DNA from: a virus
Reading direction: 5' to 3' (one strand)
UHGV virus genome: UHGV-0126570
DNA length: 59,916 nt
Shown here: in pieces, positions 1 through 59,916 of the stretch
Position numbering within the stretch: position 1 is the stretch's first letter
Layout: the number at the start of each line of letters is the position of its first letter
Notes under the pieces: generated by a model
The model's database searches: none
What the model was told of the DNA's origin: nothing
What the model saw: the letters and a program-made list of their open reading frames with translations, nothing else
Position numbers and translations under genes: made by a program

Positions 1-35
1 CATGGAACGGGCACACCAACGGGCAGTGCAGAGCC

Positions 36-61
36 TTCCCCCAAACCAACGTTTTAGTCTT
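36..61. other. Putative invertase crossover site (cix/gix/hix-like imperfect palindrome)
   Basis: TTCCCCCAAACC-AA-CGTTTTAGTCTT lies 55-80 bp upstream of the invertase start; AAACC..GTTT half-sites around a central AA dinucleotide resemble known Hin/Gin/Cin recombination sites. The invertible segment would lie left of the window. Confidence 0.4.
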
Positions 62-115
62 AATCCCTACCTATACCAACTATGTATTTTTAACTAAACA
101 AAGAGGATGTTTTTC

Positions 116-688
116 ATGCAAATTGGCTACATTCGTGTGTCAACAAATGACCAAAACACAGATTTACAAAGAAATGCACTGAACTGCGCAGGATGTGAAC
201 TAATTTTTGAAGATAAAATCAGCGGAACAAAGTCAGCCAGACCAGGATTGAAAAAGCTGCTCAGAACGTTATCAGAAGGAGATACGCTGGTTGTCTGGAA
301 GCTGGACAGGCTTGGCAGAAGTATGAAACACCTGATCACACTTATTGAGGAGCTGCGGGAAAAAGGTGTTAATTTTCGTAGTCTGACAGACAGCATTGAC
401 ACCTCAACACCCATGGGGCGTTTCTTTTTTCACGTCATGGGGGCTTTAGCAGAAATGGAACGTGAATTAATTGTTGAGAGAACCCTGGCTGGACTGGCAG
501 CTGCACGCGAACAGGGACGCATTGGCGGACGTCGCCCGAAGTTGACAAAAGAACAACATGAGCAAATAGCGAGGTTGATCGAAAATGGCTACAGCAGGAA
601 ACAGTTGGCAATTATTTACGATATCGGTGTATCGACGATTTATCGTTATCACCCTGTAGAGAAGCGCCAAACTCAAACTGAGTTGTAA
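116..688 (+). CDS. Serine recombinase, DNA invertase (Hin/Gin/Cin/Pin family)
   Basis: Translation IGYIRVSTNDQNTDLQRNAL...DTLVVWKLDRLGRS...MGRFFFHVMGALAEMERELIVERT...C-terminal HTH; catalytic Ser in the YIRVST motif. ORF track starts at 107; the ATG at 116 has better spacing to AGAGGA at 102-106. Confidence 0.9.
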   Translation: MQIGYIRVSTNDQNTDLQRNALNCAGCELIFEDKISGTKSARPGLKKLLRTLSEGDTLVVWKLDRLGRSMKHLITLIEELREKGVNFRSLTDSIDTSTPMGRFFFHVMGALAEMERELIVERTLAGLAAAREQGRIGGRRPKLTKEQHEQIARLIENGYSRKQLAIIYDIGVSTIYRYHPVEKRQTQTEL

Positions 689-940
689 TACAAATGCCGC
701 GTCGATGTAGTTTATCTCGAGGGAATAGATACACTTATCGCGCGGCGCATCAATTCGATGCATCTTGTGTCGGACCGACCACTAATGAAAACCATCCCTG
801 TAATGTTGATCTTAATTGCATCGTGAGCGCTGCATTGGTGTACAGATGTCGATAGAATTAGTGGGATTCAGAAGGTTTATTCATCTGGCACGCAGCGATT
901 ACAGCAGCACAACTAAATTGCCCTCAAGCCGCTCTAACTG

Positions 941-1100
941 CTATACGACCAAGGCTTCATCTCTGGAAAACATACGCAGAACCTTTTTTAACCCTTGGCG
1001 TTCAGCCTTTTTGCCACTCGCTTTGCCCTCAAAAATTAGCTCACATCCTGCGCTTTCAAGGGGGGCGTTGCAAAGCGGTGTTTTGGTCATTTGTTGAAAT
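941..1100 (-). pseudogene. Fossil of a second Cin-like invertase gene (5' portion only, frameshifted, inverted relative to the intact invertase)
   Basis: Minus-strand translation ...ESAGCELIFEGKASGKKAERQGLKKVLRMFSRDEALVV matches residues ~20-60 of invertases but is preceded by out-of-frame sequence and followed by a stop; a 24-bp stretch (1028-1051) is nearly identical to the inverted complement of 188-212 in the intact gene. Confidence 0.6.
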
Positions 1101-1224
1101 GCGAATGTATCCAATAAGCATATGTCTCCCTTGTATGCTAAGGATACGATTCTAGAAGATGTCCTGTAAGGAAATAACAAACTGACTAAGTTAGTGGCGC
1201 ATTAGATGTTATTTCTGGAGGGGT

Positions 1225-1551
1225 ATGTTTGCAGATTATGAAAATCTGGCTGTAGTAGTCATAACATCCCTACTAAGTGGAACCGGCGTATTCCTTCTCG
1301 GAGTTAGAGACGGGCGCATTTCTGCGTCCCTGCTCAATCTTGCGAGTGAATTGTTTACTGCGGTAACAGCCGGGCTTGCGGGGTATGGGGTGGCGGTTAG
1401 CCAAGAATGGCCTGAAGGTATCATTTTCTGCGTTGTTCTGATTGCCAGTAACAACGGTAGTGAAATTTTACAGGGCTTGAAGTCCAGAGCTAGTAACGTC
1501 TTGAATCTCTTAAGCGTAATAGCGAATGGGGGAAAAGGTGGAGAGAAATAA
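1225..1551 (+). CDS. Holin-like small membrane protein (three predicted TM segments)
   Basis: 108 aa with three hydrophobic stretches (LAVVVITSLLSGTGVFLLGV, LFTAVTAGLAGYGVAV, IIFCVVLIASN) and a polar C-terminus; class I holin-like topology. Function inferred from topology only. Confidence 0.4.
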   Translation: MFADYENLAVVVITSLLSGTGVFLLGVRDGRISASLLNLASELFTAVTAGLAGYGVAVSQEWPEGIIFCVVLIASNNGSEILQGLKSRASNVLNLLSVIANGGKGGEK

Positions 1552-1997
1552 TGGGTAACTTTGGAAATTATTTCATTTTTATCATGGCATTTGTTGCCAT
1601 CATTGACCGTTTCATTTTTCGTCGCAAGAGTGTTGAGATTTTGAGTATTGGTGATGCTGTAGTGAAAGAATCCGCTATAGCATTTCCTGTTTCGCTACGT
1701 GTTAAGCGAAGCTGGGTCAGCAATGCTCAAATCGAATATTGGTTGCAAGACCTGAAAAATCCATCTGTGGTTATTTCAGGGAAAACGCGACCAGTTGACG
1801 CCTCAAAACGCGGTGAGAGAGAAGAGTATTTGCTCATCGATACGAAATATCTTGAGCCAACGAAGTGGGATCTGAAAGTCACATTGACTAACGGTAACTG
1901 CCGACTGAATCCGCTTTATCGCATTTTCCCTATCAATGACTGCATAGAGCGCCAGTTTACGATCGAAAAGCGTGAAGGAGACTGGGATGTCAAATAA
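1551..1997 (+). CDS. Membrane-anchored protein (N-terminal TM), possible holin partner/antiholin
   Basis: 148 aa; N-terminal hydrophobic segment NYFIFIMAFVAIIDRFIF; stop/start overlap with the upstream holin-like gene. Role is a positional guess. Confidence 0.35.
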   Translation: MGNFGNYFIFIMAFVAIIDRFIFRRKSVEILSIGDAVVKESAIAFPVSLRVKRSWVSNAQIEYWLQDLKNPSVVISGKTRPVDASKRGEREEYLLIDTKYLEPTKWDLKVTLTNGNCRLNPLYRIFPINDCIERQFTIEKREGDWDVK

Positions 1998-2607
1998 GAA
2001 TAATTATGTTCTTCTTAATTATGATGAGTTAAACGAAAAGGGGCTGGCAAAACTCGTCAAAGAAATCAGCAAAGGTGGTTACAAGATAGCGAGGGTGATC
2101 CCTGCCAGTAATGGCAGGAAGAAAGATGGGATCATGACGCGCACGTTTACCCTTATTGGTATTGATGAACAGACAATGGAAGTTCAGGTTAACGATACCG
2201 GTGATATATCTGGGATCAAACTGAATGGTAAAACAGTACCGTTCAAGCCAGTAAAAACAATGTCGGCTTTGGGGCAATCTCTTGCGGCTTTATTTAATCG
2301 CGGAGCAACTTCTTTCCAGAAGTCATTAGCTCGAAAACTTGCTCGTGCAGCAAAAAATATTGATGACGGAAATAAGAAGCGGCAGGGAGTTAAATCTAAC
2401 GCTCAGAAATTAGCTGAAGCGAAAGAATCACGTGATGCACTCCGTGAAGATATCGCTAATGCTAACGACAAACTGTCTAAACTCCAGAGCAAGTCAGACA
2501 AAGTAATGCAAGATACGGGTAACGTTAAAGCTGCCTTGTCTCAGGAAGTAGCTAAGACACGTGCTCTTAAAGAAGAAATCGCGCGCCTGGAGGATGAGCA
2601 TGATTAA
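1987..2607 (+). CDS. Hypothetical coiled-coil protein
   Basis: ORF in track from 1972 (GTG); ATG at 1987 preceded by AAGGAG at 1975-1980. C-terminal half is charged and heptad-rich. Confidence 0.5.
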   Translation: MSNKNNYVLLNYDELNEKGLAKLVKEISKGGYKIARVIPASNGRKKDGIMTRTFTLIGIDEQTMEVQVNDTGDISGIKLNGKTVPFKPVKTMSALGQSLAALFNRGATSFQKSLARKLARAAKNIDDGNKKRQGVKSNAQKLAEAKESRDALREDIANANDKLSKLQSKSDKVMQDTGNVKAALSQEVAKTRALKEEIARLEDEHD

Positions 2608-4537
2608 CAATCCTTTACGAATTAATATTCAGTCTACTTTTGCTGATACGATCCCCGGCTATATGCCAAGTCGCTGGTCTTCAGAAGAATTAAACGAAGA
2701 TGACCTGATTTTTGAGGCGGCGACCTTAGAAGATATTGAGCTTGCCTATATGGGCAATGAAATTCTGGTTGTGTCTGACGAAGCTATGTTTGAGTCCATA
2801 ACTACAACCAGAATTCGGTTAGCTCAAACAATGCGAGCTTTCGTCCGTGCGCTGAATCGTGGCCTGAATGGTACGAATATTATGGCAGGGACTGATGAAG
2901 CTGGGACCGATGAAAATGGACGTAATTGTATTGGTGGTGCGATTATCGGTCGTGTACGTCGGATAGCTAATATCCCTGTTTTGACCGCGCAGATACCGCT
3001 TACTGACGGGCAGAGTACAAGCATAATTTTCCACTCTCCAACAGCTGACGGGGCAAAAATAAAGAGTAACGACGAGCTTGTTGCATTTCAGTTTTTACTT
3101 AATAAGCGTAACGTAACTCACGTTGTCGCCCCGATTGGTGGGAGAGATGTTTCTTTAAGCCAGGTATGCCAGGCGCTATCTAATTTGATTGAGCGTAACA
3201 GCGAAAAATTTAAGAAAGCAAAAGAGCGCCAGGACAAAATGAAGGCAGATATTGAGAGTTATCTCAATGAAGCAGATAAACTGGCAGAAGAACGGTCAAT
3301 AATGATTGATCAGGTGGACGTTGCGCAACGTGGGCTGACTGAAAAGCGTGCTGCTCTTACGGAGATGCAAAAAAAACTTGATGCCCAGAAAGCCATCAAC
3401 GAGGAATTACAAGCAAAACGCGATAAATTGTTGTCTGCTAAAGGTGAAAAAACGAAAGAGCGAGCGTTTAGTGACCAGCTGCGACATGTAAAACATAATC
3501 TTGCCATTGACGGAAAAACAGTGCTGGATAATGGCGCTGAAGTTAATTATGTCACGTCCGGCAGTGACAATTTCGTTACGATAGTAGCACCTGAAGGTAA
3601 ATTCAGTATTGATGCCAGTGCTGTCAAAGGAGGCAGTTTGGCAGATGCTGCAACCAAATTACTTAAAGCCTACCGAGAGCATAACGCAGATAAATATAAA
3701 GTTGATGTGTTACCAGGCCAGCAGGAAGACCCCGAACCACCACAGACAGACCCCGAGACGAACCCAGTATCACAACCAGAGAGCCAGGATGTAGGTAAAT
3801 ACCACTATGCACTTCAATCTCGCCCGGCTGGTGTTGGTGCTGTGCCGGATGGAAATAAAGCCGTGCTTGATCGTCCTGACCAGGCTGATCAGTATTACGA
3901 ATATGCTCGTCACGGTATCATTACGTATGACCGTAAACTGACAGATGAAGAAGTCAGCCAGTACGAGTTGCTCTATCTTCCTGATGAAGATGAGCTGAAA
4001 GATTTTGCAGGCCAATTGGTTGTGTCCAGCATGTCGAAACATATTGATGGCTATGTAGACCTGTTTGGCAGTGACCTGAAAACATTCAAGGCGCAAGTGA
4101 AAATTCTTTTCCGCAAAGCGTTTCCAAACGTGGCGTATCCACTTGGTGATGGGGAGAACCTTTTCATTATGGACGTATATAACGCCCTTCAAAATCATTC
4201 AAACGAAGTAACGCCAGAGCCTGAATTAGCACCTGTAATTGAGCCAGAATCACACCCACAAACAGCACCAGAGCAACAGCCAACGCCGGAAGACGCTGAA
4301 GAAGCGGCAACTGAAGCTGATCAGGAAGCAGATAAAGCGTTGGAGTACCTTAAATCCGTCCCGGTGCAGTTTACATCTCGCGATCTGACGGTAATCAGTG
4401 CCGAACTTGACCATGTGCAGGAAGCTGCAAACGCTCTTATCAGTGCTGGTCGATACGACGAGAACGAATCAACGGTTGGCGCAGCAGTTGACTACCTGAT
4501 CAACATTCTGGCTGAAATTCAGCAGGGAGGTGCTTAA
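2600..4537 (+). CDS. Large hypothetical protein (645 aa), candidate virion-internal protein
   Basis: ATG at 2600 with GGAGG 6 nt upstream, overlapping the upstream stop (ATGATTAA). Central coiled-coil, acidic Pro/Glu-rich C-terminal linker. Size and operon context are compatible with a DarA-type head protein of P1-like phages; this is not verifiable by eye. Confidence 0.45.
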   Translation: MINNPLRINIQSTFADTIPGYMPSRWSSEELNEDDLIFEAATLEDIELAYMGNEILVVSDEAMFESITTTRIRLAQTMRAFVRALNRGLNGTNIMAGTDEAGTDENGRNCIGGAIIGRVRRIANIPVLTAQIPLTDGQSTSIIFHSPTADGAKIKSNDELVAFQFLLNKRNVTHVVAPIGGRDVSLSQVCQALSNLIERNSEKFKKAKERQDKMKADIESYLNEADKLAEERSIMIDQVDVAQRGLTEKRAALTEMQKKLDAQKAINEELQAKRDKLLSAKGEKTKERAFSDQLRHVKHNLAIDGKTVLDNGAEVNYVTSGSDNFVTIVAPEGKFSIDASAVKGGSLADAATKLLKAYREHNADKYKVDVLPGQQEDPEPPQTDPETNPVSQPESQDVGKYHYALQSRPAGVGAVPDGNKAVLDRPDQADQYYEYARHGIITYDRKLTDEEVSQYELLYLPDEDELKDFAGQLVVSSMSKHIDGYVDLFGSDLKTFKAQVKILFRKAFPNVAYPLGDGENLFIMDVYNALQNHSNEVTPEPELAPVIEPESHPQTAPEQQPTPEDAEEAATEADQEADKALEYLKSVPVQFTSRDLTVISAELDHVQEAANALISAGRYDENESTVGAAVDYLINILAEIQQGGA

Positions 4538-4911
4538 TGACTATCTCTGTTTTAGACCGTCTGAAATTGGGTAAAGAGCTATCAGATTTAATGCAGGCGC
4601 AGAAAACCGCGCCAGTATTACAACGCGTCGCCATTGGTAAGCAGATTGTTGATCTGATGCTTAAACTGGGGTTGGGTACTGCCGCTCAACCGATGTCGGA
4701 ACCGCAACCACAACCACAGTCTGATCCTGTTGCAGATGAAGTTCCTAAGATAGTGACTGACTTCCTGGGCGGCGTGTTCACAAAGTCCACACAAATGGAA
4801 TTTATTGATGCGCTGCGTGGGATCTCAAACTATGTTGGCGAGTTCCTTACGTTGGAGCAGGCTAAAGAACAGACCATAAGCTGGGTGAAAGCCAACGGTT
4901 ATGCCGGGTAA
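4537..4911 (+). CDS. Hypothetical protein (124 aa)
   Basis: ORF translationally coupled to the upstream gene; followed by a hairpin at 4916-4945. Confidence 0.5.
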   Translation: MTISVLDRLKLGKELSDLMQAQKTAPVLQRVAIGKQIVDLMLKLGLGTAAQPMSEPQPQPQSDPVADEVPKIVTDFLGGVFTKSTQMEFIDALRGISNYVGEFLTLEQAKEQTISWVKANGYAG

Positions 4912-4915
4912 TCAA

Positions 4916-4945
4916 AAGGGGGCGAAATGCCCCTTTCACTTCTCT
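4916..4945 (+). terminator. Putative intrinsic terminator / operon-internal hairpin
   Basis: AAGGGG-gcgaaatg-CCCCTT stem-loop followed by a T-rich tract, directly after the 4909-4911 stop. Confidence 0.35.
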
Positions 4946-5005
4946 GTTCTCACATAAATCACACTCTTTTTACACTCACAGCTTTCTCTATAGTTGGAGT
5001 GTATT

Positions 5006-6391
5006 TTGAACAAATCAGTTACTTCTGCGCTTTCCGAGGCCGCAGATATTAACAGCGTCATTGCTCTGGTTTCTTCATTAGAGAGGAAAGAAACACGCCT
5101 GGGGCGAAGTAGCTACGTAGTCACCAGCAAAGGTGCAGAGGTAAAGACGGCTTTTAAGGTCGTTGATGCCAGCAGTCTGATCATTTCGAACAACCTTGAC
5201 GGTATGATTAACCCGGCCTTCCCGGAAGAACTCCAACCACGAGATCGTACCCGGCTATCCAGCAAACTCCAGGTTAACCGCATTGCCTCCAATTTACGCC
5301 CGGCACAATTAACGGATTCCGGTATGAGCAGCCACGGAGCGCCGATAGTTGGTCCGGACAACGTTGTTGAATCCGGCAACGGAAGGAGTATGGGTATCTG
5401 GCGTGCCTATGAGCAAGGACAGGCGGATGAGTATCGCCAGTACCTGATCGACCATGCGAAAGAGTTTGGTCTGAATCCTGACGAAATTTCGCAAATGTCT
5501 ATGCCCGTACTAGTGCGAGAAAGACTCACAGATGTAGACCGCGCTCAATTTGCCCGCGATTCAAACATTAGCGATCTGCAAGAGATGGCAGCAAGTGAAA
5601 AAGCGTATGCGGATGCGCAATTTCTCACTGAGAGCGTCATGGCGCTATTTAATCCTTCAGATGATGGAAATCTGCTGGCGCGGTCCAATGATGCGTTTAT
5701 TCGTGCGTTTTTGCGCGAAATTGGCGATACAGCGACGGCAGGCTTGCTTACTGCCGATGGGCGTCCCACGAAACAGCTTATCGATCGCATCCAGAATGCA
5801 ATTTTTGCCAAAGCGTACAAGGATGAAAGGCTTGTTCGGCTAGTGTCCGAAGAGCCAGATCCGGAAATGCGTAATATCCTGACCGCATTAAATACGGCAG
5901 CCAGCGATTTTGCGCAAATGCAGTCGCTGTCTGGCGACGCTCACCATGACGCAGTAACAGGCTTAGTGGACGGTATAGAGCAGGTTAATGGCCTGGATAC
6001 ACAGGCGATAGCAGCACTCCAGGAAGCAATTAATCTTGTACGTGAAGCCAAAGACAACGGTCAGGCCGTTGAAGAAGTGATCGCCCAAAGGGGGTTATTC
6101 GGCGACAGTACACCGGAAGCTGAGGCATTGGCGCTATTCATCGTAGCAAATAATCGCAGTGCGAAGCGTATGGGGGCCGCATTCAAAAAAATGGCGCAAA
6201 AAATAAACGACGAGCTGACTCATAAACAACAGGCATTGGGCGATATGTTCGGCGGTGGCGATGTTGATCTGCGTCGTATTTTGTCTGCTGTATCTGATGA
6301 AATTGAGGGTGAATTTGGCGAAGGGAAAGGTCTGAACTTTGCTATGTTTGAAAATTCTACAGTTCTAAATAATTGCAGTATGGAAAACTAA
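5006..6391 (+). CDS. Hypothetical protein (~461 aa)
   Basis: ORF track starts at TTG 4994; in-frame TTG at 5006 has GGAG at 4996-4999. No recognisable motif. Confidence 0.45.
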   Translation: MNKSVTSALSEAADINSVIALVSSLERKETRLGRSSYVVTSKGAEVKTAFKVVDASSLIISNNLDGMINPAFPEELQPRDRTRLSSKLQVNRIASNLRPAQLTDSGMSSHGAPIVGPDNVVESGNGRSMGIWRAYEQGQADEYRQYLIDHAKEFGLNPDEISQMSMPVLVRERLTDVDRAQFARDSNISDLQEMAASEKAYADAQFLTESVMALFNPSDDGNLLARSNDAFIRAFLREIGDTATAGLLTADGRPTKQLIDRIQNAIFAKAYKDERLVRLVSEEPDPEMRNILTALNTAASDFAQMQSLSGDAHHDAVTGLVDGIEQVNGLDTQAIAALQEAINLVREAKDNGQAVEEVIAQRGLFGDSTPEAEALALFIVANNRSAKRMGAAFKKMAQKINDELTHKQQALGDMFGGGDVDLRRILSAVSDEIEGEFGEGKGLNFAMFENSTVLNNCSMEN

Positions 6392-6455
6392 GCCAACCGC
6401 TGAAATCACATACTGATTATGCTGCCGCAAAACTGGAAACAATTTGCGGTGATTC

Positions 6456-8138
6456 ATGGCAACGAAAGACAAAAACAAAGGCTTTCTGTCAGCATTGAAG
6501 AAAGCCTTCAACGGTGGTGATGTTACGCCCGCCGATCCGGTCGTTTTTACGAGCGGGCATAGTGTCGTTGCTCGTTCCGGCCTGTCTGCTTTACGTCCAG
6601 GTATACTGGGGAGCAACAGCGATGGCATGACGAGTGCAGCAGATTCAATTTCTTTATCCGCTGAACTGCCCGGCGAGCGCCTGCAAAAGTACAACATCCT
6701 GGAAACGATGGCTAAAAGCCCGACTATCTCGACGGCTTTAAACATTCACATTGCACATGCGCTTGCGCCTTCAAAAAAAACCGGACAAGCATTCATCCTT
6801 TCGCCAAAGGATGGTTCCGATGCTGAGGCAGTAAGTAGATGTGAAGAGTTAACCGCTGATTTGGGGGCGATGATTAATGACGGACTTCCTTCATGGGCCA
6901 TGATTATGGCTATCTTTGGGGTGTCTTATGTCCGACCTTATGCTGAACAGGGCAGGGGGATAACAGGCATTGAGTCCAGTTATTACACTCTGCCACACTT
7001 CGTCCAGGAGTTTTATCGTGGTAGCCAGCTGGTAGGTTTCAGTGGTGATTACATTCTGGATACGCATAGTTTGCGCAGAGTAATAACCGAACCGTGGAAT
7101 CTGGTTTCCATGAAAAATCCCTATTGGACGCCACAGCATAAAGTTATTCCGGTTAGCTACGGCACAAAAGGGTACTCACTGTTAAGTGATCAGGCTGATA
7201 AGCCGTTAATGGAGACGCAGAATTACGGAACTTCATTCCTGGAATACAGCTATGAACCTTACCTTAATTTATGTGCTTCGCTCGCCGCGCTGAAATCAAC
7301 GCGAAATAATGCAGCCAAAATTGACCGCCTGATTGCTCTTACGACGAACACACTGGACCCGGTTAATGCGGCGAACTATACGCGTGGCGTCAGCCAGGCA
7401 TTGAAGCGTCATAGTGACCTGGTGGCGCAAAGGTCGATTAATGCCAACGCTATTCCGACTGTGCTTAACCATCTGATACCTGTTATGGGAGACGGGAAGA
7501 ACGGCATCACCATTGATACGCAATCCATACCCGCAGATATCAGTGGTATCGAAGACGTTATGTTTCACCTCCGGCAGCTTGCTGCAAGCCTCGGCATTGA
7601 CGCAACAATGCTTGGCTGGGCTGATCAGATGAGCGGAGGGCTTGGAGAAGGCGGCTGGCAGCAAACTGCTATCCAGGCTGCATTGCGTGCGAACTGGATC
7701 AGACAGGCCGCCCAGCGAACTATTTATCGGCTTCTGGACATTCACCTCGCTTATAAATACGGCAAGGTTTACACCGAAACAAACCGCCCTTATGACGTGC
7801 AATTCAACTCAATGAACACTGCTATCCAGGAAGAGGAAAACCGAGAACTGGATGCACGCGCCAACTTTGTTGCTGTCATCTCCCAAATTATGGACCAGAT
7901 CCAGAACAACCCGAAACTGGCTGGTAGCGACGCGTTTATGCGTTATCTGTTCACTGAGCAGTTGCACATCGACGATGACACTCTCAACACCATGATCAAA
8001 GAGTTTAAGGCGAATGAATCAGAGCAAAACAACGAGCATGGTATGTACGAATCCGCGCCGTTGTCGTCCGGTGACGATCCGGAAAACTGGACGCCAGAAC
8101 AGTTAATAAACTTTGCAAAATTTGTGATGAGCAATTAA
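6456..8138 (+). CDS. Hypothetical protein (560 aa), possibly virion structural
   Basis: Long ORF with ATG start; size and adjacency to a ~330-aa gene resemble the portal/protease pair of P1-like phages, but there is no motif evidence. Confidence 0.4.
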   Translation: MATKDKNKGFLSALKKAFNGGDVTPADPVVFTSGHSVVARSGLSALRPGILGSNSDGMTSAADSISLSAELPGERLQKYNILETMAKSPTISTALNIHIAHALAPSKKTGQAFILSPKDGSDAEAVSRCEELTADLGAMINDGLPSWAMIMAIFGVSYVRPYAEQGRGITGIESSYYTLPHFVQEFYRGSQLVGFSGDYILDTHSLRRVITEPWNLVSMKNPYWTPQHKVIPVSYGTKGYSLLSDQADKPLMETQNYGTSFLEYSYEPYLNLCASLAALKSTRNNAAKIDRLIALTTNTLDPVNAANYTRGVSQALKRHSDLVAQRSINANAIPTVLNHLIPVMGDGKNGITIDTQSIPADISGIEDVMFHLRQLAASLGIDATMLGWADQMSGGLGEGGWQQTAIQAALRANWIRQAAQRTIYRLLDIHLAYKYGKVYTETNRPYDVQFNSMNTAIQEEENRELDARANFVAVISQIMDQIQNNPKLAGSDAFMRYLFTEQLHIDDDTLNTMIKEFKANESEQNNEHGMYESAPLSSGDDPENWTPEQLINFAKFVMSN

Positions 8139-8151
8139 CCGGAGGGAAATA

Positions 8152-9150
8152 ATGCAATCACTGAATACTGTTACGGATCGCTTCTCCCTGGTAGAGAAAA
8201 TCCGCAAACACACACCGCAGAACAACCGAAATTACGTCATTCAGTCGGTACGAGACACATTCAACTCGCCAGAAACAAAAGAGCGTATCGCGCTGGGTGA
8301 GATGTATGGTTATTACGGTCATGGTCGCCGGGCGATGCACTATAACAAAACGAAAAGCCTGAACTTGCCGGAAGTCTCTGTTGTGATGGTAGATGGGAAG
8401 CCTGTTGTATTGGAGAACGTGCCATCCAACAGGACTATCGACATTTCGATTGACGACAACGGCATTGTTACCCATACGCAGGAAATACTGGATACAGACA
8501 CCGGGCGTATTGTTCAGGGGATGATAAATTCTGGCGCCGGTGGTTGGTCATGGGCTACATCTGGTCCAGACTCATCGGTATCCCTGGTAAAGTCTTTCCA
8601 CGGCTTTGATTACGTAACTGTGCCTAACTATATCAGCCTCGACAAGAAAAGCCTGATGCTTGAATCAGCAGAAGAGCGCGATGCGGCTATTCATGCAGCA
8701 CTTATCGAACAAGGTTTTACCGATAACGCTGCCACGGATCTGGTTCACCACTTTTCAGCGATGAAAAATCAGCAAGCCATGCTCGAGTCTGCACATCGTG
8801 AAGCCCTGGAATCAGAATTAATGCTCCTTGAAGCGGAAAATATGCAACTTCGCGACAAATTACGAAACCAGGCTGCAATGATGGAAAGCCAGGGCGAAGA
8901 TGCGAAGAAATGCCGCCGTATTTTGCGTGATGCTATCCAGGAAATGCCTGTTTTTATCAGTGCAGAACAACGCCGGGCGCTCTGCCGTATGCAGTCTGAA
9001 GATGATGCTCGCATAGTGGCTGCGATGCTTGAATCTCTGGGGGCAAATGCGACTTATGGCTTACCGATATCAGGCAAGAAAGAGGCGGAGTTATCACCGA
9101 AGGAGAACAAAAATACCACACCGTTACTCTTCGTTTCGCGACGGGCGTAA
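8152..9150 (+). CDS. Hypothetical protein (332 aa) with C-terminal coiled coil
   Basis: ORF immediately after the 560-aa gene; followed by an intrinsic terminator. Confidence 0.45.
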   Translation: MQSLNTVTDRFSLVEKIRKHTPQNNRNYVIQSVRDTFNSPETKERIALGEMYGYYGHGRRAMHYNKTKSLNLPEVSVVMVDGKPVVLENVPSNRTIDISIDDNGIVTHTQEILDTDTGRIVQGMINSGAGGWSWATSGPDSSVSLVKSFHGFDYVTVPNYISLDKKSLMLESAEERDAAIHAALIEQGFTDNAATDLVHHFSAMKNQQAMLESAHREALESELMLLEAENMQLRDKLRNQAAMMESQGEDAKKCRRILRDAIQEMPVFISAEQRRALCRMQSEDDARIVAAMLESLGANATYGLPISGKKEAELSPKENKNTTPLLFVSRRA

Positions 9151-9263
9151 CCGTTACATGAAGTTAAATTTCTAACATAGTGTATTTATATACACTGTTG
9201 ATCCTGTTCGATGTGATCGAGTAGGATCGCGGTCACTGCTCCGGTAGCGACTGCCAAAAAAGC

Positions 9264-9288
9264 AAAAGCCGCTGAGAAGCGGCTTTTG
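9264..9288 (+). terminator. Rho-independent terminator
   Basis: AAGCCGCT-gaga-AGCGGCTT stem followed by TTTT. Confidence 0.6.
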
Positions 9289-9350
9289 GGTGTATAAATC
9301 CTCGGACATAGATTTATACGGTAGATAGATTTTTTTCACGGAACTATCTG

Positions 9351-10313
9351 GTGAGTATTTTAAATTCAGTTTCAGTAACTTTCAACACTTCTGAGTATAA
9401 AAACAACACTGAATACCACAAAAAAATCAAAGGTCATCAGTTGAGTTTTTTTGCTCGCCACTGTGGTTTTCTTTCCCCTTCACATAGCGCCATTATTGCC
9501 GAGTTCGCCAACCTGGCAGGGGCTACCGATGAATACATGATCCGTCGTTCATATGCTGATATGTCCGAGATTACAGGACGCAGTATTTCTACTGTGCGCC
9601 GGGCATTTGCTGAAGCGACGAAGTGCGGAATGCTTGTTAAGCAACATCAGGTAGCGAATAACAATGCTCAGGTGTGTAACGTATACCGGTTTACAACACA
9701 ATTTCTCCACTTCATTCATGTAGCAATGGAGATAGGGGGTAAGCAGGGCATCAAATTTGCGAACGCCACAAAACTGGTTAAGCAGTTGATTTCAAAGGTT
9801 CGGTATTTTTTTGAAACTGGGAACCCCCTGTTCAAATTGAACAAGTCCCCCCATGTTCAAAATGAACAGCCAATAGAAAATAAGAGTCACTCTATAGCCA
9901 AAAGAAGAGAAAGATCATGCGCGGTTCAGCCAAAGGCTTCACCAGCAGATAGTTCCCAAGCGGATAATGGATTACTGGATAAAAAACCAGCAATCAGGGA
10001 AGAACATACCGACCACTGCCTGGCGGCGGCAAAAGCGAGAGCTGCAAAGCGTCGTTCAGACGAGGGGCACGCAAAACGGCAGGCTCTGTATCGTACCGCT
10101 GAAAAGCTGGCAAAAAAATTTGCATGGATACGTAGTGCCGCTACCGCAGTGAATAAGCCTAAACAATCCAGTGCCCTGGATTTCTCAATGGATTATTCTG
10201 GCTCCCAGGGGTGTGCAACCATTGGTGAAGCCTTTGACCTGATGAAACAGCGTGGCTATCGGTCTGAATTTGACCGGGAGGATTGGTCAATCCCTGCGGG
10301 ATTTAGGGGATGA
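9351..10313 (+). CDS. HTH DNA-binding protein, possible replication initiator or regulator
   Basis: GTG start; helix-turn-helix-like segment MSEITGRSISTVRRAFAEATKCGML; basic C-terminal half. Preceded by a terminator and inverted repeats (GTATAAATC..GATTTATAC). Confidence 0.3.
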   Translation: MSILNSVSVTFNTSEYKNNTEYHKKIKGHQLSFFARHCGFLSPSHSAIIAEFANLAGATDEYMIRRSYADMSEITGRSISTVRRAFAEATKCGMLVKQHQVANNNAQVCNVYRFTTQFLHFIHVAMEIGGKQGIKFANATKLVKQLISKVRYFFETGNPLFKLNKSPHVQNEQPIENKSHSIAKRRERSCAVQPKASPADSSQADNGLLDKKPAIREEHTDHCLAAAKARAAKRRSDEGHAKRQALYRTAEKLAKKFAWIRSAATAVNKPKQSSALDFSMDYSGSQGCATIGEAFDLMKQRGYRSEFDREDWSIPAGFRG

Positions 10314-10726
10314 CCTGTGTGTCTACAAAACATCCCAATGATCGGAAAATGTTCGCTCGATGATTTGTATTAGAAAATTAATTTGCTGTTTCTAAATCGG
10401 AATGTATGATCTGCATCATCGACTGAAGTCATCCATTGCTGAAATTTTTAGTTGATCTTCCATGTTTTCAGGCTTATATTCATGCCGTCGTAGCAAATTC
10501 TGCGACCAGGTTTGACAGCCTGAATGTTAGTGCGGACAACCGCAGATTTCCGATATTGCGGTATTTTTGTGTCCGTAAACCGCGTTACGCCCGAATTATG
10601 GTGGGGCGTGATGGGGAGGCTTCGGCCTGCTGGTTTCACTAACGCCAGTCTGTCAACCCTGTCACGTCCTGCCACCTGTTTGACAGCGGGTAGCAGGTTG
10701 TTAAACCTGTTAGTGAGGCCGTAACT

Positions 10727-10951
10727 ATGGTTAATGCCAATCCTTGCTCACGTCCAGAATTCATCTGGCGTTTTCACTCCCTGCAAAAACACTGCGATCA
10801 CTTCGCAATTGCCGCAACTGAAAAAGAAGCCCGTTCTCTGATCCCTGATCAGTATGGCGTTCTCACTGGTCGTTTCTCTACTTCCCCACAACCAAACACC
10901 AATCCCTGGTATCGCAATATTACCAATCCCGGCATTGCGGAGGCTCACTGA
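10727..10951 (+). CDS. Small protein, paralog of the 47875-48090 product
   Basis: 74 aa; shares EFIWRF(H/Y)S.QKH...AATE.EARS with the second copy, which supports a real gene. Confidence 0.5.
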   Translation: MVNANPCSRPEFIWRFHSLQKHCDHFAIAATEKEARSLIPDQYGVLTGRFSTSPQPNTNPWYRNITNPGIAEAH

Positions 10952-11658
10952 TGGATATCTGCATTCTCGAAAAGCCATCAATGACCAGCATTGAGATCGC
11001 GGAGCTGGTGGGAAAACGTCATGACAATGTGAAACGCACTATTGAGACATTAGCCAAAGGTGGCGTTATTGCTCGTCCTCAAATTGAGGTTTTCGAAAAA
11101 ATCAATAACTTAGGACTACGGCGTAGTGTTGAGGCTTACGTCTTCGAAGGCGAGCAAGGCAAGCGCGATAGCATTATCGTCGTCGCGCAGCTCTCTCCCG
11201 AATTCACTGCCCGGCTGGTGGACCGCTGGCGCGAACTGGAAGAACAAGTACGCCAGCCGTTGACCGAAATAGAGATGATCGCCGCAATGGCTGCAAATGC
11301 AGTTCAGCAGCAAAAGCGGCTTCATGCTGTTGAGTCAAAGGTTAGCCAGGTCGCTGAAACCGTCGAGCAAATCAAGAAAGGCAATATTCCGGAAGGCTAC
11401 ATTGGCTACCGCCAGCTGGCGGCGAAATGTGGCCTGACTGAAGCCAAATGTCGCAACCTGGTTAACGCTTACCGGATTCCCACCGATACACATGAGTTTT
11501 TAACTCCAGAGGGGGTATTGTCGCGTCGTTCCATCGTGGCCTTATCTCCCTTCATGAATGCTTTTAACCGGATGATGTCGGAGGCTGAACACCGAGGAAA
11601 ACGCTGGTATCACCCCAAAATGGGGCAATTCCAGGTGATCGGTTGGGGAGGTGAATGA
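10951..11658 (+). CDS. Rha-family phage regulatory protein (antirepressor-like), truncated relative to the paralog at 48090-49031
   Basis: N-terminal MTSIEIAELVGKRHDNVKRTIE is Rha-like; long stretches are near-identical at nucleotide level to the second copy (e.g. 11180-11240 vs 48320-48380). Confidence 0.55.
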   Translation: MDICILEKPSMTSIEIAELVGKRHDNVKRTIETLAKGGVIARPQIEVFEKINNLGLRRSVEAYVFEGEQGKRDSIIVVAQLSPEFTARLVDRWRELEEQVRQPLTEIEMIAAMAANAVQQQKRLHAVESKVSQVAETVEQIKKGNIPEGYIGYRQLAAKCGLTEAKCRNLVNAYRIPTDTHEFLTPEGVLSRRSIVALSPFMNAFNRMMSEAEHRGKRWYHPKMGQFQVIGWGGE

Positions 11659-11855
11659 TGGACATCATGCAAGCGGTAAAAAAAATCAGGGAAGAACAGG
11701 CTGAAGTGTGCCGCCGTAAAGCATGGAGTGTTGGTGTATGGGCCTGGCCTGATAATTACTCTACTACCGGATGGTTTTGTATTAATGGACTCCAGATCCG
11801 GGAAGTTTATTTATCGACGGCTGATATAGTCGGTAATGATTGGATCGTGACTTGA
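11655..11855 (+). CDS. Short ORF homologous to the C-terminus of the full-length Rha paralog (split gene fragment)
   Basis: EVCRRKAWSVGVWAWPDNY...DWIVT aligns with ...TVCRRSSWPEGIWVWPEGG...DWIVS at the end of the 48090-49031 product, so copy 1 appears interrupted. Confidence 0.45.
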   Translation: MMDIMQAVKKIREEQAEVCRRKAWSVGVWAWPDNYSTTGWFCINGLQIREVYLSTADIVGNDWIVT

Positions 11856-11887
11856 TGCGTGATGCCCCGGCCTGGCCGGGGCTTTTT

Positions 11888-12373
11888 TCATGCCTCATTA
11901 GTTGAGGTTGCTGCGTCTCCGACTGGTAACAGAGCGGTATTGCGTGGTTCGCCAGCAGGCCAGCGATAGCCAGACACTCTTGATGTTGGGAATGCGCGAA
12001 TATTAACCGCATCCCCCTGGTTCCCACCCAGGACAAGCAGATCGCCATTGGCGCGGCGTCCGACAACGAAGCCTACGTGCCCACCGCCTACGCGGGTAAA
12101 TACAACGATACATCCGTATGCCGGTGTATCTAATTTCTCGCCCCAATCCAGATAGGATTTTGCCGACTCAAATCTTGTTGAGCGGATGCCTACACGTTCC
12201 AGCATTGCACCGACAAATGCTGCGCACCACGGCGTTTCATCGTCTTTAATTCCGCCGCGCTTGATGTCGCGCCAGAACTGAACGATTTCAGGGTTGTGTT
12301 TAGCGCCTTTTATTTCAGTCAGGCCAATGTGCTTACGGGCTTCAATTAGCCAGCGAGGTTCAATGTTTGCCAT
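11888..12373 (-). CDS. NlpC/P60-type (CHAP-like) putative cell-wall hydrolase
   Basis: Cys in ETPWCAAFV and His in GGGHVGFVV with spacing typical of papain-like peptidoglycan peptidases (TIGR02594-like pattern). Confidence 0.5.
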   Translation of the reverse strand: MANIEPRWLIEARKHIGLTEIKGAKHNPEIVQFWRDIKRGGIKDDETPWCAAFVGAMLERVGIRSTRFESAKSYLDWGEKLDTPAYGCIVVFTRVGGGHVGFVVGRRANGDLLVLGGNQGDAVNIRAFPTSRVSGYRWPAGEPRNTALLPVGDAATSTNEA

Positions 12374-12448
12374 ATTTTTCTCTCGGTCATGGGTTAATAA
12401 GTAGGCAAACTATGGGGAGTATGTGATTTTGACGGTAGTATCGTCCCC

Positions 12449-15400
12449 GTGAAAATAACATTCTCCATACCCTCTCAACCGTACCGCATAGCGGATTTTT
12501 TACGGTTTAGAGGGGGTAATCCTTTGGATAAACTACTTCATTCAATCAGTGAAGCCTCCAGCTTAGGCGAACTGATTGAAATTGTTAGTCGGTTGCATAA
12601 ATTACGTGCTGTTGCGACCTTTGGCGTTAAGAAAGTCGATGGTGTCAGCATTCAAAAAACACGGCGGGCAGCAAACAACGCCGCAGTAGAGCTTCTTAAT
12701 TCCCTTCCGCCCGGCTTCGATGGGGCGAAATTAACTGACGAACAACGTCAGATTCTTTCCGGGTATACCGGTGAAGGCGGCCTGACAGATGGTGAGGGCA
12801 GCCAATACGAATACTACACACCACAGTTTATGGCTGAAGGTATATGGGATCTGTTTGCTGACTACGGTATTGATGGCGGGCACGTACTGGAACCATCAGC
12901 GGGCACAGGTATTTTCCAGGAGACAAAACGGCAGGGCATGATAATGACCAGCGCCGAACTATCTCCGATTTCCGGTCGAATAAACCAGCTTTTGCACCCG
13001 GAAGACGATGTGAATATCGGGGCGTTTGAGGCGCTGGCGGCGAAAGACGCAATGTATGACCACGCTGTTGGTAACGTACCGTTTGGTGAAGGGCGTTCCG
13101 GCGTTGCCGGGCTTGATCCGGCATATGCAAACGAGAAGAACGTTGGCAATTACTTTGTGCTGCGCACGATCGACAAGGTTAAGCCTGGTGGACTAATTGT
13201 ATTGGTGGTGCCGAATGGCATGACCGATGGTACGAAATACAAAAAATTGCGCGATAAAGTCAGCCGTAAAGCGGAATTTTTGGGCGCACATCGTATGCCT
13301 TCTGGTACGTTCAGCGAATCCGGTACAGATACAGTGGTGGACGTATGGGTATTGCGTAAACACCCGGAAACCTTCCTGGAGATGATCCCCGACACGGATG
13401 ATGCAACGCTCAAGTCGGCAAACGTCCTTTGGGATACCTTCCTCAAAGGGAAATGGTTTACAACCGAAGGGAAGCGATTTGTTTACGGCGATATGGAGCG
13501 TACCAGCTTCCGCAATACCCTGGTGGTGAAAAAGGACGGTCGTGTATCCAATGAGTCGATGAAAACCGCTCTATCGCGCCGCTTTGAAAGCCGCATTAAT
13601 TGGGATTTGCTTGGCGTAACTACTCAGGCATGGCAGGGCGCGAAAGTGGGCGATAAACGCCTTGTAGGCGGCATCTGGCATGAGTTTGATGGCCTGAAAT
13701 GGGTCAAGGACGCGACAACCAAATCCTCCGCGCTTGATGTAAATCGATATGGTGTTACGACGTTTGGTGATCTGCAGATCGCGTTTCAGTCAACAAATGG
13801 CATTCTGGCGTTGTCATGGGACCAGATATCAGCGATCGCGTCCGACTATCCGTCGGTTATCAGTGATGAAGTAGCGGCAATGATTCGCTTTGCTGGCAAG
13901 CAGAGAGAAAAAGATAGAGAACGCGTTATGCGCGGCGCACTGATAGGGCAGTTGATCAACAAGGCGCTTGATAAGCGTAATCTGGGGGAAAATGTTGATG
14001 ATGAACTTGCTGATGCCGCGCGCCTGGCGGAAGCCGAAATTGCGAAGTATGGTCCGCCGCACGCGATTAAGCTGAATGGGATTGCTGAAGCTGGCGCTAA
14101 AAACTGGATGACTTTCACTGGCAACGTGAAACAGGACGGCTCTGCTTCTGACCTCCTTGCTGGACGACTTGATGTAACGGATGGTGCTGCCGGTATTGAC
14201 TTTACACGCCCGGAACAAGTTGTAACCCACCTTTTCAGTGACGTGGCACTTAATCCAATCACACTGGACGATTTTCGTGAGGCGTTTGCTGGCGAACTGC
14301 CAGGAGACGACGATGCTGCTCTGGAATACCTGGCGAAATTTGATGATATCGCTATTGATGGGTATGGCTGCCTGCTGCCGATGGACCGCGCCACCAGCGG
14401 CGATATTGCAACCAAAACAGCATTGCTGGTGGGCTGGCGTGATGCGTCAACAGGTGAGCAGAAAGCGAACTTTGAGCGTCAGTTGGCGAAAATCGAAGAG
14501 AAACGCATTTTCACGCCACTAAATAAAGTCACCGTTAATCTGAACGCCCGCTGGCTGGATCGCCGCTTGATAAAAGAGTTCCTGGCAGAGCAGGGCTATG
14601 ACGAGTTTAAGTATACAGAACCCGACCTTAAGGTTGAGGACGGCATTCTGGTATCTCCGGACGATTACGAAGGTAAGGACGGGGTATTTACTGGCTATCA
14701 ACTACGAACCGTAAACGGCAAAAACGGGAATGAGTTCAAGAAGGCCAACAATAAAGACGGCTTCCTGAACCAGTTAGAAAACTACCTGAACGGCATTAAA
14801 CCGCGTGGGCAGAACGCTAACGAGTACCTGGATAAGATTGCTCAACTGGAAATTAGCTTCAACGACTGGTTACGCACTCACCCGCAGGCTGATCAGATAG
14901 CCCGCGACTATAACGACGCATTTAATGGCTTCATCCCGTTTACGCATTCTGACGCACCGCTTGGCCTGGAGGGGATTAGTGGGAAGCGCATTCCTCTGAC
15001 TTATCAGAATGAAGAAGTTCGTCGCTTATCAGAAGATGGGCGCGGCATCATGGGATTTGGCACCGGGCTGGGTAAAACCACGACCGCGCTTGCGCTTGAG
15101 GCGTATAACTTCGAAACAGGTCGCACTAAACGCACGTGTATTGTTGTTCCGAAGGCGGTTTATCAGAACTGGTATCACGAGGCACAGAGTTTCTACAGTG
15201 CTGATGCCTTCGCCAATATGATGTTTATCGGTTTGGATGAAGTTCGTGATGACAGCGGAAATATTCTGACCGCGCCGGTGCTTGATGAAAATGGCGAACC
15301 ACGCCTCGACAGTAACGGGCAGCCTCTTACCCGAAATGTTGTGAAAGAGTCCGCCAGCGCCGTTATCGTTCAGCGCATGAACATGATCCCGTCGTCAAAT

Positions 15401-18400
15401 TGGCGAACGGTCATCATGACAAAAGAGCAATTCGCGTCTATCCCGCTACGAGAAGAAACCATTGAGGAAAACTCACAGCAAGCGGTCTTTAATGCTGTGG
15501 AAATGGGGCGTCTTGACCTGGCATCTGGCAAACACCGTGACGCGCAGAAGAAGAATAAGATTAAGGACCAGGCCGCAAATACCGGTACAACGAAGAAGCA
15601 GAATATCCCGTACTTTGAGGATATGAACTTCGATAGCGTAATTGCCGACGAAGGGCATAACTACCGCAACTCCTTTAGCGCCGGGCGCGAAGCGGGGCAA
15701 CTGGCATATTTGCCTAACCCGGCAGTATCCAAAATGGCCCGCGACATGGCTGTAAAAGCTGCGTACATGATGAAACGCAACAACGGGCGTGGTGTGGTTA
15801 TGCTGACGGCAACACCGCTGGTGAACAGCCCGATTGATGCTTTCAACATGCTGTCTACTGTCATTCCGCAGGAAGAGTGGATGCGCATGGGTATTGTTAC
15901 GCCGGATGATTTCGTTCGCGTGTTCGGTAAAACAGCCACAGTTCAGGTTCAGAAAATTTCCGGTGAGGTGGAAGAGAAGCAGGGACTGGTGGGCTTCCAG
16001 AACCTGGATGGTCTGCGTGGTATTTTCCATCGCTGGACTACTCTGAAGACTGCTGCGGACGTCGGGGCGACGGTAAAAATCCCTGATATTGTCGAGAATA
16101 CCTTGCAGATCCCGATGACAGGAGAGCAAGAGGCCATTTACGAAGAACTTCGTAAGCGTGCACAGGAGTTAAGTAGTAAAGATGCGCTGACGGTCGATGA
16201 AAACGGGCATATCACAAACGAAAAACCGGATGATTTCATCTTCTCCATCATCCGCGACATGGATAAGGTTGCTATAGATCCTGATCTGTATGCCAGTGCG
16301 ATTACATTCCAGTTCCCCGTTGAGCTTGCAGACAAGGTAAAAGCTATTGCTGATGCCCTGCCAAAAGTAGCTGGCGGTAAAGTGGCAGATGATGCAGACG
16401 AGGCCGAAGAAGATGGCGCTGGTGGGCTGGCCAGTACGCGTACCAGCAAGGTAGTGAAGACCACCTTTAGCGAACATCCGTCGCATGTTGAAATACGTGC
16501 TGGCATTGAACTGGAAGCTGAAATACTGAAGGCCATTGCGGCTGCCGGTATTGATATGCAGCAGGTATCACACCCCATCCCGCCGAAGTATGCCGCGCTG
16601 ATCGAAAACCTTCGTGAAGGTCTGAAGAACGGTAAACAAATCGTCTTCATTGATGAAAAAGCCCAGCACCAGAAGCTGCGCCGTATTATTGCCAGTGCAC
16701 TGCAAATGCCGGAGCAGGAGATAGGCATTATCAATGCGACGACAGTTAGCCAGGCTGGCGGCGTCAAGCTGAAGAAGGTGAATAAGCCGACTGAACCTAC
16801 GCCAAATAAAAACGGTGAATACAAAGAAGGTGCATGGGAAACCTACTACAGTAAACTTGCCCAATATGAGGATTATCTCTCAGCTAAAAATGATGCTGGC
16901 CTTGAGGGCATGGAAGGTATTGCCGCCGACTATAACGAAGGTCGCACGCGCATCATAATCTGTAACAAGAAGGCTGAAGTAGGTATTAACTTGCACATCG
17001 GTACAACCGATATCCACCATCTGACACTACCCTGGACTCCTGCCAGTATCGACCAACGTAATGGGCGCGGCGCTCGGGTAGGCTCACCACAAGAAAAGGT
17101 CAATGTTCACTACTATTGTGGCAAAGGCACATTTGATGACTTCCGTCTGGATACGCTGAAACGTAAGAAGGACTGGATCAATATGGTGATGACCTCCGAC
17201 ATGTCAGAGATCGCCAATGGTGATGCGGATGACGCAGATGAACGCGCCATTATGCTGGCGGCAAATCCGGAAGAACGCCGTGCAATCATGAGTCGTCAGG
17301 CGCAAGAGCGTGAAGAACGTCTGAAACTGAAAGCCCTACGCGAAGCCAATAATGCTCTCGATAACTACCTGAAAGCGGCGAATGCTGCCGGGAAAGATAT
17401 CGGCATGATGGAGACAGAACTGAAAAGCGCGATGGAGCAGGTAGAGCATTACCAGCGCAATCTTGACGGCCTGATTAAAGCGGGGACGAACAGGAACGGG
17501 CAGAAATATGTTCTGGAACAGTTGCGAGACTACAGAAAACGTGTGCGGGAGCTACGCTTTGCGATCACCAGAGCTAAAGACGCTGACACCGTTATGAAAC
17601 GTTCTCGTGGTGATCTGGAACGTGCGATTAAAGCCGGGGTTCTGGAGCTTGATGCCGATGTATTGCAGAACCCACAGGAGTATGTACGCACTGAGAAAAA
17701 TATCTTGTTGCACAAGGGCAGCCATTATCGCGCGATCATCGATGAGAATCACAATACGACAGCAATTGTTCGTGTTACCGCCATTGATGCGGAAAGGGGC
17801 GGGTGTACGTGCCGCATATCCTGGCTGGATGTGGCTAGTCGTTACTCTCGTTCTCCGGGGACGGCATTATTTTTGCCCTTTAACCTGATAATTGAATCGG
17901 TAACCTTTGAAGAGGGAGTTGCAGAATCGCGTGAAACAGCTGCACGTGGTGTTCAATGCCACCAGCTATCAACAACACTTACGCGCGATCAGTTCTATGA
18001 TGCTATTCGCAATGGGGTAATGAATGTCACTGCCGGGAAGCCTGGTAGAGTATGGGGCGGTGGTTCAGCTATTAAATACTGGGCTTATCGCACCGATGAT
18101 GGTCAGATTGCACTGTCATCGGCTTATGATGGCGTAATAGGTCAAAAAATCGGGCGAGCATCGGATATAGCGCCTGAGCGGTGGATTTACCCTGATGGCA
18201 ACGATGAGGCGCTGAAGCGTGAAGTGGCAAAAATACAAGCCAGTGATAACCCGCTGAATGTCGTGGACGGCGAGGGATTCCTCCAGGCATTGTATGGATA
18301 TGATTACATCCAGGGAATGCAGGCATGGGGGGCACAGGCCACGATGGATGATGTTTCCCAGGAGTTTGAAAACTGGATGGCAGGGCGTGGTTTGTCCGGT

Positions 18401-19363
18401 CGCTCACTTAATAAAGTTACTTCTGAAGATATTCTTAGCCTGTTCCGTAAACCGTCCGGAGAAGGGCTGGAATCTTTCTGGAAGACCGTGGTGGCATACC
18501 GTTTATTCCAGGGCAGGATGAAAGCCTTTAGCAACACTGATGACATTGAACGGATGTTTAATCAGGTGAAGGCCGCGAAAATTACGGCGAAAATTGAGAA
18601 AACACGAGCTGCGCTGGTGGCCTGGCGCGATGCATTGTTTGAGCAATATAAATCACTCAGCGATGCCGATGGCTGGTCGGCATTGGAGCAGCTGGCTAAT
18701 AATGGTGTCGATGGAGCGAAATTAGCCATTGTTCAGGCCGATAATCCTCTGGATTCGCCAGCAGCGCAGTGGATTAAGGTGGGGGCTGTCATCAATGCAT
18801 TTGATGAAAAACACATTAGTAAGGACGATTTTGCTGATGCTGTTTCCATTAACCGCCTGGTAGAAATGGCTGTCCGCCGTGCTCGTGCTTTGAAAGACGG
18901 GGACTATGTGAATGAGTTACCAGATGCGCTCAAATCGGCAACGTGGCAAGACTATGTATCGCTGAAAAACGGCGGAGCCACCGAATCAGAGATCGCAGAA
19001 AGACTTGAGCAGGCTGAAAGCAAAAGAGAAGAGCAGGCGGCAGTGGCAGAAGCCAGAGCTGAAGAAGCTGCGAACGATGATTATATCATTGTGGTTAATG
19101 ATAAGCCGATTCGCGCTAAAGCCCGTGTTCGCGGGCGCTGGTGGAGTGTCAGTGAAGATGTGGGAGCCGTTTATCTCATTGCCGATCAGCCCGGTTCCTC
19201 GACAATACGGAACGCCAAGGACGCGATTAAGAAGATTGGCGGGCGTTTCTGGAATTTTGAAGCAAACCCGGTTGCTGATGTGAACTTTGACCGTCCGGCA
19301 TGGATGGTATCTACGCGTTACTCGGTAGATGAACTGCGTAAAATAATCGCCGATGCGGCCTAA
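12449..19363 (+). CDS. darB: DarB-like giant antirestriction protein (N6-adenine methyltransferase fused to SF2 helicase)
   Basis: 2304 aa. MTase motif I (VLEPSAGTGIF) and motif IV-like (GNVPFGEG); helicase Walker A (GFGTGLGKTTT), DExH box (VIADEGHNY) and motif VI (QRNGRGAR). Size and domain order match P1 DarB. GTG start. Confidence 0.85.
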   Translation: MKITFSIPSQPYRIADFLRFRGGNPLDKLLHSISEASSLGELIEIVSRLHKLRAVATFGVKKVDGVSIQKTRRAANNAAVELLNSLPPGFDGAKLTDEQRQILSGYTGEGGLTDGEGSQYEYYTPQFMAEGIWDLFADYGIDGGHVLEPSAGTGIFQETKRQGMIMTSAELSPISGRINQLLHPEDDVNIGAFEALAAKDAMYDHAVGNVPFGEGRSGVAGLDPAYANEKNVGNYFVLRTIDKVKPGGLIVLVVPNGMTDGTKYKKLRDKVSRKAEFLGAHRMPSGTFSESGTDTVVDVWVLRKHPETFLEMIPDTDDATLKSANVLWDTFLKGKWFTTEGKRFVYGDMERTSFRNTLVVKKDGRVSNESMKTALSRRFESRINWDLLGVTTQAWQGAKVGDKRLVGGIWHEFDGLKWVKDATTKSSALDVNRYGVTTFGDLQIAFQSTNGILALSWDQISAIASDYPSVISDEVAAMIRFAGKQREKDRERVMRGALIGQLINKALDKRNLGENVDDELADAARLAEAEIAKYGPPHAIKLNGIAEAGAKNWMTFTGNVKQDGSASDLLAGRLDVTDGAAGIDFTRPEQVVTHLFSDVALNPITLDDFREAFAGELPGDDDAALEYLAKFDDIAIDGYGCLLPMDRATSGDIATKTALLVGWRDASTGEQKANFERQLAKIEEKRIFTPLNKVTVNLNARWLDRRLIKEFLAEQGYDEFKYTEPDLKVEDGILVSPDDYEGKDGVFTGYQLRTVNGKNGNEFKKANNKDGFLNQLENYLNGIKPRGQNANEYLDKIAQLEISFNDWLRTHPQADQIARDYNDAFNGFIPFTHSDAPLGLEGISGKRIPLTYQNEEVRRLSEDGRGIMGFGTGLGKTTTALALEAYNFETGRTKRTCIVVPKAVYQNWYHEAQSFYSADAFANMMFIGLDEVRDDSGNILTAPVLDENGEPRLDSNGQPLTRNVVKESASAVIVQRMNMIPSSNWRTVIMTKEQFASIPLREETIEENSQQAVFNAVEMGRLDLASGKHRDAQKKNKIKDQAANTGTTKKQNIPYFEDMNFDSVIADEGHNYRNSFSAGREAGQLAYLPNPAVSKMARDMAVKAAYMMKRNNGRGVVMLTATPLVNSPIDAFNMLSTVIPQEEWMRMGIVTPDDFVRVFGKTATVQVQKISGEVEEKQGLVGFQNLDGLRGIFHRWTTLKTAADVGATVKIPDIVENTLQIPMTGEQEAIYEELRKRAQELSSKDALTVDENGHITNEKPDDFIFSIIRDMDKVAIDPDLYASAITFQFPVELADKVKAIADALPKVAGGKVADDADEAEEDGAGGLASTRTSKVVKTTFSEHPSHVEIRAGIELEAEILKAIAAAGIDMQQVSHPIPPKYAALIENLREGLKNGKQIVFIDEKAQHQKLRRIIASALQMPEQEIGIINATTVSQAGGVKLKKVNKPTEPTPNKNGEYKEGAWETYYSKLAQYEDYLSAKNDAGLEGMEGIAADYNEGRTRIIICNKKAEVGINLHIGTTDIHHLTLPWTPASIDQRNGRGARVGSPQEKVNVHYYCGKGTFDDFRLDTLKRKKDWINMVMTSDMSEIANGDADDADERAIMLAANPEERRAIMSRQAQEREERLKLKALREANNALDNYLKAANAAGKDIGMMETELKSAMEQVEHYQRNLDGLIKAGTNRNGQKYVLEQLRDYRKRVRELRFAITRAKDADTVMKRSRGDLERAIKAGVLELDADVLQNPQEYVRTEKNILLHKGSHYRAIIDENHNTTAIVRVTAIDAERGGCTCRISWLDVASRYSRSPGTALFLPFNLIIESVTFEEGVAESRETAARGVQCHQLSTTLTRDQFYDAIRNGVMNVTAGKPGRVWGGGSAIKYWAYRTDDGQIALSSAYDGVIGQKIGRASDIAPERWIYPDGNDEALKREVAKIQASDNPLNVVDGEGFLQALYGYDYIQGMQAWGAQATMDDVSQEFENWMAGRGLSGRSLNKVTSEDILSLFRKPSGEGLESFWKTVVAYRLFQGRMKAFSNTDDIERMFNQVKAAKITAKIEKTRAALVAWRDALFEQYKSLSDADGWSALEQLANNGVDGAKLAIVQADNPLDSPAAQWIKVGAVINAFDEKHISKDDFADAVSINRLVEMAVRRARALKDGDYVNELPDALKSATWQDYVSLKNGGATESEIAERLEQAESKREEQAAVAEARAEEAANDDYIIVVNDKPIRAKARVRGRWWSVSEDVGAVYLIADQPGSSTIRNAKDAIKKIGGRFWNFEANPVADVNFDRPAWMVSTRYSVDELRKIIADAA

Positions 19364-19399
19364 CAGATAAGGAGCGGCCCCAACCGGGGCCGAATTTGA

Positions 19400-19834
19400 A
19401 TGACGACACTAATTGACACTGTAAAACCGACGGAATCCTACCTTGAGGAAATCTTGCCGCAGGCACTCAATGGCAGGAGTGAAGAAGAATACCTGACAGT
19501 TTATCTTGATGGCATGGTAGAAAGGCTGAAGAAAAATCCACAGCTTTATCACCTTTATGGTCCGTGGTGGCCCGCGCTCAAAACGATATTGCTGGAGCGC
19601 GGCGACATATCATTTGGACAAGTTGTAGATAGTGATGTGGCAGAGATCTACAAAATGAGTCGCCCGGCGCTTACGGTTTTGGCTGGGCATCTGTATTCGA
19701 GCGATCGCCTGGAAAATGACGCGGTATACAATCCCGTTCATGCTCTGGAAGTCGCACCTTATGCTGATGATACAGAGCCATACGTGTACACAAGTTACGA
19801 CGAGTCAATAGAGAAATATCGAATCATGGGGTAG
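19400..19834 (+). CDS. Hypothetical protein (144 aa)
   Basis: ORF after darB, ATG start; no recognisable motif. Confidence 0.45.
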   Translation: MTTLIDTVKPTESYLEEILPQALNGRSEEEYLTVYLDGMVERLKKNPQLYHLYGPWWPALKTILLERGDISFGQVVDSDVAEIYKMSRPALTVLAGHLYSSDRLENDAVYNPVHALEVAPYADDTEPYVYTSYDESIEKYRIMG

Positions 19835-19836
19835 CC

Positions 19837-20097
19837 ATGCGAAAGAATCGTAGGTTTACGGTCGAAGACCTAAAGGAATATTCCATATCGAAGGGGTATG
19901 TCCTTGAGTTTCACCGTTACAAGAAGGTTTTTACGCTGCGAAAAGCAGAAAACCCAGCGAGCTGGAGCTGGGTATACTTCCCTCATACAGAAGACAAACT
20001 GGTAGAGCTTGTTGATGATTTAACCTATGAAGGGTGGTTGATCGCAATCGACAAGACAATCACAGAAATATCCGAACCGGATAAAATAAACCTTTAA
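19837..20097 (+). CDS. Hypothetical protein (86 aa)
   Basis: ORF starting 3 nt after the previous stop. Confidence 0.4.
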   Translation: MRKNRRFTVEDLKEYSISKGYVLEFHRYKKVFTLRKAENPASWSWVYFPHTEDKLVELVDDLTYEGWLIAIDKTITEISEPDKINL

Positions 20098-20271
20098 AAA
20101 TAACAAGTTGGGTAAATGCCATGCGATTTACCCTCCTTGTTGATTAAGGTCACTTTTTACTCTAAAAGCAAATCCTACCTGTTGCATATAGCCCAGCCTT
20201 GAGTAGTATCTCTCTTGTTTTACAAATCTAACGCAGTTGTTATTATTTCGCTTATTTACTATCAATGGGTG

Positions 20272-20281
20272 TGTTAGAAAA
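20272..20281 (+). promoter_or_regulatory. Operator-like half-site TGTTAGAAAA
   Basis: Exact copy of the recurrent 10-mer, ~140 bp upstream of the VRR-NUC start. Confidence 0.4.
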
Positions 20282-20418
20282 TAGCGAGGAAAAGAAGGCG
20301 TCGCAGTGAATATTCTGAAACGTCCCCACATGCCGTAGCTCTCAGAGAACTGGAGAAAAACCCAGATCTAATCAAAAGGAACCATGAGCATTACGAGCAG
20401 GTACGCGTCCTGGATTGG

Positions 20419-20727
20419 TTGTATCGCAATATGCGCTATGTGTATGAGCATACACACGCCACTCCAAACGGCGGTCTGCGAGGCATAAGGACGGCAATAA
20501 AAATGGTGGCAGAGGGCCAAAAGAAGGGATATCCCGATCTTTCTATAGACCTTGCTTGTGGGGGATACCACGGAATGCGCATTGAGATGAAACATGGGAG
20601 AAATCGCCTGACTCCCGAACAACTCGTCTGGATGACTCGCCTCACCGAAGCAGGTTACTACTGCTTTGAGGCGCGCAGTGCCGCTGAAGCCATAAAAGCT
20701 ATCACGGAATATGTTTGTCTTGATTAA
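20419..20727 (+). CDS. VRR-NUC domain nuclease (PD-(D/E)xK fold)
   Basis: GYPDLSIDLA...RIEMKHGRNRLTPEQLVWM matches the VRR-NUC pattern (GxPDL...E.K...S.EQ..W). Start is TTG; the first helix of the domain is encoded upstream of any canonical start, so the start is uncertain. Confidence 0.55.
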   Translation: MYRNMRYVYEHTHATPNGGLRGIRTAIKMVAEGQKKGYPDLSIDLACGGYHGMRIEMKHGRNRLTPEQLVWMTRLTEAGYYCFEARSAAEAIKAITEYVCLD

Positions 20728-20741
20728 ACGGAGAAATCGTT

Positions 20742-20942
20742 TTGCGTTTACTTAACGTGGCTGAACTTATCCCTGCTGGTGCTAACGTTGTTGCTCGCCG
20801 TCGTTCCTGGCAGCAACCATTGTGTGTTGAGTTGTTGAAACACAGCAATGGAACAATAGAGGCTCGGAATATTGTCACTGGTGATAAGGTTCACATTACC
20901 CCGGAAAGTACAGGCGCTGATGATTGGGAGTTTGTACATTGA
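20742..20942 (+). CDS. Hypothetical small protein (66 aa)
   Basis: TTG start with GGAG 8 nt upstream. Confidence 0.35.
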   Translation: MRLLNVAELIPAGANVVARRRSWQQPLCVELLKHSNGTIEARNIVTGDKVHITPESTGADDWEFVH

Positions 20943-21238
20943 GCAAAAAATATCATGTGAACCTGGCGTTTGCCGATGACGCCGGGAGGACGCGGAGCAT
21001 TACGCTCAACACTGCCCGCAAGGTGGTAACAGCGCCTTTAATCCGGGAAGCACTCAGGGAGCTGGAAATGGGGGAGAACTCGACCCTTTTGTCGGTTAGT
21101 TGGTTAGGGAAAATGTCAGAGAAGGAATACGTAGACGGAGTTACTCCCATGACAGCCATGAGGCTGCTTTCATTGCTGCAATGGGCTATCGTACCGGTAT
21201 GCATCGTGTATTTTATCTACCAGGCAATGACACAATAA
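20939..21238 (+). CDS. Small protein with C-terminal transmembrane anchor
   Basis: TTG at 20939 after GGGAG (ORF track 20924); C-terminal LLSLLQWAIVPVCIVYFIY hydrophobic segment; followed by a strong terminator. Confidence 0.4.
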   Translation: MSKKYHVNLAFADDAGRTRSITLNTARKVVTAPLIREALRELEMGENSTLLSVSWLGKMSEKEYVDGVTPMTAMRLLSLLQWAIVPVCIVYFIYQAMTQ

Positions 21239-21245
21239 CCGCTCA

Positions 21246-21272
21246 AAAACCCGCCGATTAGCGGGTTTTTTG
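21246..21272 (+). terminator. Rho-independent terminator
   Basis: AAAAACCCGCCGATTAGCGGGTTTTTTG. Confidence 0.75.
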
Positions 21273-21313
21273 TTTATCACATCTTTCGCTCTTGTTCTCA
21301 TACTAATAAAATA

Positions 21314-21323
21314 TGTTAGAAAA
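21314..21323 (+). promoter_or_regulatory. Operator-like half-site TGTTAGAAAA
   Basis: Located ~30 bp upstream of the 21354 start codon. Confidence 0.4.
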
Positions 21324-21353
21324 CTAATTTTGCAAAAAACAATGGGAACTGCA

Positions 21354-22562
21354 ATGAGTCAACAAACTGATACTTCTAATCTGGAAATCATCTCAGCCGC
21401 GATTGAAACGCTGCGGACACAGATCGCCCTTATTCAAAAGCGGAATCCGGGGGATGACCTGTCCAGACGGCTACATGAGAGCGTCATTGCCACTACTGAT
21501 AACCTGGTCGCGGAGATCAACCAGCTACTTGAGGAAGGGACGGTTGATTACAACAAGCTGGTGGATCAGTTTGAGGAATATCAACAAGCCGTTAATGATG
21601 GCTTGATCCGTTTTTCACAAGTCACAGGCGTATCAGCGACAGTTGAAAGTCTTGGCAATGCTGTTAATCAATTTGCCGCGAATATGCGTAGTGAGATCGG
21701 CAATCTGGAAGCGCGTCTTGAACAGGCAAACACACTGCGCAAATCCGCAGAAGCCGATTTGAGTCGTTACAAAAAAGACTATCCAGCCAGTCTGTCAAAA
21801 CGACTGGATGTTGCGGAGAAGGATAACCGTGCGCTGAAAAGAGAGCGTCGGGAACTAAAAGAGCGTTTAACAGAGCTGAATCAGCAATGCATTAAGTATC
21901 AAGGCGAAGGCGTCACACTGCGTAAAAAGTTAGCAGCAGCGCAGAACATTATTGAAACGCTGAAACGAGAGTGCTCACAGCTTGGTCATGATCTGAACCG
22001 CGCTTGTGGTATGGGACAAAGGCCAGAGACATTCCCGCTCATGTATGACGGGGTGGATGCTATTGCCTATATCCATGAGTACCCGCATGGTCTGGTTGCG
22101 GAGACTGGTCAGCGTGGTGAAGCTCTGTTGACGGCTAATTACCATCAACAAATTAGAACCAACCGCCTGCTGACGATGGATGTGATCCCATCAGTATGGG
22201 GAACGCCGCTTTACTATCGCCTGCCCGGCTTCGAAACGGACTGGAATACCGATATAGACGAATGCCTGGCAGATAAAATTATGGCGTACCTGGAGACTGA
22301 TTTCCCGCGCCTGCATCGCCGGATTATGGACTCTAAGGATGCGCCGATCGATGAATTGAAAATGCGCCCAGAGACGTTGGAAGCTATCAAACAGACTGCG
22401 TTTGATACCGTATTCAGCGTGGCCTGTATCCCAAGTAGTTTTCATGAAAGCATCCCCTTTATGCAGGGCGACCGTCGTCAAGAAATTATTGATGCCTGCC
22501 GGGTGTGGGCTAACGAATGGGACAAGAAGAATGGGGGCGTAGAAGATCTTTATGGGAAATAA
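21354..22562 (+). CDS. Hypothetical protein: N-terminal coiled coil plus C-terminal globular domain
   Basis: ORF track starts at 21270; the ATG at 21354 (MSQQTD...) lies downstream of the terminator and motif and has GGGA upstream. Confidence 0.5.
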   Translation: MSQQTDTSNLEIISAAIETLRTQIALIQKRNPGDDLSRRLHESVIATTDNLVAEINQLLEEGTVDYNKLVDQFEEYQQAVNDGLIRFSQVTGVSATVESLGNAVNQFAANMRSEIGNLEARLEQANTLRKSAEADLSRYKKDYPASLSKRLDVAEKDNRALKRERRELKERLTELNQQCIKYQGEGVTLRKKLAAAQNIIETLKRECSQLGHDLNRACGMGQRPETFPLMYDGVDAIAYIHEYPHGLVAETGQRGEALLTANYHQQIRTNRLLTMDVIPSVWGTPLYYRLPGFETDWNTDIDECLADKIMAYLETDFPRLHRRIMDSKDAPIDELKMRPETLEAIKQTAFDTVFSVACIPSSFHESIPFMQGDRRQEIIDACRVWANEWDKKNGGVEDLYGK

Positions 22563-23220
22563 TATGTTAGAAATCTAATTTCATCAAACGAACATATTGA
22601 TTGTGAGAGTAACTTAACTTAGAATTTTCCTTGCTGGTGGAGCGTTGCCACATTTCGCTTGCTGGGCTTGATAGTCACTTATTGGTTGTTGTTCGCCCAC
22701 CAGCAAATAACAAATTAAAGTGTTAGAAAATTACATGCATACAGGGACTCGCTTTGGCACCGAGCAAGCCAAAGTTCAGCAGGTTTAGTGCGTAAAGTGG
22801 TTTCAGAGAGAGCACTTTACGGAGTAAACAACAAGACATGTTGAGCCACGGAAGGTCTTTTTAAGATGTTCATTGATGATGGTCCGGCAGAGAGTAACGG
22901 GACTCGCCGCATCGAATCATCATCAATGCACATCCTCAACATTAAGGAGGCATAGGGATTTTTTTGTGGCGATTACCTTTTGCCCTAAGTCTCCTTAATG
23001 TTGCGGTAATGCACCTATGCGGATGCGGCCTTGCATTGTGTCTTGAAAGAATGGGGTAAGGCCGGGGATATCCCCAGGGGGAGGCACCCCCGCTGCAACG
23101 AACAGCCACAGACGGCAGTCGAGTGATGGAAACGTGCAAAGACTTTAAACCTCGTTACGGCTGGCGTGGCAAACGCGACAACCGAGACAGAGCGGTGACG
23201 GGCGGAGAGAGTGCCGCATC

Positions 23221-23341
23221 AAGAAAGAAGCCGACTTGTGATCCCTTTCTGCGGGCATTTGAAAGTGAATCCAGCTCAGGCAGTCGGCTTCTTTCTTGTG
23301 TGAGATGTAGCGTATTTGCCCATCTTCGGGTGGGCTTTTTT
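23221..23341 (+). ncRNA. Candidate small structured RNA (16-bp stem-loop plus intrinsic terminator)
   Basis: AAGAAAGAAGCCGACT (23221-23236) pairs with AGTCGGCTTCTTTCTT (23282-23297); then GCCCATCTTCGGGTGGGC followed by TTTTTT (23318-23341). The overlapping 85-codon ORF (23123-23380) runs through both hairpins and is probably not coding. Confidence 0.3.
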
Positions 23342-23801
23342 AGGGTTTTCGTCATGGTTAGCGACTTTGCGGCGGTTTAGAACCCGACCATTAAAGTAAA
23401 TGCAAACGATGATCTGATGATGGTAGCGGCCTAAGAAGCCTGACGCCACGGGGTATGAGTCGTCCCCCGTCAAAAAATCGACCGCAGAGTGTCCCCGTCT
23501 GTGTATTAGGGAACGGGGAGGCATAACAGGCAAGGGCGCTGGTGTGATTAACCAGATGAATGAGAAGGGTCAGGTCTTTCTGGTCAGCGCCCTTACCTGT
23601 TACGTCCCTCCCGCGTAACAGCCATTGATTAATGGCTTTCTGGGATAACATCCTACTACGGGTATATCCCGTCATGCTGAAGGCGCTAATCACGCTGGAA
23701 GCCAGGGTTGTGCATCCCCTGTTACCGAATTGCAGCCAGGGCGCGGTGCGCCGAAAAGCATACGGAGGTGGAAGCCCTCGCCGGAGACGTAACCGGCAAG
23801 T

Positions 23802-23878
23802 GATGGTGTAGCTCAGTAGGATAGAGCAGCAGCCTTCTAAGCTGTCGGTCGGTGGTTCGAATCCACCCACCATCGCCA
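23802..23878 (+). tRNA. tRNA-Arg (anticodon UCU; decodes rare AGA)
   Basis: Manual cloverleaf: acceptor GATGGTG/CACCATC, D-arm GCTC-AGTAGGATA-GAGC, anticodon stem GCAGC/GCTGT with loop CTTCTAA, T-arm GGTGG-TTCGAAT-CCACC, encoded CCA. Confidence 0.8.
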
Positions 23879-23880
23879 AT

Positions 23881-23956
23881 GCCGGTTTAGCTCAGTTGGT
23901 AGAGCGCCTGCCTTGTAAGCAGGATGTCAGCGGTTCGAGTCCGTTAACCGGCACCA
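23881..23956 (+). tRNA. tRNA-Thr (anticodon UGU)
   Basis: Acceptor GCCGGTT/AACCGGC, D-arm GCTC-AGTTGGTA-GAGC, anticodon stem CCTGC/GCAGG with loop CTTGTAA, T-loop TTCGAGT, encoded CCA. Confidence 0.8.
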
Positions 23957-23964
23957 ACACAACA

Positions 23965-24039
23965 GGTAAGGGTATTTTGCGACGTCGGAGATCGCCGTGC
24001 TTGGCAGAGGGTTCGAATCCCTACGAAGTACCCTTACCG
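23965..24039 (+). ncRNA. Non-canonical tRNA-like element (acceptor-like stem plus T-loop, no canonical D/anticodon arms)
   Basis: GGTAAGG(G)...GGGTTCGAATCCC...CCCTTACC: a 7-8 bp terminal helix and a perfect T-loop consensus, but the interior cannot be folded into a cloverleaf. Either a tRNA pseudogene or an RNase P-type processed regulatory RNA. Confidence 0.3.
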
Positions 24040-24421
24040 TTGTGATGAAGTGCAGCTCTTTGAAGCAACCAGAAGATAAGCATCTGGCTTCACAACATAA
24101 ACCGCAGGAACGACCAATAAACGGTAGTCCGTATGGAGAATACCCCGTTGAGGAAGAGGCCTGGCCGGAACCGTAACCGGCACTACAACGTTGAGAACAC
24201 TGACGTAACGGGGTCATATCCCAATCTACGAATAAATGTTGCGTTGCAGCGTGACAACCAGTGTTCTCAACGTTGTGGTGGATTCGCAGACTGATGCGAT
24301 AGCTTTCTTGGATGTTAGGGAAATGCGGCCGCAAACCTTCCCTTTCGCGAGCGGTGATCGTCCGTAGTCCTAATTGGCTGCACCGTATGCCGGAGATTCA
24401 GTACCGGCCACCACAACGGCC

Positions 24422-24508
24422 GGAGAGTAGGGAGCATGGTGCTCAAGCGGTCTTGAAAACCGTCCCATTGCGCAAGCGATGATGGTTCGATTCCATTACT
24501 CTCCGCCA
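24422..24508 (+). tRNA. Probable type II tRNA, tRNA-Ser (anticodon UGA)-like
   Basis: Acceptor GGAGAGT/ACTCTCC, anticodon arm GCGGT-CTTGAAA-ACCGT (close to E. coli serT), 17-nt variable region, T-arm GATGG-TTCGATT-CCATT, encoded CCA. D-arm and variable arm are atypical. Confidence 0.55.
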
Positions 24509-24775
24509 GCGCAACGTTAAGAGTATTTGGCTAATTAAGCGAATGCCGGAAGCAGAACCGGATCAACAAATGCGTACAGGCGTCATCGCCGCCCAGCCAG
24601 CCAAGTGCTCTTACCATTGCGGTGAATGCGGCTAAGCGCACGCGGAACAGTTAAAACAATCCTCCTTAGTGGTTAAGTCAAACATCCCGGCGTTAATTGT
24701 TAACTGGTTAACGTCACCTGGAGGCACCAGGCACCGCAACCTAATAAATACGTCATGTTTATTGAGGGATAACCA

Positions 24776-25210
24776 ATGTTCGGTAAATTTTTCGGTAAGA
24801 AAGTCGCTTCAGCAAAAGTAGAGCTGAAAAGGGTTGAGAATCGCGATCTGATGGAGGCCATTATCGGTGGCTGTTTGTTGGTGTCTGCCGCAGATGGTGA
24901 AATCGAAAAGGAAGAAACAGCGAAACTTGATCAGCTTGTCCGCTCTAATCCTCGCTTAAGTCATTTTGGCAACGAAATTACCGCAACAATCACCCGTTTT
25001 ACTGAGCAACTGGAAGCTGGTTTCCGTGTTGGTCGCATGAATATCCTTCGCGAAATTGAAGATATCAAAAATGATCCAAAAGAAGCGGAAGAAGTATTCG
25101 TTAACATGCTGACGATTGCAGAAGCGGACGGTGAAATCGAGCCAGCAGAACACAAAGTACTGGAAGAAGTAGGCCGTCGTTTGGGCCTTCGTGTGGAAGA
25201 TTATCTGTAA
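24776..25210 (+). CDS. TerB-like domain protein (tellurite-resistance TerB / TciA-like)
   Basis: 144 aa with the paired acidic helices typical of the TerB fold (...LLVSAADGEIEKEE...LTIAEADGEIEPAEHKVLEEV); GAGGG RBS. Adjacent to the tRNA-Ile2 gene, as tciA is adjacent to trnI in P1. Confidence 0.65.
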   Translation: MFGKFFGKKVASAKVELKRVENRDLMEAIIGGCLLVSAADGEIEKEETAKLDQLVRSNPRLSHFGNEITATITRFTEQLEAGFRVGRMNILREIEDIKNDPKEAEEVFVNMLTIAEADGEIEPAEHKVLEEVGRRLGLRVEDYL

Positions 25211-25374
25211 TGATTGGCAAGGCGCGTATTGCGTGCGCCATTGGTTTTCTCGTTTTGTCCGTGCTGGTGGATTTCACCAGCAAAGTGATGTCGGTGTTGG
25301 CTGATGGGGCACTGGTTTCAGTAGCTGTGGTATTGCTATTGCCGATTATTAAAGCTGCGTTCAGGAACTCATGA
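25210..25374 (+). CDS. Small membrane protein (54 aa), not in ORF track
   Basis: Start overlaps the upstream stop (TAATG); MIGKARIACAIGFLVLSVLVDF...VAVVLLLPII has two hydrophobic helices. Confidence 0.4.
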   Translation: MIGKARIACAIGFLVLSVLVDFTSKVMSVLADGALVSVAVVLLLPIIKAAFRNS

Positions 25375-25484
25375 TGGATTTTTGGACGTATATTGATAAG
25401 AACCCTGGATGGTCTTTGCTATTTCTTCTTGTGATCGTATACGGAGTAGAACAAGTAGCGAAGAATCTCAGGCGTCGAAAATAA
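25371..25484 (+). CDS. Small membrane protein (37 aa), not in ORF track
   Basis: ATGA overlap with the previous ORF; MMDFWTYIDKNPGWSLLFLLVIVYGV...RRRK has a single TM and basic tail. Confidence 0.35.
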   Translation: MMDFWTYIDKNPGWSLLFLLVIVYGVEQVAKNLRRRK

Positions 25485-25493
25485 AAACTAATT

Positions 25494-25569
25494 GGCCCCT
25501 TAGCTCAGTGGTTAGAGCTGGCGACTCATAATCGCACGGTCACCGGTTCAAGTCCGGTAGGGGCCACCA
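25494..25569 (+). tRNA. tRNA-Ile2 (anticodon CAU, lysidine-type; decodes rare AUA)
   Basis: GGCCCCTTAGCTCAGTGGTTAGAGC...CTCATAA...GGTTCAAGTCC...AGGGGCCACCA; acceptor and D-arm essentially identical to E. coli ileX. Cannot be formally distinguished from elongator Met by sequence alone. Confidence 0.75.
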
Positions 25570-26022
25570 TATTTGGTTGTAACACGGCGTATGGCACATG
25601 CGTCGTTAGCGGTCTGGTGACGTTATAGGGGTTACCTTTTCCCCTAGCTCAGGCAACAAACCAGGTAGCCGGAATGTGCAAGCCCCGTTCATATCGTCGG
25701 ACCGAGGACTCACCATCCTGGCGATTCGGTGTGACAGCCGGAAGAGTACGGCGCACAACAGGAAAAGGCGTTTAATTAACGTGAGCGCCGTTTCCGTTGT
25801 GGTAATTGCGGCTATGCGCTCGTGACGAAGCCATTTTCATTCACTACGTTCTGATAAGTGACGTCGCCAGGAGTGGCTAACCTGGCAGGTGGAGGCACCA
25901 CCGCCACAACTCCTTTCAATTCATCATATAGCCGCTCAGGCTGTAACCCTTAATTAATACGAAGTTTCGACATCTCTATCGGTTTAACCGAGGGATGGTC
26001 GCGCGTGTAAAAAGGAGACGTT

Positions 26023-26598
26023 ATGTTAACGGCGAACGATAACGCGTATGCAGAAGCAGATCTCATATTGAGTGACTTCATCGGTCAGCGGGAACGCTGG
26101 ACACAAAAGCGAGAGGAACTTTATGCCTCGTTAGTTCGCAAAGGTGTCAACATTGAAACCGCTCAAAGCGGCGATATGACGGTAGTCAGTGTTGGATTAC
26201 ATGGTGTGAGCGTGTCCGCAGCCAATCATGAGCCATACGTAGCGTTATCCGAGTCGATGGCAAGGCTAATTAAGTTTCTGAAGCAAACAGAAGCCAATAA
26301 TGTTTTCATCGCCAAAAAGAACATCAATTTTTCTGCCGCCATGTTCTGGATGATGAAGGGGCTGGATGCCCGCCGGGCATCATGGCCTAAAGGGAGCTAT
26401 TTATCGATGTTCCGTGGCAGCATTGGCAGCAAAGAAAAGCTCTTCGAATTCTTGCCGGAAGAGGCATTCGATATTGTGGAAGGGTGCGATGTGATGGTTA
26501 TGCCTCGCCTGGTAATGATGAATGGGGATTTACAGGCGCAGACAGACTGGTTCGCAACTGGCGTGGATATTATCGCAACTGACTGGGAGGCATTCTGA
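26023..26598 (+). CDS. Fusion protein with C-terminal DUF2829-like (Tad2-like) domain
   Basis: C-terminal AAMFWMMKGLDARRASWPKGSYLSMF ... MPRLVMMNGDLQAQTDWFATGVDIIATDWEAF follows the DUF2829 signature as recalled from memory; N-terminal ~100 aa unassigned. Confidence 0.4.
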   Translation: MLTANDNAYAEADLILSDFIGQRERWTQKREELYASLVRKGVNIETAQSGDMTVVSVGLHGVSVSAANHEPYVALSESMARLIKFLKQTEANNVFIAKKNINFSAAMFWMMKGLDARRASWPKGSYLSMFRGSIGSKEKLFEFLPEEAFDIVEGCDVMVMPRLVMMNGDLQAQTDWFATGVDIIATDWEAF

Positions 26599-26990
26599 TG
26601 TACGAGACAACAAAATTAAGCATTCACGAAGTCTCCAACGTGGAGTGGAATATCGTCACCTGTAAGATTGTATCGTGTAATGCTGCGCGTACTGATGCAG
26701 GCCATAAGAGCACGATAACAGGCTACATGGTAATGGCTTATAGGGGATTGAGAGTTCGCTTTATCTGGAAAGCTCGGCAATTGACACCATTCAGAGAGCC
26801 GTCAATGCCATTAGAGGTAGAACAGGATTATTTAAGCCTGCCGGAAATAGACGGTGCAACGCTGGTGGATTCTGATGGTCGTAAGGCTGATTTTGAAGTC
26901 AGCTTAAAGGTGGCGCAGGCCGTAATTAATAACTCACGTGGTAAGTGGATCGCTAAGGTAAAACACGTCGTTCGCTTATCTCGCTGGTAG
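26598..26990 (+). CDS. Hypothetical protein (130 aa)
   Basis: Translationally coupled (ATGA overlap) to the DUF2829-like gene. Confidence 0.4.
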   Translation: MYETTKLSIHEVSNVEWNIVTCKIVSCNAARTDAGHKSTITGYMVMAYRGLRVRFIWKARQLTPFREPSMPLEVEQDYLSLPEIDGATLVDSDGRKADFEVSLKVAQAVINNSRGKWIAKVKHVVRLSRW

Positions 26991-27020
26991 TGTTAGATGA
27001 ATGGAATTAATTTTCTAATA
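26991..27020. promoter_or_regulatory. Palindromic operator-like element TGTTAGA-N16-TCTAATA
   Basis: Inverted heptamers with 16-bp spacing, upstream of the 27099/pacA operon; same architecture as the sites at 42979, 46407 and 57293. Confidence 0.5.
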
Positions 27021-27098
27021 TAACCAACTTTTTGCCAGTCTATACAGAAATAACATTCTCATTATCATCCCCTCGGTCATTTCCTGCCCGGGGGATTA

Positions 27099-27491
27099 AT
27101 GGAGCATATCAGCAGCGCAGAAATTGCGGATATCATGATTAGGGCTGACTGCTATCTGACAGTCACCGAAATTACCACTCTAGCTAAAGAAAAATATCCT
27201 CACCTTCATGTTTCACGCGTAAGTGTAACCAACATCATTCGGCATTTTGTGCGGTCAAGCCGAGCTATTTGTGAGCTTGATGATCGTGTTTACCCACGGA
27301 AATACTGGTTGCATGGCCTGAACGGATATCAGTTCAAGGTGCGCGGGCGCACCCCTGAATACGGCAGTTTGCTGGTTAAAAACTGTAGCCGGAAGTCTGC
27401 AGAACTGGCGCGACAAGAGCAGCGCAAGCTGGTGGACATGGCTAATAAGCTGTGGAATGCCGCAGTTAAAAAGCGTGGTGTTGCTTTATGA
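27099..27491 (+). CDS. Hypothetical protein (130 aa)
   Basis: First gene after the operator-like palindrome; stop/start overlap with the pacA-like gene. Confidence 0.45.
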   Translation: MEHISSAEIADIMIRADCYLTVTEITTLAKEKYPHLHVSRVSVTNIIRHFVRSSRAICELDDRVYPRKYWLHGLNGYQFKVRGRTPEYGSLLVKNCSRKSAELARQEQRKLVDMANKLWNAAVKKRGVAL

Positions 27492-28852
27492 GCCTTGTTA
27501 ATTGGGAAGAGCACCGCGCCAAATTTATAGCGTTGCGTGAAGAAAAAGGGATCACCGTAAAGGAATACTGCGAGCAACACGACCTTAGCTTCAATACCGC
27601 CAGAAAGCATCTCAATATGAAAAAAAATGAGGTGCGGTCGCAGGTGAAGACTACAAAAAAAAGCACCAAATCACCTGAAAAAAAACGGGCAGGAAGAGCA
27701 AAAAAAAGGCCAGAAGAGGGTACAGAAACAACAAAATTTACAGAAACTGACAATTCACAGAGCGGAAGTTCTTTCCGGAGCATGCCGAGAAAGAAAACTT
27801 CGGATCATAAAAATAACGACAATAATAACAATGAGATAAAAGAATCTGTCAGGAGATCATTGCGCGAAAAAATGGCGAAAATGATCCCCACCGAAGATAA
27901 ATGCGCCTCAAAAATCGAGGGATCTTCAGCAATGATCCCTGGCGGTGCTGTGCAGCGTGCCACGTTGCCCACTACGAGTGTGGCTCGCGACATGATGAAG
28001 AACGGCGCAGAAGAGCACCTGCGGTTAGCAATTCAAATGGCGCAAGAACGCGCACTTCAGTACCAAAGCATTGTTGATCAGGAGGCCGAACGCCTACAGG
28101 CGGAGATAGACGCCCTGGGTGATGAACAGCCAGAAGGAATGCACCCTGGGCAGCGACTTCTCGGTCTAATCAGTGACGCGGCCTACTACATGAACGATTT
28201 TATCAGTAGGTTGGCAGCGATATATCAGTCCGAACAAAAGCTGCGACAGGGTGATGAAAAACTTCGTCAGGGTGCTCGCCAGCAAGCATTCAGAGAGGCC
28301 GAGGCCAGAGAAAAACTCGAATTAGCACGCCTACAGGCCGAACAGCGTGGCAAAGAGATTGAATATCGCATTGGCGCTGACGCACGCGCAGCCAGAGTTA
28401 TCGCCGCCGCTATACGTATGCGTGAGCGCGAGGAGCTGGACGATATCGGTGTTGCTGAATACATCGAGCGTCAGGGTGTCAGTGTCCCGGCTATCCTCGC
28501 GGCGCGCGCGGCGAAAGCTATCACTCTTCTCGAACCTCCAGTTTCTGACATCAATGATGTTGATGATGAACAGCTGGACAAAGAAGCGAAGGAGTTTGCA
28601 TCGCTTCAGGCTAACCATCCGCAATGGCTGGCAGAGCGCCGGGCGGATGTGGCAACCATTGTTGAAGATCTGGGGTGCGGAGATTACGACCACAATGGCG
28701 AGCGTAAGGCTGGGGAATTCGAGGCCAACGATGAAGAGTTGGACATTGACCCTTCGGCAACGGCTGAAATTTACGGTGATTATGATGCATCAGATGCAGG
28801 GTATGACGCCGGAGATGATGATATTGCGATAGAACCGCCGGAGGATGACTAA
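27488..28852 (+). CDS. pacA: PacA-like terminase small subunit (pac-recognition protein)
   Basis: Immediately upstream of and overlapping (TAATG) the large-terminase gene; Lys-rich N-terminal region; contains a cluster of GATC hexamers. Assignment is by synteny with P1. Confidence 0.5.
   Translation: MSLVNWEEHRAKFIALREEKGITVKEYCEQHDLSFNTARKHLNMKKNEVRSQVKTTKKSTKSPEKKRAGRAKKRPEEGTETTKFTETDNSQSGSSFRSMPRKKTSDHKNNDNNNNEIKESVRRSLREKMAKMIPTEDKCASKIEGSSAMIPGGAVQRATLPTTSVARDMMKNGAEEHLRLAIQMAQERALQYQSIVDQEAERLQAEIDALGDEQPEGMHPGQRLLGLISDAAYYMNDFISRLAAIYQSEQKLRQGDEKLRQGARQQAFREAEAREKLELARLQAEQRGKEIEYRIGADARAARVIAAAIRMREREELDDIGVAEYIERQGVSVPAILAARAAKAITLLEPPVSDINDVDDEQLDKEAKEFASLQANHPQWLAERRADVATIVEDLGCGDYDHNGERKAGEFEANDEELDIDPSATAEIYGDYDASDAGYDAGDDDIAIEPPEDD
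27802..27938. other. Candidate pac site (cluster of Dam-methylatable hexamers)
   Basis: Five GATC within 135 bp inside the pacA 5' region: GGATCA 27802, AGATCA 27854, TGATCC 27882, GGATCT 27920, TGATCC 27933. P1 pac consists of clustered TGATCA/G hexamers inside pacA. Confidence 0.3.
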
Positions 28853-30360
28853 TGGCTGGTGGGCGCAAGATTAAATGCGTCACCAGCGATCCACGCTGGC
28901 GCGATATGGTAATCAAATACCGCTACAACTTTACCCAGGCTGTTGTTGATATATTCGGGATGTTTCCCTCCCACCAGCAGCAGGAGATTATCCAGTCCGT
29001 ACAGCAAAAAGGGAGCAGAACCACTGTTACCTCTGGTCACGGTACAGGGAAATCGTCGCTAACGGCTATGTTGTTGCTGATTTATTTGATTCTGTTCCCC
29101 GATGCCCGTGTCATCATTGTTGCTAACAAAATAGGTCAGGTTAAGACAGGTGTATTCAAATACGTTAAACAGTATTGGGCGAATGCCGTTAAGCGTCATG
29201 GGTGGTTACAGACCTATTTTGTCCTGTCTGACACCATGTTTTATGAACGCTCTCGAAAGGGGATCTGGGAAGTTCTCTGCAAAGGCTATCGACTCGGTAA
29301 CGAAGAAGCTCTGGCGGGGGAGCACGCGGCACATTTGCTTCTAATTCTGGATGAAGCATCAGGTATATCTGATAAAGCGATCGGCGTAATGACTGGCGCT
29401 CTGACTGAAGAAGATAACCGAATGTTGATGCTATCCCAGCCAACAAGGCCAAGTGGTTATTTCTACGATTCGCACCATTCTCAAGCTAAAACCCCAGACA
29501 ACCCGAAAGGGATCTGGACAGCAATTGTTCTTAACTCAGAAGAATCACCGTTCGTCACACCACAATTCATCAGGCAGAAACTCCTGGAATATGGCGGGCG
29601 CGATTCTATTGAGTACATGGCCAAGGTTCTTGGTCAGTTTCCTCGGGAGATTAACGGCTATTTGCTTGGTCGTGATGAATGCGATCGCGCTGCGCGGCGC
29701 AAGGTGTTGTTGGAGAAAAACTGGGGATGGGTGGCTACTGCTGACGTTGGTAACGGGCGAGACAAGTCAGTTCTTAATATCTGTAAAGTGTCTGGTCACC
29801 GGGAAAAGCGGCGTGTTGTTAACTTTAAGGTAATGGAAATGCCAGGGACTATGGACCCGCTGGCTTTTGCTGACTTTATATACAACGAATGCACGCCGGA
29901 TAAATACCCGAATATTACAATCGCGGTTGACGCAGACGGTTTTGGTTCAGATACCTGTGCGCAGCTGGTGCGCCGTGGGGCTAATCCGGTACGGATTCGG
30001 TGGGGGAAACCCATGTTTTCGAACAAAGACAAGGAGCGTTTTGTTAACCAGCGTGCCTACGCAAATATTATGGCTCGTGATGCCATAAAGTCAGGTCGTA
30101 TGCGAATAGACAGCGACCCTAAAACGGCAGAGCAAGCGTCAAAAATCCCCTTTTTACTTAATGAAGAAGGGAAGATGGCGATGATGCGCAAGGAGCACAT
30201 GCGGCAAAAGCTGAACATCAAATCACCTGACCGATGGGATACCTACTGCTTTACAATGCTGGTGGACTATGTTCCTGCTAATGAAGATATCGGCGCTGAA
30301 ATGGCTACCTTCCGCGATCAGGTTCTTGCAGATGTAGAAATGCCAGATCTGGATATTTGA
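28852..30360 (+). CDS. pacB: PacB-like terminase large subunit
   Basis: 502 aa; Walker A TSGHGTGKS, Walker B LLLILDEAS, C-terminal acidic nuclease-type motifs (ATADVGNGRD, AVDADGFG). Confidence 0.85.
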   Translation: MAGGRKIKCVTSDPRWRDMVIKYRYNFTQAVVDIFGMFPSHQQQEIIQSVQQKGSRTTVTSGHGTGKSSLTAMLLLIYLILFPDARVIIVANKIGQVKTGVFKYVKQYWANAVKRHGWLQTYFVLSDTMFYERSRKGIWEVLCKGYRLGNEEALAGEHAAHLLLILDEASGISDKAIGVMTGALTEEDNRMLMLSQPTRPSGYFYDSHHSQAKTPDNPKGIWTAIVLNSEESPFVTPQFIRQKLLEYGGRDSIEYMAKVLGQFPREINGYLLGRDECDRAARRKVLLEKNWGWVATADVGNGRDKSVLNICKVSGHREKRRVVNFKVMEMPGTMDPLAFADFIYNECTPDKYPNITIAVDADGFGSDTCAQLVRRGANPVRIRWGKPMFSNKDKERFVNQRAYANIMARDAIKSGRMRIDSDPKTAEQASKIPFLLNEEGKMAMMRKEHMRQKLNIKSPDRWDTYCFTMLVDYVPANEDIGAEMATFRDQVLADVEMPDLDI

Positions 30361-30431
30361 CATCCTCCACGCCCTGAAGGACGGGGTTTTACGGCGCACC
30401 GGATAAAGCCCCGGCAATGCGGGGCTTGTGA

Positions 30432-31469
30432 TTACCAGAGTTTAGCGGCGTGCTGTGTTTGGGAGAAAGTGAACCCGTAACGTTCTTCTATGGTTTTACC
30501 GTATCTTTTCCGCGCGTCTGTCAGTTTTATGCCTGTCAGGTCATCTCCGGATGTCATCATTACGTCTAACAACTCCAGATCCATTTTATTCAGTCTCGCC
30601 ATCGCTTCGCGTGCTGTCTGTATTTTACGCTCAATGATATGGCGAATAGCCGGATCGGCTTCCTCAAGCATTTTGGCTGATTTGTTCTTTAAGCTCTCAT
30701 TGCGGATGTCGATGTTTCGCAAGATGTATGACTTCGCAACATAGCTTGGTTGGTGTTTCTCCAGATCGCGAACGCGATAGAGACTAAAGTCACCAAGCAG
30801 GCCGCAAGGTATCGACTCAACCCCAGAATAAATAGTAATGCTGCGACGTTCGCCGACATTATTAACAACGGGCACTGTGGTGTTCGGAAGTTTTGCGAAC
30901 ACTAAGGCTCCGTGTGCGCCTACCCTGAATCGTGACAGAGCATTGCTGCCTTCAATGTTTGTTGTAAGCACTACATCTGTGTATCCATCTTTGCGCGCCC
31001 GGTAAACTTCCCCTTCAGGTTCTGATGCGAAAAAACGGCGCTCTTCTTCAAGTGCACCAACAATCTGCGAAAATATCTTGTTTTTCAGGCTTTTCTTTAT
31101 AATTGCATCATATTTTTTGAGCAGATTTTCGCGCGTAAATGAGCGGGTGGTGGTCGCGCTTTGCACAACAATATGCGTGCTTTGATTTGTGTCCTCGATA
31201 ATGAATGGGATCGGAGAATATACAGACTCAACAATGTTAGACGCTTTGCCGTCAGCGTTACGGCACAAGTCAACAAAGGCTTTCCATTCTGTGAGGCACT
31301 TTTCAGCTTCTTCTAGCACATTCTGATCATGTGTTAGTGCAACATGGCGGAATTCCTCGCCGGAATAACTGGTATCATGGAAAACAGAGTTTGCGACCAC
31401 CAGCTCTTTCCACCGTTCAGCGGTTTGCAGGAACCGTTTGTACTCTTTCTCGATCGACTTCTTACTCAT
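30432..31469 (-). CDS. Hypothetical protein (345 aa); candidate immunity-region regulator
   Basis: Only gene between pacB and the lox-like site, divergent from cre; three operator-like motifs lie in its upstream region (31488-31497, 31572-31582, 31666-31674). Repressor role is positional inference only. Confidence 0.3.
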   Translation of the reverse strand: MSKKSIEKEYKRFLQTAERWKELVVANSVFHDTSYSGEEFRHVALTHDQNVLEEAEKCLTEWKAFVDLCRNADGKASNIVESVYSPIPFIIEDTNQSTHIVVQSATTTRSFTRENLLKKYDAIIKKSLKNKIFSQIVGALEEERRFFASEPEGEVYRARKDGYTDVVLTTNIEGSNALSRFRVGAHGALVFAKLPNTTVPVVNNVGERRSITIYSGVESIPCGLLGDFSLYRVRDLEKHQPSYVAKSYILRNIDIRNESLKNKSAKMLEEADPAIRHIIERKIQTAREAMARLNKMDLELLDVMMTSGDDLTGIKLTDARKRYGKTIEERYGFTFSQTQHAAKLW

Positions 31470-31487
31470 TATTCCTACTCGATTTAG

Positions 31488-31497
31488 TTTTCTAACA
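31488..31497 (-). promoter_or_regulatory. Operator-like half-site (TGTTAGAAAA on minus strand)
   Basis: About 20 bp upstream of the 31469 start codon of the minus-strand gene. Confidence 0.4.
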
Positions 31498-31669
31498 TAA
31501 AATTACTATGACAAATCTATGCCGAATAACAGGGTGAGTAAAGGATCAAGATGCATTTTTTTATCATCCAATTTAGAAAATTCTGCTTAAAAACTGCCAG
31601 GCATAACTTAAAGCCCACACCAGCAATGCATTGCCCATCTGCGCGGAAAGGAAAAAAATTCCTAAATTT

Positions 31670-31703
31670 CTAACTTTAGATAATTGGCATTATTTAAAGT
31701 TAG
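31670..31703. other. lox-like recombination site (13-bp inverted arms, 8-bp spacer)
   Basis: CTAACTTTAGATA-ATTGGCAT-TATTTAAAGTTAG; arms are 12/13 inverted matches and resemble loxP arms (ATAACTTCGTATA); 152 bp upstream of the Cre-like gene. Confidence 0.6.
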
Positions 31704-31854
31704 GCTATAATCATGGGTAGATGATCAGTATTGACATCACTGAAAATACGTGCCTCGAATCAAAGGCTTGAATCTTGAAAATTAACTTATAGCTACCCTG
31801 TCATTTTTATATTTTTCGCGTAGCGTCATCTGTATATAGAGGTTAAATAGTTTC

Positions 31855-32883
31855 ATGAGTGAATTAATTATCTCTGGCAGTTCCGGTGGTTTTCTGCGCA
31901 ACATTGGCAAAGAGTACCAGGAAGCCGCAGAAAACTTTATGCGGTTCATGAATGACCAGGGGGCTTATGCGCCGAATACTTTGCGCGATCTCCGGTTAGT
32001 GTTTCACTCCTGGGCGAGATGGTGTCACGCTCGCCAGCTCGCCTGGTTCCCGATCTCACCAGAGATGGCCCGCGAGTATTTTCTTCAGCTGCATGATGCC
32101 GATCTGGCTTCGACCACCATTGATAAGCACTACGCCATGCTGAACATGCTGCTTTCGCATTGTGGCCTTCCGCCACTTTCGGATGATAAAAGTGTTTCTC
32201 TGGCTATGCGGCGCATCCGGCGCGAAGCGGCAACTGAAAAAGGCGAACGAACAGGCCAGGCTATACCGCTGCGGTGGGACGATCTGAAACTGCTCGACGT
32301 CCTGTTGTCCAGGTCAGAACGGCTGGTGGACCTGCGCAACCGGGCTTTTCTCTTTGTTGCATACAATACGCTGATGCGTATGTCGGAAATCTCGCGTATT
32401 CGTGTAGGAGATCTGGACCAAACAGGTGACACTGTCACGCTACATATTTCACACACGAAGACAATAACGACCGCCGCCGGGCTTGATAAGGTGCTTTCCC
32501 GTCGCACTACCGCTGTGCTGAATGACTGGCTGGATGTTTCCGGGCTTCGCGAACATCCTGACGCAGTGCTGTTCCCGCCGATACACCGTAGCAATAAGGC
32601 CAGGATCACGACAACGCCCCTTACTGCACCTGCAATGGAGAAAATATTCAGCGACGCCTGGGTGTTGCTGAATAAAAGAGATGCTACGCCAAACAAAGGA
32701 AGATACCGGACGTGGACCGGGCATAGTGCACGCGTCGGGGCCGCTATTGATATGGCTGAAAAGCAGGTGTCTATGGTGGAGATCATGCAGGAAGGAACCT
32801 GGAAGAAACCGGAAACACTTATGCGGTATCTTCGCCGTGGCGGCGTGTCTGTGGGGGCTAATAGCCGCCTGATGGATTCGTAA
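31855..32883 (+). CDS. cre: Cre-like tyrosine site-specific recombinase
   Basis: Alignable along its length with P1 Cre: SVSLAMRRIRRE, LRNRAFLFVAYNTLMRMSEISRIRVGDL, GHSARVGAAIDMA, C-terminal Tyr region. Confidence 0.85.
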   Translation: MSELIISGSSGGFLRNIGKEYQEAAENFMRFMNDQGAYAPNTLRDLRLVFHSWARWCHARQLAWFPISPEMAREYFLQLHDADLASTTIDKHYAMLNMLLSHCGLPPLSDDKSVSLAMRRIRREAATEKGERTGQAIPLRWDDLKLLDVLLSRSERLVDLRNRAFLFVAYNTLMRMSEISRIRVGDLDQTGDTVTLHISHTKTITTAAGLDKVLSRRTTAVLNDWLDVSGLREHPDAVLFPPIHRSNKARITTTPLTAPAMEKIFSDAWVLLNKRDATPNKGRYRTWTGHSARVGAAIDMAEKQVSMVEIMQEGTWKKPETLMRYLRRGGVSVGANSRLMDS

Positions 32884-32956
32884 ATTAAAATTCTAACACA
32901 TCTTTTTAGATTAACGCCTTTGCTGTAAAGTACCCTCGCCTATTTAGGAGGGTGCT

Positions 32957-33301
32957 TTGCAGAGTCAAATCACGGAATCAAGACGCTTCAAGGTGGATGG
33001 TTACACCGTAACCTTCGCCGCTGGTGTTAAGAACAGTCATGCTGTCGTTGTGTTCGGCATCATGACCGGGCTTGAGGCCGTCCCTGTGTTTACCCTCGAA
33101 AAAAACTGGCGAAATCTGGAGGAAGCAGAAAGCTACGTCCGGAAAGTAACCATCATTGCCGCCGAAAAACTCCTGGCCCACTATCAGGAAAATTATCGCA
33201 CTATGGTCGAGAAGATTAATCTCGCTTTCACTCGCCCCACTACCGGCTTTATTGCACCGGATACTAATGCAGGTCGATATCCGGCAAGGGGGCGTCGGTG
33301 A
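32957..33301 (+). CDS. Hypothetical protein (114 aa), first gene of cre-proximal accessory operon
   Basis: TTG start with AGGAGGG RBS. Confidence 0.4.
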   Translation: MQSQITESRRFKVDGYTVTFAAGVKNSHAVVVFGIMTGLEAVPVFTLEKNWRNLEEAESYVRKVTIIAAEKLLAHYQENYRTMVEKINLAFTRPTTGFIAPDTNAGRYPARGRR

Positions 33302-33774
33302 AAACTTATTACCCATCTCTGAATTGTTACCCGTCTTCCTATCCAGAATTATCCGGGAAGCTGTTAGCTCTATTAGCTAAAGCACCTACGGAATGGTTTA
33401 AGCCAGTCGTTATCAATCCACACTTCCTGGATTACGGATCTGTTCGCACTCGTAACGAACTCAAAAACCTACTGGCGCATGGATTCATTCGACACCGTGC
33501 CGGGAAAGGCTATCAGTTAGCGATTGCGCCAGAAGAGGCCGTGCGGCTATTCGCATATCGTGACAGCCAGACAAAAGCTCGGGTAATAGCTCAAATACTT
33601 CATAACGGCAGCACCTATGCCCGCCAGTTTGGCGGCGACACGTCGCAGTTCTTGCGGGCGGTGCGATCGCTGGAGGAGCAAGGAGTTATTGAAAGTTCCT
33701 GTCTTCCTGTTCCTACCGTTCCACATATCAAACGTCGGGTTTACACCTTCACGCAGAGAGCTAAAAAACAATGA
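33298..33774 (+). CDS. Hypothetical protein with winged-helix-like segments
   Basis: GTG start overlapping the upstream stop; two helix-turn-wing-like stretches (NLLAHGFIRHRAGKGYQLA, LRAVRSLEEQGVIES). Confidence 0.4.
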   Translation: MKTYYPSLNCYPSSYPELSGKLLALLAKAPTEWFKPVVINPHFLDYGSVRTRNELKNLLAHGFIRHRAGKGYQLAIAPEEAVRLFAYRDSQTKARVIAQILHNGSTYARQFGGDTSQFLRAVRSLEEQGVIESSCLPVPTVPHIKRRVYTFTQRAKKQ

Positions 33775-34265
33775 TTTACGTAAAAGTGAAACGCCTACAT
33801 CCGGCAGCAAAACTTCCAGCTTATGCCACCTCCGGATCGGCGGCGATGGATTTTGAGGCTGTTGAAATAAAACCATGCGTCGATAGCAATGGTGCAATTT
33901 CCTCAAGCTGGTGGGTGTATACCGGACTGGCTATGGAGATCCCGCCCGGCTGGTGTCTGAAACTCTATCCGCGATCAGGATTGGGCTGCAAAAAACATAC
34001 TCGCCTGGCTAACTGCGTAGGAATTATCGACTCCGATTATCGCGGCGAAATCATGGCAAAACTGATTACTGATCCAGGCGGGGAAGGCGTTTGTCTCAAG
34101 CCTGGAATGGCTGTCATGCAAGGAATTTTTGAGCGTGTTGAACAAGTCTCACTAGTCGAGGTTGAGGAACTCAACGAAACGGAGCGTGGTGCTGGTGGCT
34201 TTGGTAGCACATCGGAAGGCCACTTTGAAATTAAGCGTTCACCGCTTCAGTACGAAAAGTTATAA
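33771..34265 (+). CDS. dut: dUTP diphosphatase (trimeric dUTPase)
   Basis: Motifs AAMDF, RSGLG, GIIDSDYRGEI, ERGAGGFGSTS in canonical order. Confidence 0.85.
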   Translation: MIYVKVKRLHPAAKLPAYATSGSAAMDFEAVEIKPCVDSNGAISSSWWVYTGLAMEIPPGWCLKLYPRSGLGCKKHTRLANCVGIIDSDYRGEIMAKLITDPGGEGVCLKPGMAVMQGIFERVEQVSLVEVEELNETERGAGGFGSTSEGHFEIKRSPLQYEKL

Positions 34266-34279
34266 GCAGAGAAAAGACT

Positions 34280-34957
34280 ATGAATAACAAGCCAACGAAA
34301 GAGCTTTTTAAGCTCCTTCCCAAATACAAAGCTCACAAAAACGTTAGTGCATCGAAAATCAAAAATGTTGTTATTTTCGGAGTAACTGATACCCCACTTT
34401 GGGGCAGCATCGAACTCGTTGAACCTAAAGGGGCAACAGTTTGTGTTGACGCAATGTTTTTACAAAAACACCGACCAAAAACTGGCGGGTATCTGATCGT
34501 TTATGAAAACGGTTATCTGTTCTATGCCCCGGAGAAACCATTTGAGGAACGCTATGGCCTGGTTAACGACGCCTCCAAAAATGGAACCACGGTCATCATT
34601 ACGGATGACAACGGCGAGATGATTAATCTTACCGGGAGCGTAACTATTTCTGCTGGTGGCATCACCACCCAGCAAGAAGAAATCGACCTTGAAGCAGCCG
34701 ACTTTTCTGACGCGCTGATGTGGCTGAAGGATGGCAAGAAAGTTGCTCGACGCGGGTGGAACGGCGAAAACCAATTTTGCTGGCTGGTTCCTGAAGGACA
34801 GTACCCGGCACGAATGGAAGCCATTAAGGGATATTTCCCCGGCGACCTCGTTCCGTATGGTGCTTATTTCGCCTTAAAAAATGCACAAGGTGTAGTTGTT
34901 CCGTGGGTGCCTTCAGTTGGCGACCTGCTGGCCTGTGACTGGTTTGTTGTGGAGTGA
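34280..34957 (+). CDS. Fusion protein: unknown N-terminal domain plus C-terminal DUF2829-like (Tad2-like) domain
   Basis: C-terminal DALMWLKDGKKVARRGWNGENQFCWLVPEG ... VVPWVPSVGDLLACDWFVVE follows the DUF2829 signature (A..W.K.GKKV.RRGWNG ... PW.pS..DLLA.DW.vvE) as recalled from memory. Confidence 0.45.
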   Translation: MNNKPTKELFKLLPKYKAHKNVSASKIKNVVIFGVTDTPLWGSIELVEPKGATVCVDAMFLQKHRPKTGGYLIVYENGYLFYAPEKPFEERYGLVNDASKNGTTVIITDDNGEMINLTGSVTISAGGITTQQEEIDLEAADFSDALMWLKDGKKVARRGWNGENQFCWLVPEGQYPARMEAIKGYFPGDLVPYGAYFALKNAQGVVVPWVPSVGDLLACDWFVVE

Positions 34958-34963
34958 TTTGAC

Positions 34964-35731
34964 ATGGAAAGCACTAAAACAATTCAATACCGCTTGCGTA
35001 ATGGCCTGCTGGTGGCTGTTAACGCCGACATGTCACTGCCGTTTGACACGATTGAACGCACTATCATGACGTATCTCGGCTTTAATGAAGAGCTGAATGA
35101 AGAGCATGGCGTAGCTATATGGAGTGATGCAGACAGCGGCGTTCGTCGTTACATCACCGCCAGGGGCAAAGACTACTCTCTGGATGAACTGTTTGCCCTT
35201 GCGCAGTCTTTCGAATGTGTAGCATTAGACCTGTTTAATGATCCTGCTATAGCGCAACGACTTATACGCGAGCTTGGGCTATCCGTTACACCAATTATAT
35301 TTAAAAATGGCAGCCTGACTGGCACATGGCGCGTAGAACGCATCTCAAACTACCTTCCATATAACCGACAGTTAAATGGAGTAATCTCCGGCGTTAATCA
35401 GCCCGTAGCGTGTGAAAATGTAAACCTAGTTGTCGCTGTTTTGGCAACCGCATGTCGTGTTATCGGTTTGGCTAAACAGGCATTTATTCATTTCCCAAAT
35501 GGTGCAGAAGGTAGCGCAGAGATTATCGCGTGTGATTTCGAATTTACCTGGATGCTACGCGAATATCTGGACCAAACAGTATTCCGTGCCGAAGAACTGG
35601 ATATGTATATCACGTCAACGATTCCAGACGATGTGCGAGCTGAAGCAATCGCTACAGCCAGGGCGAAATGCCGTGCGGCGATTGCAGAACAGGCCAAAGA
35701 AGAAGTTAAGGAAGTGGCAGATGGCGACTAA
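34964..35731 (+). CDS. Hypothetical protein (255 aa), partner of the terminase paralog
   Basis: Translationally coupled to the downstream TerL-like gene; no similarity to PacA. Confidence 0.45.
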   Translation: MESTKTIQYRLRNGLLVAVNADMSLPFDTIERTIMTYLGFNEELNEEHGVAIWSDADSGVRRYITARGKDYSLDELFALAQSFECVALDLFNDPAIAQRLIRELGLSVTPIIFKNGSLTGTWRVERISNYLPYNRQLNGVISGVNQPVACENVNLVVAVLATACRVIGLAKQAFIHFPNGAEGSAEIIACDFEFTWMLREYLDQTVFRAEELDMYITSTIPDDVRAEAIATARAKCRAAIAEQAKEEVKEVADGD

Positions 35732-36815
35732 GAGCAATATTTATAAAGATCCGCGCTGGCTGTCGCTGGTGGAGAAATATAAAGACAATTGGGTACTGGC
35801 AGCAAAAGAATTGTTTGATATTGATTTAAGCCACCAGCAACAACAAATTGTTGAAGCTATACAGCCCAATAATGCAAAAGCTACTGTCACCACTCCGTAT
35901 GGGATCGGACGACCGCAAGTGCTTGCTGTTATTAGTACCCTTTATACGATTATGTATCCTGATTCCCGGACAGTAATTGTTTATCCAAAATCAAATGTTT
36001 GCAAAAGAGGAATTGTTGCATATGTGTGGCAATGTTGGGAGGCATTGCTGAAAAAACAACCTTTTATCATTGAGTATTTTAAGGTCGGTGATAGCGGTCT
36101 GATGTTCAATGAATTTTGGGGAATGTGCTTTTGTAACTACCGCCTTAACTATGAAGATAGCATTGCAGGTCACTACGCCGACCATCTTTTATTCATTATT
36201 GTGGATTCCGCACATATCAGCGATCGGGCATACAGCATTGTGTGGGCAAGCATGACTAGTGGTGATTCACGCATATTGCTCACTTCAATTCCGTCACCAG
36301 AGGAAATAGGCTTTTTTTATGATTCACATCATGGACGTGCTTTAGCTGAAGATAATCCGAGTGGTGTATATAAAGCCATTAAGCTGAGCGCGGAGGATTC
36401 ACCATTTATTACCCAAGAATATCTTGATCATTTTGCCGAAAGGTATGGCGGGCGAAATAGTGATGACTATCGTCGTATGATTCTTGGTGAGTTCCCTGGT
36501 ATTAGGGAGGCTGTTCTTGAATCAGATATGCCGAAGACAATGCGCTTTTCGATGCCTGATGGTAGTGAATGGACAATGCCATTACGAGTGATAGCCCGGC
36601 ATCATGCGCAGCACCACGCCAAAAAACATGGCGTCACGACATTAGAATGGTTGAAATCGCACACTATTCCACTCTTCACTGCAGATCACAATGCTATCGT
36701 TGAGTGGGCAAAAACAATTCCGTGGGAGCATGTCGCTGAATATGCTCACATGCTAAAACCGCCGAAAGACAGGCGCGAAATTAGCTGGCTGACAGCCGAA
36801 AAAATCATTGAATGA
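35721..36815 (+). CDS. Terminase large-subunit (PacB) N-domain paralog with degenerate Walker A/B and no nuclease domain
   Basis: Aligns with PacB residues ~10-300 (DPRW..., SHQQQ, FYDSHH, SPF, YGGR, FP), but Walker A is TTPYGIGRP instead of TSGHGTGKS and Walker B LLFIIVDSAH instead of LLLILDEAS; protein ends after ~364 aa. Confidence 0.6.
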   Translation: MATKSNIYKDPRWLSLVEKYKDNWVLAAKELFDIDLSHQQQQIVEAIQPNNAKATVTTPYGIGRPQVLAVISTLYTIMYPDSRTVIVYPKSNVCKRGIVAYVWQCWEALLKKQPFIIEYFKVGDSGLMFNEFWGMCFCNYRLNYEDSIAGHYADHLLFIIVDSAHISDRAYSIVWASMTSGDSRILLTSIPSPEEIGFFYDSHHGRALAEDNPSGVYKAIKLSAEDSPFITQEYLDHFAERYGGRNSDDYRRMILGEFPGIREAVLESDMPKTMRFSMPDGSEWTMPLRVIARHHAQHHAKKHGVTTLEWLKSHTIPLFTADHNAIVEWAKTIPWEHVAEYAHMLKPPKDRREISWLTAEKIIE

Positions 36816-36860
36816 TATCAACAAAAAGCCCGCCTGGTCTGGCGGGCTTCTTTATGCGCC

Positions 36861-37250
36861 TTAAATCACAGGTCTATAATCAAACTCCCCACTTCGGGCA
36901 TCATTAATGACATGAGTGATCACACCAAAAACAGCATTACTGCCCGTGTATCCATCGTCATCCACTGGTAACGCCTCTTTCTTCCCGGTGCTTAAATCCT
37001 CCAGGTGCTGGCGCGGATACTTCCTGTATCTCTTTATGCGATATTCACCCTCCATAGCGCATATAAGCAGTGAACCATCAACCGGAGTAAGTGAGGAATC
37101 AACCACCAGCAAAGCACCTTGCAATATTCCCTCACGGTGATGGCTGTCTGCCGCCCGCATGAAGTAGGTCGCGGAAGGATGTCTGATTAGTTGCTGATCA
37201 AGAGAAATGCGGCTCTCTGCATAATCCGCCGCAGGAGAAGGGAAGCCCAT
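36861..37250 (-). CDS. humD: UmuD/HumD-like S24 peptidase
   Basis: S24 LexA/UmuD C-terminal domain pattern (GILQGALLVVD...GEYRIKRY) in a 129-aa protein. Confidence 0.75.
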   Translation of the reverse strand: MGFPSPAADYAESRISLDQQLIRHPSATYFMRAADSHHREGILQGALLVVDSSLTPVDGSLLICAMEGEYRIKRYRKYPRQHLEDLSTGKKEALPVDDDGYTGSNAVFGVITHVINDARSGEFDYRPVI

Positions 37251-37373
37251 AGCGTTTTACCTCAATGATACTGTTTATTCATACAGTATACATTGAAAAG
37301 GCATAGTTTGTGAAAGCGGGGTTTGTAGGCGCGCCACGCTGGGGGCTAATCACATTTCTCCCCCATCTTGCCG

Positions 37374-37625
37374 TTATTTTTTTGGTGCATCCTCGTTCTG
37401 ATACACCGGATCGCTCCCTTTTGGCAACTGGAGGCTTAACTGCCGGTAGTGCCGTAGCCGTTCCATGAAATAGGTGCGCAGGTTCTCCGGCTGCTCACGG
37501 GCTACCTGTTCCGCTATGACGGGTATGTTCAATCGCTCTTTGTACGCCACACCGCTGGCAGCCAGATCAACGTTAACCTTATCCCGTTCTTCCTGACTTT
37601 TAGCTGCAATATTCCAGTCGCTCAT
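37374..37625 (-). CDS. Hypothetical small protein (83 aa)
   Basis: ORF only. Confidence 0.35.
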
Positions 37626-37627
37626 AT

Positions 37628-37900
37628 TTAAGGCTCACATTTCCAGATGGTATTCTGAACACCCGAACCGGGCGCAAGATGAGGGTTAGCGTTCGCGCTA
37701 TGCTGATATACGGCTTTAGACTTTCCATATTGCTGACAGGCTTTATCTGCGGTTTTTTGCAGGCTATCCAGGCCATACCAACCATCTGACTGGATGCTAA
37801 CCTTTTCTCCGTCATTGTATTGCACCATAGCACACCCAGACATAGCCAACATCGCACCGACAATAACGCTTTTACCTAAAAATCTACGCAACATATACAA
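37628..37900 (-). CDS. Predicted lipoprotein
   Basis: Signal peptide ending in lipobox LAMSGC; mature part ~65 aa. Confidence 0.5.
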
Positions 37901-37939
37901 AAATCCCCTCTGTGAATTGAGGGGATTTTAGCATGGTGA

Positions 37940-38698
37940 TCAGATATCGGCCTTATTCGGAATTTTATCAGCCACCAGCGGCAATAAAGCCTTCGCCATT
38001 TCATGAACCAACATGGCATCAATGACGCCTAGCGTATGGCCCGGCTTAATCTTTAATGCGGCCTCAAGATAGCCTCTTTCCAGAGTGGTTTTTACGCTTT
38101 TCTTGGGCGATTGTTGGGAACTATCCGGAAAATCCGGATGGTTGCCAGCCTCGTAAGCTACCCGCAGCCAGTGCATGAATGTTTCAGTGGACACACAACC
38201 ACAGTCCACATCGATTTTCCCGCGTTGCTGTTCCAGCCATTGCCCAAAATCCAACCTGTAAGCCTTACTTTCAAGTTCATCACCATTGAACTCGACTTGA
38301 TGCGACGCTATGAGAGCGGCTTCGTATTGTTCGTGAGTGACAACTGACTGGTATTCATCGCTATCAAGGTCATGAATTGGAAGCTCAATCTCACAACAAA
38401 AATTGCGCCCAAAGAACGTGTCTTTTTTGTGGTCTGAGCCAAAAGCAAAAGTCGCGCATGGCGCCATTAAATTGGCACTGAGCAGGCGACAATCGATCAT
38501 ACCATCAGGCCACCCGCCGCACTTAGGCAGCTCCTTCACTAACAAGTCGATAAGCTTCATTTTTTTATCATCTTTGCAAGCCGCCAAAGCCATTTGGGCA
38601 AGTGCCAATACTTCATCTGCCGTATATCCAGCACCGTGACCATACATTTCGATACGGGAAATAATATCTGAAATACGCTCTTTAGTGATTCTTGTCAT
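37940..38698 (-). CDS. Hypothetical Cys-rich protein (~252 aa)
   Basis: ORF track start 38716; the ATG at 38698 gives an ATGA overlap with the upstream stop. Confidence 0.4.
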   Translation of the reverse strand: MTRITKERISDIISRIEMYGHGAGYTADEVLALAQMALAACKDDKKMKLIDLLVKELPKCGGWPDGMIDCRLLSANLMAPCATFAFGSDHKKDTFFGRNFCCEIELPIHDLDSDEYQSVVTHEQYEAALIASHQVEFNGDELESKAYRLDFGQWLEQQRGKIDVDCGCVSTETFMHWLRVAYEAGNHPDFPDSSQQSPKKSVKTTLERGYLEAALKIKPGHTLGVIDAMLVHEMAKALLPLVADKIPNKADI

Positions 38699-38904
38699 AG
38701 TTTTATTTCCTTGCATGGTTCGCCTTTACGGCAAACAGCTACACGGTCATTTCTTACATTAACCACAGTCACCGTTCCGTCATCGCATTGAATAACGATG
38801 AAAGGGTGTTCATTCTCTTTTGTGCAATGTTGCTGTTCTCCAGCCATTGCAGCCGGAGGATCAAATAGCGCCAGAACAAATGCCAACCTTAAAAAATGCT
38901 TCAT
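38695..38904 (-). CDS. Small secreted protein
   Basis: N-terminal signal peptide MKHFLRLAFVLALFDPPAAMA; four Cys in the mature part. Confidence 0.45.
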   Translation of the reverse strand: MKHFLRLAFVLALFDPPAAMAGEQQHCTKENEHPFIVIQCDDGTVTVVNVRNDRVAVCRKGEPCKEIKL

Positions 38905-39159
38905 TTGGCCTTATCCGTTATCAAAATTGGAATATCCGTTATCACGAGCGTGATATCCGTTATGAAGTGGGGAATAAGACCACTTACCAATACCCTCCGC
39001 CTGACTCAAAGTTGGCGATAAGCCAGGCTGCGAAAAGAGTAACCCCGCTCCAAAAACCACACTCCACCGTACCCCATTTAACACCACCAGCTAATAAAAT
39101 AAATAAACCGCAAAGGCATACAAACAAAAAAGTAATCCAAAATTTCTTTCTGTTTTTCA

Positions 39160-39453
39160 TTATGGTTGACTCCAGTTATCTTCAATAACAATACTTAACC
39201 TCTGAAGCCATTCTGCTAATTTCAGCATGGCTTCTCTTTCGCTTAAACCACGCGGAAAATCATCAAGCGAAATTGTTGGCTTGAAGTTCCCCGAATTATC
39301 CATTTCAACGGTCAGATTTTGCTCCAGCACGGTATTCCTTACGCGGCTATTGTGCCGAAGCAAATATACTGAGCGTGATTTATTGGTTTTGTGGTCGAGC
39401 TGATATTCGGTAAGTATCATCTGGCTTCCACCATGATTATTACCGCGCCACAT
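39160..39453 (-). CDS. Hypothetical protein (97 aa)
   Basis: ORF only. Confidence 0.35.
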   Translation of the reverse strand: MWRGNNHGGSQMILTEYQLDHKTNKSRSVYLLRHNSRVRNTVLEQNLTVEMDNSGNFKPTISLDDFPRGLSEREAMLKLAEWLQRLSIVIEDNWSQP

Positions 39454-39465
39454 AATTACTCCGTG

Positions 39466-39870
39466 TTAATAAGAGAAATAGACCGTTGCAACACTGTTAT
39501 ATTGGTCGAACGAAATAGCATTTACTTCATAGCTGGTGGGCAGCTTCTTACCAAGAATGTAGCCAGGCCATGAGTTCCACGGAATTTCTGTTCGGTCGTC
39601 GTCTTGCCACATTACGCAACCCAGAGAGCCAACCATTTCACCATATCGCTTGCCACAAGTAACAAATCCGATATTCGGCTTTTCTTGTGTTACTGATACC
39701 GTGGTGGTATTGGCAGATGCATTGATTGCAGTACGTTGCTCATGCTCGCTGGCGGCTGAGGCGCTAATTACAGCGGTTGCCGCAGCTCCCGCAGCAATAA
39801 CCGATGCATGAGATAAATGACAGGCAGATAACATTGCCAGAAAAATAATATTTCTTTGAAATTTAGCCAT
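39466..39870 (-). CDS. Secreted protein (134 aa)
   Basis: Signal peptide MAKFQRNIIFLAMLSACHLSHA; Ala/Thr-rich linker. Confidence 0.45.
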   Translation of the reverse strand: MAKFQRNIIFLAMLSACHLSHASVIAAGAAATAVISASAASEHEQRTAINASANTTTVSVTQEKPNIGFVTCGKRYGEMVGSLGCVMWQDDDRTEIPWNSWPGYILGKKLPTSYEVNAISFDQYNSVATVYFSY

Positions 39871-40144
39871 TGATATTAACCTTTATCGCAAATACCTTAA
39901 CCGGATTCTCTCCAAAGTGCGGATGTGTGATTGTCTTGATTTCATATCCGTCATACGGGACGTCTATTCTGCGGCTGGAATCGTCGCGCTTCGGGTATCC
40001 CTTTGTGATAATCAGGCGGTCATATTCCCGGAACATAATTCGCTTATTCCAGTAGTCATTGCACAGGCGATACTCTTCCGTTTTCTCCCCGCGAATCATG
40101 GCATCGAAGTATTCACCTTTGACGGCAAGTTGCAGGTTAGCCAT
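39863..40144 (-). CDS. Hypothetical protein, possible ASCH/PUA-like fold
   Basis: MANLQLAVKGEYFDAMIRGEKTEEYR...ITHPHFG pattern; start chosen at the ATG overlapping the upstream stop. Fold assignment is tentative. Confidence 0.3.
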   Translation of the reverse strand: MANLQLAVKGEYFDAMIRGEKTEEYRLCNDYWNKRIMFREYDRLIITKGYPKRDDSSRRIDVPYDGYEIKTITHPHFGENPVKVFAIKVNING

Positions 40145-40404
40145 TACCGCACCTCCAGTCTCCATACCGCCTGACCAATCCGGCTGGCATAGGTATCTTT
40201 GGATACTGCTCCGTCTTTAGCCAGCTCCATAAGAATTTTGCGCAAATCTGCCGAACGCCATTCTTCATCAGGAAATTCCTTCTCCATTGCCAACCGCAGA
40301 TTCCAGGTTGCTATCGTGAATGGATATTCCCCGCCGAGAGCTTTCTCTTGCAGGGCAGAACGGGAACGCATCACCTGCAAAACCTTCTCTTTTACATCCA
40401 TCAT
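40144..40404 (-). CDS. Hypothetical protein (86 aa)
   Basis: ORF with ATGA coupling to neighbours. Confidence 0.35.
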   Translation of the reverse strand: MMDVKEKVLQVMRSRSALQEKALGGEYPFTIATWNLRLAMEKEFPDEEWRSADLRKILMELAKDGAVSKDTYASRIGQAVWRLEVR

Positions 40405-41057
40405 TTTGCCTCCTGCGGCGGTTCTGGTAGTGGCATCCAGTGTGTGACATTGCTAATCAGACCATATTCATTAGTTTGAGGATGGTTGCCGTTATCGTCT
40501 CCGTATTTAAGACTCTCCATAAAACCATAATGCTTATTCCCATTAACGCTCACAAAGCCGTAATAAGCTGGTATAACGCCGATCTCACACGTAATCAGCA
40601 AAGGAAAACTAGTTCTCCAATTTAGCTCGCCGATTACAGGCATTCTCTCACTACAGCTTATCCAACTATCCTGAGTTACCGGAGAGTTGCCCGATAGCTG
40701 GTTCAACTTGTAAGTTTGGCTTACAGGTTCGGCTTTCAGTTCTGCTATGCGCTTTTTTGCTGCTTCCAGCTCAACGCGCAGCTTCCCTACCGTTAGCGCA
40801 ATATCCTCGTTCTCCTGGTCGCGGAGTTTGATGTATTGCTGGTTTTTTTCCCGTTCATCCAGTAGTGCCAAAGCAACCTTTGGATTAAAGGCAGCAATAA
40901 ATTCAGCGTTGTTTTTCAGAACGTGTTGCGCAATGGCCTGACTACTTAGTCGGACCTCATAACCACGTGCGCCACGGTGTGGTTTATATGAGTCCCAGTC
41001 TCCCCACGTTGCTTTCTCTGCCGCCTCACGCAGTGCCTGGTAATTAATTTCGCTCAC
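40401..41057 (-). CDS. Ea22-like protein with C-terminal DUF551-like motif
   Basis: N-terminal MSEINYQALREAAEKAT (Ea22-type), coiled coil, C-terminal THWMPLPEPP. Confidence 0.5.
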   Translation of the reverse strand: MSEINYQALREAAEKATWGDWDSYKPHRGARGYEVRLSSQAIAQHVLKNNAEFIAAFNPKVALALLDEREKNQQYIKLRDQENEDIALTVGKLRVELEAAKKRIAELKAEPVSQTYKLNQLSGNSPVTQDSWISCSERMPVIGELNWRTSFPLLITCEIGVIPAYYGFVSVNGNKHYGFMESLKYGDDNGNHPQTNEYGLISNVTHWMPLPEPPQEAK

Positions 41058-41641
41058 TGGTTGCCTCCTTTGCGAAGCTGTTCAGCAATACTTACGCATA
41101 TCTCTGCGCCTCTAATCAGCCCCGGAACGTTCTTGTTTGGCCCAACTTCACCATCAACAAAATCAATCATCGCGTTACGAGCCATATCCACCCCCTGCGC
41201 ACGTACTTCAGCCAGGAGAGCGTCGGTAGCTGGGGTTTCCGTGAAGTTGTCCTCCCAACCGTAGTACTCCTGACGACAGAAGTTATTAAATTCCTTCTCC
41301 GACTGTTTAAGCGCCGCATTCTCCACTGCCAGCGCCGCGCACTTGGCCTCAAGAGCGGCAACCACTTCCTGATGGTCTTTGTACTTAACGTATGAGCCGG
41401 AGATGTCATCACCTTCGGTGTTTAGCCATGCGTCATTGCAATTCACTGCGTAGGTTCTGATGCTGATGCTCTCCCGCCCCTGACAGACGCCAGGCCAGTC
41501 AATAAAGTATCCGCAATGCCTACCTTCAGACGTGCGCGCAGGATAAATGCCGTTATGACCCGGCAAAATATATGCTACCCATTCATCTTGCGTTGCCTGT
41601 TCCGCCGCCTCGCGCAGTTCTTGATAGTTAATTTTGCTCAC
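41054..41641 (-). CDS. Ea22-like protein (paralog)
   Basis: N-terminal MSKINYQELREAAEQAT; C-terminal ...LLAEVRAQG...AEQLRKGGNQ shared with the 44216-44926 product. Confidence 0.5.
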   Translation of the reverse strand: MSKINYQELREAAEQATQDEWVAYILPGHNGIYPARTSEGRHCGYFIDWPGVCQGRESISIRTYAVNCNDAWLNTEGDDISGSYVKYKDHQEVVAALEAKCAALAVENAALKQSEKEFNNFCRQEYYGWEDNFTETPATDALLAEVRAQGVDMARNAMIDFVDGEVGPNKNVPGLIRGAEICVSIAEQLRKGGNQ

Positions 41642-41927
41642 TGGTTGCCTCCGCTTCCCACGTTTTCAGACTTTCACCACAGAATGGGCAAAATGAAACT
41701 CGAATAGGCGATTTAGAAAATTCACCAGACCGCAGCATGATCAGGTCCTGTGAATGAATTAATTCATGGTTATAGACTTTGTATTTCAGCAGGCCTTTTC
41801 GCGTCGTGTATTCAGCATCCTGCTCCAGAGATTGTGCCAGCGCCGCGCACGGTTCTATTTTTCTGCCATTAATCAAACAAGTGGAGATTCTGCACTTTGC
41901 AGCTCCGTCACCGTTACCTTGACTCAT
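41628..41927 (-). CDS. Small zinc-ribbon protein
   Basis: Cys pairs (CRISTC ... CPFCG). Confidence 0.35.
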   Translation of the reverse strand: MSQGNGDGAAKCRISTCLINGRKIEPCAALAQSLEQDAEYTTRKGLLKYKVYNHELIHSQDLIMLRSGEFSKSPIRVSFCPFCGESLKTWEAEATSEQN

Positions 41928-41940
41928 TGCGTTGTTCCCA

Positions 41941-42936
41941 TCAGTTATTAAACGTGATCACTCCGCGCTCGATGGCGAAGTCGAAAAGCTGGTTAGCGAC
42001 TACATAAAGGCGTATGCCATGTGCTTTTTCCCATGCCCGGACATCGTGTTCTGCGCTTCTGGCGCAGTCATCGCAAAGAGGAACAGCCCAGCGGTTGTGT
42101 TCGTTTAACGAGCGGGCGCGGTACATGAACGGGTGGTTAACTTTGCCACCGCATCCGATGCACGGACGAGAAACCACAAAGCGGAGATAAGCCGGGCTTT
42201 TTCCGAGTAAGGTTTTTGGACGGCGCATATATAGGAGGCCAGAATCCTCATCTACAGACAGGTTGACGATCTGCTCTGCGGTTATGTCCACCAGCTCGCG
42301 CGTACTGCGCTCCCAGGTGATATCTGATTCTTTCAGCGTACCGGTAGGGATTTCAGTTTTTGGCTGACAAAATGCAATGCGCCCGGCTTCATCTGGCAGC
42401 TCATCTTTCAGATTCCGGCGAATGGCCCAAAAAGTGAGTTCAACCATGCTCAGATCGCGTTCTGGCGGTAGTTTTAACTCGCTCGCAGCCCAGTTCATAA
42501 CCCAGTTGGCGCGATTCAGGGATAACTGGTCGTCCAGCTTGCTGTACCCCTTCATCATGTATTCCGCATCATGCTTCCAGCACAGGCGAACGGCAGAACC
42601 GTTATAGAAGTGAGTGGTTAGCTGGTGGCTACAATCGCGCTTATCATGCGCCTGGCAATCGTGAATGTTGGTGCTAACCCAGTGAACGATAGAATCCTCG
42701 CCACCTAACGCATTAAATACGCGCTCACTTTGAAAAAAGGGTGTCAGTGACTGGTTGGCAACCAGGGAATAATTCAGATCCACGACGCCATCAGGGGTGT
42801 TTTCAGCCTGTTCGCGCGGCAATGGGGAGATAAGAAAACGGCGGCCTGCGCCGATGTAATTGCTGGTGGGCTTATCTACAGGAAAGACAGCCACACCAGT
42901 TTCATTTACGACATATGGGGTGATTATTGCACTCAT
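41941..42936 (-). CDS. HNH-motif protein (331 aa)
   Basis: C-terminal CIGCGG...HPF...NEHN...PLCDDC resembles a His-Me finger; a palindromic operator-like site lies directly upstream. Confidence 0.4.
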   Translation of the reverse strand: MSAIITPYVVNETGVAVFPVDKPTSNYIGAGRRFLISPLPREQAENTPDGVVDLNYSLVANQSLTPFFQSERVFNALGGEDSIVHWVSTNIHDCQAHDKRDCSHQLTTHFYNGSAVRLCWKHDAEYMMKGYSKLDDQLSLNRANWVMNWAASELKLPPERDLSMVELTFWAIRRNLKDELPDEAGRIAFCQPKTEIPTGTLKESDITWERSTRELVDITAEQIVNLSVDEDSGLLYMRRPKTLLGKSPAYLRFVVSRPCIGCGGKVNHPFMYRARSLNEHNRWAVPLCDDCARSAEHDVRAWEKAHGIRLYVVANQLFDFAIERGVITFNN

Positions 42937-42978
42937 AATGCATACCGACTCTGTTTTGTTCCGAGCGGTAAAATAATA

Positions 42979-43008
42979 TGTTAGAAAATTAAAATCAACA
43001 ATCTAACA
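42979..43008. promoter_or_regulatory. Palindromic operator-like element TGTTAGA-N16-TCTAACA
   Basis: Between the minus-strand HNH gene start (42936) and the phosphatase gene end. Confidence 0.5.
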
Positions 43009-43040
43009 CGATTTTGAGCGCGTAAACGATGTAACCCGGC

Positions 43041-43724
43041 TTACGGTTGCCCTCCCTTCACCTGCATTAGCGTCAGGTTTCCGCAAAATACAGCACCAGT
43101 ATCGATATAATGCTGGTTCCAGAATGCTTTTGGGCTTTTAGCCGGGGTGTGTCCGAAGATAAATCGATCTGCACCTGTAATTTCTTCACCGATGCCATCT
43201 ATCGAATCACTAACACGGTCGCGCGACCAGATGACATTGAAAAGCGGCACAGCCTTACCGAACTGATACTCTCTATCCGGATAGTCAGCATGAGCAATGA
43301 CAATAGTCTCCTGCCCGGTGTTCAGCTCAATGATATGAGGCAATTGCCTTACCAGCTCCACCAGCGCCCTGGCTAAAACTTCCTTATCACTATCCAGCAT
43401 AAAGAACCACTGGCCGCCATTCATTAGCCAGTTATTCACGTTTCCAGCTGGGCTTAACGCATCGATCATCAACCTCTCATGGTTACCCATGACAGCCCGG
43501 AACCAGGGCATCTGCAATAACTCCAGGCATTCGACATTTTCAGTACCGCGATCGATAAGGTCGCCGACTGATATCAGTAAATCCTGCGCCGGGTCAAAAT
43601 CCACACGATGGAGTTCATTCATAAGCAGGGTGTAGCAACCGTGCAAATCACCAACAACCCATATGTTTCTGTATCCTGAACCATCAATACGGCTATATAA
43701 CGCCTGGTCGTTAACGGTGATCAT
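43041..43724 (-). CDS. Ser/Thr protein phosphatase (lambda-PP / calcineurin-like metallophosphatase)
   Basis: GDLHGC, GDLIDRG, GNHE and downstream His motifs in canonical order. Confidence 0.85.
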
Positions 43725-43948
43725 TCTGCAACATCCTCCAAATCAGCAACCGCGTCCATCACATCAGAACCGCGAATAACTTCAAAAGCGCGGCAGGCCA
43801 TTTGAAATACCTGTTGTTCTTGCGGGTGCGGAGACTCCCAATATTTGAAGCCTGGGCGATGCGTGTACCCCATCATGGAATAAAAATCGCCAGCAAGTTC
43901 AATCGCGGCATCAACAAGTTCGCGATTAGTCATTCGCTTTGCTGCCAT
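43721..43948 (-). CDS. Hypothetical small protein (75 aa)
   Basis: ORF with ATGA coupling. Confidence 0.35.
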
Positions 43949-44219
43949 TTGCTTTCTCCTGTCGGAACATCACGATCATCAGGTCACCTTTTGTCGCTAT
44001 CCTGGCTGTTGTGCCAGGCTCAATGCGGCTAAGTTCAAATGCGTCATAGAACGCCTCTAACGCTTTCTGGCGTCTCTCCTGTTTGCGGCGCTTTCCCCAC
44101 TGCTTTAGAAAAACAGAGGCCGCCCACTTCCCCGCACTGAACATGATGTAAAACCAACCGAGCAGGGCCAAACCTGTGTTGAGGGCCGTATCGAGCGTTA
44201 TCGTGGTGTCGATATTCAC
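43926..44219 (-). CDS. Small membrane protein
   Basis: Hydrophobic helix LALLGWFYIMFSAGKWAASVFL followed by a basic tail. Confidence 0.4.
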   Translation of the reverse strand: MNIDTTITLDTALNTGLALLGWFYIMFSAGKWAASVFLKQWGKRRKQERRQKALEAFYDAFELSRIEPGTTARIATKGDLMIVMFRQEKANGSKAND

Positions 44220-44926
44220 TGATTGCCCCCTTCCCTAAGCTGTTCTGCACAATGCAGCAGCGCACCTGTCGCATCTTTAAGCGTCACTAGCTCGTCATCA
44301 TCCAGTCCTACTCCCCTCGCGTCCCTGACAAACGCCGCGCAAAGGTCGTTAAACGCCCCCGCCCGCACTTCAGCCAGGAAAGCGCCAGTAGCAGGGGTGT
44401 CAATGCAAACACTGTCACGAAGGATGAAGAACGCATTAAGCATTCCTCTTTCTGGTACATCGTCCTGGCATTCCTCATATGCAACCAATGCATCCATCAT
44501 TTTCTGACCGAATTGCTGAGGGTGTGCAGATTTCAGTGCTATATTCTCCGCCGCCAGCGTCGCGCGATTGCTCTCCAGTTCTGCAATGCGCTGTTTTGCG
44601 GCATCAAGTTCAATCGACAATTTTTCCAACTGCTCTTTATGCTTTTTGTATGCCTGATATGCGTGCCAAGACTGTCCTTTGCGCACACTTTCAGTAATAT
44701 CAGAAATCTGTTCTGGTGTTAGCGTGGTCAGTGGCTGCGCTGGGGAAATCAGCACTTTCCCGGAATCCCAATCAAAACCAGCGTGAATTGACTGAACCTC
44801 AACTGAGGGTGTTGAACCAATGCTGCCAGGCGAATGAACAACGATCGTTACATCCATATCGCGACGATGGCTGTGGTTGTTGGACAAAATACGATTCACC
44901 AACTCAGAAAATTTGGAAAATTTCAT
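44216..44926 (-). CDS. Ea22-like mosaic protein (paralog)
   Basis: Start moved to the ATG at 44926 (ATGA overlap with the upstream stop). Coiled coil [14 protein letters not shown] and C-terminal ...FLAEVRAG...[10 protein letters not shown] shared with 41054-41641. Confidence 0.45.
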
Positions 44927-45285
44927 GCTGATTCCCTTTGCTCTTCCTGGATAATGTTGTTGCAATCTTTCACGCACTCGTTGCAGATGAAAACGTTGTC
45001 CCCGGCAATTAACTTTTTAACGGTGTGCTGGGATTTGTTGCAGAAGCTGCAATAAAGCGTTGAACTTGCTGATACGGATGGTGCGCCAGATGTCAGCCGC
45101 GCGATGTCGTTCTTGCGACGCAATATCACACGGCTGCACTCGACCAGCATCTCCGGGGATATCTTCTCCTCCGTAGCGAGCGTTTCTAATCGTTCGAGTA
45201 TGTGGAAGGCTTTTTCCTGGGTAATCCTGGGTAATTCAGCGTTACGCTCTGCCAGTTGTGCGGGCGTTAAACCTTCAGACTTCAT
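44923..45285 (-). CDS. Small protein with ClpX-type C4 zinc finger
   Basis: C-terminal [36 protein letters not shown] closely resembles the ClpX N-terminal zinc-binding domain. Confidence 0.55.
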
Positions 45286-45592
45286 ACACTCTCCTTTCGA
45301 AATAAACGTACTGATTAATCATGCCCAGGGGCATTTCGAGTTTTTCCGCGATCTCACGGCGGGGAACACCACACTGATGAAGCTGCCGTGCCAGTTCTAT
45401 ATCGCTCTGCCGGTATTTGGCTGACGGATGAAAGTCTCCTTTCAGAATCATGCTGATCCCCAGCTCCCGCGCTTTGGTCCTGACGGCATCACCGGTACGA
45501 CCGATCAGCTTCCCAATACTCTCTACCGTCATAGTTCCGGCGCACTGGCGGAGTATCATGATTTCTGCCCTTCCCCATCCCCGCCAGCTCAC
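45275..45592 (-). CDS. HTH protein (105 aa)
   Basis: Two helix-turn-helix-like stretches ([22 protein letters not shown]; [18 protein letters not shown]). Confidence 0.35.
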
Positions 45593-46239
45593 GCCGACAT
45601 CCTCTGAGACATAAACTCCACAAAACGAACTGCATCTTCAGAAACAACGCCGCATGACTTCAGATAATTCATTGCGTCATTAGGTAGCGGATTAGTTGGT
45701 TCGGCATTTGCCAGGGATTGAGATAAACGCGTGATTAATTTGACCATTCTCCGCTGCCGGAGGTTGTATCCTTCAGCTAAAGACAGGTAACTGGAAAGGG
45801 TATTGCTTAAGCGGGCGCGAAGCTGATCCGTGCCGTGACATTCAATAGCAACATCACGTAACGCATCGACCAGTTCACGGTAAAGATGCGCTGCCATTCT
45901 GCAATCTGTGTCAGATGGTGCTTCATAAATTACCGTCAACCCCAGTTTTTCAGCCAGAGCGTGTTCTGCACGTGCTCCTGCGGACACATCCCATCCCTTA
46001 AGCAGATAGATCGCATCAGCAGAACGCACCATTGCCAGGCAAATATCCATGTATTCACTCTGACAAAGGCCACCAGGTAACACAGCTGGATTCAGAACGA
46101 TATGCCCTTCAGCCATCAGCTCGCTCGCTTTCGCATTAAACGCCGCACGGTTGTAATCTGGATAACCAGTCATCGGCCCCGCGATGTAAATTTTCAAAAC
46201 ACGTTTCACCATCAAAATTTCCCCAAAATCGTGACGCAA
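45589..46239 (-). CDS. DUF4406-like (nucleoside 2-deoxyribosyltransferase-like) protein with C-terminal extension
   Basis: N-terminal KIYIAGPMTGYPDYNRAAF...LNPA...IYLLKGWDVSAGARAEHALAEKLGL matches the DUF4406 pattern; ~100-aa C-terminal extension. Confidence 0.45.
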   Translation of the reverse strand: MRHDFGEILMVKRVLKIYIAGPMTGYPDYNRAAFNAKASELMAEGHIVLNPAVLPGGLCQSEYMDICLAMVRSADAIYLLKGWDVSAGARAEHALAEKLGLTVIYEAPSDTDCRMAAHLYRELVDALRDVAIECHGTDQLRARLSNTLSSYLSLAEGYNLRQRRMVKLITRLSQSLANAEPTNPLPNDAMNYLKSCGVVSEDAVRFVEFMSQRMSA

Positions 46240-46406
46240 AACATAAGCACTGCGAAAAGCTCAATACCAAGCTCAAGTAGCGCCAACGCCCCGAAAAACA
46301 ACACATAGAACAGGCCAATTTCATTCACAGATGGCTGGTGGATCGCACTTAAAGCTATAAGCATCATGTCCTCCAAACAGTTATCAGGAATGATATTAAT
46401 GTTTTG

Positions 46407-46436
46407 TGTTAGAAAATCAATTTTGAATATCTAACA
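46407..46436. promoter_or_regulatory. Palindromic operator-like element TGTTAGA-N16-TCTAACA in a divergent promoter region
   Basis: Between the minus-strand operon start (46239) and the plus-strand Ref-like gene (46485). Confidence 0.5.
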
Positions 46437-46484
46437 ATTTTGATCAATCATAGAAAAATCGTTGAAAAGTAAGAGACTGCCATC

Positions 46485-47063
46485 ATGCAGAAACAGAGTT
46501 ATTGGGAGAAACAGAGACAAAAAGCCATGCAAAAATTGGCTGACCCAGCCTGGCGAGAGGAACAAAGGGCAAAGCGCCTTCAACAAGCTCAACGCCAGCA
46601 GCAGCGAGCGAGAGAAAAAGCCGCATCGCCTGAATATCGGCAAAAGAAAATTGAAAAAGCAAAGCAATATGAACAGCGGAGAAAAGATAAAGCGGTATCC
46701 GCTCCGCCCAAAAAAACACGCACGTCACGCGGCCTGAAGGGCAGATCACTCACAGCCGATGAACGCCGGATACAGACCGCTATCGGTACTCTCCCCTGCA
46801 TTGCCTGCCATATTCACGGGCAACATAGCCCAGTGGTATCCCTGCACCATATCTTCGGGAGAACGGCAGAGAACGCGCATAAATATGTCCTCCCTTTGTG
46901 TAAATGGCACCACCAGTACGCAGCGCCAGCCGAGGTCCGAGAACAATATCCCTGGCTGGTCCCTGTTCATGCTGATGGAAAAATAGGCGGAAAAGCAGAT
47001 TTCATGCGGCACAATGCCGATGAAATGACGTTGTATCAGATGGCGATTGAATTGATAAATTAG
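46485..47063 (+). CDS. Ref-like HNH endonuclease (basic disordered N-terminus plus His-Me finger core)
   Basis: N-terminal ~90 aa highly basic (QKQRQKAMQK...RRKDK); C-terminal LPCIACH..HGQH..SLHHIFGR..H..LPLCKWHH. Architecture matches P1 Ref; the identity is an inference. Confidence 0.4.
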   Translation: MQKQSYWEKQRQKAMQKLADPAWREEQRAKRLQQAQRQQQRAREKAASPEYRQKKIEKAKQYEQRRKDKAVSAPPKKTRTSRGLKGRSLTADERRIQTAIGTLPCIACHIHGQHSPVVSLHHIFGRTAENAHKYVLPLCKWHHQYAAPAEVREQYPWLVPVHADGKIGGKADFMRHNADEMTLYQMAIELIN

Positions 47064-47394
47064 TTTTCTAACATTTTAAGTTGAATTGTAAATTTCTCCG
47101 ATGTACATTCACTACCGATTGGCACACCGGTCAACTTTTTGAGACAAACTGTTTAGTTTTTCGTATTATTGCCGCCGCTATACCTATGGCGGTGCAATAT
47201 AGGTGGCTGAAAAGCCCCCGTTGACTCACGGTGTTCCAGCCTTTATTGCGCCGCCACCAGACCGTGGAACAGTCGATGGCGGCTCCGAAAGCAAGGAGTC
47301 ACTACACTATGAACAGCTACTGTCTTTTCCCATCACTCGTTGTCCGCCACTCACGCGATAATCTGCATTCTTTACTCGCGCTGGGGGTGTCAAA

Positions 47395-47562
47395 ATGACC
47401 GTTCGCTACCTCAACTTTCAAATCCAGAACATCACTGGCGGTTGCTATGACTGGTTTGTCACTCTCGGAAAAGAAGTGATCACCGGGAAGCTGGATGAAG
47501 TGAAAGCTAAAGCAATGGCCTACGCCTGCAAGCAAGCCCGGAAGAAATCCGCCAAAGCATAA
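47395..47562 (+). CDS. Possible small ORF (55 aa)
   Basis: ATG preceded by GGGGG; competes with an antisense 72-codon ORF (47317-47535). Coding status uncertain. Confidence 0.2.
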   Translation: MTVRYLNFQIQNITGGCYDWFVTLGKEVITGKLDEVKAKAMAYACKQARKKSAKA

Positions 47563-47667
47563 AATACTGACTGTTGCGCCATGGCATTATCGTGGGGTAT
47601 ATTTCTACGGCACCTTAGAAAAACGGGTGCCGGGATTGGAACCCCGGATAATGTCAAAGGCGACACA

Positions 47668-47689
47668 GACGCCGAAAGCGTCTTTTTTT
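47668..47689 (+). terminator. Rho-independent terminator
   Basis: GACGC-cgaaa-GCGTC followed by TTTTTTT. Confidence 0.7.
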
Positions 47690-47874
47690 GTGTCATGCCA
47701 TCGCACAGCCATACGTAGCGTTTAGCTCAGAGATCAATGGTAGTGCTGGCTGGGCTGCCGAAAGGCAGGCCGGTTCCCTTTGACGCCGGTAGTTCCAACC
47801 CAGTCAGTGCTACCGCCATTGAGATTGGAACCTCACGCGGTAGCTCCTTAACTTAGTCAAAGGAGGCTGCCAAT

Positions 47875-48090
47875 ATGGCTACTATCCCTACCCCAACTCA
47901 TTCTGAATTTATCTGGCGTTTCTATTCCTGCCAAAAACACCTGTATATCTGCGTCATGGCTGCTACCGAAGCAGAAGCTCGTTCATACCTTCCTGAAGAA
48001 CCCTGCATTTTTGCCGCACGCTTCACTCTTGATGCGATGGAGATCCTAAATTACTGGAATCTGCCAATGAACTGCGTGGAGGTGCACTGA
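47875..48090 (+). CDS. Small protein, paralog of the 10727-10951 product
   Basis: 71 aa sharing the EFIWRFYSCQKH...AATEAEARS block. Confidence 0.5.
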   Translation: MATIPTPTHSEFIWRFYSCQKHLYICVMAATEAEARSYLPEEPCIFAARFTLDAMEILNYWNLPMNCVEVH

Positions 48091-49031
48091 TGAATCTGTC
48101 CATCTCTCAAAAAGCGACAATGACCAGTATTGAGATCGCGGAACTGGTAGGTAAGCGTCATGATAATGTGAAGCGTACCATTGAAGTATTAACTAAAGGT
48201 GGTGTCATTCAATTTCCTCAAATTGAGGAAATTGAAAATAAACAATCAGTTGGCCCTCGTCGATTTTCCAAGGCTTACATATTTGAAGGCGAACAAGGAA
48301 AACGAGACAGCATCATTGTCGTCGCGCAGCTCTCTCCGGAATTCACCGCCCGGCTGGTGGACCGCTGGCGCGAACTGGAGAATGCCCGGGTACAGTTAAA
48401 ATCAAAAGCCGAAATCCTGGCTGAAATGGCGCAAATGCATCTTGAGCATGAACGCCGGATCAACGCCGTAAATGCCCAGGTAGCCGAGGTATCAGCACAA
48501 GTATCGATGGTCGCTGAAACACTCGAGCAAATAAAGAAAGGCAATATTCCGGAAGGCTACATTGGCTACCGCCAGCTGGCGGCGAAATGTGGCCTGACTG
48601 AAGCCAAATGTCGCAACCTGGTTAACGCTTTCCGGATTCCCACCGATACGCATGAGTTTTTAACTCCAGATGGTTTGCTTGCGCGACGCTCCATTGTGGC
48701 CCTGGCCCCCTTCCGGAAAGCCTTTAAGCAGGTGATGTCGGAGGCAGAACCACGCAATAAACGCTGGTATCATCCAAAGATGGGGATGTTTCAGGCAATC
48801 CACCATCCTGTGCCTGAAAGCCCAAAGGATAATCTGTCACTACATACCGTCAGAGAGAAGATCAGGACTGGATACGCAACAGTGTGTCGTCGTTCTTCCT
48901 GGCCTGAAGGTATATGGGTGTGGCCCGAAGGTGGATCACGAAAGCACTGGCGCACCATCCGTGACGGGAAAATCCATGCTATTGATTTAGCTCCAGAGGA
49001 TGTTATTGCTATGGACTGGATTGTTAGTTAA
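48090..49031 (+). CDS. Rha-family phage regulatory protein (full-length copy)
   Basis: N-terminal MTSIEIAELVGKRHDNVKRTIE; 313 aa, including the C-terminal W-rich segment that is a separate ORF in copy 1. Confidence 0.55.
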   Translation: MNLSISQKATMTSIEIAELVGKRHDNVKRTIEVLTKGGVIQFPQIEEIENKQSVGPRRFSKAYIFEGEQGKRDSIIVVAQLSPEFTARLVDRWRELENARVQLKSKAEILAEMAQMHLEHERRINAVNAQVAEVSAQVSMVAETLEQIKKGNIPEGYIGYRQLAAKCGLTEAKCRNLVNAFRIPTDTHEFLTPDGLLARRSIVALAPFRKAFKQVMSEAEPRNKRWYHPKMGMFQAIHHPVPESPKDNLSLHTVREKIRTGYATVCRRSSWPEGIWVWPEGGSRKHWRTIRDGKIHAIDLAPEDVIAMDWIVS

Positions 49032-49090
49032 ATGCTGCATCCCCGGCGACGCCGGGGATTTAACTGCCAAATAATCGGATTATCCGCACG

Positions 49091-49402
49091 ATGAAAAAAA
49101 TAGATTTCACTTATTCTGCCGCCACACTTGAGCGGCGCTTCACCCTCATTAGAGAGTTGGAACTGTCAAAAGTCTGGTATCAAATCCTACTGGATGAAGA
49201 GTTTTCACTGATGGTTATAGCAGAAAAATTGGCTATGCCGAATGACCGGCACAAGGTCATAGCCAGCCTCGATCTGGTGACAAACAGATACTGGGAAACA
49301 GAGGAACTACATGAGGCGGGAGTAATTCGTGACCTGATGGAGAATTCCGTTCCCCGCCGCTATCGTGCAGGAAACGGCATCTCCGTGGTTAAAGGTGTTT
49401 AA
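49091..49402 (+). CDS. Hypothetical protein (103 aa)
   Basis: ORF only. Confidence 0.35.
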   Translation: MKKIDFTYSAATLERRFTLIRELELSKVWYQILLDEEFSLMVIAEKLAMPNDRHKVIASLDLVTNRYWETEELHEAGVIRDLMENSVPRRYRAGNGISVVKGV

Positions 49403-49791
49403 AGCTCACCTGCGCGCTGTTTTTCAAGCACAGATTTAACATTTGGCGCTTTCCCTTTAAAAGAATGGAAAGTGCCACATTTTTCTGTTTTAACCTCGCG
49501 CAGAGCTTCGCCATCGGCGTTCTGCCATTGATGGGATAATGTCATATCACCGCGAGAAGGAACATCCAGCGAGTACAGCGTGTAAGTTCCCCCCATCTCC
49601 GCATACTCCTGGAACACATAGCTCATTACGTCAGATTCAGTTTTTCGGTGTGCGTTATCAACCTTATTCCCATTCAGAAATATGGCATCTGGATAGATTT
49701 TTATATCAAACCGACCGCACTTAACTTGTAAATTTCCGGCGCTCGCGATCAAAGGGAAAGACGCCAGTAAAGCAATAGCCAATCTTTTCAA
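49399..49791 (-). CDS. Secreted protein (130 aa)
   Basis: Signal peptide MKRLAIALLASFPLIASA. Confidence 0.45.
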   Translation of the reverse strand: MKRLAIALLASFPLIASAGNLQVKCGRFDIKIYPDAIFLNGNKVDNAHRKTESDVMSYVFQEYAEMGGTYTLYSLDVPSRGDMTLSHQWQNADGEALREVKTEKCGTFHSFKGKAPNVKSVLEKQRAGEL

Positions 49792-49811
49792 TTCTGCCTC
49801 CGCTGCGTAAC

Positions 49812-50435
49812 TTATTGCCCGTATTTTTTACACCATTGCTCTGCCATTTGTTTGGCTAAAGGCCCGGCTACTGCACTGTATTCTGCTGTTTTACTTTGCA
49901 CACATGAAGCAGATGGTTTTTTATTTCGCTGCTCGGTTAGTTTGCGCTCATAAGCCATCATGCTATCGAACCCAGCAATATCACTTTGGCGAAGCATTCC
50001 CTTTTTAACCAAAAATTGCTGCCCCTCGGGCACCAACGCAAGCATAAAAAGTGGTTGTAATAACTCACCTAATCCTTGCTGGCGATACACTTCGAATTGC
50101 TGCCATCCCTGACTTAATCTGGAAAGAGTATCTTTGGTTGAATAACCTGTTTTTGTTATAGCTTTGTCCGTCAGATATGCTGTATATGCAAAAACGCAAA
50201 AGTCAGTTTTACCAATAAACTGAGTTCCAACAGGCCGTAATGGAATGCCCTCTCTCTTGCAAAAGTCCATAATTGCCGCTTGTGAATGATCCCCACCAGC
50301 GTTATTCATAACCTGCTGCCCTGCCCTGAATTGTGCAGGTAACGCAGTTGCATTGGCTGTATTAACAGATACGCATCCCAACATAGCCGCGAGCGCGGTC
50401 CCTAAAACCCTTAACTTCACTACACCGTCCTTCAT
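49812..50435 (-). CDS. Exported protein (207 aa), possible lipoprotein
   Basis: N-terminal signal sequence with LGC motif. Confidence 0.45.
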   Translation of the reverse strand: MKDGVVKLRVLGTALAAMLGCVSVNTANATALPAQFRAGQQVMNNAGGDHSQAAIMDFCKREGIPLRPVGTQFIGKTDFCVFAYTAYLTDKAITKTGYSTKDTLSRLSQGWQQFEVYRQQGLGELLQPLFMLALVPEGQQFLVKKGMLRQSDIAGFDSMMAYERKLTEQRNKKPSASCVQSKTAEYSAVAGPLAKQMAEQWCKKYGQ

Positions 50436-50651
50436 GTAAACAAAATGAAGTTTTATGTTACAAAAACAATCAACTACATCAACATGATTTAGGCCAAATT
50501 TCGGTCAAAAAATAAAATCCACAAAAAGTGGTTGACACTATTTTGGAAATCACAAACTGCACATAATCCATCGCGCTAACGGCTCCCGTTGAAGGTTCTT
50601 TTGACGATTAACTTTCAGCCGAAGCGCGGTAGGGAGTCATAACGCCAAAGC

Positions 50652-50677
50652 AGGCCGCCATGTGCGGCCTTTTTTTG
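50652..50677 (+). terminator. Intrinsic terminator-like hairpin immediately upstream of a gene (possible attenuator or sRNA end)
   Basis: AGGCCGC-catgt-GCGGCCT followed by TTTTTTT, 27 bp before the ATG at 50704. Confidence 0.5.
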
Positions 50678-50703
50678 TATCCGTCATCCGTGGAGGAAGG
50701 ACA

Positions 50704-51357
50704 ATGGAAAAGATCGCAATATTCAGCCTGACCACCAGCAAGCCTCAAATGCTCACTGCAATACTGAAAGACGGTGCTCTCATTATTAACGAAGTAAAAC
50801 CCCTTCCCGCGTCAGCATTGGAGCAAAAGCAAAAAATTCCTCCAGCTATAGCAGCCCTGCGGAAAAGCAAATTTAAGGTACTGGTAGACGAAATTACGCC
50901 AACGATCTCCGCTGGCACCGGAGCAAGCCAGGTGACTCTCAAGACCCGTCATGCCGATGGCAGAGCAGCAATCATCGTCGGGATGGAAAGATACAGAGAG
51001 TTAAAACTCCAGAAGCTATTATCCCTGCCGCAAAATAACAAAGGTGCTTTCGAAATCCCCGACTCTATCGTTGATACCGAATACAACGGTAACGGAGAAG
51101 AAGTCTACAGGGTGAACTGGCAGGATATCAGGCCGGAGCATATTCTGATGATCCTGTGTTGCTACGCGACCGTATACCACAACGTTGCCAGTGCAGATTA
51201 CGTAGAGCGGATGACCGGCACAGTCGAGAAAGAGCAAAAAACAGGCATACTCGCTTCGTTCCTGTCCATTATTGGGCATGAAAAAGTTGAAGCAGGCACC
51301 TCCCAGCCAAAGTCACTGGCTGGGAAAGAAGTTGATGAAGATACCGTGATACTTTGA
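50704..51357 (+). CDS. Hypothetical protein (218 aa)
   Basis: ORF track starts at 50662; the ATG at 50704 has GGAGG upstream and lies after the hairpin. Confidence 0.45.
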   Translation: MEKIAIFSLTTSKPQMLTAILKDGALIINEVKPLPASALEQKQKIPPAIAALRKSKFKVLVDEITPTISAGTGASQVTLKTRHADGRAAIIVGMERYRELKLQKLLSLPQNNKGAFEIPDSIVDTEYNGNGEEVYRVNWQDIRPEHILMILCCYATVYHNVASADYVERMTGTVEKEQKTGILASFLSIIGHEKVEAGTSQPKSLAGKEVDEDTVIL

Positions 51358-51685
51358 TCACATTAGTAGCTTTGTTAACTCCCTCAATACCAGGTAGAAG
51401 AGTAACAAAAATATTGACGCCAGTATTTGAGTGGACAATGAAGCGTTCATAAACAGATCAATTAGCATTAATAATTCGAAGATAACATCCATGTCATTCA
51501 CTCCGTTTAATTTTTAATCTAATGCCAGCAAATGAAGCTGGCCCCCGCATAAAGATTAATGAAAGTCACTTGTCACCAGTGAGGGGATTTATGAACCACA
51601 TCCCCCTGAACTGGTGGCCAGTCTGTTTCTCGCATTTCACACCCTGCATACAGTTTCCACCAGGTTATGACTGAGAGGCTTTGTT

Positions 51686-52015
51686 ATGGGCTATAGCAGA
51701 CTCGACGATAGGTACATTGAAGACGATATTTTTCGTGCGCTGTTTCACCAGGAAATGATTAAGCGGGTATCGGAGTATCACTCTGATAATTTCCAGTACA
51801 CGATAAAGATTGATGAAGTATATCGTTCAGACCTTGCAGCCTACAGGGCGTATGGCAATGCAGATTTGCGCTGGGTATTCCGGGTGCTGGTGGGCCATGA
51901 GTCAGAAATGGAAGAAATGCCCGCCGGGACCACGTTAACTCTTCCTGATGTCGCATGGCTGAGGAACAAGATCCGTGATTACGCGAGCGCGGAACCGGAG
52001 ATAGAAAATGCCTGA
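51686..52015 (+). CDS. Hypothetical protein (109 aa)
   Basis: ORF overlapping the start of the next gene. Confidence 0.4.
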   Translation: MGYSRLDDRYIEDDIFRALFHQEMIKRVSEYHSDNFQYTIKIDEVYRSDLAAYRAYGNADLRWVFRVLVGHESEMEEMPAGTTLTLPDVAWLRNKIRDYASAEPEIENA

Positions 52016-53204
52016 TTTCCTGAAAAACCAGGACGGGCGCTATATCACTGATGGCCTGTCCTCTAAGGACTTCACGCGTTTATTCGACCTTATCAGTAAA
52101 GAACAAACCCGTAAGCGCCGACAAGCTCACCGGACGCTGACGCCCGGCAGACTGAGGAACAAATCCGCCGAAGATATTCTCAAGTTGGGGAAGAAGAAAG
52201 GCGGCACGTTCTTTACGCGAGACGATCTGAAAGGCTTCGAAAAGCTACGGAGTAAAACGCGCGAAAAATATGACAGTAAGACGGCAGGCATCACATACGC
52301 CCAGCTGGTGGCATCCAGCCAGGCTATCGATATTAAGCGTGCAAATAACGCCGTGGATGACGGATCTGGTATCAAAAGAGCTACACCCGTATCTCTTCGC
52401 CACAATGTGATTAATATCCGCGTAGAAGCATCGGATATATCCGTCCACCAGCACCATATCGTCCGTATACGCTTTGAAGAATGGGATCAGATGGTCGATG
52501 ACATCGCAGAAGACGATAAATCAGCTCTGAAAATCACTAAATCACTGTGCGCCGGGCGGGTGTCTTTCGATTGTGACTGTGGTCGTCATCAATACTGGTA
52601 TCGTTACATCGCTACTGCGGGTAACTTTGCCTTGGCCCCGCCAAAAGAATACGCCTATCCAAAAGTTCGTAACCCTAAGCTACAAGGCGTCGCCTGTAAA
52701 CACGTGATCCACTCAATGACGCGGTTACAGTCCGCCAGTTGGCAAATGAGTATTGCTCGTGCGTTACAAAAGGCCGCAACGCAAATTGCATTTGGTGACG
52801 ATCGCCGCCGTACAACTAAACACTTCTCAAAAGAAGACGAGAAGGAGTTTAATCGCAATCGTAGCAGTAAAACGAACGTTGAAGCCGCCAAACGCGAATG
52901 GAGGCTCTATCAGAAACGCCAGGCCGCTTTAAGCACAAAACTGGCAAAGGACAACGGGAAGATTGACAAGCTACGTGACCAGCTGACCAGGGCCAGAAAG
53001 TTGTCCGATGCACAGAAAAAACGGGCAGCAGCAAAAGAAGCAGCCTTGCAACGTGAGAAACAGAAAAACAAGGAGCTTCAGCAACGCCTTGCCGATCAAT
53101 TCGCACTGAAGAAGCAAGCGTTCATTGATGCACTGGTCATGGCAGGAACGTCACCTGAGCAAGCTGAAAAAATGTTTATGGAGTACGTGAAGAAAGGTTC
53201 TTGA
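52008..53204 (+). CDS. SWIM-type zinc-finger protein with basic coiled-coil C-terminus
   Basis: FDCDCGRHQYWYRY...GVACKHVIH fits the CxCxnCxH SWIM pattern; C-terminal third is Lys/Arg-rich coiled coil. Confidence 0.45.
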   Translation: MPDFLKNQDGRYITDGLSSKDFTRLFDLISKEQTRKRRQAHRTLTPGRLRNKSAEDILKLGKKKGGTFFTRDDLKGFEKLRSKTREKYDSKTAGITYAQLVASSQAIDIKRANNAVDDGSGIKRATPVSLRHNVINIRVEASDISVHQHHIVRIRFEEWDQMVDDIAEDDKSALKITKSLCAGRVSFDCDCGRHQYWYRYIATAGNFALAPPKEYAYPKVRNPKLQGVACKHVIHSMTRLQSASWQMSIARALQKAATQIAFGDDRRRTTKHFSKEDEKEFNRNRSSKTNVEAAKREWRLYQKRQAALSTKLAKDNGKIDKLRDQLTRARKLSDAQKKRAAAKEAALQREKQKNKELQQRLADQFALKKQAFIDALVMAGTSPEQAEKMFMEYVKKGS

Positions 53205-53275
53205 TTGACAACAAAGGCGGTCATACAGACCGCCAAACTCATACACCAACCAGGCTTTCAAGAGGAATGCCAAAC

Positions 53276-53635
53276 TCATACACCAACCAGGCTTTCAAGA
53301 GGAATGCCAAACTGGGAATGTAAACGACGAATCATAGGTAACGTTAAATTTCGTGTCCCATTTAGCACTTCGTAAACACGATTTGACTTACCAATCGCCG
53401 GTTCCAGATCCTTCACGGTCAGCCCTTGCTGTTCCATACGGAATTTAATGGCTTCAATAGGTGATGGTGGCTCAATTGGGTAATGCTTTTTCTCGTACTC
53501 TTCAATGAGCAGGCACATTACTTCAAAGAAATCGCCTTCCGGTGTGTTCATTTCCGGTTCGTTATCGAACATCGGTTCGACCGCACGCAGTGCGGCCTCA
53601 TAATCTTGTTCTGTACGGATAGGTTTAATGTTCAT
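53276..53635 (-). CDS. higA: HigA-family antitoxin (HTH)
   Basis: C-terminal HTH ...LTVKDLEPAIGKSNRVYEVLNGTRNLTLPMIRRLHSQFGIPLESL typical of HigA; downstream of the toxin gene. Confidence 0.75.
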   Translation of the reverse strand: MNIKPIRTEQDYEAALRAVEPMFDNEPEMNTPEGDFFEVMCLLIEEYEKKHYPIEPPSPIEAIKFRMEQQGLTVKDLEPAIGKSNRVYEVLNGTRNLTLPMIRRLHSQFGIPLESLVGV

Positions 53636-53638
53636 GAT

Positions 53639-53941
53639 TTACTCCAGTTCTATTGTATCAGCTTCAATGGCATCGTATTCCTTATGTGTTCCAATAAACT
53701 TAACGAACATCCATCCTCGCTGATAAGCAATTGCGACAATTAACCTGTAATCATTTCCCTTAATATTGAACACCACGCGCCTGTTTTTAAGGATGCTGGC
53801 TGTCCGGTACTGTTCTTTGATCTCAGCCGGATTTTTCCAGTCAGCCTTTGTTGCTTCATCAACCCATGCCTTTAATGGCTGTTCTGCATCGGGATTCTTC
53901 GCCCAGAAATCCCTTAGTGTTTTTACCGAAATTATTTTCAT
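53639..53941 (-). CDS. higB: HigB-family toxin (RelE/ParE superfamily)
   Basis: MKIISVKTLRDFWAKNPDAEQ...VVFNIKGNDYRLIVAIAY...IGTHKEYD; ORF track start 53998 trimmed to the ATG for MKIIS. Confidence 0.75.
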   Translation of the reverse strand: MKIISVKTLRDFWAKNPDAEQPLKAWVDEATKADWKNPAEIKEQYRTASILKNRRVVFNIKGNDYRLIVAIAYQRGWMFVKFIGTHKEYDAIEADTIELE

Positions 53942-53971
53942 CACAGATTCCTTCTCGCTGAAAGTATAGTA

Positions 53972-54017
53972 GTCCCAATATGGGACAATGTAAAGCACTT
54001 TAGTCCCATGTTGGGAT
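53972..54017. promoter_or_regulatory. Tandem palindromes upstream of higBA (putative HigA operators)
   Basis: GTCCCAATATGGGAC (53972-53986) and GTCCCATGTTGGGAT (54003-54017) immediately upstream of higB. Confidence 0.5.
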
Positions 54018-54086
54018 ATGAATTGAAATCACAATCTCCAGACAATGCACCCTCGATACCTGATAAATCGACCTTTGAGGATGCTT

Positions 54087-54878
54087 ATGGGCCGTTTTGA
54101 CGAATGGTTTGCTGACGATGCAAACCTGGCAAGTAAGGAGTCAGAACATGACAGCACGCAGAGAGAAACGCCAGCGACGGTTGAAGCGGATGCAGGAAGC
54201 GCGCCGGAACATGGCAATGCCGGACCGGATTCATTCAGCATTCTGGAAGAGCAATCCACCGCCGAAGCTGATAGCCATGATAATTTTGCTGATAGCAACG
54301 GTGGCCTTACTCCGGACGCTGGCGAATCAGATATAGCCATACTTCCACCTTCCCTGGCTGGCAGAGAACCGACTCCACAGTTAAAAGCACGCTATAACGG
54401 GCATAAAGCCTTTAATGACCAAATCCGCGCAGACTGGATGCTGATTATTGAATCCAGCCCAGACGCGTTTCAGGCTCTCTTATATCGACCAGATGTTGGC
54501 ACATATGGGGTAGTCAGCGACGAAACAGGAGAAGAGTCATTCACTGAACTGGATAACAACCAACGCGAACTGACTTACCAGGAACCTGAAATCGTTTATG
54601 TGCTGGATAACCCTGACGGGCGTGACTCTTTCCATGCGATTGACGCAGACGGTGAGCAGGATGGCTTAACCGATGATGTTCTGATTCTGCGTATTGCAGC
54701 AAATAACGTCCCCGTCGGCTCAATTCTTGAATGGAATGAAGAGATGGTAAACGGCGTAGCCCGCCGCTGGTGGTACGTGCACCGTATTTTTAGCTACGGC
54801 ACACAGCATGTTGGTTCGCTTTACTACTGCATACCTGCCAGGAATTTTGATACGACTCAAAACGGAGTGATCGAATGA
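54087..54878 (+). CDS. Hypothetical acidic protein
   Basis: ORF track starts at 54045; ATG at 54087 follows GAGG and avoids overlap with the higBA operators. Start uncertain. Confidence 0.4.
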   Translation: MGRFDEWFADDANLASKESEHDSTQRETPATVEADAGSAPEHGNAGPDSFSILEEQSTAEADSHDNFADSNGGLTPDAGESDIAILPPSLAGREPTPQLKARYNGHKAFNDQIRADWMLIIESSPDAFQALLYRPDVGTYGVVSDETGEESFTELDNNQRELTYQEPEIVYVLDNPDGRDSFHAIDADGEQDGLTDDVLILRIAANNVPVGSILEWNEEMVNGVARRWWYVHRIFSYGTQHVGSLYYCIPARNFDTTQNGVIE

Positions 54879-55642
54879 CTTCAAATAAAACCCTCCTGGC
54901 GCGAACAGGTGAATGGCAAACCTCACGCACAGGAAAATTCCAGACCACGGGCTTTGAAAACGTGGATAACGCGTTTGCGACGCTAATCAGCAACATTTTT
55001 TCTGATATCTTACTTGTGGCCCCCGCGCCGGAAGAAAAACGCTTTGCGTCATTCCTGAATCGTCCACCAGCAGAGCGTGTCTATGTGGCCCGTTTCGACA
55101 ATGCGATCGAGTTTCTTAAAGCAGTTCGTCGCGCAAATGCCGGGCAAGGGAGAAAACCTGAAAACCAGAACATTAACCGGGATGCTCTCCCCCTGGTCAA
55201 TATCTCACGCACTATGGATATCAATTATATCAACGATGATCAGCAGATTGACCGCAAAAAAGTAGCCAGTTTTTGCGAACCGGATACCGGAATGCCTTTA
55301 GCAGAACTGGAATACACCCAGGCCATTCTGACGTATGACGTTACGTTAATGGCAACTGATAAAGCGACCATGAGTCTGATGTGTAATTCGCTGGGCGCAC
55401 GGCTTCGCCTGATGACAGGTACACAATTTGAAGCAACCACTCACCTTGTTCGTGTCCCGGTCCCGCTGATTTGCTCGATACAGGATGCCAAAGAAGTCGG
55501 CTTTACGGATGTTTCAGCACCAATTGGAGAAGAGCGTATTTATGCCACACAAGCGCCGATAAGTGTGATTGCAGACGTGATCACAGCATGGGAGTTGGAC
55601 GCAAAACGTATTATTACCGAAACCTCGATATCTATGGGGTGA
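54875..55642 (+). CDS. Hypothetical protein (255 aa), possibly tail/baseplate-associated
   Basis: ATGA-coupled member of the operon that contains a baseplate-spike-like gene. Confidence 0.35.
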   Translation: MTSNKTLLARTGEWQTSRTGKFQTTGFENVDNAFATLISNIFSDILLVAPAPEEKRFASFLNRPPAERVYVARFDNAIEFLKAVRRANAGQGRKPENQNINRDALPLVNISRTMDINYINDDQQIDRKKVASFCEPDTGMPLAELEYTQAILTYDVTLMATDKATMSLMCNSLGARLRLMTGTQFEATTHLVRVPVPLICSIQDAKEVGFTDVSAPIGEERIYATQAPISVIADVITAWELDAKRIITETSISMG

Positions 55643-55645
55643 TAA

Positions 55646-56626
55646 GTGGCCCAGGAGTTACAACAATATTTTCTACAGTCAGTGCTCATTAACGATAACA
55701 AAGTGCCACGAGACTGGATTTTTACCGCAGTATATGTAGAAAAAACCAGCCTCAAAGCCCCTTTGCTAAAACTGGAAATTCATGACGCTACCGGCACCGT
55801 AATTGATGACTGGAAAGCCAAATACGGTGCATCGCTGGTGGCTGAAATGGGCGATCCAAACGGTAATGCAGGCACTTTTAAAACAGATTTCTTTGTTACG
55901 TCTGCAATGCTGGCTGGTGATGTTGTTACCGTTATTGCTGTCAGTGAAGACGTGCGCAGGTTTAAGATCCCCTCCCCGCGCACAAATTTACATACCAACA
56001 AAACACCAGACGCTATATTCAAGGCATATTCCGGCAAGCTTAAAATTACCAGCAGCGTGCTAAAACGCGCAGTTACATATCATCTGAATGCCGGTGACAA
56101 ACCGTCAAAAATGCTCTCGCAGATAGCGCGAGACAAAGGTGCATTATGTTGGGTATGCCGTGGGGAATTTAACTTTTACACCCTGGCTGATCTGATGAAG
56201 CAAACGCCATCATTTACCTACGAGGGGAATAACCCTAAAGCAGAATACACTTTGTCCAAAATGCGCCTACTCCAACAGGAACATGCGACAACAGCAAAGA
56301 ATCAATATCGTTTTGTTGGGTATTCCATGACCGATGGCTACGTCGAATATGGCGATAGCTCACTCCCAGTGCGTTATATATCCGACTCTGATATGGAAAC
56401 TCTTCGCAATATGCAGCTGTCTCTCGTCCCCAAAATGGATATAGAAGTCGCAGGCAATCCGGATATAAAACCGGGAATGGTAATAGAGATTATCGTATAC
56501 CGCTATGACCAGGAAAACCGCATTGATGAATCAATGCCCCGCAAGCTGATAGTAAAAAATGTTGCGCACTTTGAAGACCGCGTAGGCTACACAACACGAA
56601 TGATATTAGGAGTGCCGAACAAATGA
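55646..56626 (+). CDS. Hypothetical protein (326 aa), possibly baseplate-associated
   Basis: Same operon; ATGA overlap with the downstream spike-like gene. Confidence 0.35.
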   Translation: MAQELQQYFLQSVLINDNKVPRDWIFTAVYVEKTSLKAPLLKLEIHDATGTVIDDWKAKYGASLVAEMGDPNGNAGTFKTDFFVTSAMLAGDVVTVIAVSEDVRRFKIPSPRTNLHTNKTPDAIFKAYSGKLKITSSVLKRAVTYHLNAGDKPSKMLSQIARDKGALCWVCRGEFNFYTLADLMKQTPSFTYEGNNPKAEYTLSKMRLLQQEHATTAKNQYRFVGYSMTDGYVEYGDSSLPVRYISDSDMETLRNMQLSLVPKMDIEVAGNPDIKPGMVIEIIVYRYDQENRIDESMPRKLIVKNVAHFEDRVGYTTRMILGVPNK

Positions 56627-57276
56627 AGCGTAGAGCGCAAATTGTTGGAACTGTGCACCCGGCAGGGCTTATGCGTGCTCAGGTCCGTGTTTTACCAGAC
56701 TGGAATGGCGTTCCTGATGACGATCTACCCTGGGCAGAATACCTGTTACCCATAGGTAACGCGTTTGTACCTACAGTAAAAGGCGACCTGGTATGGGTAG
56801 AGTTTCCTTATCTGGATGTTAATGGTCGAATTGATACCAGACGCCCAATGATAGTTGGCGCAGCTCAGGATGCGCCTGGCGGAGTACCAAACGTCGCGCC
56901 GGAGGCGTCAGGCAATGGTAGCGGCTGGACGCCACCAGAAGTAGACGGAGCGCCTCCCCGCCCGCAATTTTCGGCGACAAAAGATTTCGTGATTCACCGC
57001 AACAATGTGCTCGAAGTGCGAACGGCTGGCGGTGGATATGAAATAGCGAATACGGCAGCAGGCTCAAGGATTGGAATGAATGAATCAGGGCAGATATACA
57101 TCATTGGTCCGGCTGATGTAGTAGTGAATGCGGGAGGGAGTGTTAACGTCAAATCAGCCGATAACATCAGCGTTAATGGCAAAAACATTACTGTGACAGC
57201 CGACGAAAATATTGATTTCAAGGCTGGAGGCACCTTCCAGGCTATCGCAAGCAACTTTGATTTCAAGAAGGGATAG
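56623..57276 (+). CDS. Baseplate spike / gpV-like protein
   Basis: N-terminal OB-fold-like segment (IVGTVHPAGLMRAQVRVLPDWNGVP...GDLVWVEFPYLDVNGRIDTRRPMIVG) followed by a Gly/Asn-rich beta-helix-like repeat. Confidence 0.45.
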   Translation: MKRRAQIVGTVHPAGLMRAQVRVLPDWNGVPDDDLPWAEYLLPIGNAFVPTVKGDLVWVEFPYLDVNGRIDTRRPMIVGAAQDAPGGVPNVAPEASGNGSGWTPPEVDGAPPRPQFSATKDFVIHRNNVLEVRTAGGGYEIANTAAGSRIGMNESGQIYIIGPADVVVNAGGSVNVKSADNISVNGKNITVTADENIDFKAGGTFQAIASNFDFKKG

Positions 57277-57285
57277 AAAACACAT

Positions 57286-57329
57286 CCAATTGTGTTAGAT
57301 AATTGAATAGAATTTTCTAACACAATTGG
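57286..57329. promoter_or_regulatory. Extended palindromic operator-like element CCAATTGTGTTAGA-N16-TCTAACACAATTGG
   Basis: Near-perfect 14-bp inverted arms, 7 bp upstream of the rdgC start codon. Confidence 0.55.
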
Positions 57330-57335
57330 TGAAAC

Positions 57336-58241
57336 ATGAGATCAGTCGCTTTCAAAAACATCTTCATCTATCGTCTTTCACGTGAAGTTAACTGGAGTGC
57401 CGCAGAAGTATCCGATGCTCTTAGCAAATTCGTGTTTACTCCTTGCGGTTCTCAGGACACAGCTAAAGTCGGTTGGACACCTGTTCTTGGTGACAACCTC
57501 ACCCATGAATACCAGGGTTTTCTGCTAATACAGCATAAGCGAGAAGAAAAAATTCTCCCCTCGCAGGTGCTCAAGGAAGAGTTGCAGAAAAAAGTCCTGA
57601 AACTCGAAGAAGAGCAAGCCCGCAAGCTGAAGAAAACGGAAAGAGACAGTCTTAAAGATGAAGTCCTGCATTCACTTTTGCCTCGCGCGTTCACGAGAAA
57701 ATCACTCGCCAAAATCCTGATCGACCGCAGCAACCATCTGGTATTCGTTGAGGCAAGCAGCGCCAAAAAGGCAGAGGACCAGCTGGCTTTATTGCGAAAG
57801 TCGCTCGGCAGCCTGCCTGTCATTCCATTCACACCACGCGAACCGCTGGAAATTACAATGACCGAGTGGTTTAAAAGCGGCTTCCCTGCCGGATTTACAG
57901 CAGGTGAAGACGCCACATTAAAGGGTCTGCTCGATAATGGTGGTGCCGTTCGCTGCAACAAAGTTGATCTACAGTCCGACGAGATTATGTCTCACATTGA
58001 GGCGGGGAAAGTAGCTACGACCGTTGCAATTAACTGGATGGACCGTGCGTCGTTCAGAGTCAACGATGATATGAGTATCAAAGCCCTGACATTCTGTGAT
58101 GATCTCTATGACCAGAACGACGATATCGACCGGGAGGATGTAGCACAACGATTTGATGCTGATTTCGTGCTCTTTACGGGCGAATTATCTGCACTGTTTA
58201 ACGCGCTGGTGGAGGCCATTGGCGGTGAAGCAGAACGATAA
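57336..58241 (+). CDS. rdgC: Recombination-associated protein RdgC
   Basis: Alignable along its length with E. coli RdgC ([54 protein letters not shown]). Confidence 0.85.
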
Positions 58242-58257
58242 TAACCGACCGCTTGTT

Positions 58258-58905
58258 GTGAGTCTTTGTGATTTTACGGGGGCAATGGTTGCCCCCTGGC
58301 TGGAATACGGTGTCGATGCCGCTATCGTCGATCCACAGCACTTATCGACCAGTGACGAGCGGATGCAATCAGGTGCCGTTCTGACGCGTATTAGTGCGAT
58401 CATCGATAGCGATGAAGTATACGCTTTTCTCCGTAAGAATTTGCAGCGCATCGTGTTTCTGGCCGGGTTCCCACCGTGTACTGACCTGGCTGTTTCCGGC
58501 GCGCGCTGGTTTTCGGACAAGGCTAATAAAGATCCGGTTTTCCAGTTCAAAGCAATGCAGGTTGTCTGGCAGTGTTATGACATTGCAAAGATGATCGGTT
58601 GTCCGTACATGATTGAAAATCCGGTCAGCAAAATATCGACATTCTGGCGTAAGCCAGATCACATCTTTCACCCTTACTTCTTCACTGCATATTGTCAGGA
58701 AGATAACTACACCAAAAAAACATGCCTCTGGAGCGGCCAGGGCTTTGTCATGCCTGATGCCCTAATGGACGAATCATTAGGCAAGCCAGATAACAGAATC
58801 CATGCCGCGCCACCAGGGCCTGACAGGGCTAATTTCCGAAGTGCTACTCCACATGGATTCGCAAAGGCAGTTTTCGAAGCGAATAAGGGGGTGCTCTATG
58901 AGTAA
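58258..58905 (+). CDS. Minimal C5-cytosine methyltransferase-like protein (motifs I, IV, VI only)
   Basis: LCDFTGAM (motif I-like), GFPPCTDLAVSG (PC motif IV), IENP (motif VI-like) with canonical spacing; no recognisable target-recognition domain. Start uncertain (GTG 58258, ATG 58285, or ATG 58153 inside rdgC). Confidence 0.4.
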   Translation: MSLCDFTGAMVAPWLEYGVDAAIVDPQHLSTSDERMQSGAVLTRISAIIDSDEVYAFLRKNLQRIVFLAGFPPCTDLAVSGARWFSDKANKDPVFQFKAMQVVWQCYDIAKMIGCPYMIENPVSKISTFWRKPDHIFHPYFFTAYCQEDNYTKKTCLWSGQGFVMPDALMDESLGKPDNRIHAAPPGPDRANFRSATPHGFAKAVFEANKGVLYE

Positions 58906-59803
58906 ATCTATAGCAAGCATAGCCATAGAAAAACAGGATACGATGGCTGAAATTAGCTATATGCGCACCATTCGGACTCCGGATGAATATGAGCGTCCGA
59001 TATTCAAATGGGTAGGTGGTAAATTCTCAGAATTGCCTACAGTGCTTGAGCATCTACCACACGGTAAGCGGTTAATAGAACCATTCGTTGGTGGCGGTTC
59101 CGTATTTACGAATGCAGGATTTCGCCACAACCTGCTTAATGATATTAACGGTGACCTGATTAACTTCTATCAGACATTGCAGCGAGAAGGACATTCGCTC
59201 GTCACGCTGTCATATAGTTTTTTCAAAAATTACAACAACGCTGACGCTTACCTCGAAGTGCGTGAGGCATTTAACAGAGGAAAATATGACCAGCTACATC
59301 ATGCTGCCGCATTTTTGTACCTTAATCGTCACTGTTTTAATGGCGTAACGCGGTACAACCAAAATGGCGAGTTCAACGTGGGGTATGGCAAATACAAAGC
59401 GCCCTACTTCCCACATGCAGAGATGGAGGCATTTTTGGCTGATGACGTACTCAAAAACACTTCCTTTGTATCAGGAGACTTTGCTAGCGTCATCGAGGCG
59501 GCTGGTGAAGACGATGTGATTTTTTGTGATCCGCCGTATGAACCGCTTCCGGATACAGAGGGATTTACCAGCTATTCAGGAAATAGCTTCCGTTTCGATG
59601 AACAAAAACGGCTTGTATCACTGTTGGTGGATGCCCACCAGCGCGGCGCTAAGGTAGTGATAACAAATAGTGGTGCTCCAAACATCCGTGAGCTATATGA
59701 AGGAAACGGGTTTAAAGTACATCATATGGCAGCCAGACGGTCGGTTTCCTGCAAGGCGTCAACACGTGTAGTTGCTAACGATATAATTGCAATAATGAAG
59801 TAA
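58898..59803 (+). CDS. dam: Dam-family N6-adenine DNA methyltransferase
   Basis: FKWVGGK, EPFVGGGSVF, FLYLNR, CDPPYEPL in the order found in E. coli Dam; start overlaps the upstream stop; GGGGG RBS. Confidence 0.85.
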   Translation: MSKSIASIAIEKQDTMAEISYMRTIRTPDEYERPIFKWVGGKFSELPTVLEHLPHGKRLIEPFVGGGSVFTNAGFRHNLLNDINGDLINFYQTLQREGHSLVTLSYSFFKNYNNADAYLEVREAFNRGKYDQLHHAAAFLYLNRHCFNGVTRYNQNGEFNVGYGKYKAPYFPHAEMEAFLADDVLKNTSFVSGDFASVIEAAGEDDVIFCDPPYEPLPDTEGFTSYSGNSFRFDEQKRLVSLLVDAHQRGAKVVITNSGAPNIRELYEGNGFKVHHMAARRSVSCKASTRVVANDIIAIMK

Positions 59804-59805
59804 AA

Positions 59806-59833
59806 AACGCCGCAGTAGCGGCGTTTACTTTTT
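59806..59833 (+). terminator. Rho-independent terminator
   Basis: AACGCCGC-agta-GCGGCGTT followed by a T-rich tract directly after the dam stop. Confidence 0.65.
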
Positions 59834-59916
59834 CATGTGGCGAAATACCTATTAACCTAACTTCGCCCAGGTATCACGCAGCCCAACGGTGCGGTTAAAT
59901 ACCGGTTTTTCCGCCG

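What the first reader, a model, noticed from the sequence alone, without database searches (positions are those of the whole stretch)
22563..23341. ORF-poor, hairpin-rich region ending in an intrinsic terminator: candidate structured RNA locus
Between the coiled-coil gene and the first tRNA there is ~1.2 kb without a convincing ORF but with a series of long inverted repeats: 22871-22881/22917-22927 (11 bp), 22940-22949/22991-23000 (10 bp plus extension), 23221-23236/23282-23297 (16 bp), then GCCCATCTTCGGGTGGGC-T6 at 23318-23341. Two operator-like motifs (22565, 22721) lie at its start. This pattern fits one or more small regulatory RNAs or a structured leader of the tRNA operon; P1-family immunity uses processed antisense RNAs.
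Basis: seen in the sequence. Interest (0 to 1): 0.5.

Follow-up and report, generated by a model that had tools for sequence, protein, structure and literature searches.

The report
Structured phage leader beside tmRNA-like RNA
The hairpin-rich stretch is most likely the repressor-controlled promoter and ~0.7-kb folded RNA leader of an early tRNA operon in a D6/P1-type phage-plasmid, and it ends exactly where an unannotated RNA shared by many enterobacterial phages begins, one that has a tmRNA-style tag-coding frame and two pseudoknots but no recognisable tRNA-like half.

Summary
Window 22563-23341 has no conserved ORF. It contains the stated inverted repeats, which are longer than reported, a hairpin-U6 terminator, and two copies of a motif that is strongly over-represented in the window.

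The window is a D6-like P1-family phage-plasmid. The region holds a conserved sigma-70 promoter (22597-22625) flanked by two D6-type operator motifs, then a ~710-nt leader. Its long hairpins keep pairing across 21 relatives, with compensatory and G-U changes that point to + strand RNA. It occupies the place of the P1 Pban/Op72 leader, and sequence homology with P1 starts at the terminator. No Rfam family matches (no DicF, C4, GOLLD or ROOL). The leader is mosaic between relatives, so a processed structural leader fits better than dedicated antisense regulators.

The larger result lies just 3' of the terminator, at 23344-23520. This element occurs in about 250 phage records, including P1, N4-like, Vi01-like and T1-like phages. 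It encodes a start-less 10-codon frame, ANDDLMMVAA*, conserved as a peptide, followed by two covarying pseudoknots. It is homologous to tmRNA coding pieces, but no tRNA-like domain was detected. Its function is untested.

The parts
22564..22581 (+). Operator-like site O1 (ATGTTAGAAATCTAATTT), 15 bp upstream of the -35 hexamer. Candidate D6-type C1 repressor operator.
   Evidence: The exact 10-mer is enriched in the window and conserved in all relatives. L004-type plasmids carry a second, inverted copy that abuts the -35 hexamer.
22597..22625 (+). Sigma-70 promoter-like site, TTGATT-17-TAGAAT. The predicted start is about 22632.
   Evidence: It is the only + strand promoter hit between the upstream gene and the tRNAs. 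The hexamers and the 17-bp spacing are conserved while the spacer sequence diverges in the 74-82% relatives. The start site is inferred.
22631..22706 (+). Hairpin A at the predicted 5' end of the transcript. Its stems are an inverted pair of Chi sites (GCTGGTGG at 22633-22640 on +, and at 22697-22704 on -).
   Evidence: helix 1: the stem base never varies, the interior varies; 45 Chi sites against 1.45 expected.
22720..22737 (+). Operator-like site O2 (GTGTTAGAAAATTACATG), about 88 nt downstream of the predicted start.
   Evidence: No convincing promoter overlaps it.
22783..22829 (+). Hairpin B (19 pairs).
   Evidence: In one search helix 9 is 91.5% paired, with only one-sided changes.
22860..22939 (+). 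Hairpin C (about 26 pairs).
   Evidence: In one search helix 11 is 90.9% paired, with 2 pairs changed on both sides and several G-U/A-U alternations.
22935..23005 (+). Hairpin D (21-25 pairs). It sequesters AAGGAGG. Its interior is replaced in some relatives and inverted in one.
   Evidence: In one search helix 13 is 99.3% paired, with 3 pairs changed on both sides. One search shows the replaced interiors in L017 and L004-type and the inversion in L023. One search shows the extra opposite-strand match in L023.
23003..23100 (+). Near-invariant core E, made of several short G+C-rich hairpins.
   Evidence: It is almost identical even in the 74% relatives. Indels of +1, +2 and -1 nt exclude coding. 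In one search helices 17-22 are 90-100% paired but show little variation.
23101..23215 (+). Module F. It is absent from L005 and L006 and is shared with a Pantoea plasmid and a Klebsiella Uetakevirus.
23220..23298 (+). Hairpin G (17-bp perfect base, about 30 pairs in all). Its arm sequences resemble the hairpins that flank the tmRNA-like element in other phages.
   Evidence: In one search helix 27 has 8 pairs changed on both sides..
23318..23341 (+). Intrinsic-terminator-like hairpin (7 bp, UUCG loop) plus U6. Sequence homology with P1 starts here. It sits where other phages have a long hairpin directly 5' of the tmRNA-like element.
   Evidence: In one search helix 29 is 100% paired, with U-G to C-G changes.
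23344..23520 (+). tmRNA-like coding-piece element, outside the finding and adjacent to it. It has a conserved 5' motif GUUUUCG, a tag frame, a hairpin around the stop codon and two H-type pseudoknots.
   Evidence: An HMM built only from non-P1 lineages hits 23345-23529 with E = 3.7e-35.
23402..23434 (+). Tag-like reading frame GCA AAC GAT GAT CTG ATG ATG GTA GCG GCC TAA, which reads ANDDLMMVAA*. It has no start codon; the frame opens after the TAG at 23378.
   Evidence: Read from the sequence.; an HMM of 60 ARAGORN-called phage permuted tmRNA coding pieces gives a single hit in the window, 23389-23441, E = 5.8e-7.
23449..23482 (+). Pseudoknot a. S1 is 23449-23453 with 23465-23469; S2 is 23459-23462 with 23479-23482.
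   Evidence: both stems show compensatory changes across lineages. (S1 found by RNAalifold).
23484..23518 (+). Pseudoknot b. S3 is 23484-23488 with 23498-23502; S4 is 23493-23497 with 23514-23518.
   Evidence: S3.
23526..23603 (+). Hairpin H1 (31 pairs), 3' of the element, of the same hairpin family.
   Evidence: Conserved in P1.
23957..24040 (+). tRNA-like element (TLE). It has a D-arm-like hairpin and a canonical T arm (GAGGGUUCGAAUCCCUAC), no anticodon arm, and is closed by a helix of about 20 bp. It lies 3' of tRNA-Thr.
   Evidence: In viral contig L118 the same element lies directly 5' of the tmRNA-like element.

Best explanation
Window 22563-23341 is the control region and 5' leader of the early tRNA/tciAB operon of a D6-like P1-family phage-plasmid. 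It is the counterpart of the Pban/Op72 leader of phage P1.

Shown:
- A sigma-70 promoter-like site (TTGATT-17-TAGAAT) with conserved hexamers is flanked by two copies of a genome-wide over-represented asymmetric motif.
- The ~710 nt between the promoter and the hairpin-U6 site is non-coding.
- It folds into long hairpins (A, B, C, D, G) plus a near-invariant G+C-rich core.
- Pairing is kept in 21 relatives through compensatory and G-U changes, which fits + strand RNA.

Inferred:
- In the lysogen the D6-type C1 repressor occupies O1 (upstream of -35) and O2 (+88), possibly with looping, and shuts the promoter.
- On induction or infection host RNA polymerase makes the leader.
- Part of the transcripts end at the terminator, giving a ~0.7-kb structured RNA. 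The rest read through into the tmRNA-like element, the tRNAs, the tRNA-like element and tciAB.
- The 20-30-bp stems act as processing and stability elements (RNase III-type or end-protecting hairpins) that cut the precursor into modules. They are not base-pairing regulators.
- Hairpin G and the terminator hairpin form the 5' flank of the adjacent tmRNA-like RNA.
For: Identity and synteny:
- The region is 93% identical to phage D6 and 100% identical to E. coli plasmids.
- D6 annotation places the pmgS-like gene upstream and tRNAs with tciA/tciB downstream.
- In P1 the homologous terminator and downstream leader follow the C1-controlled Pban/Op72 promoter.

Promoter:
- It is the only + strand hit.
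- Hexamers and spacing are conserved while the spacer diverges.

Operators:
- The motif is enriched.
- Other copies lie about 100 nt upstream of the a1b1/C4 RNA locus (10367).
- An inverted pair lies next to hrdC/dmt homologues (57292-57323).
- From my knowledge of P1 (Lobocka et al. 2004), both of these are C1-controlled operons in P1.

Structure:
- z = -6.1 for the + strand, which folds 20 kcal/mol better than the - strand.
- 89.3% of cells are paired, against 41-50% for slid partners.
- 70 cells have changes on both sides, against 20-45 for slid partners and 30.5 +/- 4.5 for shuffles (0 of 500 shuffles reach the observed value).
- Hairpin D is 99.3% paired, and hairpin G has 8 doubly changed pairs.
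- Many conserved G-U pairs would be C-A mismatches on the other strand.

Not coding.

Hairpins as flanks of RNA modules: every other lineage has a long hairpin ending at the GUUUUCG motif, and hairpins D and G share arm sequences with those hairpins.
Against: - There are no expression data of any kind. The start site, termination and processing are all inferred.
- The structure tested was derived from the window itself, which inflates the comparison with slid partners.
- One measure, further pair types, was below the shuffles (96 against 105).
- The stems of hairpin A are an inverted Chi pair, so their invariance may reflect DNA rather than RNA.
- The leader is mosaic. Module F is missing in some relatives, the interior of hairpin D is replaced or inverted, and an extra P1-type module is present in others. 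This argues against a single precise tertiary fold or fixed sequence-specific targets.
- A good terminator in front of the tRNAs needs read-through, and no mechanism for that was found.
- The repressor-operator assignment rests on analogy with P1, and the motif is unrelated to the P1 operator sequence.
Confidence: 0.6

Rival explanations
1. The hairpins are separate trans-acting small regulatory RNAs. For example, an anti-Shine-Dalgarno seed (CUCCUUAAUGUUG of hairpin D) could pair with phage or host mRNAs, by analogy with C4 or DicF.
For: - The hairpins are conserved.
- The region ends in a terminator.
- P1 annotators called the adjoining module 'dicF-like'.
- Hairpin D contains an SD/anti-SD pair.
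Against: - No internal + strand promoters were found.
- No Rfam hit for DicF, C4 or any sRNA at E <= 10.
- Candidate seed sequences lie inside long perfect stems rather than in loops.
- Loop sequences are the least conserved parts, and in L023 the interior of hairpin D is inverted.
- Complementarity to the rest of the window is at the chance level of 11-13-mers.
Confidence: 0.15
2. The features act at the DNA level. The Chi pair, the cruciform-prone inverted repeats and the module junctions would be recombination or cassette boundaries (or single-strand initiation signals), and the RNA would be incidental.
For: - The stems of hairpin A are two inverted Chi sites in a genome with 45 Chi sites.
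- Modules are gained, lost, swapped and even inverted between relatives exactly at hairpin boundaries.
- The same hairpin-base sequences recur around different cargo in the tRNA region and in other phages.
Against: - Many conserved G-U pairs and G-U/A-U alternations are neutral only in + strand RNA.
- The + strand folds 20 kcal/mol better than the - strand.
- The region lies directly downstream of a conserved promoter.
Confidence: 0.15
3. Hairpin G and the region upstream of the terminator are the decayed acceptor piece and intervening hairpin of a circularly permuted tmRNA gene. The coding piece of that gene would be the element at 23344-23520.
For: - Bona fide phage permuted tmRNAs have the order 3' tRNA domain, hairpin, 5' tRNA domain (GGUUUCGAC), tag.
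- The window has hairpin, GGGUUUUCGUC, tag.
- Coding-piece homology is significant.
Against: - No T arm, no acceptor 3' strand and no ACCA lie upstream.
- ARAGORN calls nothing at default settings and gives inconsistent calls at 70-85% thresholds.
- Phage DS8 has a promoter-like site (TTGACA-17-TAGATT) whose -10 hexamer ends 12 nt before GUUUUCG, so no upstream piece would be transcribed with the element there.
Confidence: 0.08
4. The leader is a cis-acting antitermination RNA, put-like or boxA-like. It would modify RNA polymerase so that it reads through the terminator at 23318-23341 and through the structured RNA genes downstream.
For: - A terminator sits between the only promoter and the tRNAs, so read-through is needed.
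- The near-invariant core E (23003-23100) is conserved far beyond its neighbours.
Against: - No similarity to the boxA consensus is conserved: the AACAA stretch after hairpin A varies at the key U residues.
- There is no Rfam match.
- P1 reads through the same terminator with a different and much shorter leader.
Confidence: 0.1

Closest known systems
Phage P1 ban operon control region (P1ban/P2ban promoters, C1 operator Op72ab, 'dicF-like region', trnA-trnT-tciABC-trnI-ban)
   Same: - Same place in the operon.
- The terminator hairpin and the ~460-nt leader down to the tRNAs are 90-92% identical.
- The promoter is next to repressor-operator-like motifs.
- tRNAs and tciA/tciB follow.
   Different: - The operator motif (ATGTTAGAAAAYTAATTT) is unrelated to the P1 operator ATTGCTCTAATAAATTT.
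- The upstream gene is pmgS-like rather than dmt.
- The part of the leader before the terminator is ~710 nt of D6-lineage-specific hairpin modules, against ~180 nt in P1.
- Some plasmids (L004 type) carry both module sets.
- According to the D6 annotation no ban helicase gene follows tciB.
tmRNA (SsrA), especially the coding piece of circularly permuted, two-piece tmRNAs found in phages (Rfam RF04321/RF01850; ARAGORN 'permuted')
   Same: For the adjacent element 23344-23520:
- The resume context is UAAAU|GCA AAC GAU GA.
- The tag is a start-less 10-codon frame ending in Ala-Ala-stop.
- The stop codon sits in a small hairpin.
- H-type pseudoknots lie downstream.
- There is a 5' motif that resembles GGUUUCGAC.
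- Profile homology to 60 phage tmRNA coding pieces is significant.
   Different: - No acceptor stem, T arm or CCA, and no G3-U70 pair.
- Rfam scores of 22.8-33.5 bits are below the gathering score of 47.
- ARAGORN is negative at default settings.
- It is only about 180 nt long.
- It is not listed among the phage tmRNAs in the tmRNA database papers that I could read (PMC4131195, PMC11915505).
Mycobacteriophage DS6A 'TLD-only' tmRNA
   Same: It is a phage-borne partial tmRNA, which shows that phages can carry one half of the molecule (PMC4131195; PMC11915505).
   Different: DS6A keeps the tRNA-like domain and lacks the tag. The element here keeps the tag and pseudoknots and lacks the tRNA-like domain.
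C4 antisense RNA / immI of P1-P7 (Rfam RF01695, RF03163)
   Same: It is a processed RNA in a C1-controlled operon of the same phage family, and it is present in this window at 10594 and 47733.
   Different: No match in 22400-24900. No target repeats complementary to the leader were found.
GOLLD and ROOL large ornate phage RNAs next to tRNA genes
   Same: They are large, structured non-coding RNAs in phage genomes beside tRNA genes.
   Different: No Rfam match at E <= 10. The leader is modular and mosaic rather than one conserved fold.
RNase III processing hairpins of phage early transcripts (T7 R sites, lambda N leader); named from my own knowledge
   Same: Stems of 20-30 bp between functional units of a long early transcript.
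   Different: Cleavage is untested here. No sequence similarity was examined.

Membership tests
P1-type C1-controlled early operon leader (Pban/Op72 type) | It lies between a promoter and the trn-tci gene cluster and shares the leader sequence. | tested here: met
   Homology to P1 68855-69645 starts at the terminator. tRNAs with tciA/tciB are downstream.
P1-type C1-controlled early operon leader (Pban/Op72 type) | C1 repressor operator(s) at the promoter. | tested here: inconclusive
   An enriched asymmetric motif flanks the promoter, and other copies occur at the C4 locus and near hrdC/dmt homologues. It is not the P1 operator sequence, and binding is untested.
DicF sRNA (the basis of the P1 annotation 'dicF-like region') | Match to the Rfam DicF covariance model. 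| tested here: not met
   No DicF hit at E <= 10 in the window or at E <= 1 in P1 and L004, which carry the annotated module.
C4 antisense RNA | Match to RF01695 with a1/b1 target repeats. | tested here: not met
   Hits occur only at 10474, 10594 and 47733, and none in 22400-24900.
Rho-independent terminator | G+C-rich hairpin followed by a U tract. | tested here: met
   7-bp stem (5 G-C pairs), UUCG loop and T6. dG is -12.5 kcal/mol. Conserved with one-sided strengthening changes (helix 29).
Rho-independent terminator | Transcripts actually end there. | not testable with these tools
   This needs Term-seq or 3' end mapping.
tmRNA (for the adjacent element 23344-23520) | Tag reading frame without a start codon, with resume codon GCA and a C-terminal Ala-Ala followed by stop. 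| tested here: met
   ANDDLMMVAA*. In 14 sequences from at least 5 lineages the tag is always 10 codons, and the last two codons vary only at the third position. The Vi01 variant ends in VA.
tmRNA (for the adjacent element 23344-23520) | Pseudoknots flanking the tag. | tested here: met
   Two downstream H-type pseudoknots have compensatory changes in all four stems and constant spacers. A pseudoknot upstream of the tag could not be established, because the candidate pairs never vary.
tmRNA (for the adjacent element 23344-23520) | tRNA-like domain: acceptor stem with G3-U70, T arm and 3' CCA. | tested here: not met
   ARAGORN at default settings finds none in the window, P1 or the other phage loci tested. 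Lowered thresholds give mutually inconsistent calls. The tRNA-like element at 23957-24040 has a T arm, but its position 3:70 is A-U and there is no CCA end.
tmRNA (for the adjacent element 23344-23520) | Reaches the Rfam gathering score. | tested here: not met
   RF04321 scores 22.8 bits in the window and 33.5 in phiEa2809, against a gathering score of 47. RF00023 scores 6.5 bits.
tmRNA (for the adjacent element 23344-23520) | Alanylation, SmpB binding and tagging of proteins. | not testable with these tools
   Biochemistry or proteomics is required.
GOLLD / ROOL | Match to the Rfam models. | tested here: not met
   Neither model appears among the matches at E <= 10.
RNase III substrate hairpins | About two helical turns of near-continuous duplex. 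| tested here: met
   Hairpins C, D and G have 25-30 predicted pairs, with continuous runs of about 13-17 pairs each.
RNase III substrate hairpins | Cleavage by RNase III. | not testable with these tools
   This needs a comparison of rnc mutant and wild-type hosts.

The most novel reading that the evidence does not exclude
P1, D6 and at least five other groups of enterobacterial phages (N4-like Schitoviridae, Vi01-like Ackermannviridae, T1-like Drexlerviridae, Deseoctovirus, Chaseviridae) carry a functional 'orphan' tmRNA coding piece of about 180 nt.

Two modes of action are open:
- It could team up in trans with a separately encoded tRNA-like piece, such as the T-arm element at 23957-24040, or with host factors. 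That would give a phage split tmRNA that tags proteins with ANDDLMMVAA-type peptides.
- It could act as a decoy that redirects or blocks host trans-translation.

Hairpin G and the 'terminator' of the finding would then be its 5' processing flank, and the hairpin-rich leader would be part of a modular RNA-cassette array.
Probability: 0.3. Interest if true: 0.85.

Novelty: new variant of a known kind. Interest (0 to 1): 0.55.

Why it matters
For the finding itself:
- It defines the likely operator motif and one early promoter of the D6 lineage of phage-plasmids, which are common in E. coli and Salmonella (120 PLSDB records carry this leader).
- It shows that the P1 'ban leader' is a modular, structured RNA region and not empty spacer.

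The larger point is the neighbour.
- P1, a classic model phage, and about 250 other sequenced phages carry an unannotated RNA with a peptide-level conserved tmRNA tag and covarying pseudoknots, but without the tRNA-like half.
- If this RNA is used by ribosomes, phages would be supplying their own degradation or rescue tag.
- If it is a decoy, it would be a new way of interfering with ribosome rescue.
- Either outcome is directly testable in P1, whose host genetics (ssrA, smpB, rnc) are available.

Tried and rejected
1. Coding. The ORFs of 31-85 aa in the region are rejected because relatives carry 1-2-nt indels, module swaps and stop codons.

2. Known RNA families. The Rfam gathering and E <= 10 scans gave nothing in 22563-23341 beyond chance-level miRNA, MicA and STnc240 look-alikes.

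3. DicF. There is no support for the P1 'dicF-like' label.

4. Wider relatives through an exact 18-mer scan.
   - The genome-contig scan returned only chance matches in unrelated bacteria.
   - The viral-contig scan gave D6-like contigs only.

5. Trans targets. Complementarity of the leader to the rest of the window does not exceed chance 11-13-mers. The repeated hits are Chi sites or operator motifs.

6. Direct alignment of the downstream leader to E. coli ssrA is not significant (score 32 against 32.5 +/- 5.7 for shuffles). Only profile-level comparisons are significant.

7. Search for a tRNA-like domain.
   - ARAGORN at 95-70% thresholds picks different, poor candidates in each lineage.
   - In Bp4, the 90% threshold gives a one-piece call that reuses what is annotated as tRNA-Cys(ACA). 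The closely related Klebsiella phage K60PH164C1 has nothing equivalent.
   - The P1-type module upstream of the terminator has a covarying hairpin followed by ACACCGRG, but no T loop and no ACCA.

8. Second promoter at O2. None was found.

9. Literature. No paper in the held library mentions these tag peptides, a tmRNA-like RNA in P1, or transcripts of this region. The P1 genome paper and the D6 genome paper could not be opened.
Full report
WHAT THE WINDOW IS

The 1.7 kb around the finding is 93.5% identical to Escherichia phage D6 and, from position 23315 onward, about 92% identical to phage P1, P7, SJ46 and RCS47. The stretch 22563-23341 itself is found only in D6 and in 120 D6-like plasmid records. 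These fall into identity classes of about 100, 93, 82 and 74%.

In D6 the upstream gene is annotated pmgS-like, and the downstream features are tRNAs followed by tciA and tciB. In P1 the homologous downstream leader follows the C1-controlled promoters P1ban/P2ban with operator Op72ab. P1 is annotated there with a 'dicF-like region' that ends in the same hairpin, GCCCATCTTCGGGTGGGC followed by a T run. The finding therefore sits where P1 has the control region and leader of its ban operon.

CHECK OF THE OBSERVATION

- The terminator-like site is the best one in the neighbourhood.
- Only short ORFs exist.
- ARAGORN finds tRNA-Arg(TCT) at 23802, Thr at 23881, Ser at 24422 and Met at 25494.
- The 710 nt from 22632 to 23341 fold far better than dinucleotide shuffles on both strands. 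The + strand gives -269.8 kcal/mol (z = -6.1) and the - strand gives -249.8 (z = -10.3).
- The two 'operator-like' motifs are exact copies of RTGTTAGAAA. The window holds 10 exact copies, and 20 within one mismatch against 7.45 expected, with no shuffle reaching 20.
- Aligned, the sites give an asymmetric consensus of about 17 bp, ATGTTAGAAAAYTAATTT.
- Other copies lie about 100 nt upstream of the a1b1/C4 RNA locus (10367; Rfam hits) and, as an inverted pair, beside hrdC/dmt homologues (57292-57323). From my knowledge of P1 (Lobocka et al. 2004, which I could not open), the corresponding P1 operons are C1-controlled.

PROMOTER AND LEADER

One + strand sigma-70-like site exists between the upstream gene and the tRNAs: TTGATT-17-TAGAAT at 22597-22625. 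In the 74-82% relatives both hexamers and the 17-bp spacing are kept while the spacer sequence diverges. L004-type plasmids have a second, inverted operator copy that abuts the -35 hexamer, like the bivalent Op72ab of P1.

A start about 7 nt downstream of the -10 hexamer would put hairpin A at the very 5' end of the RNA. The second motif lies about 88 nt downstream of that start.

STRUCTURE SUPPORT

I aligned 21 distinct D6-like sequences and projected the local minimum-energy structure of the window onto the alignment.

- 89.3% of cells are standard pairs, against 41-50% when partners are slid by 1-3 columns.
- 70 cells carry changes on both sides, against 20-45 for slid partners and 30.5 for shuffles. 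No shuffle out of 500 reaches the observed value.
- Hairpin D is 99.3% paired, with three doubly changed pairs.
- Hairpin G has eight doubly changed pairs.
- Hairpin C is 90.9% paired.
- Many pairs are conserved G-U or alternate between G-U and A-U. This is neutral only for + strand RNA and agrees with the 20 kcal/mol advantage of the + strand.

Caveats:
- The structure was derived from one of the sequences, which favours it in the slid-partner comparison.
- One measure, further pair types, is below the shuffles.
- L005 and L006 are poorly aligned in part of the region.

MOSAICISM

- Module F (23101-23215) is missing in L005 and L006. It also occurs in a Pantoea P1-like plasmid and in a Klebsiella Uetakevirus.
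- The interior of hairpin D has three unrelated versions, and in L023 it is the exact reverse complement (a small inversion between the arms).
- L004-type plasmids carry, between hairpin G and the terminator, the module that P1 has there.
- Core E (23003-23100) is almost invariant throughout.
- Indels that are not multiples of three occur throughout, so nothing here is coding.

KNOWN FAMILIES

Rfam finds no family in the region at gathering score or at E <= 10. There is no DicF, C4, GOLLD or ROOL match. DicF is also absent from the 'dicF-like' module of P1. The stems of hairpin A are an inverted pair of Chi sites in a genome with 45 Chi sites against 1.45 expected, so their invariance may be a DNA feature.

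WHAT LIES BEYOND THE TERMINATOR

Weak but repeated Rfam hits to the permuted-tmRNA model led me to read 23402-23434: GCA AAC GAT GAT CTG ATG ATG GTA GCG GCC TAA. This translates as ANDDLMMVAA* (E. coli SsrA encodes ANDENYALAA). It is preceded by UAAAU, and there is no start codon in frame.

- Distant-mode blastn finds the surrounding ~180 nt (23343-23525) in 250 phage records, almost always unannotated.
- The records examined belong to:
  - P1, P7 and D6;
  - N4-like Schitoviridae (Bp4, K60PH164C1);
  - Ackermannviridae (Vi01, phiEa2809, Serratia 3M);
  - Drexlerviridae (Cronobacter ESP2949-1);
  - Deseoctovirus DS8;
  - Aeromonas pAh6-C (Chaseviridae).
- In the loci examined it lies in non-coding DNA, and in most of them tRNA genes lie within a few hundred nucleotides.
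- Across 14 sequences the frame is always 10 codons. The peptides are ANDDLMMVAA, ANDDVVLMAA, ANDDLMLMAA, ANDDLMLAAA, ANDNEFKVAA, ANDNAFLMAA and ANEEMYLAAA. Vi01, read separately, has ANDNTFLAVA.
- The final Ala-Ala codons vary only at third positions.
- RNAalifold finds a small hairpin around the stop codon (G-C to A-U changes in six sequences) and two further covarying stems.
- A scripted check shows two H-type pseudoknots with compensatory changes in all four stems and constant spacers.
- An HMM built only from 13 sequences of lineages outside the P1 family hits the window once, at 23345-23529, with E = 3.7e-35.
- An HMM built from 60 ARAGORN-called permuted tmRNA coding pieces of viral contigs hits the window once, at 23389-23441, with E = 5.8e-7.

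WHAT IS MISSING

The tRNA-like domain was not found.

- ARAGORN at default settings calls no tmRNA in the window, in P1 or in the other lineages.
- Lowered thresholds give inconsistent candidates.
- Rfam scores stay at 23-34 bits against a gathering score of 47.
- Direct alignment to E. coli ssrA is not significant.
- In phage DS8 a promoter-like site, TTGACA-17-TAGATT (10 of 12 matches), ends 12 nt before the conserved GUUUUCG motif. The element can therefore be its own transcription unit, with no upstream piece.
- In most other lineages a long hairpin ends exactly at that motif.

A separate tRNA-like element lies at 23957-24040 in the window. It has a D-arm-like hairpin and a canonical T arm, lacks an anticodon arm, and is closed by a helix of about 20 bp. 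It is present in all P1-family loci. In viral contig L118 the same element lies directly 5' of the tag element. Whether the two cooperate is unknown. Its position 3:70 is A-U, and it has no CCA end.

Hairpins D and G of the finding, H1 (23526-23603), the tRNA-like element and the hairpin at 24181-24280 share arm sequences of the type CAACAGGUAAGGG ... CCCUUACCGUUGUGG. The same arm type is seen in the hairpins that flank the element in other phages. The finding therefore appears to be part of a longer array of hairpin-bounded RNA modules.

INTERPRETATION

The best-supported reading of 22563-23341 is a repressor-controlled promoter plus a long, modular, structured leader RNA. Its long stems would serve processing or stability, and its last hairpin would be both a terminator and the 5' boundary of the tmRNA-like RNA. 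The steps from 'conserved hairpins downstream of a conserved promoter' to repression, termination, read-through and RNase III cleavage are all inferences.

Rival readings cannot be excluded but have less support:
- separate trans-acting sRNAs;
- DNA-level recombination or cassette signals;
- a decayed tmRNA acceptor piece;
- a put-like antitermination RNA.

NOVELTY

The leader is a lineage-specific variant of a known kind of element, the P1 ban-type operon leader. The adjacent tag-plus-pseudoknot RNA without a tRNA-like domain is, as far as the held literature shows, undescribed.

- The tmRNA database papers list mycobacteriophage and Bacillus phage G tmRNAs and a 'TLD-only' form in DS6A (PMC4131195, PMC11915505).
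- No paper in the library contains any of the tag peptides.
- I could not consult the tmRNA database itself or the P1 and D6 genome papers, so prior mention elsewhere is possible.

Noticed in passing
window 23344-23520 (tag 23402-23434): A tmRNA-like coding-piece element. It has a start-less 10-codon frame (ANDDLMMVAA*), a hairpin at the stop codon and two covarying H-type pseudoknots. It is found in about 250 phage records from several families and is unannotated. No tRNA-like domain was detected.
   Followed up: yes
window 23957-24040: A tRNA-like element directly after tRNA-Thr. It has a D-arm-like hairpin and a canonical T arm (GGGUUCGAAUCCC), no anticodon arm, and is closed by a helix of about 20 bp. 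It is conserved in all P1-family loci, and in viral contig L118 it lies immediately 5' of the tag element. ARAGORN and the Rfam tRNA model do not call it.
   Followed up: partly
window 22935-23005, 23220-23298, 23526-23603, 23957-24040, 24181-24280: Five long hairpins share related arm sequences (CAACAGGUAAGGG ... CCCUUACCGUUGUGG type) around unrelated interiors. The same arm type flanks the tag element in other phages. This suggests a family of hairpin-bounded RNA cassettes, or shared processing sites.
   Followed up: partly
whole window; 22633-22640 (+) and 22697-22704 (-): Chi (GCTGGTGG) occurs 45 times in 59.9 kb against 1.45 expected. The stems of hairpin A are an inverted Chi pair that never varies among the relatives aligned there.
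   Followed up: partly
L023 (IMG/VR contig), equivalent of window 22950-22990: The interior of hairpin D is the exact reverse complement of the D6 version, i.e. a small inversion between the 13-bp arms. L017 and L004-type plasmids carry unrelated interiors.
   Followed up: partly
window 23802-23878: The first tRNA is Arg(TCT), whereas D6, P1 and most relatives have Asn(GTT) at the same place with the same acceptor stem. This looks like an identity switch made by replacing the inner arms.
   Followed up: no
window 10474-10679 and 47610-47820: There are two separate C4 antisense RNA genes (77 and 69 bits). One has a1/b1 target repeats and the other follows an isrK-like RNA. The plasmid may therefore carry two immI-type modules.
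   Followed up: no
window 24618-24738: A sub-threshold match to Rfam STnc100 (39.4 bits, gathering score 47) lies just upstream of tciA. The same match is seen in P1 and L004, which suggests a conserved structured 5' UTR.
   Followed up: no
window 23101-23215; L007 3001-3113; L010 3001-3072: Module F of the leader is about 81% identical to non-coding DNA in a Pantoea P1-like plasmid and in Klebsiella phage Kp4865-1 (Uetakevirus), where it sits in an ORF-free stretch of about 0.9 kb.
   Followed up: partly
window 57292-57323: Two operator motifs in inverted orientation (GTGTTAGATAATTGAATAGAATTTTCTAACAC) lie next to hrdC/dmt homologues. This is a likely bivalent operator of the same repressor.
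   Followed up: partly
L054 2673-2751 (phage Bp4): The annotated tRNA-Cys(ACA) directly after the tag element has a poor acceptor stem. ARAGORN at the 90% threshold reuses it as the 3' half of a one-piece tmRNA, so the tRNA annotation there is doubtful.
   Followed up: partly
window 24422-24508: tRNA-Ser(TGA) scores 46.6 bits on the Rfam tRNA-Sec model (gathering score 47) and does not appear among the Rfam gathering-threshold tRNA hits. The D6 annotators also flagged it as unusual.
   Followed up: no

Follow-up and report, generated by a model that had tools for sequence, protein, structure and literature searches.

The question raised by this locus is what one small hairpin, present three times with the same AGGCA loop and with different but complementary stems, represents in a phage genome. 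The window, that is, the whole 59.9-kb stretch of DNA that was analyzed (59,916 nucleotides), belongs to a D6-like phage of the P1 family and is 97.5% identical to phage D6. A sequence-only reading had reported the three hairpins, and a sequence check found each of them where it had been placed, on the + strand: GGGGG-AGGCA-CCCCC (23077-23091), CCTGG-AGGCA-CCAGG (24717-24731), and GGTGG-AGGCA-CCACC (25888-25902). All three stems are exactly 5 bp and Watson-Crick throughout; the window copies have exactly the same loop and the same two inner pairs, while the outer three pairs vary with complementarity kept.

The exact 9-mer GGAGGCACC occurs four times in the window, against 0.39 ± 0.60 expected from dinucleotide-preserving shuffles, and four copies were reached in none of 100 shuffles of the window. 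When one mismatch was allowed, the 9-mer was not enriched in the window (10 found, 10.3 expected). Among the 110 AGGCA pentamers on both strands of the window, only three are flanked by a stem of at least 4 bp, and these are the reported copies. The fourth GGAGGCACC copy, at 57226, lies in a coding-like stretch and has flanks without complementarity. The probability that three extra complementary flanking pairs would arise by chance at three of the four GGAGGCACC sites is ∼1.5e-5.

The hairpin had been described as a free-standing element with an invariant loop and an invariant 3' tail. The loop is indeed AGGCA in all three window copies, but it is AAGCA in the phage P1 orthologue and AGGCC in one relative. 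The tail is shared as well, but only loosely (GCTGCAAC at 23092-23099 in module 1, CACCGCAAC in module 2, and GCCACAAC in module 3). It forms the 3' side of a closing helix, P1, whose 5' strand lies ∼100 nt upstream (GTTGCGGT at 23000-23007, TTGCGGTG at 24617-24624, and GTTGTGGT at 25796-25803). Alignment, folds, and an external model indicate that the hairpin, here called P6, is rather one arm of a 100- to 123-nt multi-helix module.

The elements of the modules follow the order P1, P2, pseudoknot (in module 1 possibly a nested helix), variable insert, P5, and P6. Helix P1 is formed by a conserved 5' box (GTTGYGGTRAWTGC; general form, GTTGYGGT) and the former tail and is followed by a junction of 3 to 4 nt (AAU or AAUU). 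The P2 hairpin has a conserved CUAWGCG loop region, and the segment after P2 pairs with the loop of hairpin P5 to form the pseudoknot. One unpaired A separates P5 from P6, which consists of 5 bp and the AGGCA loop. P6 directly abuts the 3' strand of P1, so that the two can stack as a continuous helix. Although the central parts of the three modules cannot be aligned, the same helices are kept, as seen in the alignment and in single-sequence folds.

Module 2 (24617..24739, + strand; R1, Rfam STnc100, and fold) is nearest to the family consensus. Its helices are P1 (24617-24624/24732-24739), P2 (24628-24643), P5 (24689-24696/24708-24715), and P6, with the unpaired A at 24716, and its pseudoknot pairs CAGTTAA (24648-24654) with TTAACTG in the P5 loop (24700-24706). 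Module 3 (25796..25910, + strand; full-length R1 match and fold) is divergent, with P1 (25796-25803/25903-25910), P2 (25808-25819), P5 (25866-25871/25881-25886), P6, an unpaired A at 25887, and a pseudoknot between AGCCA (25829-25833) and TGGCT (25874-25878). Module 1 (23000..23099, + strand; full-length R1 match, alignment, and fold) is a divergent STnc100-core-like domain, with P1 (23000-23007/23092-23099), P2 (23011-23026), and P6; its fold has a free energy of -48.1 kcal/mol (z = -2.9). Here, GGCCTTG (23027-23033) pairs with AAGGCC(G) (23057-23064), a complementarity of CGGCCTTG with TAAGGCCG, and P5 is GGGG..CCCC at 23064-23075 or, alternatively, 23053-58/23069-75. Because the pseudoknot partner lies 5' of the GGGG-ATAT-CCCC hairpin, a nested fold is equally possible for this module.

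The identity of the modules was addressed with R1, a covariance model built from 36 IMG/VR viral sequences with the window sequences excluded. Scanned over the whole window, R1 matched exactly three modules, each at full length (module 2, 71.3 bits, E = 5e-17; module 1, 33.7 bits, E = 4e-7; module 3, 27.3 bits, E = 2e-5), and the next match scored 11 bits. Positions 31 to 147 of Rfam STnc100 (RF02076) align with module 2 at 39.4 bits (E = 1.7e-7; E = 2.4e-6 when 3.5 kb was searched), a score below the RF02076 gathering cutoff of 47 bits. For modules 1 and 3 there is no Rfam match at an E value of ≤5. Formal Rfam membership fails because these scores are subthreshold or absent, and it is R1, not the Rfam cutoff, that covers modules 1 and 3. 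The STnc100 consensus contains CCGGG-AGGCA-CCCGG followed by CACCAug, and its core (positions 31 to 147, with P1, P2, P5, and P6 abutting the P1 3' strand) was found in the alignment of module 2, in R1, and in the folds; the window copies have the same form of P6, a 5-bp stem with an AGGCA loop (consensus, CCGGGAGGCACCCGG). The modules are almost certainly three paralogous RNA domains of 100 to 123 nt, transcribed from the + strand and homologous to the core of the STnc100/PasD prophage small RNAs (sRNAs). They are new, divergent members of an already known RNA family. We regard the explanation as a whole, which chiefly concerns the identity and architecture of the modules, as probable.

The sequence-only reading had also argued for selection on secondary structure, and the homologues bear this out for RNA on the + strand. 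Across 94 distinct homologues, 98.1% of cells were paired and 163 cells carried double changes, and none of 500 shuffles reached any of these measures. P6 itself was paired in 100% of cells, with compensated changes at three of its five pairs. In the helices of the homologues, G-U pairs outnumbered A-C pairs (49 versus 6), which argues for selection on the RNA strand. The pseudoknot was likewise supported: 71% of sequences formed J/P5-loop duplexes of at least 7 bp with their own partners, versus 18% with swapped partners, and 43 distinct duplex sequences were seen. In a Klebsiella homologue of module 3, P1 and P6 are kept and the pseudoknot is compensated (GGCCA/TGGCC). This covariation-supported pseudoknot is an addition to the STnc100 core, without a counterpart in the Rfam structure line or the literature examined.

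P6 is near-invariant in the family. CCGGGAGGCACCCGG was found in 74 of 93 unique matches, P6 is unchanged in divergent orthologues at 69% identity, and the module 2 variant of P6 also occurs in 12 to 13 unique external sequences and in the dicB leader of Escherichia coli K-12. The invariance of the loop and inner stem is partly built in because the external sequences were retrieved by a pattern fixing GGTGAAT and GGAGGCACC; second copies at the same loci and orthologues found by BLAST point the same way. The conserved unpaired nucleotides of the family are AAU, CU..GCG, and the single A before P6.

Two other accounts of the three copies bear on these results. The first invokes no structural selection, the likeness being due to chance or to a recent duplication that left repeats in the DNA. 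The three P1 helices are alike (GTTGYGG...CCRCAAC), as they would be in recent paralogues, but the frequency of the 9-mer, the complementarity of its flanks, the unalignable middles with the same helices, and the family-wide covariation with G-U favored over A-C all stand against this account. Refuted by the R1 matches, the covariation, the pseudoknot duplexes, and the 9-mer enrichment, it retains a negligible probability. The second takes the copies as three autonomous 15-nt hairpins with a tail that would work as attenuators or, in the manner of nut/boxB, in antitermination. In size, a 5-bp stem closed by a pentaloop matches lambda boxB, and 3 nt ahead of module 2 there is a boxA-like TGCTCTTA (24606-24613), with TGCTCTTT at the same place in phage P1. 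However, all three hairpins belong to a larger fold in which P1, P2, P5, and the pseudoknot covary, the AGGCA loop is not GNRA-like, and the boxA-like octamer lacks conservation elsewhere in the family and is matched equally well by 10% of random 30-nt windows. Nor is the earlier suggestion of an attenuator, or a reading as a terminator, supported: neither P6 nor P1 is followed by a U-tract in modules 1 and 2 (over the three copies, 0 to 1 T in the 10 nt after P6 and 0, 3, and 5 T after P1), and the three hairpins are absent from the terminator-like sites of the window scan. Autonomous hairpins are very improbable, the module-level covariation having largely refuted them.

The modules lie in a ∼3.4-kb tRNA-rich untranslated leader, the counterpart of the C1-controlled ban-operon leader of phages P1 and P7. 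As the sequence-only reading had it, a structured segment, a TerB gene (PF05099), and a PF11195 gene lie downstream of the respective modules. The 5' untranslated region of the terB/tciA homologue (24776..25210, + strand; Pfam TerB, E = 2e-14, and annotation of D6, P7, and P1) holds module 2, whose end is 36 nt from the start codon. Module 3 lies 112 nt upstream of a Tad2-like open reading frame (ORF) (PF11195, formerly DUF2829; 26023..26598, + strand; Pfam, E = 1.5e-9). The tRNA genes of this leader, all on the + strand, are two adjacent genes at 23802..23956 (Arg-UCU by ARAGORN, Asn in the D6 annotation; and Thr-UGU), tRNA-Ser (UGA) at 24422..24508, 109 nt upstream of module 2, and a tRNA with a CAU anticodon at 25494..25569, between tciB and module 3 (Met by ARAGORN; Ile2 in the P1/P7 annotation). 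The terminator scan gave an intrinsic-terminator-like hairpin with a T-run at 23318..23343 (+ strand), ∼220 nt downstream of module 1, which is a possible 3' end of the module 1-containing RNA.

Copies elsewhere fall into two subtypes. The canonical STnc100 layout is leader, module, linker, and intrinsic terminator, and at least 12 unique stand-alone copies have a TTGAMA-17/18-TAAATT promoter ending 8 nt before GGTGAAT, a spacing that places the inferred start site at the base of helix P1. A-type copies have their own terminator in 49 of 62 cases and a promoter in 17 of 62, while no B-type copy has a promoter and an ORF starts within 80 nt in 18 of 32. In leader-type copies the module lies 22 to 35 nt, sometimes ∼110 nt, before the start codon. 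Judged from these signals, stand-alone sRNAs appear to start at helix P1 and to end at their own terminator. The window modules are of the operon-embedded leader subtype, with a GC-type P2 and without their own promoter or an adjacent terminator: no promoter was found at the helix P1 offset for any window copy and no terminator within 110 nt of the modules, and modules 2 and 3 lead into ORFs. In E. coli K-12, an unannotated copy of the module occupies the DicF-dicB spacer; it begins 15 nt after DicF, stops 25 nt before the dicB ATG, and scores 68 bits with R1 and 34.5 bits with Rfam STnc100. A module 2-type copy is present in ∼86% of complete E. coli genomes.

For function, we tentatively propose that the modules are structured leader domains that seal the 5' end of an RNA. 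Folding on its own into a compact domain, the module would bury the 5' end of the RNA behind it, which may be the body of an sRNA or a stretch of mRNA freed from a polycistronic tRNA/sRNA precursor. Decay that depends on the 5' end would thereby be limited, which would determine the level of the cistron downstream (terB, the Tad2-like gene, or dicB in K-12), and the near-invariant P6 could serve as a specific docking surface for a tertiary contact or a host factor. That the 15-nt P6 hardly varies across the family points to a specific partner, and since 5' protection alone needs neither a 15-nt invariant arm nor conserved loop nucleotides, something more specific is probably involved. It is conceivable, with rather less confidence than 5'-end sealing itself, that the STnc100 core is a discrete pseudoknotted domain with a specific partner, a portable cassette that heads Hfq-dependent sRNAs or controls in cis toxic or defense-related prophage genes (dicB, terB/tciA, and Tad2-like).

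Two rival functions, which correspond to the protein-binding hairpin and the processing site suggested in the sequence-only reading, leave the identity of the modules unchanged. The module may instead be a binding platform in which P6 and the P2 loop make sequence-specific contacts with a protein (Hfq, ProQ, a CsrA-like protein, or an RNase adaptor) or a small ligand; it would regulate the downstream cistron in cis, and the stand-alone form would be the scaffold of a trans-acting sRNA. The conservation of P6 and of the unpaired nucleotides would fit such contacts, and the two modes of deployment (module plus terminator, and module 22 to 35 nt before a start codon) resemble expression platforms. 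In addition, PasD is Hfq dependent (PMC8550237), and tciA, downstream of the phage P1 copy, is overinduced in a Δhfq host (bioRxiv 10.64898/2025.12.28.696737). However, the Hfq data were obtained for whole sRNAs and not for the module, the partners named are candidates only, and the AGGCA loop lacks the GGA-in-loop of CsrA sites. Moreover, the terminators after stand-alone copies have no obvious alternative pairing with helix P1 and face convergent genes, not regulated ORFs. On balance a binding platform is a minority possibility. Considered separately, a CsrA-binding hairpin does not fit, as the GGA of GGAGG takes its two Gs from the end of the stem and its A from the start of the loop and is not exposed in the loop.

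The other rival is a processing signal, in which the 12- to 14-bp P1/P6 stack mimics a tRNA acceptor/T-arm minihelix and directs RNase P, RNase III (at the long helix P1 of some copies), or RNase E to the module boundaries of a polycistronic precursor. RNase P matures the C4 RNA of P1/P7. In the window, as in many loci, modules and tRNA genes alternate, and P6 abuts the P1 3' strand without a spacer, as a T-arm abuts an acceptor stem. Against this, neither ARAGORN nor the Rfam tRNA model calls the modules, the 5-nt loop is not a T-loop, and CCA is absent after P1. Stand-alone copies also appear to start at helix P1, so that there would be no 5' leader to remove, and the mapped dicBF cleavage sites lie upstream of DicF, outside the module. 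We consider a processing signal unlikely.

What looked like a new mini-motif is thus three subthreshold, unannotated copies of a known RNA family, and its "invariant tail" is explained as a helix strand. The analysis also separates a promoter- and terminator-bearing sRNA subtype from an operon-embedded leader subtype and places an STnc100-core domain in the DicF-dicB spacer of E. coli K-12, within a well-studied toxic operon. If the domain is a portable cassette, it would constitute a new class of cis-regulatory RNA; a specific partner, or control of downstream genes, would bear on how prophages restrain toxic and antidefense genes and would matter for annotating thousands of enterobacterial genomes.

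Among known systems, the lambda nut site resembles these modules in its 15-nt hairpin with a 5-bp stem and pentaloop, its place in an early phage leader, and one boxA-like octamer nearby. Its GNRA-like pentaloop is not found (AGGCA in the window copies and AAGCA in phage P1), nor is its boxA (YGCTCTTWA), the sole boxA-like octamer lying ∼110 nt upstream of P6 and being confined to the terB leader of P1/P7/D6. The tRNA acceptor/T-arm minihelix likewise has a 5-bp arm stacked on a 7- to 8-bp closing helix, and the modules sit among tRNA genes. Unlike a tRNA, with its 7-nt T-loop, the module has a 5-nt loop without T-loop residues, no D or anticodon arm, and no CCA, and only the four genuine tRNAs were called by ARAGORN and Rfam RF00005.

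STnc100 (RF02076) is much closer, sharing with the window modules the multi-helix core of P1, P2, P5, and P6, the CCGGGAGGCACCCGG-CACC consensus, and the association with prophages, phages, and tRNA genes. Three features of its 206-nt model are missing from the window copies: an A/U-rich 5' leader, a promoter of their own, and an adjacent intrinsic terminator, which in stand-alone genes lies 17 to 60 nt after the module. Their P2 is of the GCGGCUAAGCGC type, not CCCCC..GGGGG, the outer P6 pairs of modules 1 and 3 are flipped (GG..CC), and the copies stand in leaders of mRNA/tRNA operons, whereas STnc100 is a stand-alone gene. PasD is reported to be structurally homologous to STnc100, and common ancestry has been proposed as probable (bioRxiv 10.64898/2026.05.13.724894). 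PasD1 and PasD2 of EPEC, whose neighbors in lambdoid prophages are Q, lpxR, and esterase genes, have a stability that depends on Hfq, as seen on northern blots (PMC8550237); PasD has been validated as a stand-alone sRNA and has RIL-seq targets, whereas the window copies are known from sequence. The DicF-dicB spacer of the K-12 Qin prophage differs from module 2 in being followed by dicB rather than terB, in its longer P1 (14 bp), and in being preceded by the DicF terminator, not a tRNA spacer. It is nevertheless of the module 2 subtype, with the same P6 (CCTGG-AGGCA-CCAGG), the same P2 (GCGGCUAAGCGC), and the same pseudoknot (CAGTTAA/TTAACTG).

Three short hairpins with an AGGCA loop (stems GGGGG/CCCCC, CCTGG/CCAGG, and GGTGG/CCACC) were all found exactly where a sequence-only reading of this DNA had placed them. 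Each stem is exactly 5 bp and Watson-Crick throughout, and all three lie on the + strand, spanning no more than 2.8 kb. Among the 110 AGGCA pentamers on both strands of the window, a flanking stem of at least 4 bp occurs only at these three sites. The exact 9-mer GGAGGCACC is present four times where 0.39 would be expected, a count that no shuffle out of 100 attained; the fourth copy (57226) has no stem, and the stretch around it reads as coding. The probability of three extra complementary pairs at three of the four GGAGGCACC sites is ∼1.5e-5. The hairpins are real and non-random. With one mismatch allowed, GGAGGCACC was not enriched in the window (10 found, 10.3 expected), so this looser motif was rejected, and the informative form is only the exact 9-mer with its flanking stems.

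Alignment of the ∼120 to 140 nt up to each hairpin showed a second conserved block, GTTGYGGTRAWTGCRSCTAWGCG, ∼100 nt upstream, and the strand directly 3' of each hairpin, previously described as a shared 3' tail, pairs with the start of this block. Folded individually, the three segments (modules 1, 2, and 3, at 23000-23099, 24617-24739, and 25796-25910, all on the + strand) had one common layout. From 5' to 3', this comprises an 8-bp closing helix (helix P1, distinct from phage P1), an unpaired stretch of 3 to 4 nt (AAU or AAUU), the short P2 hairpin, internal hairpins, and the AGGCA hairpin (P6), which forms the last arm and abuts the 3' strand of helix P1 without a gap. The hairpins are not autonomous elements but arms of larger modules.

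A permissive Rfam scan returned one notable non-tRNA match, to STnc100 (RF02076), covering module 2 at 24618-24738 (model positions 31-147) with 39.4 bits, below the cutoff of 47. The Rfam STnc100 consensus, CCGGGAGGCACCCGG-CACCAug, has the same 5-bp/AGGCA hairpin beside its closing helix. A pattern search for GGTGAAT-N65-95-GGAGGCACC, in which helix P1 and the outer pairs of P6 are left free, yielded more than 120 external viral loci; we retained 87 unique true members and aligned 36 representatives to build a covariance model (R1) without any window sequence. Searched against both strands of the whole window, R1 gave exactly three full-length matches, all on the + strand: module 2 (24611-24741, 71.3 bits), module 1 (22995-23100, 33.7 bits), and module 3 (25791-25911, 27.3 bits). 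The next-best match scored 11 bits, and the outcome was unchanged with filters off. The modules are identical in kind with the STnc100 core. A literature search by sequence strings for alternative names of the element returned nothing relevant.

Across 123 matches (94 distinct sequences), 98.1% of the cells in helices P1, P2, and P6 were paired and 163 cells carried both-sided changes; none of these measures was reached in any of 500 shuffles, and pairing fell to ∼45% in slid registers. The selection on structure proposed earlier is therefore borne out. Because G-U outnumbers A-C in the helices by 49 to 6, the structure is that of the + strand RNA. The stem covariation noted earlier is real, but across the family P6 is better called nearly sequence-invariant. 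P6 was paired in all sequences: 74 unique sequences carry the stem CCGGG/CCCGG, 12 have CCTGG/CCAGG, and the single wobble variants include CCGGG/CTCGG of phage P7. Changes in the AGGCA loop were rare (AAGCA in phage P1, and AGGCC once). The most divergent P6 stems seen are GGGGG/CCCCC of module 1 and GGTGG/CCACC of module 3, two modules that are restricted to ∼120 D6-like phage-plasmids. A Klebsiella homologue of module 3 keeps helices P1 and P6 unchanged at 69% identity overall, and in a Salmonella homologue of module 1 a C has become U, with the pairing kept as a wobble. On inspection, we rejected the idea that the canonical 5' box (ATGGTGAAT...) contains a short ORF, since GTGGTG or GCGGTG takes its place in many members and helix P1 covaries as RNA. 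Whole-module alignment with MAFFT scrambles the variable middle, and RNAalifold then recovered only P1, P2, and P6.

The fold of the family consists of helices P1, P2, P5, and P6 and a pseudoknot, in which the loop of an inner hairpin (P5) is complementary to the segment after P2 (J) in nearly all members. The J/P5-loop pairs vary widely (CCAGTC/GACTGG, CTGGTG/CACCGG, AAGGTTG/CAACCTT, and AGACTGACAAA/TTTGTCAGTCT, among others), with 43 distinct duplex sequences. Duplexes of at least 7 bp were found for 71% of own pairs versus 18% of swapped partners, with an anchored parse and the identical search procedure for both; a parse based on minimum free energy (MFE) was dropped as unreliable because it often nests the J/loop pairing. 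The pseudoknot is CAGTTAA/TTAACTG in module 2 and AGCCA/TGGCT in module 3, where Klebsiella compensates to GGCCA/TGGCC; for the module 1 pairing, CGGCCTTG/TAAGGCCG, a nested helix is equally possible. The pseudoknot is missing from the Rfam STnc100 structure line, and we found no description of it in the literature examined. Within the variable insert of module 2, AUCCUCCUUA (24657-24668) is identical to the anti-Shine-Dalgarno sequence at the 3' terminus of 16S rRNA; it is kept in P7, has UCUCCUUA as its phage P1 counterpart, and could pair with GGAGG in P6 or with a Shine-Dalgarno sequence.

The region of the modules shares 97.5% identity with Escherichia phage D6 and 92% with parts of P7 and P1. 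Its counterpart in phages P1 and P7 is the long leader of the ban operon, which C1 controls; the order there is promoter/operator, dicF-like region, tRNA genes, tciA/terB, tciB, tciC, tRNA-Ile, and ban. Here, 22563-26022 is almost wholly non-coding and holds four tRNA genes, terB (PF05099), and a DUF3927/tciB gene; next come a Tad2-like ORF and lpa, and the tRNA genes and all of these ORFs are on the + strand. The Tad2-like ORF (26023-26598), downstream of module 3, has a Thoeris anti-defence 2-like domain (PF11195, formerly DUF2829; E=1.5e-9), and its Shigella plasmid homologue is annotated "MW1434 family type I TA system toxin." The tRNA-Ser (UGA) at 24422-24508 scores 46.6 bits with the Rfam tRNA-Sec model, marginally below the cutoff of 47, and tRNAscan-SE assigned it no amino acid in the D6 record. 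Directly 3' of tRNA-Thr lies a degenerate tRNA-like sequence (23960-24040) with a canonical T-arm GGGTTCGAATCCC and acceptor-like pairing GGTAAGGGTA...TACCCTTACC, for which ARAGORN makes no call.

Other structures occur in and beyond the leader. The segments 24041-24192 and 24273-24418 fold with a closing helix of the modules' sequence type (GTTGTGG...CCACAAC; closing strands GTTGTGATG...CACTACAAC and GTTGTGGTGG...CCACCACAAC), and both have a terminal GCCGG-N8/10-CCGGC hairpin abutting the 3' strand. They were rejected as diverged family members, as R1 run without filters scored them at noise level (no more than 6.5 bits) and their MFE z-scores were unremarkable, and they may represent a second type of module. 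Hairpins of the form GCCGGA...CCGG recur at 23781, 24165, 24391, 24547, 25670, and 25739. A 22-nt inverted repeat (24181-24202/24259-24280; 95% complementary) links the 3' closing strand of the first segment to the 5' closing strand of the second and could form either a duplex of RNase III type or an alternative fold. Downstream of a perfect 17-bp hairpin (23220-23236/23282-23298) lies a strong intrinsic terminator with a T-run (23318-23335), ∼220 nt after module 1; module 1 and 23220-23343 could be one long sRNA-like transcript. Between this terminator and the first tRNA, 456 non-coding nt (23345-23800) fold unusually well (-176 kcal/mol; z=-4.2 versus mononucleotide shuffles), include a 27-nt inverted repeat (23515-23541/23585-23611) starting GGGGAGGCA, and have no Rfam match. 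Two separate C4 antisense RNA matches (10474-10679, 68.8 bits, with an a1/b1 target element at 10474-10526; 47610-47820, 77.1 bits, with an adjacent isrK match at 47610-47688) suggest two immunity-type C4 loci. Repeated TGTTAGAAA-type sequences directly after the pmgS-like gene (22560-22584 and 22716-22740) and a palindrome containing TGTTAGATAATT...TTCTAACACAATTGG (57290-57335) could be operator sites of a D6-type repressor.

As to function, we tentatively propose that the domain would bury the 5' terminus of the downstream RNA, which could be a primary transcript with its start at helix P1 or a piece liberated from a tRNA/sRNA precursor; burial would protect that RNA from 5'-end-dependent decay and so set the output of the next cistron. 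Because P6 and several unpaired nucleotides are nearly invariant, a specific contact probably exists as well, which makes a protein- or ligand-binding regulatory role a serious rival, if a somewhat improbable one. A processing signal, with the stack of P1 on P6 resembling an acceptor/T arm, is possible but quite unlikely. Attenuation, suggested earlier, is not supported, and tRNA-like, terminator, and CsrA-site readings were rejected on sequence grounds. The terB/tciA-leader module has a boxA-like octamer, TGCTCTTA (24606-24613), 3 nt upstream of helix P1, with TGCTCTTT as its counterpart at ∼3712-3719 of the phage P1 sequence compared. Leader-type copies repeatedly show a pyrimidine tract, CTT(T/A)CC, in this place, but a proper boxA does not recur; the octamer does not generalise, and a nut-like reading is unsupported. 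The reported over-induction of tciA, downstream of phage P1's copy, in a delta-hfq host (bioRxiv 10.64898/2025.12.28.696737) is only a hint.

Counted over unique matches with sufficient flank, the family occurs in two context types. Of 62 A-type copies (P2 CCCCC..GGGGG), 49 are followed by a terminator of their own within 110 nt and 17 have a promoter placed at helix P1; at least 12 unique A-type sequences have TTGAMA-17/18-TAAATT with its end exactly 8 nt ahead of GGTGAAT, a spacing that would put the transcription start at the first nucleotides of helix P1. B-type copies (GC-type P2), which include all three modules of the window, have no P1-positioned promoter, and in 18 of 32 an ORF begins no more than 80 nt away: dicB at 22 to 26 nt, terB/tciA at 30 to 34 nt, or an ORF of 177 to 187 aa. 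The module 2 type is present, unannotated, in 4,673 of 5,426 complete E. coli genomes (median, two copies). In the K-12-like chromosome NZ_CM183444.1 (∼1,649,483-1,649,623), an STnc100 core of the module 2 type (14-bp helix P1; R1, 68 bits) fills the DicF-dicB spacer of the Qin prophage; it begins 15 nt after DicF and stops 25 nt before the dicB ATG; the published dicBF processing sites are all upstream of DicF, with none in the spacer (bioRxiv 10.1101/2023.04.14.536235). The pseudoknot, the subtype split, and this dicB-leader copy are by-products that may be of interest in their own right.

STnc100 has been described as a prophage sRNA whose function is unknown and is among the most often annotated sRNAs (PMC9029176); stx2B has a copy 75 nt downstream (PMC12370729). 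Common ancestry with PasD, whose stability is Hfq-dependent (PMC8550237), has recently been proposed (bioRxiv 10.64898/2026.05.13.724894). The canonical 206-nt STnc100 model comprises an A/U-rich leader, the core, a ∼25-nt linker, and an intrinsic terminator, and canonical copies form tandem arrays adjoining tRNA genes. The element in the window represents three divergent, sub-threshold, leader-type copies of this known RNA family.

Follow-up and report, generated by a model that had tools for sequence, protein, structure and literature searches.

What is the structured, tRNA-like element that lies between two tRNA genes of phage genome UHGV-0126570, and does it belong with the tRNAs around it? 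The window (the whole stretch of DNA that was analysed, 59,916 nucleotides) is a P1/P7/D6-type phage-plasmid, and the cluster is its known tRNA/tciABC region: positions 23400-26100 are 97.5% identical to D6 and 92% identical to P7 and P1 over alignable parts. Plasmid NZ_CP034790.1 has an identical stretch (23.3-26.0 kb of the window). In P1, P7 and D6 this region (part of the C1-controlled ban operon) carries tRNA1-Asn, tRNA2-Thr and tRNA3-Ile, to which D6 and P7 add a tRNA-Ser. The window shares with these phages the gene order, tRNA-Thr, tRNA-Ile2, tciA/B/C and a 75-nt element, but its first tRNA slot is occupied by Arg(UCU), whereas slot 1 of P1, P7 and D6 holds Asn(GUU). The first-pass annotation recognized neither the P1/P7/D6 identity of the cluster nor the usual Asn identity of its first tRNA. 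The genes up- and downstream of the cluster are D6-like (pmgS-like, orf6/orf5/lpa/pacA) and not P1-like (dmt, ban).

In the 59.9 kb of the window ARAGORN calls four tRNAs and no others, each of them on the + strand. It accepts all four folds proposed by hand in the first-pass annotation and places them at exactly the coordinates given there:

23802..23878, + strand: tRNA-Arg(UCU), reading AGA (ARAGORN; Rfam tRNA model, 72.1 bits)
23881..23956, + strand: tRNA-Thr(UGU), reading ACA, equivalent to P1 tRNA2 (ARAGORN; Rfam, 74.9 bits)
24422..24508, + strand: tRNA-Ser(UGA), type II, reading UCA (ARAGORN)
25494..25569, + strand: tRNA with a CAU anticodon, ileX-type tRNA-Ile2 (ARAGORN, as 'Met'(cat); Rfam, 66.2 bits)

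The Arg, Thr and CAU tRNAs score 66-75 bits with the Rfam tRNA model. The four tRNAs would decode AGA, ACA, UCA and AUA, codons that are about two to three times commoner in the phage than in the host. In the 45 long ORFs of the window, AGA, AUA, ACA and UCA occur 6.0, 10.6, 14.8 and 13.2 times per thousand codons, respectively, each about 2-3 times the E. coli K-12 average. Phage codon use thus fits supplementation by these tRNAs, in agreement with the codon compensation suggested earlier for AGA and AUA.

The Arg(UCU) tRNA in place of Asn(GUU) is a new point relative to known P1 biology. Its acceptor stem and flanks are identical to those of the Asn(GTT) tRNA of P1, P7 and D6, and the D-stem and T-arm are also the same. 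What differs is the anticodon arm and the D-loop, where A20 is gained; compared to one Asn variant, all positions outside these two parts match. The identity elements recognized by ArgRS are A20, C35, U36 and a purine at position 73. The window tRNA carries all of them: A20 comes from its D-loop, AGUAGGAUA, and is missing in the Asn relatives, C35 and U36 are part of the UCU anticodon, and position 73, the discriminator, is G. By these comparisons, the slot-1 tRNA-Arg is an identity-switched P1-family tRNA-Asn, and the change would be a clean natural switch of amino-acid identity in which the same tRNA body was altered at exactly the identity elements. The Arg(UCU) version is absent from all GenBank phages. 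Across loci the slot-1 tRNA varies among Asn, Arg and Tyr, and this switching, together with the optional tRNA-Tyr and tRNA-Ser, makes the locus a swappable decoder slot.

The tRNA-Ser, present in D6 and P7 and missing in P1, gives no match to the Rfam tRNA model at the gathering score, and its best Rfam match is tRNA-Sec (46.6 bits, cut-off 47). Its D-arm is non-canonical, with A8 instead of U8, a 4-bp stem and a 5-nt loop, and the molecule possibly adopts an 8/4 fold. The features of a type II tRNA are all there: a 6-bp variable stem, a GCAA loop, the acceptor strand GGAGAGU, G73 and the pairs G1-C72, G2-C71 and A3-U70. Variants from 19 loci preserve the variable-arm pairs (A-U to G.U, U.G to C-G). 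The Ser-UGA-like tRNA recognized by eye is real, as the ARAGORN call at 24422-24508 indicates. In the D6 record, tRNAscan-SE gave no amino acid for this tRNA. The pairs C4-G69 and C5-G68 are features of tRNA-Ile2 that serve TilS, and both are found in the acceptor stem of the CAU tRNA (GGCCCCU/AGGGGCC). Its homologue in the P1 record, trnI, is 89% identical to E. coli ileX. The earlier ileX-like assignment is borne out by these features, and the molecule is the tRNA-Ile2 of P1 trnI/ileX type, which would read AUA once C34 is converted to lysidine.

The element itself lies just downstream of tRNA-Thr:

23958..24044, + strand: scaffold hairpin of ~21 bp with a 44-nt interior (fold, relatives, family survey and pair counts)

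It had been described as a 75-nt element (23965-24039) with an acceptor-like helix and a perfect T-loop. Both are present: GGTAAGGGTA pairs with TACCCTTACC, and GGTTCGAATCC is found at 24010-24020. The complete helix is far longer, ~21 bp instead of 10: the strands CACAAC-A-GGUAAGGGUAUUUUG and CGAAGUACCCUUACC-GUUGUG form it, two of its pairs being G.U and a single A bulging out. The 5′ arm (23958-23979) and the 3′ arm (24024-24044) enclose an interior at 23980-24023, and the element folds with an energy of -41.7 kcal/mol (z = -5.35 relative to 200 shuffled sequences). The same description denied it both D and anticodon arms. The anticodon arm is indeed missing, and the gap between the D-like hairpin and the T-arm is only 12 nt, but a D-arm-like hairpin (GCGA / CGUCGGAGA / UCGC) is present at 23979-23995. 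The T-arm consists of AGGG (24008-24011), UUCGAAU (24012-24018) and CCCU (24019-24022), and has a GTTCGAATC-type loop; a single base separates it from the 3′ strand of the long helix downstream. In minimum-energy folds the T-arm is formed in the P1/D6 variant of the element, but not in that of the window.

The element is no chance feature: P1, D6 and dozens of P1-like contigs conserve it at 98-100%. The P7 copy has a different interior, 19 nt shorter, and two compensated stem pairs (T-A to C-G). Since P7 has no T-arm interior, a phage can be viable without it. In BUCT554, an unrelated Enterobacter phage of 40 kb, and at one further locus (L118), the D-like and T-arm hairpins are identical to those of the window despite a different, compensated inner stem, which speaks for selection on the interior. 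The stem of the window copy encloses a conserved tRNA mimic made up of a D-like hairpin and a T-arm, with no anticodon arm.

The element belongs to a scaffold family; it is not a tRNA that predictors detect, and it does not resemble C4. The family consensus is a hairpin of ~20 bp, ACAAC-A-GGUAAGRGYAUU... / ...RGUGCUCUUWCC-GUUGU, with an interchangeable interior. Members were defined by the arms ACAAC-A-GGUAAGRG... / ...CUYUWCC-GUUGU and a stem, 15 bp or longer, that surrounds a variable interior; the window element has all of these. The surveys collected 201 forward copies from 168 loci. Their interiors are of ~54 unrelated types, 9-170 nt long, and the phages that carry the scaffold include lambdoid, Stx, T1-like and ViI-like ones; lambda itself has a copy immediately 3′ of tR′. 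The window contains four copies, all on the + strand. On the tRNA strand 84% of the cells are paired, compared to 37-59% in slid registers, a percentage inflated by the module finder, which required at least 15 outer pairs, and by two of the three collection scans, which fixed one arm. Ten pairs vary on both sides. Of 56 arm sets, 42 have U.G at pair 17-34, a combination that the opposite strand would read as C.A. All 103 copies that have a tRNA at most 500 nt away are on the strand of that tRNA.

The context is in every case the untranslated leader of an operon. In an E. coli prophage and in lambda the copy follows tR′ immediately, in the interval from Q to the holin gene; others lie 3′ of a cI-like repressor and 5′ of early genes, or beside tRNA-Met/Arg in Klebsiella phage Magnus. 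The window element is likewise untranslated, on the + strand between tRNA-Thr and tRNA-Ser and co-oriented with both. The scaffold is matched by no Rfam family, and one 41-nt variant is found in 628 of 5,426 complete E. coli genomes and annotated in none. The P1, P7 and D6 records annotate none of the hairpin modules as RNA, and part of them is labelled plp in P1 records. No earlier description was found in literature searches. The scaffold is a large RNA family, unannotated and without an Rfam entry, that is new beyond the textbook P1 tRNA cluster. It connects lambdoid late and early leaders to the tRNA islands found in P1-like phages and in large virulent ones.

One family member sits in the best-studied phage of all. 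In lambda, the scaffold hairpin is part of the late leader (44,788-44,862), directly 3′ of tR′. Its arms (ACAACAGGTAAGAGCATTG ... CAGTGCTCTTTCCGTTGT) and those of the window element (ACAACAGGTAAGGGTATTTTG ... CGAAGTACCCTTACCGTTGT) agree at 15 of 16 outer positions on each side, and alignment shows that window positions 24530-24600 are homologous to the lambda late leader just 3′ of the lambda hairpin. The interiors differ, with no T-arm in lambda, and so does the context, which is a Q-dependent late leader in lambda and a tRNA cluster in the window. RNase III processing sites were reported in vivo in lambda late RNA in 1988 (Daniels et al., as cited in PMC7547250), and these may lie elsewhere in the leader than the scaffold hairpin.

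By analogy with known processing stems, the scaffold hairpin is most likely an RNase III-type processing or insulating site. The 23.5-25.8 kb region would be one long, mostly untranslated + strand transcription unit, in which structured RNA modules and the short genes tciABC alternate with the four functional tRNAs:

23516..23612, + strand: long hairpin of the scaffold family, upstream copy (AUAACAGGCAAGGGCGCUGG ... CAGCGCCCUUACCUGUUAC; sequence; forms in a 1-kb fold)
23780..23797, + strand: small GC hairpin hp1 (GCCGG-AGACGUAA-CCGGC), 5′ of tRNA-Arg (sequence)
24164..24181, + strand: hp1 copy (GCCGG-AACCGUAA-CCGGC), followed by ACUACAACG (sequence)
24185..24276, + strand: scaffold-like hairpin whose stem pairs perfectly over 18 bp (ACAACGUUGAGAACACUG ... 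CAGUGUUCUCAACGUUGU), inside the plp ORF annotated in P1
24389..24408, + strand: hp1 copy (GCCGG-AGAUUCAGUA-CCGGC), followed by CACCACAACGG directly 5′ of tRNA-Ser (sequence)
24509..24775, + strand: untranslated leader of tciA
24776-25210 and 25210-25374, + strand: tciA (terB-like) and tciB (ORF list; D6, P7 and P1 annotations)
25374-25484, + strand: tciC-like ORF of 36 codons (read by hand from the sequence)
25737..25752, + strand: hp1 (GCCG-GAAGAGUA-CGGC), followed by the empty scaffold hairpin
25755..25800, + strand: 'empty' scaffold hairpin, whose interior is a loop only

The tciA, tciB and tciC-like ORFs are co-oriented with the tRNAs. The upstream module, with CACAACAGGTAAGGGCGCTGG arms, is present in at least 43 P1-like contigs. 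The hairpin at 24185-24276 contains a GGGGUCAUAUCCC hairpin in its interior and is nearly 100% conserved in D6, P7 and P1. The syntenic counterpart of the empty scaffold has an interior of 45-66 nt in other phages. The hairpins equivalent to hp1 covary in other phages (GCCGG/CCGGC, CCUCG/CGAGG, GCCUG/CAGGC). Of note, positions 24618-24738 in the tciA leader resemble STnc100 with 39.4 bits, under the cut-off of 47.

In this untranslated tRNA operon the scaffold hairpin would be the site of RNase III-type cutting or insulation, and cutting would part the upstream tRNAs (Arg and Thr) from the RNA that follows them, in the manner of RNase III next to metY and in the rrn operons. The ~21-bp stem has the length of about two turns of double-stranded RNA that an RNase III substrate needs. 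RNase III cuts adjoining metY are described as releasing that tRNA (cited in PMC5371410). The stems around 16S and 23S rRNA in E. coli rrn operons and the hairpins after metY (metY-nusA-infB) are likewise helices of ~20 bp in polycistronic transcripts next to tRNAs, and they enclose or adjoin RNA that is to be released, as predicted for the element. The likeness is structural and no sequence similarity is claimed; the interchangeable interior has no counterpart in the rrn and metY systems. The scaffold tolerates and exchanges this segment, which is here the conserved tRNA mimic, and cleavage would release it as a small RNA that may have a role of its own. Taken as a whole (a + strand unit, functional tRNAs, the scaffold hairpin as an RNase III-type processing or insulating site and a tRNA-mimic interior), this explanation stands at about even odds in our judgement.

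A plain processing site does not explain two observations: the sequence of both arms is conserved at 95-100% between unrelated phage families, and T-arm-like hairpins recur in 7 of the 54 interior types. A possible though unlikely alternative is that the interior is a released trans-acting RNA and the scaffold does no more than present it; the RNA would be either a tRNA mimic that titrates a tRNA-binding factor (such as a tRNA-targeting defence nuclease, a modification or a processing enzyme) or a C4-like antisense RNA. T-arm-like hairpins are enriched, and only on the transcribed strand (7 interior types versus 1 in the reverse complement; shuffle mean 0.44), and some interiors, such as those of Magnus and locus L173, are close to full cloverleaves. 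Interiors are swapped wholesale, as a component of an arms race would be, and the adjoining slot-1 tRNA switches identity, too. However, most interiors contain no tRNA-like feature, and neither P7 nor the empty copy at 25755-25800 has such an interior.

For the antisense variant, a search of the window for sequences complementary to the interior returned chance levels: six complementary 10-mers versus 4.7 expected and seventeen 9-mers versus 20.3 expected from shuffles, with the palindromic T-loop of tRNA-Arg as the only 11-mer. The C4 RNA of P1/P7, to which the element had been likened, is also phage-encoded in the same type of genome and has a long stem, but C4 is an RNase P-processed antisense RNA, whereas the element has no match to the C4 model, no complementary targets and no conserved RCCA-like 3′ end. 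The Rfam C4 model (RF01695) matches two true C4 copies in the window (10594-10679 and 47733-47820) and nothing at 23958-24044 even at E<=10, so the analogy does not hold. The suggested RNase P processing is likewise unsupported, there being no conserved RCCA-like 3′ end after the element helix. An RNase P minihelix was also considered and rejected: the seven stem pairs adjacent to the T-arm are followed by CCCU here and by CUCU in the related Enterobacter phage copy, so the RCCA-like feature is not conserved.

A bolder proposal, which we hold to be rather unlikely, is that lambda, P1, T1-like and ViI-like phages share a widespread 'display scaffold' from which RNase III frees interchangeable trans-acting small RNAs, many of them tRNA mimics. 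If true, the interiors would be decoys, e.g. for tRNA-targeting defence nucleases or tRNA-handling enzymes, and the family would be a phage counterpart of pri-miRNA-like 'present and release' that evolves by cassette exchange between the arms. If the interiors are functional, the family offers a testable route to new phage small RNAs. The tRNA cluster of phage T4 encodes small stable RNAs, species 1 and 2 (rnaC/rnaD), the function of which is not known. They resemble the window element in being structured, partly tRNA-like non-tRNA RNAs among phage tRNA genes; unlike it, they have no shared scaffold with variable interiors.

The element was also suspected to be a tRNA pseudogene, i.e. a decaying gene in the Thr-Ser spacer that lost its anticodon arm and its function and has flanks that pair by accident. 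The form of the interior is that of a tRNA derivative, and this part of the earlier claim stands: it has a D-arm-like hairpin, a perfect T-loop and a helix resembling an acceptor stem, but lacks an anticodon arm. ARAGORN does not call the element, the Rfam tRNA model gives no match even at E<=10 in a 2.7-kb search, and P7 does without the T-arm part. Decay is the part that fits poorly. The interior is 98-100% identical across P1-like phages, both hairpins are unchanged in the unrelated Enterobacter phage with its different, compensated stem, and the stem around them belongs to a conserved scaffold that is found with ~54 other interiors. This is not the behaviour of a decaying gene. No full-length tRNA relative was found in 50,697 phage records, and a pseudogene is quite unlikely.

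Returning to the scaffold as a processing or insulating site, two further roles for it compete with cleavage. It might be a transcription-elongation signal that recruits Nus factors against Rho termination across the untranslated tRNA region. The commonest 3′ arm contains UGCUCUUU, which we take to be the rrn boxA core, and together with a GU-rich stretch it resembles the boxA plus boxC of rrn and lambda. The modules are always in long untranslated leaders, often directly 3′ of a terminator, and the preceding hairpin has GAAGA-type loops. But the motif is paired in a stem and is not a single-stranded boxA of the GCUCUUUA type, the window element has UACCCUUA in place of the UGCUCUUU of lambda-type copies, and beyond GUGCUCU the sequence varies among copies collected with a probe from outside the arms. 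This role is very improbable. As a candidate identity, boxA fits the lambda-type arms but neither the window copy nor the copies from that probe. The scaffold is not HK022 put either: the HK022 immunity region contains no scaffold arms, and its put region looks different.

The arms might instead act as DNA: as inverted repeats they could provide handles for recombination or form the ends of a small mobile cassette, and so move interiors and tRNAs from phage to phage. Arms that are 95-100% identical in unrelated phage families fit this, and so do contigs with two modules in tandem, compared to P1, which has the first interior only, and P7, which has the second only, a pattern expected of deletion between repeated arms. 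Recombination between repeats, however, requires no dedicated function, and the strand-asymmetric G.U pairs and the constant orientation relative to tRNAs point to selection on RNA, which counts against a role at the DNA level. Compared to a miniature inverted-repeat element, the scaffold has inverted arms, but its interiors differ, its G.U asymmetry is of the RNA type and its orientation is fixed. A DNA-level role is very improbable.

The notion that the element is the 3′ end of a minus-strand protein gene is close to negligible: P1 records do annotate a putative lipoprotein gene, plp, over it, and the window has a minus-strand ORF of 135 codons (23927-24334), but this ORF has TTG as its start codon, extends into tRNA-Thr and yields 'DSN' from two T-loops read in reverse complement, the D6 record has no gene there, the P7 record has no plp, and the 19-nt shorter P7 interior would shift the frame. 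P1 plp and lambda orf-64 overlie scaffold RNA structures, as P1 upl probably does, and may not be genes.

Two regulatory features known from P1 were also looked for. The P1 C1 operator consensus has no match in the window at up to 3 mismatches. The P1 record marks a 'dicF-like region' upstream of the cluster; DicF has no match at E<=1 in window positions 22500-23820. In another phage, a scaffold copy is followed by a weak DicF-like match (24.5 bits).

Sequence matches place the tRNA cluster in the tRNA/tciABC region that is well known from P1-type phage-plasmids: nucleotides 23400–26100 share 97.5% identity with Escherichia phage D6 and, over the alignable parts, ~92% with P7 and P1, and the E. 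coli plasmid NZ_CP034790.1 (91.7 kb) is a 100% match to 23740–24530. The flanking genes are as in D6, with a pmgS-like gene on the upstream side and orf6, orf5, lpa and pacA on the downstream side, and the cluster itself is already known from P1, P7 and D6. The P1 and P7 records annotate the region as part of the C1-controlled ban operon. The P1 C1-operator consensus was not found anywhere in the window with up to three mismatches allowed. The ~2.2 kb from the pmgS-like gene to tciA (22563–24775) carry no convincing protein gene and include one promoter-like site (22597–22625). The counterpart of the 'dicF-like region' of the P1 record (23219–23343) has a perfect inverted repeat of 17 bp (CAAGAAAGAAGCCGACU ... 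AGUCGGCUUCUUUCUUG), behind which comes a strong intrinsic terminator (GCCCATCTTCGGGTGGGC + T6); it gives no match to the DicF model at E ≤ 1.

The four tRNAs that the first-pass annotation had folded by hand are exactly those called by ARAGORN in the window, at the same positions:

23802–23878, + strand, tRNA-Arg(tct)
23881–23956, + strand, tRNA-Thr(tgt)
24422–24508, + strand, tRNA-Ser(tga)
25494–25569, + strand, CAT tRNA

The Rfam tRNA model scores three of them (Arg, Thr and CAT) at 66–75 bits and does not report tRNA-Ser, whose best Rfam match is tRNA-Sec (46.6 bits, cut-off 47). Features of tRNA-Ser are the acceptor GGAGAGU, G73 and a variable arm of type II (6 bp, GCAA loop). The D-arm is unusual and tRNA-Sec-like (A8, 4-bp stem, 5-nt loop), so an 8/4 fold (8-bp acceptor, 4-bp T-stem) may be possible; the D6 record itself remarks that the amino acid was not called by tRNAscan-SE. 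Where variants in 19 loci differ in the variable arm (A-U to G.U, U.G to C-G), pairing is kept, and the gene is therefore under structural selection. Copies ~83% identical to tRNA-Ser and ~90 nt downstream of it occur in ~131–139-kb phages (phita32, HMD-6, ECP32, EduardKellenberger). The CAT tRNA is of the P1 trnI type, annotated in P1 as 89% identical to E. coli ileX, and has C4-G69 and C5-G68.

In 45 non-overlapping long ORFs of the window (13,822 codons), the codons AGA, AUA, ACA and UCA occur at 6.0, 10.6, 14.8 and 13.2 per thousand, respectively. Averages in E. coli K-12 are roughly 2–3, 4–5, 7–8 and 7–8. For all four tRNAs, the direction of these differences thus supports the proposed codon compensation, and codon supplementation is plausible.

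The 75-nt tRNA-like element (23965–24039) between tRNA-Thr and tRNA-Ser is closed by a helix that is present as described but is ~21 bp rather than 10 bp long: CACAAC-A-GGUAAGGGUAUUUUG pairs with CGAAGUACCCUUACC-GUUGUG across 23958–24044 (−41.7 kcal/mol, z = −5.35). The 44-nt interior consists of a D-arm-like hairpin (GCGA/CGUCGGAGA/UCGC), where no canonical D arm had been seen, a 12-nt linker and a T-arm (AGGG/UUCGAAU/CCCU); as had been noted, there is no anticodon arm. Neither ARAGORN nor the Rfam tRNA model accepts the element as a tRNA. It is kept in P1 and D6 with one substitution. The P7 interior at this position is unrelated, 19 nt shorter and without a T-loop, and the stem is retained through two T-A to C-G double changes. 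Both interior hairpins are unchanged in Enterobacter phage BUCT554 and in one surveyed locus (L118), where the inner stem is different but compensated, which argues for selection on the interior itself.

The element belongs to a family of hairpins in which conserved arms surround an interchangeable interior. IMG/VR was scanned with the 15-mer that opens the stem, which found contigs with two or three matches each, and then twice with other parts of the unit. Together, the three scans give the consensus arms ACAACAGGUAAGAGCAUUG ... CAGUGCUCUUUCCGUUGU and at least 201 forward copies in at least 168 loci, with interiors of 9 to 170 nt that form at least ~54 unrelated clusters. The window has four copies of this scaffold:

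23516–23612, + strand, scaffold copy
23958–24044, + strand, scaffold copy that is the tRNA-like element
24185–24276, + strand, scaffold copy
25755–25800, + strand, 'empty' scaffold copy, whose syntenic counterparts in other phages have interiors of 45–66 nt

A small GC-rich hairpin with a covarying stem (GCCGG/CCGGC, CCUCG/CGAGG, GCCUG/CAGGC) usually lies 5' of the scaffold and is replaced in some copies by an intrinsic terminator; GGUGAAU and another small hairpin usually follow on the 3' side. When the arms alone are aligned (56 distinct arm pairs), 84% of cells pair, compared to 37–59% for slid registers, a percentage inflated by the fixing of one arm in two scans and by the finder's demand for at least 15 outer pairs. 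Ten pairs change on both sides, and pair 17–34 is U.G in 42 of the 56, which would read as C.A on the other strand. The covariation in the inner stem and the G.U asymmetry are independent of this bias. A tRNA within 500 nt of a scaffold (103 copies among those listed) is always on the same strand. The structure thus belongs to the RNA of the transcribed strand. No Rfam family covers the scaffold in the window or in lambda (the latter at E ≤ 1).

Of 5,426 complete E. coli genomes, 628 contain a 41-nt variant made up of the 3' arm and the downstream hairpin, which is never beneath an annotated feature there; 90 GenBank phages contain it too. These phages include T1-like siphoviruses (Bas79/80, 6947), 157-kb Ackermannviridae (Klebsiella phage Magnus, UPM 2146), mEp460, Stx phages and phages of Erwinia, Hafnia, Cronobacter and Enterobacter. 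In every case examined, the context is an untranslated leader: the Q antiterminator–holin interval directly 3' of a tR'-like terminator, a site 40 nt ahead of the first early gene and downstream of a cI-like repressor, the vicinity of DicF-like sRNAs or, in Magnus, tiny, doubtful ORFs upstream of tRNA-Met/Arg. In lambda, the scaffold (44,788–44,862) directly follows tR', and the leader 3' of it is homologous to window 24530–24600, just past tRNA-Ser.

We propose an RNase III-type role for the element, as a processing or insulating hairpin, because a ~20-bp helix in a polycistronic, largely untranslated transcript and beside tRNAs is the classic anatomy of such a site, with the rrn processing stems as precedent. 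The hairpin would set tRNA-Arg and tRNA-Thr apart from the RNA that follows, and its cutting would release the interior. The scaffold hairpin is present in the centroid fold of the lambda leader, and the RNase III sites of that leader, named in the title of a 1988 paper, may map to it. An RNase III site leaves several features unexplained. Both arms are conserved in sequence, beyond pairing, across unrelated phage families, and T-arm-like hairpins recur in 7 of 54 listed interior clusters, versus 1 in the reverse complements and a mean of 0.44 (maximum 3) in shuffled interiors. Moreover, some interiors are nearly complete cloverleaves, and the sameness of this interior's two hairpins in BUCT554 and L118 points to selection on it. 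These features keep alive the reading of interiors as functional small RNAs, here a tRNA mimic. A further lead is that the commonest 3' arm includes UGCUCUUU, the rrn boxA core, but this motif is paired, absent from the window's element and variable in copies found independently of the arms. A tRNA pseudogene is too simple a description of the element, and the suggested analogy to RNase P-processed C4 RNA is not supported.

One 39-kb phage carries a dense noncoding RNA island (L173, 3660–3790), in which a variant scaffold (GCAACGAUGAGAGCAUUUUUG ... CAAAAGUGCUUUCAAUGUUGUGG) surrounds a cloverleaf that is almost complete and has a GGUUCGAUUCC T-loop; behind it lie another scaffold, this one canonical, a DicF-like sRNA and two terminators.

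In the P1 annotation, the element's sequence is the C-terminus of the minus-strand ORF plp. The corresponding ORF of the window (23927–24334, − strand) is probably not a gene, since it has a TTG start, runs into tRNA-Thr, reads two reverse-complemented T-loops as 'DSN' and is not annotated at this place in D6 and P7. P1 plp, and probably upl, run antisense over tRNA-Thr, the element and further scaffold hairpins (2031–2600 of the P1 locus, L003), including a copy beneath upl (AACAGGTAAGAGCATTC ... GAATGCTCTTTCCGTTG), and both ORFs look spurious. Lambda orf-64 (44,621–44,815; 822–1016 of locus L343) spans 6S RNA, tR' and the scaffold 5' arm and is therefore probably not a protein gene.

The first tRNA position of the cluster (slot 1) is occupied by Asn(GTT) in P1, P7 and D6, with the acceptor stem GATGGTG/CACCATC and flanks common to the window's Arg. 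Of 55 P1-like contigs examined, most carry Asn in slot 1 and five, including the window, carry Arg(TCT); Tyr(GTA) and Ser(TGA) tRNAs are optional. One Asn variant (GATGGTGTAGCTCAGCGGTAGAGCAGTTGGCTGTTAACCAACTGGTCGGTGGTTCGAATCCACCCACCATCGCCA) equals the window's tRNA-Arg except in the D-loop, where C-GG-T becomes TAGGAT and creates A20, and in the anticodon arm, which is replaced; these are the ArgRS identity elements. The window's tRNA-Arg occurs in none of 50,697 GenBank phage records, where the best full-length matches are Asn tRNAs (80–83%). By sequence comparison, slot-1 Arg is a natural alloacceptor switch or a recombinational core swap on a constant tRNA body. This switch and the membership of the tRNA-like element in a widespread, unannotated scaffold family are both new, although experiments would be needed to call either categorically novel. 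In some P1-like contigs (L038, L048, L078), a type II tRNA-Tyr(GTA) is inserted as an extra gene before tRNA-Thr, after slot 1. Across P1-like contigs, the slot-1 region holds Asn or Arg plus an optional Tyr. Known anticodon nucleases (colicin E5, colicin D, retron-PtuAB) attack all three tRNAs, and an anti-defence role would offer an alternative to codon supplementation.

In some P1-like contigs, a P1-type and a P7-type module stand in tandem at a distance of 215 bp, and the spacer between them is also present in lambdoid late leaders. In P1, the interior of the first module adjoins the 3' flank of the second; in P7, the 5' flank of the first module leads into the interior of the second. Both arrangements fit deletion by recombination between repeated arms, and the conserved arms would thus act, intentionally or not, as cassette-exchange handles.

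Two leaders, at 24618–24738 (upstream of tciA) and ~25801–25900 (upstream of the D6 orf6 homologue), open with GGUGAAU/GGUAAUU and a small hairpin, and the strand at their end contains GGAGGCACC. Each is preceded by a tRNA or scaffold hairpin, together forming a repeated composite leader. The tciA leader matches Rfam STnc100 at 39.4 bits, under the cut-off of 47. Elsewhere, C4 antisense RNA is encoded twice in the window, by separate genes (10594–10679 and 47733–47820; 68.8 and 77.1 bits). Upstream of the first lies an a1/b1 target site (10474–10526), and ahead of the second an isrK-like RNA (47610–47688; 62.7 bits). One phage-plasmid therefore carries two immI-type antirepressor control modules.
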